The notes under the pieces are model-generated. The model made no database searches, had not been told where the DNA came from, and was given only the letters and a program-made list of their open reading frames with translations. This document shows, in pieces, positions 1 through 20,000 of a DNA stretch of 20,000 nucleotides. Source of the DNA: an uncultured virus (IMG/VR IMGVR_UViG_2648501751_000004) (Duplodnaviria > Heunggongvirae > Uroviricota > Caudoviricetes); IMG/VR virus record IMGVR_UViG_2648501751_000004. The stretch is one strand, 5' to 3'. Position numbers and translations under genes: made by a program. Position 1 is the stretch's first letter. Every line of letters begins with the position of its first letter.

Positions 1-706
1 CAGCCTCGTAGTTGGCCGCCGTGAAGTCCTGGCGGGACCGCACCACCAACTGCCACAGGCCGGGGCCTGCGTTCACCCGGGCATCCACGCCGAACAGGAA
101 CTTGTCCTTCATGAACACTTCGGAGTCCGTCAGGCTGGTAATCGAGCGGAAGTCATAGTCCCGGCGGCGCTGGAACACCAGCGGCTTGATCGCGCGGGTC
201 AGGTCCATCACGTACCAGGCCGGGCCAACACCGCCCATGTCGTTGCTCACGGACTGTTCCGCGCCGTTCTCATCCAGCACCGGGTGGTCGGTGTCGAACA
301 GCGGCTGGCCGTCGTAGCACTCGGGGTTAGCCGTGAGTACTTCCACCGCCAGTTCGTTCGGATGCTCGCGGGAGCTGCGGCCGAACTCCTGGAACACCGG
401 CCCATACAGACCGTAGGTGTCGTCCTCGATGCTGTCGCGGGGCACGCCCTCGGTCAGCTCGAACTTGCGGTTCTTGATCGAGAAGTCCGCGCCCTCGAGG
501 GAGTGGATAACCCGATCACCTACCCATTCGCGCAAACGCGGCAGGGTTTTGAGGAAGGGGTACACCTCCACGGCGGTGGTGCTGGGCACCACGGTACAGA
601 AGCTCTCGTACAGGGAGCCCTGGTCGCCCAGCGAGGTCATGCCCTGCTGGAAGTTCATTCTGTAGGCCTGGAACAGCGCCTGCAGGCTTGCGTTGGTCAA
701 ATCCAT
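1..706 (-). CDS. Mu-like major head subunit (gpT), 3' end truncated by the window edge
   Basis: Not in the ORF track. Manual translation from ATG 706 (SD AGGAG upstream): MDLTNASLQALFQAYRMNF...LPRLREWVGDRVIHSL...IKNRKFELTEGVPRDSIEDDTYGLYGP...CYDGQPLFDTDHPV...IKPLVFQRRR...FLFGVDARVNAGPGLWQL. These are typical Mu gpT motifs, and the frame is open to position 1. Confidence 0.93.
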   Translation of the reverse strand, partial: MDLTNASLQALFQAYRMNFQQGMTSLGDQGSLYESFCTVVPSTTAVEVYPFLKTLPRLREWVGDRVIHSLEGADFSIKNRKFELTEGVPRDSIEDDTYGLYGPVFQEFGRSSREHPNELAVEVLTANPECYDGQPLFDTDHPVLDENGAEQSVSNDMGGVGPAWYVMDLTRAIKPLVFQRRRDYDFRSITSLTDSEVFMKDKFLFGVDARVNAGPGLWQLVVRSRQDFTAANYEA

Positions 707-728
707 CGGATGGCTCCTAGGTTATCGG

Positions 729-1160
729 TTAGGCGTTCACGCCGTTGGTCGGGTCGATGTTTACCCAGACGCCGGTGTCGTCGACGCCATCGACGATGCC
801 TGCCACTGAGCGGGTGGCGGTGGCGTCGGTCTTGGCCACCGTCTGGTTGTCGACGATGTAACAGAGCTTGCCGATGTCGGCGCGCACAACCTCGTCAGCG
901 CCGGCACTGTTGGCAAAATGAAAGCAACCACGGGAAATGGTCACTTCCTTGTCGCCGTCGGCACCGCCTGAGTTATCCACAAACTCGTCGAATCGGCCCA
1001 GGGCGGTCAGCCCGGTGGCCGTGATGCCCGGCTCGGCAAAGCCGCCCGCGCCCATTACAGCGATCGTGCCGGCGTAGGCAATCACGCCTGCCTTGACGGC
1101 GTGGCCCCGGCTGTAACCGGCGCGGGTCGGGGTGTTTCGGTTTTTGGTGGCCGCTACCAT
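729..1160 (-). CDS. Putative capsid decoration/cement protein
   Basis: 143 aa, Gly/Ala/Val-rich (DIGKLCYIVDNQTV...GVWV). It sits between protease/scaffold and major capsid and has SD GGAGG. Confidence 0.7.
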   Translation of the reverse strand: MVAATKNRNTPTRAGYSRGHAVKAGVIAYAGTIAVMGAGGFAEPGITATGLTALGRFDEFVDNSGGADGDKEVTISRGCFHFANSAGADEVVRADIGKLCYIVDNQTVAKTDATATRSVAGIVDGVDDTGVWVNIDPTNGVNA

Positions 1161-1198
1161 CAGGGTGTCCTCCCGTTATTCGGTCAGTGGTTCAACGC

Positions 1199-1753
1199 TC
1201 AGGCCTGGCTGGCCAGCGTCTCTTTGTAGGTCTTGGGGTCCAGGCCCATGTTCTTGCACACGGCCAGCTGCTCTTCGGTCAGCTCACCGTCGTTGTTGCC
1301 TTCAGGCTGCCGGCCGTTGGTCTGGGTGCCCTTGAGGGCGGCAATACCCGGGGCGTCCTTCAGGTGTGCCTTGAGCGCGGCCAGGCCCTGGCTCTTCAGC
1401 CATTCGGCGTGCGCCTTGCCGGCGATGCGGCCATCCTTGAGGCCTTCCTCCACCAGGTTGTTCAGCTCCTGCTGGTCACCGCCTTGCTTCAGGGCGGCCA
1501 GCTGCTGATTCACTTCGTTGTAAACCGCGCGGGGCACGTACTGGGTCAGGTCTGGTTCAGCGGCTTTGCCGGCCTTGCTCTTGAGCGCGGCCACGGCCTC
1601 GGCCGGCTTTTCGTCATCGCCCAGTTCCAGGGCCTGGCGCACTTCGTCTGCCTGGCTGGCTTTGGCTTTCAGGGCGGCCAGGTGCTGGTCGATCTGCTCG
1701 TCGGTGGCGTCGGCTTTGAGGCCCAGCGCCTTGATCAACTGTTCACGTTTCAC
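1199..1753 (-). CDS. Nested in-frame scaffolding protein (Mu gpZ-like), 184 aa
   Basis: Internal GTG at 1753 is preceded by a strong SD (GAGGAGG-aagactcc-GTG) at the protease/coiled-coil boundary. Mu Z is translated from an internal in-frame start within I. Confidence 0.75.
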   Translation of the reverse strand: MKREQLIKALGLKADATDEQIDQHLAALKAKASQADEVRQALELGDDEKPAEAVAALKSKAGKAAEPDLTQYVPRAVYNEVNQQLAALKQGGDQQELNNLVEEGLKDGRIAGKAHAEWLKSQGLAALKAHLKDAPGIAALKGTQTNGRQPEGNNDGELTEEQLAVCKNMGLDPKTYKETLASQA

Positions 1754-2320
1754 GGAGTCTTCCTCCTCGTGTTCGGCTTCATGGGTTGCCATGCGGGCGG
1801 CGGCCAGCTCAGTGATGGCGCCGTCGTCGATGGCAGGCGTGTTGGTGAGTGCGAGATGCAACAGATCCAGCACCGCGCCAGTGCTGGCGTGGTACGGGAA
1901 CACAGGGGAGAGGTAGCGGTACTCCCGGGCCTCAATGGCGGCGCGCGCCTTGTCGGTCCAGTCGATGCGGCCATACAGGCCGTCCTCCCGCCACTCCAGT
2001 GAGCGAGGGTCCACCCAACCGGCCGCCGGGGCCGGCTTGCCGTTGACCTCCGACAGCAGAATCTGGTGCTCGTAGTCGATGGCGATGTCGGTGCTGCGGC
2101 TGGACGCCTTGCGGATCACGGCCTGGGCGCCGGCTTCATCCAGCACCCACGGCCCCTGGCCCGCCATGGAGCCCCGGGGCGCATCAAAGCGGCCGGCAGG
2201 GATCAGCCGGGTCTTGTCGTCGGCCAGCCGCACTTCCAGGGCGCACACCGCAATGGGTTGGCGGGTGGTGGCCTGGCTGCAGGCTGCAAGGGTCTGGGTG
2301 TTCACTGCGTGTCGGTTCAT
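1199..2320 (-). CDS. Mu-like prohead protease I (gp32) with C-terminal scaffold region
   Basis: Motifs IDYEHQ, PAAGW, WTDKARAAIEAREYRYLSPVF and ALTNTPA, followed by an Ala/Lys/Glu-rich coiled-coil C-terminus. Start placed at ATG 2320 (373 aa) rather than 2404, because the upstream stretch contains the predicted promoter. Confidence 0.92.
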   Translation of the reverse strand: MNRHAVNTQTLAACSQATTRQPIAVCALEVRLADDKTRLIPAGRFDAPRGSMAGQGPWVLDEAGAQAVIRKASSRSTDIAIDYEHQILLSEVNGKPAPAAGWVDPRSLEWREDGLYGRIDWTDKARAAIEAREYRYLSPVFPYHASTGAVLDLLHLALTNTPAIDDGAITELAAARMATHEAEHEEEDSVKREQLIKALGLKADATDEQIDQHLAALKAKASQADEVRQALELGDDEKPAEAVAALKSKAGKAAEPDLTQYVPRAVYNEVNQQLAALKQGGDQQELNNLVEEGLKDGRIAGKAHAEWLKSQGLAALKAHLKDAPGIAALKGTQTNGRQPEGNNDGELTEEQLAVCKNMGLDPKTYKETLASQA

Positions 2321-2326
2321 GGGGCC

Positions 2327-2365
2327 AGATTGCCGGCCCCGGGGTGGAGTCAGGATATAAAGCGG
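2327..2365 (-). promoter_or_regulatory. Putative activator (C/Mor)-dependent late promoter for the head operon (PI-like)
   Basis: CCGCTTTAT (2365-2357), then 24 nt, then -10-like CAATCT (2332-2327). The motif and spacing are identical at 10364-10402. Confidence 0.6.
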
Positions 2366-2446
2366 TTTGGTAGTTTTTGAGGTGTGGGTGGGCGCTTCGC
2401 GCAACCGTGGGTCAGACTGTCGGATCGGATGGCCCGCTGGAGGAAA

Positions 2447-2464
2447 TCTAACGCGGGTCTAACG
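2447..2464. repeat. TCTAACG direct repeat x2 with an 11-bp period in the G-I intergenic region
   Basis: TCTAACG at 2447-2453 and 2458-2464. Confidence 0.6.
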
Positions 2465-2539
2465 GGCCTTTCGGGGTTTTCTGGTGCCATCGCCCCGGGT
2501 GGGCTTTCTGAGTCGCTGTAGCGGCTCTGAGGGCGTTGC

Positions 2540-2989
2540 TTAATTCAAACCCAGGGGGTGGCCCATGAAATCGAGCAGGGTCTGCACGGCAGCACGCTCA
2601 TCATCCGGTGACAGGCCCAGCCAGGGGCGGGCCGGAATACCGCGCTCATCGTCACCGAACTGGTGGGTAGCTGCGTACACCCGATCGCTGCCGTACTCGA
2701 GCTGGTCCGCATCGGCCCGGTAGCGCTGAGTGTCTCGCAGATAGGTGTTCAATACCAGGATCTCATCCTTGCGGCGCTTCTTCCGTTTGCGGTAGGCCTC
2801 GCTCAGGGGCTCCCACGGTTCGCCTTCCGGGCTCTCCTGGGCGTCGAACCGGTCGCGGTGGCTCAGCAGCAGGTCTTCGCCGATGGCCTCGAACGCGGGG
2901 CGGGCGTTGCCGCCCCGGTCGGCCAGCGCCTGCAGGGCTCGCTCCAGCCGCTCGGTCTCGATGCGCCATTGCAGGTTCACCCCGGCCAT
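2540..2989 (-). CDS. Phage virion morphogenesis protein (Mu gpG-like)
   Basis: RFDAQESPEGEPWEPLS...YAATHQFG...IPARPWLGLS motifs. Follows F with a TGATG overlap. Confidence 0.9.
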   Translation of the reverse strand: MAGVNLQWRIETERLERALQALADRGGNARPAFEAIGEDLLLSHRDRFDAQESPEGEPWEPLSEAYRKRKKRRKDEILVLNTYLRDTQRYRADADQLEYGSDRVYAATHQFGDDERGIPARPWLGLSPDDERAAVQTLLDFMGHPLGLN

Positions 2990-4230
2990 CAGTCGTCCTC
3001 ACCCCGGCGGTACAGCCGCACGCCCTGGCGCAGGCGCTGCAGCTCGGCGTTGTCTTCTCCGGTGGCGGTGGTACCCGCCCAGCCATCGCGGCCCCACTCA
3101 AAGATGGCCACGGCCACGCCCTCATCACCTGGCAGCGCAAAACGGGCCAGGTAACGCCGGCGCAACACCGCCCGCTGGTCATCGCCGGGCAGCTCGGCCG
3201 CCACCCAGATCTCGTCCGGATCGCGCAGCGCCTCGGCCAGCACGCCCAGGTATCGGCGGTCGGTGCCGGCCGGCAACTGCCAGGCATCGTCAGCGGCCTG
3301 GAACAGCGCCTCGCTGATGGGCAGAGGCTCACCAACGGCGTCATCAAAGCGCACGGGTTCACCACCACGGCGGGCACCGAACACACCGAGGAATCGGTCC
3401 ACGGCGGCCGTGTCGCTCTCCGCCTGGTCCGGCAGATCAACGCCAAAGCGGCGGGGCCCGGGCATCGGGTCAGTCGCTGGCCGGGGCGGGAATGGCCCGC
3501 GTGTGCCGCGTAACGGGCCGTCCAGTTGCGGCGGGGTTACGCTGCGCACCCGATCGGCACCCGGGCGGTGCTCAAAGCCGGGGTCGATACCCTTCGGTAC
3601 ACGCACGGTGCGTGGGCTGGGGCCATTGGCCCCCACCACTTTCTCCTCCCACTCGATCTCCGGGCCCTGGTCCAGCACGGTGTAGCCCCGGCGCTCGGCC
3701 TCGGCCCGGCTGATCATGTACTTCTTGCAGGTGCAGCCCCAGCCATTCTTCGGGCTCCACACACCCCACCAGGGATCGTCCAGCGGCACCACCTTGCCAT
3801 CGTTGGCCAGGTGTTCCGGGCGGGGGTTCTCGCTGCCGCCGTGGCGGTAGAGCCCGAACGGCCGCAGGCGGCGCAGCTCCGGGTCCGCCATCTGCGCTTC
3901 ACGTCCGGCGTTGTAGCTCTGCATCAGGTTGGTTTCGTAGATCACCCGCGTGCGCCAGCCCCGGGAGCCGTTGTAGCTCCAGCCGTGGCGCTCCACGATC
4001 TGGTCGAAGTCCTTGCGGAAGTCCTGCAGGGTGGTGCCGTTCTCGATGGCCTTGAGCACCGAGCGCTGGAAGTCCTCCACGATGGCCATGCGATTGGCAC
4101 CAGCGACCATGAAGGCGTGATCGTTCTCGCGGCCGTAGATGTCGGTCCAGGCGCGGGTGGGCACGGCCACCTTCTCGCGCAGGTACTCGATCTGTTCCCG
4201 GAACGGCAGGTTGCCATAGCGCACGGCCAT
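2989..4230 (-). CDS. Mu gpF-like minor head protein with a C-terminal extension (PBECR2-like nuclease fold suspected)
   Basis: N-terminal Mu-F domain (AFMVAGA, RTRVIYETN, RPEH, PKNGWGCTC), a Pro-rich linker, then a C-terminal domain LRDPDEIW...RRRYLARF...GWAGTTA. Confidence 0.88.
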   Translation of the reverse strand: MAVRYGNLPFREQIEYLREKVAVPTRAWTDIYGRENDHAFMVAGANRMAIVEDFQRSVLKAIENGTTLQDFRKDFDQIVERHGWSYNGSRGWRTRVIYETNLMQSYNAGREAQMADPELRRLRPFGLYRHGGSENPRPEHLANDGKVVPLDDPWWGVWSPKNGWGCTCKKYMISRAEAERRGYTVLDQGPEIEWEEKVVGANGPSPRTVRVPKGIDPGFEHRPGADRVRSVTPPQLDGPLRGTRGPFPPRPATDPMPGPRRFGVDLPDQAESDTAAVDRFLGVFGARRGGEPVRFDDAVGEPLPISEALFQAADDAWQLPAGTDRRYLGVLAEALRDPDEIWVAAELPGDDQRAVLRRRYLARFALPGDEGVAVAIFEWGRDGWAGTTATGEDNAELQRLRQGVRLYRRGEDD

Positions 4231-5858
4231 CAGCGCACCTCATCCAGCAGGTCGGCACGACCGGCCAGCTGGGCGGCGGCCAGGGCATCGCCCATCACCT
4301 CCGCCAGGTTGCCGATCGGCAGGCTCGCCGACAGCTCCACCAGGCGGTCGCGCAGGTCTTCCAGACTCTCGGCCTGTTCCACCGCCTGGCGAATGGCTTC
4401 CACCTGGGCGGTCTCGGCCTCGGCGGCGGCTTTGGCCAGAGTCTCCAACTGTGCGGCCTGCTCCTCGCCATCCAGGTTGGGCTCGTCCTGGCGCAGGGCT
4501 GCTATCGGTTGCGGGGTGTCGGGTTGGGCCGTCAGTGCCTGGCGCAGCACACTCAGGCCAGGGGCCTCCGGCTTCTGTTTCGGCTGCAGCACTTCGTCGT
4601 CGTCAGCCGCTCGGGGAATGCCGGTGCGCTCATGCAGCCACCAGGTGGGGATGCGCGCACCCATGTCGACAAACACCGGCAATGACTCCGACAGCGTCTT
4701 GTAGTCCTCGGTCTCGCCCATGTCGAGGTAGAAGCGCGGGGCCCGGTTGACCTTCTCGATGCCGTAGTTCAGGCAGGCCATCGGCCACAGAATATCCCGG
4801 CGAATGGTGCCGGCGTACTGGCGCACGTCGGAACGGATCAGGCTGGCCTGGCCGCGCTCATGAACATTACCCAGAGCATTGGTGTTGGTGCCTTCGCCCG
4901 TGCCGCTGGTGAGCGTGCCGCCCAGGATGGCCTTGGCCTTGGCGCGCTCGCACCAGTTCATCATGGCCACGTACACATCGGCCCGGCCCTGGGCCGCTTC
5001 CAGGAAGTCGATGGCCATGCCTTCGGGGATGATGCCGGCAGCGTTCTGGCCCAGGGTGACCACCGCCCGCAACAGGGTGGCTTTTTCCTTGTCGGAGGCG
5101 TTGCGGGGGTACTTGCCCACCCGCGCCGGCATGCCGTAGATCTCCAGCAGCTGGGCCAGGTCGCCCAGGGCGTAGTTCTGGAACAGGTACGGCCACACCA
5201 GCATGCGGTGCAGGCCGCTGCGGGCGATGTAGCCGGGCTTGGCCTTGTGCCGGTGCTGAACCCAGCCCAGTGGCCATAGTGGTGCACCGGTCAGGCTCAT
5301 GTCACGCAGGGTGAGCTGGTTCTGGTCATCCGGGTGCAGGCGGAACCAAGACTGCGGCCGCAGCTGCGGCTGCTCGATGTAGCGCAGGCTGCCATCACGG
5401 CCCCAGGACAACTCCAAATTGGAAAAGCCATGGCCGATGGCGGAGCCCATGTCCAGGATCAGGTCTTCCACTTCCAGCGAGCTGAAAACCTCGGCGGCGT
5501 GCTCGGCGGCCTTACGCTCGGCGCTGCTCGCACCATCCGGCGGCACAATCTGCCACTCCAGTTCGGCGGCCAGCTGCCGGCGCTTGCCCAGATCCGCACC
5601 GATCTGGGGGTCTTTCTCTTCCATGTCCTCGAACAGTTCGTGCTGGGCCTTGGGATCGCCGTGCTCGGCGGCTTCCAGGATCTCGTACAGCCTGGCCGGG
5701 GTCAGCCCCTTGGTGGGGTGCTCCGCAAACTCCCGGCGCAGGATGCCCACGCGGGCCTCCTGGGTCTGCTGTTCTTCCAGGGCCTTGCCCAGGTCTTCCT
5801 TGCCTTCGCCGTCATCGCCAAACAGGCGGCCGGCCAGGCGTTTCAGTCCGTTCACCAT
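4230..5858 (-). CDS. Portal protein (Mu gp29/DUF935 family)
   Basis: 542 aa with GLTPARL, LFEDMEEKD, EIYGMPARVGKY, AILGGTLT and ALGNVH. Located downstream of the terminase. Confidence 0.93.
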   Translation of the reverse strand: MVNGLKRLAGRLFGDDGEGKEDLGKALEEQQTQEARVGILRREFAEHPTKGLTPARLYEILEAAEHGDPKAQHELFEDMEEKDPQIGADLGKRRQLAAELEWQIVPPDGASSAERKAAEHAAEVFSSLEVEDLILDMGSAIGHGFSNLELSWGRDGSLRYIEQPQLRPQSWFRLHPDDQNQLTLRDMSLTGAPLWPLGWVQHRHKAKPGYIARSGLHRMLVWPYLFQNYALGDLAQLLEIYGMPARVGKYPRNASDKEKATLLRAVVTLGQNAAGIIPEGMAIDFLEAAQGRADVYVAMMNWCERAKAKAILGGTLTSGTGEGTNTNALGNVHERGQASLIRSDVRQYAGTIRRDILWPMACLNYGIEKVNRAPRFYLDMGETEDYKTLSESLPVFVDMGARIPTWWLHERTGIPRAADDDEVLQPKQKPEAPGLSVLRQALTAQPDTPQPIAALRQDEPNLDGEEQAAQLETLAKAAAEAETAQVEAIRQAVEQAESLEDLRDRLVELSASLPIGNLAEVMGDALAAAQLAGRADLLDEVR

Positions 5859-7396
5859 GCACCACCTCCAATGCCAAAGCCGGATAGATTCAAATTGTCC
5901 CCGTCGTCATCGTTGTGGCTGCCCGGGCGGGGTGCCGGGGTGAATTCGATTTCCACGCCGTCCATATCGGAGGCGCTGTCGGCCAGCACGATGGCCATGG
6001 CGGCGTCACCGTGGCGGGTGCCGGCCTTGTTGGTCTTGCCCTCCGGCAGTCGGGCCACACCGCGCACCAGGGTAAAGGCGCGGTAGTCTTCCAGCAGCTC
6101 GTCACTCTTAGGGATGGTAATGCCGCCATCCTCAAACCGGGCCTTGTGCTTGGGCATGCGCTCGCGGTACCAGTTTTCGGTGGCCATCACCTGGTCCACC
6201 AGTGAGCCCCACTCATCCCGGGCGGCCTCGCCCAGGTAACTGCCGTTGCCCCGGCTGTCGATGGCCACGCCGCACAGCCTGGGCAGGCCGTTGCCAACGG
6301 CGAACAGCACCTGTTCCTGCTGCTTGAACGGCACGTTGTGCATCTCCACCAGGAACGGCACCGTGCGGTGCAGGGTGGAGCCGATCTCCATGGGGGCAAT
6401 CACCGACAGGTCACCGCTGCGGGCAAAGTCCTGGCCCAGGGCATGGCGGCGCTGCCGGTCCAGGGTGCGCAGCACGGGCTCCAGGTGCTCGCGGATCCAG
6501 TCGCCCATGGCGTCCCGGCGGGCAGGTTCCGGCAGGGCGTTGAACTCGCGGGTACCGTCAAAGCGCAGCACCGGGGCATCGGCCATGCAGGCCTCCACCT
6601 GTACCCGTGTCAGGTAGCTGCCGCCACCCAGGGCCGGAATGCAGAACAGCTCCTCGTCTTCGTTGGGCTTGTAGCGGTTGATCAGTTGCTGGCGCCACTG
6701 CACCTCCGCCTCGCGGGTCCAGGTCTGACCGGTGACCTGGCAGATGCGCCGGTACAGGCCATCGGCCAGGGCGTTGTCCAGGTCCACACGGTGCAGGCTG
6801 TAGTCGTAACGCCCGGCGCGGATGTCGTTGATCAGCGTATTGAACGGGTTGTCCTCGCCGTTGTGGGTGCTGATGATGCGGATCTGGCCGCCCCAGATGG
6901 TCATGGCCATGGCGGCCTTCAGCAGCTCCTCGATGTCGTCGACGAAGGCGGCCTCATCAATCACCAGGCGCTCACCGGGCCGGCCCTTGGAGCGCAGGTT
7001 GCGCGGGTTGCTGGTGAACGCCTGGATCTGATGGCCGGAATCAAACTTGATAGTGTAGGTGAGGATCTGTTTGTCATCCGCTTCGATCACGGACTCCTCG
7101 ATCTGGCTGGCAGCAGCCTGGTATGCCTTGGCCCAGCCGGCGCAGTCCTGGATAAACCCCTGGGTCATCTCCTTGTTGTAGGAGATGTAATAGACGTTGG
7201 CGCCCTCGTCGCTGGCCGCGTACAGAACATCGTCAGCCGCCTCGGCGTAGGACAGGCCGATCCGGCGGCTTTTCTCAATCACCTTTACAGCGCTGTTATC
7301 CGCCACCCACTTCTGCTGGTAACCCAGCAGGATGGCAGCGGTGCTGACCGGCTGGCTCGCGTCGGCCACAGCCTGGGCGAGGGGCTTCTGGTTCAT
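5852..7396 (-). CDS. Terminase large subunit (Mu gp28-like)
   Basis: LLGYQQKW adenine-binding motif, Walker A-like KSRRIGLS, Walker B LVIDEAAF, motif III IISTHNG, nuclease acidic motifs GQDFARSGD and HGDAAMA. Confidence 0.93.
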   Translation of the reverse strand: MNQKPLAQAVADASQPVSTAAILLGYQQKWVADNSAVKVIEKSRRIGLSYAEAADDVLYAASDEGANVYYISYNKEMTQGFIQDCAGWAKAYQAAASQIEESVIEADDKQILTYTIKFDSGHQIQAFTSNPRNLRSKGRPGERLVIDEAAFVDDIEELLKAAMAMTIWGGQIRIISTHNGEDNPFNTLINDIRAGRYDYSLHRVDLDNALADGLYRRICQVTGQTWTREAEVQWRQQLINRYKPNEDEELFCIPALGGGSYLTRVQVEACMADAPVLRFDGTREFNALPEPARRDAMGDWIREHLEPVLRTLDRQRRHALGQDFARSGDLSVIAPMEIGSTLHRTVPFLVEMHNVPFKQQEQVLFAVGNGLPRLCGVAIDSRGNGSYLGEAARDEWGSLVDQVMATENWYRERMPKHKARFEDGGITIPKSDELLEDYRAFTLVRGVARLPEGKTNKAGTRHGDAAMAIVLADSASDMDGVEIEFTPAPRPGSHNDDDGDNLNLSGFGIGGGAW

Positions 7397-7977
7397 GCCA
7401 TGCCCTCAAGAATGGCCGCACGCAGGGCGGCCACGCCCTCTTTGGACAGGCCCTGGGCCCGGGCGGCGCTCTCGGCGCTCGCAGCCGCTTCTTCCGCCGC
7501 GCGTTCACGTTCCTGTTTGCGGATCTCCGCCTCGCGCTTGACGTTCTCGGAGCTGGCCCGCTCCAGCCGGGTAACGGACAGGGACAGTTCCTTGACCATC
7601 TCAATCACCGCCGGCATGGACTCTTCAGTCAGCTCGCCCTCCTGGAGCTTCAGCGCCAGGTCAAAGGCCATGGAGCGGAGCATCTCGTTCACCAGGTTGC
7701 CGAGCTGGCCCTGAGGCTGTGCACCCAGCTTGGCAATCCACATCTCCGCCACTTCGCGGCTCTGGCGCAGTTTCTCACCCACCTGGTTCATGCGCACGGC
7801 GTAGCGGTTGACGGCGCTCTTGCTCAGGCGCTCTTCGTGCCCTTCCGCCTCCAGGATGTCGTTGATTCGCGCCGTGGCCTGCAACTGGGTAACGCGGGGG
7901 TCGCGCAGCAGCGCTTGCAGCTGCTCGCGCACGTCGTCCGGCAGGCGCTCAACACTGCCCGGTCTCACTCGGCCCAT
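7393..7977 (-). CDS. Putative terminase small subunit (Mu gp27/DUF3486-like)
   Basis: SVERLPDDVREQL...LSKSAVNRY HTH-like N-terminus. Coupled to the large terminase by an ATGA overlap. Confidence 0.85.
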   Translation of the reverse strand: MGRVRPGSVERLPDDVREQLQALLRDPRVTQLQATARINDILEAEGHEERLSKSAVNRYAVRMNQVGEKLRQSREVAEMWIAKLGAQPQGQLGNLVNEMLRSMAFDLALKLQEGELTEESMPAVIEMVKELSLSVTRLERASSENVKREAEIRKQERERAAEEAAASAESAARAQGLSKEGVAALRAAILEGMA

Positions 7978-7980
7978 GGT

Positions 7981-8277
7981 TCAGCCCTCCAGGCGCGGCC
8001 GCGCCACGCCGGGCACGCGGGCACGGCCCAGGGCCACGTCCTCGCCCCGGGCGGTCAGGCGCGCCACTTGAATGTCTCCGGCCTGTGTCAGCGTCACCAG
8101 TCCCTGTTCCTGAAGCCAGGCCAGCTCCGTGCGCAGCGCATCCCGGGACAGCTCATGCCCCACACTGCCCAGAACACCCCGCAATACCGCCTCGTTGTGG
8201 CTGTATCCGGGGTCTTCCTCCAGCGCCTGCAGGATTACCAGGCGTTGGTCTGCCGCTGTGTACTGGCGGTAATTCAT
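7981..8277 (-). CDS. Mu gp26-like small winged-helix protein
   Basis: DQRLVILQAL...LAWLQEQGLV...LTARGEDVALGRARVPGVARP, typical of Mu gp26 homologues. Position is syntenic. Confidence 0.8.
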   Translation of the reverse strand: MNYRQYTAADQRLVILQALEEDPGYSHNEAVLRGVLGSVGHELSRDALRTELAWLQEQGLVTLTQAGDIQVARLTARGEDVALGRARVPGVARPRLEG

Positions 8278-8690
8278 GTGTCACCCCGCTTCTCGTTTAA
8301 CAGGTACTCATTGATCATGGCCAACTGCCGGTTCATGGCGACCATCTGGCCGCTCATGTTCTCCATTTGCTCAGCCACCCGGCTCATCCGTTTGTGGGTG
8401 ATGGCCATGTCGTGGTGCGTGGGTACCACTGTCAGCTGGTGCTCCGCCACGTCCATCCGGCGCTCCAGGTGGCCAACCCGGCTTTCCAGGTGACCGCGCT
8501 TTTCGTCATCATCGTCTTCCTTGTCGTCCATGCGCTGGGTGAGCGCTGCCGAGACCTTCTCGATGGCCCGGGCGTTCACCTTGCTGCGTTGGGTGATGTG
8601 GGTGTACACGGCCAGCAACACCAGCCCGATCAGCTGCAACAGATCCAGCCCGAGCTTGAGATAGCCGGGATCAACATCAAACCACCCCAT
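8274..8690 (-). CDS. Membrane-anchored coiled-coil protein (Mu gp25/DUF2730-like)
   Basis: One N-terminal TM segment followed by a coiled coil ending in INEYLLNEK. Sits between spanins and gp26. Confidence 0.72.
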   Translation of the reverse strand: MGWFDVDPGYLKLGLDLLQLIGLVLLAVYTHITQRSKVNARAIEKVSAALTQRMDDKEDDDDEKRGHLESRVGHLERRMDVAEHQLTVVPTHHDMAITHKRMSRVAEQMENMSGQMVAMNRQLAMINEYLLNEKRGDT

Positions 8691-8699
8691 AACGTCCCC

Positions 8700-8954
8700 T
8701 TACTGCTGTGGCGTGTGTGTGCTCTGAATGATCGATTCCAGCAGCTCGGCGTAGTCGCGCCGTTGCCGGTCCCGGTTGACCAGTGCGGTGTAGGTTTCGT
8801 CGCTCAGGCACTGGAGCTGTTCGCCGCTGACGCTCGGGAGCTCCGGCCGGGGCGGCACTGGTAACGGTGTGGTGACGTACTCAATGGCCGGCGTGGTGCA
8901 GCCGGTCAAAAGCACCACGAGAAATAACCACCAGCTCTTTACAAGTGTTCTCAC
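8700..8954 (-). CDS. Outer-membrane lipoprotein spanin (o-spanin, Rz1-like)
   Basis: Signal peptide with lipobox LTG-C, Pro-rich mature part (PLPVPPRPELP), last gene of the lysis cassette. Confidence 0.78.
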   Translation of the reverse strand: MRTLVKSWWLFLVVLLTGCTTPAIEYVTTPLPVPPRPELPSVSGEQLQCLSDETYTALVNRDRQRRDYAELLESIIQSTHTPQQ

Positions 8955-9202
8955 CAGTGGCCCTCCAGGTCATCGCGTTTCTGCGTGTCCGGCTTTGTAC
9001 GCTGCTCGCGCTGGCGTTTGCCGGTTCTGGCCATGGCCTGGGTGGCGCTGGCCTGGGCATCGCTGGCCGCCCGGTTGTGTTCGGCCCGTCGGGTTTCCGC
9101 CTGGCGGGTGGCCTTCTCAGCGTCGCCCCGTTTTTTGAAGGCGTAGCCCAGGGCACCCAAAACCGCGATGGCGGCACCGATCAGCAGCTCAAGTATTCCC
9201 AC
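8951..9202 (-). CDS. Inner-membrane spanin (i-spanin, Rz-like), 83 aa
   Basis: GTG start at 9202 with SD GGAGG (9213-9209). N-terminal TM followed by an Ala/Arg/Gln helical domain, directly upstream of the lipoprotein. Confidence 0.7.
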   Translation of the reverse strand: MGILELLIGAAIAVLGALGYAFKKRGDAEKATRQAETRRAEHNRAASDAQASATQAMARTGKRQREQRTKPDTQKRDDLEGHW

Positions 9203-9425
9203 GGCTGGCCTCCATGCTTTTCTGTTTCCACTCACGCCCCACCCAGATGGCGAGGATCAGCGCCACAGCGCTGCCATAGACGCCGGCGTCCATTTGGGGC
9301 ATCTCGCCCAGCGGGCCCAGGGTCATGCCGGCAATCAGGAATTTAACGGTGACCACCAGCCAACTGATGGCCACGAAGGGCAGCGTGCGGCTGGGGGTAC
9401 CTCGGGTGTCGGGCCAGGCAATCAT
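9189..9425 (-). CDS. Putative holin (2 TM)
   Basis: 78 aa with two hydrophobic segments and a charged C-terminus. SD AGGAG. Lies between endolysin and spanins. Confidence 0.65.
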   Translation of the reverse strand: MIAWPDTRGTPSRTLPFVAISWLVVTVKFLIAGMTLGPLGEMPQMDAGVYGSAVALILAIWVGREWKQKSMEASRGNT

Positions 9426-9434
9426 GGCGTTCTC

Positions 9435-9791
9435 CTATCCGCGCCAACGGGCGGGGCCGTTGGTGCGGGTGTCGATGTGGGTGAAGGTGTCATAGCGGCC
9501 GATGCTGAGATCGGGGTAGGTTTTCTCCAGCCACTGGCTGACCAGTGGCGGATCCACGCCTTCCACCTGGATGTCAGCGGCACGGCCGCGCAGGTGCTGG
9601 CTGTTCGGGCTACCGCCAACATTGGCGTTATGGGATTCACAGCGACAGCCACTGGTGATCGTGATCGGTGCGTTGAAGTGCTTGCGCACGTCCTGCACAA
9701 CCCGCAGCAGCACGGCGTCTACGGTGTCAAAACCACACCCGCATTTGCAGGCAAACTCGGCGCGCTGGAAGTTCTTGCTGATCTGGCTCAT
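9435..9791 (-). CDS. Endolysin, peptidase M15A-type Zn D-Ala-D-Ala/L-Ala-D-Glu peptidase fold
   Basis: ISKNFQRAEFACKCG, SGCRCESHN..VGG..NSQHLRGRAADI and FTHIDTR carry the His/Asp/His Zn ligands of the M15 family. Confidence 0.9.
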   Translation of the reverse strand: MSQISKNFQRAEFACKCGCGFDTVDAVLLRVVQDVRKHFNAPITITSGCRCESHNANVGGSPNSQHLRGRAADIQVEGVDPPLVSQWLEKTYPDLSIGRYDTFTHIDTRTNGPARWRG

Positions 9792-10318
9792 TGGCTCAGC
9801 TCCTTTTCGGTATCAATGAGGCGCCGGCCCAGTGCCATCAGCCGGCGCACCTCAGCCAGGTTGTTGGCCTTCTGAGCAGCGGCGATCTGGGCGCTCAGGA
9901 CTTCGGCGAGTTCACACAGCAGGCAGGCCATCTCAATGGATGGCTTGGCCGGTTCTGGTGCGTTAGAGGTGTGTGTGGTGGCCGGGGTGTCTAACGATTT
10001 TTCCACAGTGGGTTTGGCCTTGCCGGCAGCCAGGGCCAGCTGCTCACGTCCCCATGGGGTGAGCTGGAAGCCGGTGCGATCGGGGTTGTCGCGCAATGGC
10101 TGCACGTCCAGGTAACCGGTGGTCTGAAGGCCGGCCAGGTTGTTGGCCACCTTGGCCTTGTCCTGTTCGTTGGCTGCGTTCATGGCCACGCAGATCAGAG
10201 GTCCGGGAACGGCCGTGCGGCGCTGGCGCTGAAGGTCCGCCACCGTATTGAGCAGGCGACGACGAGCCGCCACCCGGGGCAATACCGGTGATGCGTCGGT
10301 GGTGCAGGTTTCAGTCAT
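9788..10318 (-). CDS. Hypothetical protein, possible winged-helix, first gene of the late lysis operon
   Basis: 176 aa containing LAGLQTTGYL...FQLTPWGREQL, a wHTH-wing-like motif. SD-like GAGG upstream and an ATGA overlap with the endolysin. Confidence 0.65.
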   Translation of the reverse strand: MTETCTTDASPVLPRVAARRRLLNTVADLQRQRRTAVPGPLICVAMNAANEQDKAKVANNLAGLQTTGYLDVQPLRDNPDRTGFQLTPWGREQLALAAGKAKPTVEKSLDTPATTHTSNAPEPAKPSIEMACLLCELAEVLSAQIAAAQKANNLAEVRRLMALGRRLIDTEKELSQ

Positions 10319-10363
10319 GATCGCCTCGCCTGATCGTGGGTGGTCAGCAGTTCAGTGACCTTC

Positions 10364-10402
10364 AGGCTATCGGCGGGGCGCTATAAGGAGGGAATAAAGC
10401 GG
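10364..10402 (-). promoter_or_regulatory. Putative activator-dependent late promoter for the lysis/packaging operon (Plys-like)
   Basis: CCGCTTTAT (10402-10394), then 24 nt, then -10-like TAGCCT (10369-10364). No good -35. Same architecture as 2327-2365. Confidence 0.6.
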
Positions 10403-10408
10403 ATTATT

Positions 10409-10432
10409 AAATGCCCAGCGGTTCAGGCATTT
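10409..10432 (-). terminator. Inverted repeat after mor/C; possible weak terminator or operator
   Basis: AAATGCC-N10-GGCATTT followed on the minus strand by AATAAT rather than a poly-U tail. Confidence 0.35.
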
Positions 10433-10499
10433 GTCGGAGAATAATTCGGGGGATAATCGGAAAAGAGAAAAGGCGTTGGCCGGGCGACTACCGCGCTGG

Positions 10500-10925
10500 C
10501 TAGTCGCCGAACAGCCCCGGTTGCAGGCGGGCGCGGATCATCTTGCGCTGGCGTGCCAGAATCGAATAAATCTGCACCTCGGTCAAGTGGTAGGCCTTGG
10601 CCAGCTCGCTGACGTTGGTGCCGTTGTGGCGCTCCCAGATCTCCCGGTCCCTCAAGGCCGTCTCCAGCTGCTCGCCCTTGGGCACATACAGGCTGCGGCC
10701 GCCGGCGAAACCGGCCAGCGCACGCACGGCCCGGAAGGCCAGCCGTCGGGCATCCGCCACCACGGCGCCATCCCGAACGAACGCGGCCTCCAGAATGCTC
10801 AGCATGTCGGTCAGCCCCTGGGGCCACTTGGCCAGGATCTCCGGATCGTCCATGTATTCCAGCATAGAATCGTCCAGCTCGTCCTCGAATAGGGCCAGGG
10901 TTTGCTCATGGTCGTGATTACCCAT
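10500..10925 (-). CDS. mor: Mor/C family transcription activator
   Basis: AGGRSLYVPKG...RDREIWERHNGTNVSELAKAYHLTEVQIYSIL is the Mor signature with a C-terminal HTH. Follows gemA. Confidence 0.92.
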   Translation of the reverse strand: MGNHDHEQTLALFEDELDDSMLEYMDDPEILAKWPQGLTDMLSILEAAFVRDGAVVADARRLAFRAVRALAGFAGGRSLYVPKGEQLETALRDREIWERHNGTNVSELAKAYHLTEVQIYSILARQRKMIRARLQPGLFGD

Positions 10926-11337
10926 TGATTCTTCTCCCGTGTCGCCGTGCGTCTACCAGTAGTCCCTGCATCAGGCGGAATAGCTGGTCATCGTCCAGCC
11001 AGTCCACCCGATCCACCTGGAACATGCGCTGGGCCATGCCGTCGGCGTAGGCCCAGGGCCGGCCCGCCTCGGCCAGCAGCGCTTCCACTTTATCCATCAC
11101 CGCCTTGCGGCTGGGCGGGGTGCGTGGTTTCTTGCGGCCGGCTTTCTTGCCGGGCTTCGGCACCCAGCCCAGGCGGCGGAATTCATCCAGCACCTGGCTG
11201 AGCTGCCTCGCGTTCAAATGCTTGGCGCTGCGAACGCCAGCCACCCGGGCCAGCAGCGCCCGATAGGTGTCGTCGTCCATGCCCAGTTCTTTGGCCGCGA
11301 TATGCACCTGCGCCAGGCCGCGTTGATTGATGCTCAT
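10918..11337 (-). CDS. gemA: GemA (Mu gp16/DUF1018) family protein
   Basis: LAQVHIAAKELGMDDDTYRALLARVAGVRSAKHL...WAYADGMAQRMFQVDRVDWL motif. Confidence 0.92.
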   Translation of the reverse strand: MSINQRGLAQVHIAAKELGMDDDTYRALLARVAGVRSAKHLNARQLSQVLDEFRRLGWVPKPGKKAGRKKPRTPPSRKAVMDKVEALLAEAGRPWAYADGMAQRMFQVDRVDWLDDDQLFRLMQGLLVDARRHGRRING

Positions 11338-11702
11338 GGCTGCACCCTTGCGGCAGCTCCGGCCTTACGGGCGGCGCGGGATGGCAATAGTGCATAGCAG
11401 GCCTTGCAGGGCTGCTGGCTGCGGCCGCCGGCCTGAAAGTAGAACTCTTTGTCGTCCGGCCAGAAGTCGTTGCACTTGGTGCAACGCAGCTCCTGCCCGA
11501 GTTCGGTATGGCGCAGGTTCTCGGCCTCCCATTCCAGCTTGCGGATCCGGCTGTGCAGCTTGTTGGCCACCGCTTTCTGCAGGCCTGGCACGTCCAGCGC
11601 CGCGCGGCACTCGTCCAGATCAAAGCGCTCGACGGCATAGATGCGATCGGCGGCGCTTTGGGGGCCGTAGCCGTGGTCATTGAGGAAGGGGTTGTCACTC
11701 AC
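11334..11702 (-). CDS. Hypothetical protein with a C-terminal CxxC...CxxC zinc-finger-like motif
   Basis: CTKCNDFWPDDKEFY...PCKAC. Coupled to both neighbours by overlaps. Confidence 0.75.
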   Translation of the reverse strand: MSDNPFLNDHGYGPQSAADRIYAVERFDLDECRAALDVPGLQKAVANKLHSRIRKLEWEAENLRHTELGQELRCTKCNDFWPDDKEFYFQAGGRSQQPCKACYALLPSRAARKAGAAARVQP

Positions 11703-12118
11703 AGCGTGTCCTCCTGTTTGGCCGGCTTCAGTTCGAGATCCGGGAAGTGTTTCTTCAGGTGCCGTACCAGGCTCTTTGGCGTGTTCCAGTACGGCATGAA
11801 GGCGCAGGTTTGCAGGGCCGTCATCTCATCGGCGCGCTTCTTCCCGAACACCCGCTTCAGGCTTTTGTACTCGCTCAGCTTGTAAGGACGGGTGCGGTAC
11901 GGCCGCCAGAATCGTGCTTGTGGGTGCTCAGGCTCGCCTTCCGCCGTAGCCTTGTACCACTGGCCTTCGATCCAGCCATCCACGTAGACCTCAACCACCA
12001 GGCGCTCTTTGTACAGGCGTCTCAAAAACGTCAATTCGTGGCCATCAGCGACAGCCGCCACGCTGCAAAAGAAACCTGACAGGCCTTCTTCCAATTGCTG
12101 CCACTTGTTGTTGCTCAT
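11699..12118 (-). CDS. Hypothetical phage protein
   Basis: 139 aa in the operon chain with SD GAGG. Contains VYVDGWIEG...PYWNTPKSLVRHLKK. Confidence 0.78.
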   Translation of the reverse strand: MSNNKWQQLEEGLSGFFCSVAAVADGHELTFLRRLYKERLVVEVYVDGWIEGQWYKATAEGEPEHPQARFWRPYRTRPYKLSEYKSLKRVFGKKRADEMTALQTCAFMPYWNTPKSLVRHLKKHFPDLELKPAKQEDTL

Positions 12119-12121
12119 AAC

Positions 12122-12508
12122 TCAGCCTCTGATCGTGTAGTAAGTTCCATCGCCTACCCAAAAGAGCCCGTGCTTGTCTTTCAGGTCACAGACAAAGCTG
12201 ATGCCCTCCATGGTCGGCTCCAAATTGAGCGCCCTTAGAGGCCAGCCTTCGTCTTCCCCGGCGTCATCAATGCAAATCATTCCGTGACGCCTCAAGAGCC
12301 CAGTCATTCTTCCGCAGAACCTGGAGTCAACCTTCAGGTACTTGGCTAGATTTTCTGGGCTGGCATTGCCGGCGATATCTCGGGCGTAAAAGATGACCAT
12401 CAGCAAACGCACGCACAGGACACCTTCGTCCGGGCCGGTCCTAAAAGGCAGCAAAGCGGATAGCCTTGCCAGGTCAACATATGTAGGTTCTTTTAAAATC
12501 TTGATCAT
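12122..12508 (-). CDS. Hypothetical protein, lower GC than flanks
   Basis: 128 aa. ATGA overlap with the upstream gene, SD GGAGG, visibly more AT-rich codons. Confidence 0.7.
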   Translation of the reverse strand: MIKILKEPTYVDLARLSALLPFRTGPDEGVLCVRLLMVIFYARDIAGNASPENLAKYLKVDSRFCGRMTGLLRRHGMICIDDAGEDEGWPLRALNLEPTMEGISFVCDLKDKHGLFWVGDGTYYTIRG

Positions 12509-12753
12509 GCTTCCTCCACCGGCAGCCAGCCGGCTTTGAGCCGCCGGACACCCTCGATCAATTCCGGATCGACGTCTTGCTGCTCCATCCGCAATACCAA
12601 TTCGGTGCGAGCCTCAGAAAATCGAGTTGACATAAACTCCCAGTCCAGCCGGGCCTGCAACTCACCCGGGAAACGCAGGCCCCAGGGCTCAGCCTCCGCC
12701 GCCCTCAATTCGCCGCGATGTACGTCGACGTCATCAAATCCATACACCTTCAT
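12505..12753 (-). CDS. Small acidic hypothetical protein
   Basis: 82 aa, SD AGAGGA, coupled to the next gene. Confidence 0.72.
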   Translation of the reverse strand: MKVYGFDDVDVHRGELRAAEAEPWGLRFPGELQARLDWEFMSTRFSEARTELVLRMEQQDVDPELIEGVRRLKAGWLPVEEA

Positions 12754-12770
12754 GTCCGCTTCCTCTTTCC

Positions 12771-12950
12771 TTAGTGCCAGGCGTGAACGCTAATCACGAC
12801 GGCAACTACTGCCCCGAATACGACGCACCATGCGGCCTGCTTTCGAGCGAAGTACTTGCCAGCGTTGAATCCTCGGGCGTACGCCTTGTCCTCTGGCGTC
12901 TTTGCAAGGTGCACCCGCAGCTCGTCAGTCAGTCGTTCCATATCAGGCAT
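12771..12950 (-). CDS. Unannotated 59-aa protein with a C-terminal TM helix
   Basis: Below the ORF-track cutoff. MPDMERLTDELRVHLAKTPEDKAYARGFNAGKYFARKQAAWCVVFGAVVAVVISVHAWH*, SD GGAG 9 nt upstream. Fills the gap between the ribozyme and the next gene. Confidence 0.72.
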   Translation of the reverse strand: MPDMERLTDELRVHLAKTPEDKAYARGFNAGKYFARKQAAWCVVFGAVVAVVISVHAWH

Positions 12951-12971
12951 CGCTCGGCACTCCGGTTTGTT

Positions 12972-13029
12972 TGGCTGCTCATCAGTACCAGGCCACCACG
13001 CCTGGCAGACGCCCCGTAGGGCGTTTCGC
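12972..13029 (-). ncRNA. Hammerhead ribozyme, type II topology
   Basis: Minus strand: GC-GAAA-CGCCC-UACG-GGGCG-UC^UGCCAGGC-GUGGUG-GCCUGGUA-CUGAUGA-GC-AGCCA. All core nucleotides are present (CUGAUGA, GAAA, GUC). Stem III is 6 bp with a UNCG loop, stem I is 8 bp, stem II is 2 bp. Predicted cleavage between 13008 and 13007. Confidence 0.9.
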
Positions 13030-13272
13030 TTAGTGACTCTTGGTAGTGGCCACCGGGCGAAGCAGTTGCTCTTCCTTCACCTTGAACATCTCGTGGATGG
13101 CGTCGCGTATGGCTTCCACGCCCACCAGTGCCAGGTGCTGCACGGCGGTTTCGTCGCTGCCCAGGCCCCGGTACTTGTCCGCGAAGCTCAGTCCCACCTG
13201 GACACCCTGATCGGTCGCCTCGATGGTGATGGTGGCCTGGGTGCCCATTGGCTTTTTCGGTTGCTCGCTCAT
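13030..13272 (-). CDS. Hypothetical phage protein
   Basis: 80 aa, SD GGGAG, starts 1 nt after the upstream stop. Its TAA abuts the ribozyme. Confidence 0.75.
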   Translation of the reverse strand: MSEQPKKPMGTQATITIEATDQGVQVGLSFADKYRGLGSDETAVQHLALVGVEAIRDAIHEMFKVKEEQLLRPVATTKSH

Positions 13273-13273
13273 G

Positions 13274-13900
13274 TCACACTCCCGCGATATCTAGGCTGAT
13301 GGCTTTGTACTGGTCGGTTTCGCCCACGCGCTCATACAGGCGGATGTAGCTCTTGGAGCCGGTGACCTGCACCGCGTCGCTGATAGCGTCCATAGCCTTG
13401 AGCCAGCGCGCGTCGGAGATGTTCAGGCGGCGCAGGCCCAGCACCTGGCCGGTGCGGATGTTGCCGGCCTGGTCCACACGGAAGGCGTCCTGCACGATGG
13501 CGGCTACTTCAGGGCGGGCGTCGGCAGTCCATTCGGTCAGGCACTGGTCAATCAGGGCCTTGGCCGCCTGCAGGCGCTCATCAAAGCTGATGCTTTCCTG
13601 AATGGCGCGTTGGATCTTGTAGCGGCCGTCAAAGCTCACCAGCTGGACGTTGCCCTTGCGCCCACCCATCTGCACGCCGTACTCCTGGGCAGAGGTTTCC
13701 ACGAAGGCGTGAATCTCGCTGAAGGCGTCGCCTTTGAAGTCCCGCAGCTCTTCCCGCAGGGCCTTGGCACGATCCACCAGGCCGTAGACCAGCTCGTCCC
13801 GCAGCTTGTCCACTTCCTTGATTTGGTCCTCCGGGATCAGGCGGCCCCGGGCGTCGGTGCGGTAGCCCTCAAGGTTCGGGCTCTTGTTGGCATTGCTCAT
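13274..13900 (-). CDS. DUF3164 family protein (conserved Mu-like early gene)
   Basis: DARGRLIPEDQIKEVDKLRD...GGRKGNVQLVSFDG...FDERLQAAKALIDQC...SKSYIRLYER motifs. SD AAGGAG. Confidence 0.88.
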   Translation of the reverse strand: MSNANKSPNLEGYRTDARGRLIPEDQIKEVDKLRDELVYGLVDRAKALREELRDFKGDAFSEIHAFVETSAQEYGVQMGGRKGNVQLVSFDGRYKIQRAIQESISFDERLQAAKALIDQCLTEWTADARPEVAAIVQDAFRVDQAGNIRTGQVLGLRRLNISDARWLKAMDAISDAVQVTGSKSYIRLYERVGETDQYKAISLDIAGV

Positions 13901-14289
13901 GATGTTGCTCCTTTGGTTGTTTCAAGTGCCCGGGCGGCCGGGCGGGATTCGGAGATGGTGGGGTAGCTGCAGCGTGGGCAGGCGCCCTCGACCAGGTGAT
14001 GGTCCACCAGGCCGCACCAGTCGCAGCGGCCCACGGTGGTGATGCAGTACATCGGGCCCTGCATGCTGGCGGCGGTGCGCACGCGCCCATCGGCGATCAG
14101 CCCGGCCAGGGCCCGGTCGACCGTCACCACCGGCAGGCGAGTGGCCGCGACAAGTTCCGCGCCAGTGGCACAGCCGCCGTGGGCTTGCAGGCACTCCAGG
14201 GTGCGCTCCCGGTGGCGCTGGCGGATCATCTGCTGCAGGAATCGCTCGTCGATCTCGACGGGGTACTGATCAAAGCAAACGATCGTCAT
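13897..14289 (-). CDS. Hypothetical HTH protein with a C-terminal Zn-ribbon
   Basis: ATGA-coupled start at 14289. wHTH-like ATGAELVAATRLPVVTVDRALAGLIADGRV, then CDWC...CPRC. Confidence 0.72.
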   Translation of the reverse strand: MTIVCFDQYPVEIDERFLQQMIRQRHRERTLECLQAHGGCATGAELVAATRLPVVTVDRALAGLIADGRVRTAASMQGPMYCITTVGRCDWCGLVDHHLVEGACPRCSYPTISESRPAARALETTKGATS

Positions 14290-14597
14290 GTGCGGCTCCA
14301 TCCCGGCATGCCTGACGGCTTGCGGCGCGGGTGGCGGTGGTGGTGCAGGATCTCCACCACGGTGCCGTTGCGGCGCGGCAGGTGGTCTACCTCCGCTTCT
14401 ACCGGCACGGGCACCTCAGCGGCGTCGATACGGGCTTGCGCCTGGCGCTGCTTTGGCAACAGCGGGAAGGGCTCGTCTGCCAGGTGTTCGTAGCGCTGCG
14501 GGTTGGCCAGGTACTGCTCCAGGCTTATGCCGTGGCCCTTCAGGTGCAGCTCCACGTAACGGTCGGCGTAGTGCTCAAGGTAGGGAACGCTATACAT
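14286..14597 (-). CDS. Hypothetical phage protein
   Basis: 103 aa, overlapping both neighbours in the operon. Confidence 0.7.
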   Translation of the reverse strand: MYSVPYLEHYADRYVELHLKGHGISLEQYLANPQRYEHLADEPFPLLPKQRQAQARIDAAEVPVPVEAEVDHLPRRNGTVVEILHHHRHPRRKPSGMPGWSRT

Positions 14598-14976
14598 GGT
14601 TCTTGCCTCGCTCGGGGCCGGTGGCCGCCGCGTTGGGGTTGTTGGTGCAGCCCTGGCAGGTGCGCCAGATACGCATGGCCATCGGGTTGTGGGTGGGGGC
14701 TGGCCGCTCGCGGTAGGCCCGGCATTGCTCCGTGGTGATCATCTTTCCCTGGGCCGGGCAGTGGATGCCGTCCAGGGCTTCGAGCACCCGGCGCTCCATG
14801 CGGTCAGTGCTGGGGCTGGAGTAGTTATTGGCCAGCAGCAGCGACACGGCAGTGCGCGAGATACCGATGCGCTCGGCGGTCCGGGTGCGGTTGCTGGCCC
14901 GGACTTCAGCGGCCAGCAGCTCCACCCAGCGCGGGGGCTCCTCGCCCCAGGCGGAGATATCGACGGTGCGTTTCAT
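14590..14976 (-). CDS. XRE/lambda-repressor-like HTH protein with four C-terminal cysteines
   Basis: RTRTAERIGISRTAVSLLLANNY HTH, then CP...C...CQGC. SD GGAGGT and an ATGA overlap. Confidence 0.78.
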   Translation of the reverse strand: MKRTVDISAWGEEPPRWVELLAAEVRASNRTRTAERIGISRTAVSLLLANNYSSPSTDRMERRVLEALDGIHCPAQGKMITTEQCRAYRERPAPTHNPMAMRIWRTCQGCTNNPNAAATGPERGKNHV

Positions 14977-15608
14977 GCGTCACCTCCGCCGTCGCGGCCG
15001 TGGCGGGTGTACACCACCTCGCCGGTGTTGGGGTCGAACACCTGTTTCAGGCGCTGGATCATCGGTGCGCGGGGCCCAGTCCAGCGGCTGGTAATCAGGC
15101 GGTACCGGGCGAACCGCCCGGGGCGGCCTGCGCGCACGGTTTGCAGGTACCCGGCGCCGGCCAGCATCACGCAGTATTCGTTGGCGGTTTTCTCGGCCAC
15201 CGGGAAGTCCGGAGTGCTGGCCGCTCGGGCCAGATCCTGCGAGGTGAACTCGCCGATGATCTTGATGGTGCGCCACATCTGCTCGCGGCCTCGGCCCTGG
15301 GTGACTTCGGTGCCGTCCTTGCGAACCCGGGGGGCGTCCAGCCCGCAGTCTTTCACCAGCTCGTACTGCACCGATGGCCCCGGCGCGCCTTCGATGGGGC
15401 GCAGGTAGCCGGCGGCCACCAGGCCTGCCATGTAATCGCGCACTCGACCTTTCGGGGCCCACTCGGCACCCAGCATCCACACGTCGCGCACGGTGATCGG
15501 CTCGCCGCCCTTGTGCAGCTTGCGCATGATTTCCCACATCGACTGGCGGTCGCCCTTTGGCCCCTGGGCTTCCAGGTGCACGGGTTTGCGGGTGGTGGTC
15601 TTCGCCAT
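14973..15608 (-). CDS. Tandem winged-helix-like protein downstream of the B ATPase
   Basis: ATG 15608 with SD GGAGG. Two internal repeats, each with RxxMW...Y..L..AGYL...Y.L...G..AP. Confidence 0.8.
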   Translation of the reverse strand: MAKTTTRKPVHLEAQGPKGDRQSMWEIMRKLHKGGEPITVRDVWMLGAEWAPKGRVRDYMAGLVAAGYLRPIEGAPGPSVQYELVKDCGLDAPRVRKDGTEVTQGRGREQMWRTIKIIGEFTSQDLARAASTPDFPVAEKTANEYCVMLAGAGYLQTVRAGRPGRFARYRLITSRWTGPRAPMIQRLKQVFDPNTGEVVYTRHGRDGGGDA

Positions 15609-15610
15609 GA

Positions 15611-16329
15611 TCAACCCCTCCGCGCCGGCGGCTGACCGGTATGGATGGTGCGTTCACCCCAGGTGTCCAGGTCCACCCGCTCCCAGCCGTTGGCCAGTGC
15701 CTCGCTGTGGATCCGGTACAGGTTGACGGCCACCCGGCGCAGGCAGCCACGCACCCGGTCGTTCACGGCCTGCAGCAGATCGTCGTCCATGTCCACATCC
15801 GGGTAGCTGCGGCTGGCCAGCTCGCGCACGTCGTTCAGGCTGGCCTTCTGGGCAGGCACCCATTCCAGTACCCGGTTGTGCAGGCGCTCCAGGCGTGCCA
15901 TGGAGGTAGGCACACGCTCCTCGCCGATCAGGATCAGGGTGCCCTGGCTGGCGTTGTAGATGTCGGTCAACACATTGGCGGCCGCCTTGTCGATCACGTA
16001 CTGGACGTCGTCGACAATCAGCGGGCGAGCGGACCGGCTGAGCTGCTCGGCCACCTGGTCGACCATCTCGCTGAGGGTTTTCATGGGGATGATGCCCATC
16101 TCCCGCAGGATGGCGACCAGGAAAGCCTTTTTCGTCCAGCTCTCCCGGCACTCCACGTAGTAGGCGCGGTGCAGGTTGGCGGCGTAGGCGGCCGCCAGGG
16201 ATTTGCCGTAGCCGCTCGGGCCGTACATCACCACCAGGCCGGGCAGCTCGGGGGCCGGTTGGCCGCGCTCTCCACGGCGTGGGCGAGCAGGCCGACGTTG
16301 GTCAGTGGTACAATGGTGTTGACGCTCAT
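15611..16329 (-). pseudogene. MuB-like AAA+ transposition ATPase, frameshifted near codon 27
   Basis: ATG 16329 with SD CAGGAG gives MSVNTIVPLTNVGLLAHAVESAANRP. One extra C in the C5 run (16254-16250) continues the frame as PELPGLVVMYGPSGYGKS (Walker A)...LIVDD (Walker B), 239 aa in total. As given, the frame stops after 33 aa. Confidence 0.85.
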
Positions 16330-16371
16330 ATAAACTCCTGAGGTTTTTGCTTGGGTGTCAGGGCCATGCGC

Positions 16372-18468
16372 TTACATGGCCTTCCGAGTGCCGGCGGGCG
16401 CATTCCCGCTGGCACTCATTTCCATCACGCGCTGGATAGCGCGGAATCCGGTTGTTTTCGGGTAGCTCTCCCACCACTTCCGTTCAGCCTCGGCCAGCGT
16501 CTCGCCGGCGCTCTGGCGTTTATCCAGGGCGTGCCACAGGTGGTACCGCTGGGTGGGGTCTTCGGGTATCTGGAAGGTTTCGGCCTTCGGTGCCGCCAGT
16601 TCGCGGGCCTTGGCGCGGCCGGCTTCCAGCAGCTTTTCGTTGTCGTCATTGGCAGACAGGGGCTCGATCACGCGGATCTCCACGTCCTGGCCGGTGATGG
16701 TTTTGGCCTTGGTGCCCAGGCGGTTGAGCTGGCCTTTCACACGCTTGTCAGCGGCGCGCTGGATCATGCTCTGAGGCATTGCCGGGGTGGCGTTGCCGTT
16801 CAGTTCGGCCTCGCCCAGCAGCTCGCCCTCCAGGGTGAACACGCCCACGCGGGTCTCGTCGCGGTAATCCCAGGCCACCTTGACCTCTTCGCCGTGGAAG
16901 TCCCGCAGCAGGTCCAGGAAGTAAATGCCGCCGTTGATGCGCACTTCGCCCCGGTGCGTCTTGCGCACTTCCTGCGGCCGGGTGAGTGAGGCCACCAGGT
17001 CGGCCTCGGCGCTCACCGGCTCCCAGCCTTCCGCCTCGGCGCTGGCCAGCGCTTCCATGGGGCTCTGGTGGCGCATCCGGCCGGTCTCCAGATCGCGGAT
17101 CTTGGGCAGCGACGAGTGCGGGGTGTGGTTGTAGCGCTCGACGGCGTCGCACAGGCCGTCGTAAAACTCCTGAAAGCTCGGTATGTGCAGCGGCTTCAGC
17201 CCGTTTTTGATGGCCTGGCGGGAGAGCTTGTGCACCCGGGTGGCGGCCTCTTTGTCCATGTCCGGGCCGATGTAGCTGTCCAGGGTTTTGGCGTAGCGGA
17301 TCAGGATGGACTGGTGCGGCCGTTCGATGATGCCCCGGCCCTGGGAGTTGTAGGGCAGCGCGTTGGTGAAGGTGCCGCCCAGGCGGTCGACGACTTCCCG
17401 CACCGGGTCGTTGTCAAAGCCGGCGCCATTATCGGAATAGAACACGGCGAACATGCCGTTGCGGGTGATGCCGTCCCGCAGGGCGTCCAGGGTGGCCAGG
17501 ATGGACTCGGCCAGGTTGACGGCAACACCGACAATGCGCTTGGTGCCCCAGTCGATCACCATGGTGATCTCCGGCTTGAAGGCCTGGCCGGTGATCGGGT
17601 TGATCACCTCGCTCTTGAAGGTGTGACCATCGCCCACCCACACATCGTTTGGCCACAAGTGATCGAAGGTGCGGCGCTTGAAAGGTTGAACCGCCTTCAG
17701 GTCACGCGGCCCCATGCGGCCACGCTCCCGGGCCTCCGGGCTCATCTTGCGCAATTGCCGGTACACCTGGTCGATGGATGGGTGCGGACCAGGTGAGCGC
17801 TCCACAAACATCTGGTAGGCCGCCGCTACCGGGGGCTTCTGGGGGCGCTGATAGAACTTGAGGAACCGGGGCAGCCACTCCGGTACGGTCATGTCAGCCT
17901 TGCGCCGCTTCGGGGCCAGGGCCCGCTCGCCGTGCTCCCGGAAGTCGGAGAGCCAGCGCTTGAGGGTGCGTTCGGACAGGTTGCGCGTGGCGGTCTTGCG
18001 ATCATTCGCCAGCACCGCCCGCTCGGCCAGATACGGCGTTAGATCTCCCAGGGCCGCCTTGGCGACTAACGTTTGAATGGCCTTCTGCTGGGTGGTCAGG
18101 GTGCACAGCCGCTCGATCTCCCGCACGAGCGCCACCCGGGCGCCCATCACCTGCAGCTGGGTCTCGTTCAACTGCTCGTAGCTTTCCGGTTTGCGGGCCG
18201 GGGTCGGTGTGGCGGTGCTGGTCTGTACCGGATGGTCCGGCTCGGCGCTGTCCACCAGGCGTTCCAGCAGGGCGTCCCGGGTTTCCTGGGGGAGGCTGGC
18301 AAAGGCGTATTCGCGGCCACCGCCTTTGCCCTTGCGCTTTTTGAAGTCCCAGCCTTCCGCCTTGGCCCGGCGAATAAGCGCGCTCACGCTGGTGGGTACA
18401 CCTGGCATTCCTGCCAGCTCAGCCGCCGTGAAATAAGACTGGACCATGGGAGACGTGCGGCAGTTCAT
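16372..18468 (-). CDS. MuA-like DDE transposase
   Basis: N-terminal Mu DNA-binding domain (FTAAELAGMPGVP...GKGGGREY..ASLP) and catalytic WVGDGH / YSDNGAGF / GIIER motifs, with a Mu-transposase C-terminal region. The start could alternatively be ATG 18447. Confidence 0.96.
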   Translation of the reverse strand: MNCRTSPMVQSYFTAAELAGMPGVPTSVSALIRRAKAEGWDFKKRKGKGGGREYAFASLPQETRDALLERLVDSAEPDHPVQTSTATPTPARKPESYEQLNETQLQVMGARVALVREIERLCTLTTQQKAIQTLVAKAALGDLTPYLAERAVLANDRKTATRNLSERTLKRWLSDFREHGERALAPKRRKADMTVPEWLPRFLKFYQRPQKPPVAAAYQMFVERSPGPHPSIDQVYRQLRKMSPEARERGRMGPRDLKAVQPFKRRTFDHLWPNDVWVGDGHTFKSEVINPITGQAFKPEITMVIDWGTKRIVGVAVNLAESILATLDALRDGITRNGMFAVFYSDNGAGFDNDPVREVVDRLGGTFTNALPYNSQGRGIIERPHQSILIRYAKTLDSYIGPDMDKEAATRVHKLSRQAIKNGLKPLHIPSFQEFYDGLCDAVERYNHTPHSSLPKIRDLETGRMRHQSPMEALASAEAEGWEPVSAEADLVASLTRPQEVRKTHRGEVRINGGIYFLDLLRDFHGEEVKVAWDYRDETRVGVFTLEGELLGEAELNGNATPAMPQSMIQRAADKRVKGQLNRLGTKAKTITGQDVEIRVIEPLSANDDNEKLLEAGRAKARELAAPKAETFQIPEDPTQRYHLWHALDKRQSAGETLAEAERKWWESYPKTTGFRAIQRVMEMSASGNAPAGTRKAM

Positions 18469-18485
18469 GACCGATCCCCCCGGAA

Positions 18486-18514
18486 TTGGCGGGGGCTCAC
18501 CCCTCCGCTATGGT
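18486..18514 (+). promoter_or_regulatory. Sigma70-like promoter for the antisense gene
   Basis: TTGGCG (18486-18491), 17-bp spacer, TATGGT (18509-18514), lying 41 nt upstream of ATG 18556. Confidence 0.62.
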
Positions 18515-18555
18515 TAGAGGTGCCAACCAAACCAACCAAGGCAAAAGGAGCCCCC

Positions 18556-18819
18556 ATGGCAAAGGGAACAGATTTTGATATTGAAGAGATGCAGCGCACC
18601 CGAGCTGAGAACATGCGGACTGCCGCTGCTGGCGTGTGGCACTCATACTTCGGCCAGTGCGTGGAGAAGCTCATGATGAAAGGTCGACCAGTAACGAAAG
18701 AGGCCGTTATCGCTGAGCTGCAGGCTGAAATAGAAGGGCGGCCAGAAAACTCGGATGCCCGGATCATTGCCGAAACGGTCTTACGCAAGGTCGAGAGCAT
18801 TACTTCCGATCCTTCTTAA
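18556..18819 (+). CDS. Antisense-oriented 87-aa hypothetical protein (moron-like)
   Basis: SD AAAGGAG, then MAKGTDFDIEEMQRTRAENMRT...VLRKVESITSDPS*. Helical, charged and lower GC. It is the only plausible plus-strand gene in the window. Confidence 0.75.
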   Translation: MAKGTDFDIEEMQRTRAENMRTAAAGVWHSYFGQCVEKLMMKGRPVTKEAVIAELQAEIEGRPENSDARIIAETVLRKVESITSDPS

Positions 18820-19228
18820 CATCACCCGAAAGGGAGTTGAAAAGTCCGGCCAGTAACTTTTCTGGCTGGGCTCTCGTCAGAGCTGCCTGGTGCAATATCC
18901 GGATGCTCACGGACTGGTCAGTGATCCCCCAGCTCTCATAGGCATACTTGGACATTTCTTTCAGGGCCCAAGTGGCAGGCCCCCAGGTAAAGTCGCTGGC
19001 CTCCTGAGGCGCTGCGGTTAGAGCCTCATCGATAATCTGCCCAGCCCTTTCAAGCAGCTTGTAGGGGCCAGACTTCTGTATCCGTACACTGAACTCGACA
19101 GCGGTCATGCCCTCTGCGATAGCCTGAGATATAAGGTCACTCATGACCTGTATGGCTTCTTCGCTTCCGAGGCAGGCAGCGACCGCGAATGCCTGGTGGT
19201 GATCTTTCGTCAGGTCAGACTGCTTCAT
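18800..19228 (-). CDS. Hypothetical protein, 142 aa, lower GC
   Basis: Start MKQSDLTK at 19228 overlaps the upstream stop (ATGA) and has SD GAGG. Confidence 0.72.
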   Translation of the reverse strand: MKQSDLTKDHHQAFAVAACLGSEEAIQVMSDLISQAIAEGMTAVEFSVRIQKSGPYKLLERAGQIIDEALTAAPQEASDFTWGPATWALKEMSKYAYESWGITDQSVSIRILHQAALTRAQPEKLLAGLFNSLSGDVKKDRK

Positions 19229-19662
19229 TCCTCTTCTCCCATCAGTCGCTTCAGTTCCTTCATGTCGTGCTGCAGCCGGTCCTTCATCTGCTGCATCTTT
19301 CCGTACTGCGCCGCCAGCGCCTCTTTTCCGTAGGCCACACGGCCGCCGCGCATGTGCACCATCCAGTCGGTAAAGGCGTGGGTGTGGCACACCTCTTCCA
19401 GCAGCGGAACCCGGTACAGCGGAATGTTGTGCTCGCTCCGGCCCGGGCTCGACCAGGCATCCAGCATGTGCTTGGACACGTCGTCGCCAGACAGCCGGCT
19501 CATCTGGGCCGCGATCTCGTAACGATCGTGTGGGGAGTGCTTCAAGACAGCGCCCACCAGCTCGCTTACCTGGGCGGCATAGTTTCCACTGCCTGGCAGC
19601 GGGACCACCGGCTGGGGCACCTCGAAGATGTCAATCGTGGCGGTGTCTTTGACCCTGCGCAT
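19225..19662 (-). CDS. Conserved Mu-like early protein, probable DNA-binding
   Basis: HTH-like RYEIAAQMSRLSGDDVSKHMLDAWSS and a C-terminal coiled coil. Directly follows ner. Confidence 0.8.
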   Translation of the reverse strand: MRRVKDTATIDIFEVPQPVVPLPGSGNYAAQVSELVGAVLKHSPHDRYEIAAQMSRLSGDDVSKHMLDAWSSPGRSEHNIPLYRVPLLEEVCHTHAFTDWMVHMRGGRVAYGKEALAAQYGKMQQMKDRLQHDMKELKRLMGEEE

Positions 19663-19664
19663 AT

Positions 19665-20000
19665 TTATGCGCTCCGCGCCAGTTGACAGTGCGCGATAGC
19701 GTTAGATTTTGTATGCTTAGTGCATACCTGCTCCTTGCGTTCTCCCACATTCGGACGTTCGCGGAGCGGCGCGCCGTGCGGATGCCAGCGGTCGGGCCAG
19801 ATGTCCTGGGGAGCCAGTTCCAGCTTCCGGGCAATGGCCCGCTCAACACGCGGGTACCGCACGCGCTTGACGTTATTGACAGACTGCCTGGAAACGCCCA
19901 GATCCTGGGCAACCTTGGCAAGGGACGATCCACGCATACGGAGCTGGAATTTCACCCACTCCCACAGCAGTTCTGGATCGGTCGGAATCTTGGTTTTCAT
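19665..20000 (-). CDS. ner: Ner/Nlp-like transcriptional regulator
   Basis: WVKFQLRMRGSSLAKVAQDLGVSRQSV...YPRVERAIARKLELAPQDIWPDRW is the Ner signature. First gene of the early operon. Confidence 0.88.
   Translation of the reverse strand: MKTKIPTDPELLWEWVKFQLRMRGSSLAKVAQDLGVSRQSVNNVKRVRYPRVERAIARKLELAPQDIWPDRWHPHGAPLRERPNVGERKEQVCTKHTKSNAIAHCQLARSA

Follow-up and report, generated by a model that had tools for sequence, protein, structure and literature searches.

A short element on the minus strand of the DNA described here is most likely an active, and otherwise ordinary, type II hammerhead ribozyme in a Mu-like prophage's early transcript; that it cuts is expected from its homology to relatives that have been tested. 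The window, by which we mean the whole stretch of 20,000 nucleotides that was analysed, contains one such element. The type II hammerhead class, its pseudoknot, its occurrence in prophages and its link to Mu-like genes have all been published already, and the present copy is an ordinary member of the family. It is one more hammerhead in the family's commonest setting, and matters little as it stands. It does make a clean case for the question of what phage and bacterial hammerheads are for: a single ribozyme in the well-understood early operon of Mu, available in three near-identical prophages and one divergent copy, and tied to one small gene family in nine of nine loci. It stands where conserved early genes give way to accessory genes that vary, and its cleavage may change the balance between the transposition genes and the GemA/Mor block.

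Sequence and architecture of the ribozyme

From position 13029 to position 12972, the minus strand reads GC GAAA CGCCC UACG GGGCG UC/U GCCAGGC GUGGUG GCCUGGUA CUGAUGA GC A GCCA, the slash marking the predicted site of cleavage. Core positions are numbered by the usual hammerhead convention, and the positions so assigned agree with the consensus line of RF02276. The parts of the element, all on the minus strand, are as follows.

12969..13031, minus: type II hammerhead ribozyme, full extent of the Rfam match (RF02276, 76 bits; 80.1 bits at 12969-13030 with our own covariance model)
13032-13030, minus: TAA stop codon of the 80-aa ORF, read from the sequence
13028..13029, minus: stem II, 5' strand GC, starting at the first base after the TAA; 2 bp, G13029-C12977 and C13028-G12978
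13025..13027, minus: core G12 A13 A14, read from the sequence; columns invariant in the alignment of relatives
13009..13024, minus: stem III hairpin, 13024-13019 with 13014-13009; 6 bp, namely A15.1-U16.1 and five G-C pairs; UACG loop at 13018-13015
A13024-U13009, minus: A15.1-U16.1 pair, read from the sequence
13010-13008, minus: GUC triplet, read from the sequence
13007..13008, minus: predicted cleavage site between C17 (13008) and U1.1 (13007), placed by the hammerhead consensus
12986..13007, minus: stem I hairpin, 13007-13000 with 12993-12986; 8 bp including one G-U; loop I GUGGUG at 12999-12994
12979..12985, minus: core CUGAUGA (C3-A9), invariant in the alignment of relatives except at position 7
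12977..12978, minus: stem II, 3' strand GC, pairing with the 5' strand at 13028..13029
12972..12975, minus: 3' tail GCCA, forming a pseudoknot with loop I UGGU at 12998-12995

Loops cap stems I and III, and stem II is open and joins the two ends of the molecule, which is the permutation that characterizes type II. The residue at the cut site, H17, may be anything other than G, and is here C13008. The pseudoknot comprises the pairs U12998-A12972, G12997-C12973, G12996-C12974 and U12995-G12975. The initial annotation had read the same letters, and when these are indexed independently they yield each of the parts that it described: an intact catalytic core with its GUC triplet, a stem III capped by cUACGg, a stem I of 8 bp and a stem II of 2 bp, a pseudoknot between loop I UGGU and the tail GCCA (4 bp are readable, and 93% of its cells are paired among 50 distinct relatives), and a first base, 13029, that directly follows the TAA of the 80-aa gene at 13032-13030.

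Family membership and tests against chance

The Rfam model Hammerhead_II (RF02276) matches the minus strand from 13031 to 12969 with 76 bits, where the gathering score is 37, and an E-value of 1.3e-14; the match runs from position 1 to position 66 of the 66 in the model and so bears out, over the full length of the family model, the class named in the initial annotation. No further match to any Rfam family was found in the 20-kb window, either at the gathering score or at E <= 1, and a search of 14 control genomes with the same model returned a match in none of them. The bare core pattern is present a single time in the window, where 0.01 occurrences are expected, and was matched in 3 of 200 shuffles. 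ViennaRNA predicts stems III and I for a 71-nt piece at -27.8 kcal/mol (z = -2.52), a value equalled in none of 200 shuffles, and recovers the same two stems in a 211-nt context, in the minimum free energy and centroid structures alike. Judged by these signatures, the element is a genuine and complete type II hammerhead ribozyme.

Setting in the early operon

Every real gene of the window lies on the minus strand, the strand of the ribozyme. Those that frame the ribozyme, listed in the order of transcription, are these.

19665-20000, minus: Ner-like protein (HTH_35)
16372..18468, minus: Mu-type transposase, MuA-like (HTH_Tnp_Mu_1 and Mu-transpos_C)
15611..16234, minus: MuB-like AAA+ protein (AAA_22, E 3.9e-14)
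13274..13900, minus: DUF3164 gene, phrog_846 (Pfam E 1.4e-85; PHROG E 2.5e-91)
13030..13272, minus: upstream 80-aa ORF, without a Pfam, PHROG or Atlas family; its TAA touches the ribozyme
12771..12950, minus: downstream 59-aa ORF with a hydrophobic C-terminus, without a Pfam or PHROG family; GGAG at 12963-12960, 9 nt ahead of the ATG
10918..11337, minus: GemA (PF06252, E 5.9e-29)
10500..10925, minus: Mor late-transcription activator (PF08765, E 1.2e-24; phrog_532)

The late genes in the window encode Gp27, the large terminase, Portal_Mu, Mu F, a virion morphogenesis protein, the Mu-like protease I and gpT. By its gene content the window is part of a Mu-like transposable prophage, and the ribozyme belongs to its early operon. 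The initial annotation had placed it there too, and the gene order agrees: it follows the MuA-like, MuB-like and DUF3164 genes on the same strand, and precedes the small ORFs, GemA and Mor. Two of these genes have features of their own. The MuB-like ORF, whose start or frame may be misplaced, is short as called, with 207 aa and an AAA_22 domain that begins at residue 2, and the overlapping, family-less ORFs 14973-15614 and 14980-15750 come next. Among the late genes, the Mu F-like head protein (2989-4230, minus strand) carries a C-terminal PBECR2 domain, a nuclease of the Barnase/EndoU/colicin-like kind (E 6.6e-27).

The 80-aa ORF, whose TAA is at 13032-13030, and the 59-aa ORF, whose ATG is at 12950, are separated by 79 nt, which the ribozyme fills. 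Pfam and PHROG offer no family for either of these ORFs, or for the next two. A scan of 12300-13700 found no promoter-like site, and the sole terminator-like site that it found is on the minus strand, at 12653-12639, some 315 nt 3' of the ribozyme. Two plus-strand ORFs cross the element, 12774-13019 and 12856-13299, and we reject both as coding: GC at their three codon positions is flat (0.66/0.48/0.67 and 0.68/0.51/0.64, respectively), compared with 0.65/0.38/0.80 in the 80-aa ORF on the minus strand. Taken together, the lack of a promoter-like site, the distance to the terminator and the flat GC of the antisense frames indicate that the element is intercistronic RNA of the early operon. Third-position GC drops across the ribozyme, from 0.80-0.84 in the upstream genes (13030-13900) to 0.65-0.67 in the two downstream ORFs (12505-12950), as a separate acquisition of the downstream ORFs would predict.

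Further copies in the genome

The genome from which the window comes (4.45 Mb, in two contigs) has four Hammerhead_II matches, three with 76 bits and one with 73.9 bits. The three belong to near-identical prophages, in which the 20-kb window recurs at 98% and 100% identity (G000 C1:3389823-3409725, and C2:1029445-1043153 plus C2:1-6625); the copy with 100% identity spans the ends of contig 2. Three occurrences of the window at 98-100% identity suggest a transposable phage that was active recently.

The fourth match (L004) lies in a divergent Mu-like prophage at 188-204 kb of contig 1. Where matches between the genes of the two prophages can be detected, they are 65-72% identical; the ribozymes, in comparison, are 90% identical over 69 nt. 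Three pairs of stem I are altered in the divergent copy, and pairing is kept in all three (A-U to G-C, G-U to A-U and C-G to U-G). This comparison is independent of the choice of relatives, and shows that the structure of the RNA is under selection. The ORF that precedes the divergent ribozyme is a homologue of the 80-aa ORF (45% identity, E 8e-16), and the ORF that follows is unrelated to the 59-aa ORF.

Relatives and covariation

Hammerhead_II matches above the cut-off were found in 3 of 61 related genomes, the present one counted, and a scan of viral contigs with the core pattern returned at least 134 stretches. When 601 nt around the element were compared by blastn with 50,697 phage records, 109 records matched, and all of the matches listed are limited to the ~60 nt of the ribozyme itself. 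The records include phages of Ralstonia (96 records), Streptomyces, Pseudomonas and Microcystis, among others. In KY939598.1 (5954-6017), OP380511.1 (7490-7552) and KT381865.1 (28363-28424) the match falls under a feature named 'hypothetical protein' or 'HU-beta', and these hammerheads are probably unannotated, or overlapped by a gene call that is too long.

Covariation was assessed in an alignment of 51 type II hammerheads, 50 of them distinct. Relatives were selected by the core pattern together with paired stems I and III, and the pairing of those two helices is partly by construction; because selection demanded the core and the two stems, the stem counts are biased toward the structure. 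The pseudoknot played no part in the selection, and only the pseudoknot count and the comparison with the divergent prophage are free of this bias. With that proviso, 97.3% of cells are paired in the 50 distinct relatives, compared with 71.7% in shuffles (none of 500 shuffles reached as high), and 16 of 19 pairs show two-sided changes. Stem I contributes all eight of its pairs and stem III four of the five counted. Stem II hardly varies, being G-C/C-G in 49-50 of the 50. In the pseudoknot, 93% of cells are paired, compared with 31-49% when the partner is slid along, and three of the four pairs are altered on both sides. The homologues thus display the covariation in the stems whose absence the initial annotation had named as evidence against a ribozyme. 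Two elements of one locus (L144:4026-4099 and L144:4453-4522) have CUGACGA, with C at the variable position 7 of the core, and still attain 65-69 bits on the Rfam model.

Association with the 80-aa gene and with DUF3164

The 80-aa protein belongs to no Pfam, PHROG or Atlas family; its best Atlas feature score is 0.88, where 0.9 is the level of a lead, and its Atlas matches are all hypothetical viral proteins. By Pfam it is not related to HU. A profile built from three aligned homologues retrieved nine viral loci that encode a relative (L160 and L162-L169). All nine have the ribozyme on the same strand, with a gap of 0 between stop codon and ribozyme in eight and of -1 in one, and in all nine a C-terminal His codon precedes the stop. 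The nine represent six distinct lineages: one is the present phage, one is the divergent prophage of the same genome, and four loci are identical. A DUF3164 gene is found upstream in the eight that have enough flanking sequence, and in the divergent prophage as sequenced in the genome (L004). At least four kinds of ORF follow the ribozyme: the 59-aa ORF in the present phage, a Cys-rich ORF of 60 aa (L165, L168/L004 and L169), one of 105 aa (the L162 group) and another (L167). In the present lineage, then, the ribozyme and the 80-aa gene go together, at the point where conserved early genes give way to small ORFs that vary.

The association does not extend to DUF3164 at large. Among 18 loci found by way of DUF3164, five have a hammerhead within 2.5 kb (a scan with the core expression alone understates hammerhead counts, and missed L149 and L150), and only one, the present phage, has the 80-aa gene. 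We reject the proposition that the ribozyme is a general trait of Mu-like phages that bear DUF3164. With 5 of 18 DUF3164 loci and 3 of 61 related genomes having one, Mu-like phages in general can do without the ribozyme.

This distribution invites a reading in which the ribozyme is real and is kept mainly for its place at the constant end of a gene module: its nearly invariant ~60 nt of DNA would serve as a patch of homology for the exchange of accessory genes, and cleavage would be secondary. We regard this as unlikely. It accords with the blastn result, in which, among the matches listed, nothing of the 601-nt query except the ribozyme matches the 109 phage records of unrelated hosts; with the constancy of what stands upstream (the stop codon of the 80-aa gene in nine of nine loci, DUF3164 in eight and in the divergent prophage) and the four or more kinds of ORF that stand downstream; and with the fall in third-position GC from 0.80-0.84 to 0.65-0.67. 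In the wider family, too, 47 pairs of hammerheads have homologous ORFs upstream, and only two of these pairs have the downstream ORF in common as well. The control, however, shows no contrast: of 18 pairs that could be scored on two sides, six share what lies upstream of the upstream ORF, at a junction that has no ribozyme, and three share what lies downstream of the ribozyme. Mosaicism extends over the entire early region, and the pairs come mostly from a single family (HU) and are not independent. Ribozyme junctions as special breakpoints of mosaicism are, on this control (6 of 18 versus 3 of 18), not supported in general. The strict core and the compensatory changes in stems and pseudoknot, moreover, speak for selection on the RNA, and not on identity of the DNA. 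A combined form of the idea, in which the ribozyme forms a fixed cap at the 3' end of a conserved 'DUF3164 ... 80-aa gene' block and is under selection in two capacities, as a self-cutting RNA and as a joint for recombination, strikes us as similarly improbable.

Spacing and neighbours in the family

We return to the reading that we prefer, an ordinary ribozyme in an early operon, and to its layout, which is the usual one in this family. Among the 51 relatives, the stop codon of the preceding ORF either adjoins stem II with a gap of 0 or shares one base with it (TAG, the G lying in stem II) in 25, and lies within 3 nt of it in 35; from stem II to the next start codon the median is 17 nt. A covariance model made from the alignment gave a larger set, with 126 matches in 80 viral loci, of which 116 are unique, 109 are in register and 103 have an upstream ORF. 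In this set the gap between stop and ribozyme is no more than 0 in 25 of the 103, no more than 3 in 50 and no more than 10 in 76, with a median of 20 nt to the next start. A ribozyme that begins right after a stop codon is thus common, and not special to this phage. The proteins encoded around the relatives are those of Mu-like early regions. Pfam identifies the upstream ORFs of the 51 as HU (10), Gam (2), DUF3164 (2), Mor (2), DUF2786/DUF7168 (1) and DUF6874 (1), with no family for 33; the 37 downstream ORFs that were scanned include five of GemA and two of DUF2786, the other 14 being duplicates of a neighbouring ribozyme's upstream ORF, or truncated or short.

A ribosome that terminates at an abutting stop codon would have to lie over stem II and some of the core, and could thereby lower cleavage in vivo; the mRNA channel of the ribosome reaches beyond the A site. 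Carried further, this becomes a gating mechanism, in which a ribosome terminating on the 80-aa ORF sequesters the 5' strand of stem II and G12-A14, and the RNA is cut only when the ORF is poorly translated. Abutment or overlap of the stop is in keeping with it (25 of 51 relatives, 25 of 103 in the model-based set and nine of nine in the 80-aa family), and yet tight packing of phage genes explains abutment equally well, the gaps spread smoothly from -1 to ~10 nt, and a ribosome probably occupies a stop codon so briefly that the effect may be small. We consider such gating quite improbable. Among the papers listed by a literature search, which is no proof of absence from print, none deals by title or abstract with ribozymes that abut stop codons.

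That the element is an inactive relic, or two GC-rich hairpins (a terminator, or a site for a protein) that mimic a hammerhead by chance, is very improbable: some hammerhead-like RNAs are indeed inactive, according to the legend of Figure S7 of Perreault 2011 (PMC3088659), but here the E-value is 1.3e-14 with a complete core, the ribozyme is 90% conserved between prophages whose genes stand at 65-72%, compensatory changes keep the stems and the pseudoknot, neither hairpin is followed by a run of T and the terminator scan is empty at the site, and the antisense ORFs over the element have flat codon-position GC.

Predicted processing of the early transcript

If the element behaves as its tested relatives do, the following course of events can be proposed. 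Once transcribed, stems I and III would fold, and the 2-bp stem II would close the three-way junction; the pseudoknot between loop I and the 3' tail would keep stems I and II alongside each other. C13008 would then attack its own phosphate with its 2'-OH, and the RNA would break between 13008 and 13007. The upstream product would comprise the Ner-like, MuA, MuB-like, DUF3164 and 80-aa genes, and would end 22 nt past the last stop codon, in the UACG-capped hairpin of stem III with a 2',3'-cyclic phosphate. The downstream product would run from the 59-aa ORF through other small ORFs to GemA and Mor; it would start with a 5'-OH directly on the 8-bp hairpin of stem I, leaving the GGAG and the ATG free at 14-26 nt past stem II. 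The hairpins at the two predicted ends can be read from the sequence. Cleavage of the early mRNA is itself deduced from homology to tested relatives. The two halves of the operon might in this way become separate, hairpin-capped mRNAs, uncoupled in stability and in translation, as the published literature likewise infers for the class.

The cutting of polycistronic mRNA that we propose is the role inferred for these ribozymes in Perreault 2011 (PMC3088659), which proposes the processing of long phage transcripts, and in a 2019 review; section 13 of that review (Weinberg, Weinberg & Hammann 2019) describes the role of bacterial hammerheads as still elusive.

Comparison with known ribozymes

Self-cleavage ahead of a gene has been put to use in engineered insulators of the RiboJ type, placed between cistrons, in which it leaves a defined 5' end, led by a hairpin, ahead of the ribosome-binding site. 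The likeness is one of mechanism only: RiboJ parts are synthetic, and derive from a different type of hammerhead.

The natural precedents are closer. The type II hammerheads described in Perreault 2011 (PMC3088659) have a pseudoknot between loop I and the 3' tail, proven there by mutation, and cleave fast; they flank prophage genes, and polycistronic constructs of ~2 kb were cleaved in vitro and in Escherichia coli. The present element shares their topology, the very short, open stem II and the core of the RF02276 family, a pseudoknot of 4 bp or longer just past stem II, and an intergenic setting in a prophage. We see no difference in structure from the hammerheads as that paper describes them; the present copy is single, where those are clustered, and is known from sequence. 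The same paper describes clusters of hammerheads that flank single prophage genes in Agrobacterium tumefaciens, Azorhizobium caulinodans and Clostridium scindens. There, as here, a ribozyme fills an intercistronic gap of a phage operon, but the clusters, as reported, have two or three ribozymes per ~2 kb, and the 20-kb window has a single one.

Three type II hammerheads of Desulfovibrio vulgaris cleave in vivo and during transcription in vitro, as described in the cyPhyRNA-seq study of Olzog et al. 2021 (PMC8782182). Like the present ribozyme they lie near phage-like genes, and near genes for DNA-binding proteins, and their minimal 3' fragment of 39 nt corresponds to 13007-12969 here. The host and the flanking genes, as given in that study, are different, and cleavage, which was shown there, is predicted here. 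An enrichment of hammerhead and twister ribozymes near the genes of Mu-like phages is mentioned in PMC10085705, citing Weinberg et al. 2015 and Roth et al. 2014; consistent with the association as mentioned there, the present ribozyme is in a Mu-like early region, and its relatives lie beside HU, Gam, DUF3164, GemA and Mor.

Arrays of hammerheads occur also among the relatives collected here. One viral contig of 5823 nt (L084) has 16 type II hammerheads on one strand within 5.8 kb, about one for each gap between small ORFs. Another locus (L150:3961-4553) has three within 600 nt, between an HU gene and ORFs of 48 and 78 aa. The three have identical stems I and III, and look like a recent duplication of units that each consist of a ribozyme and an ORF.
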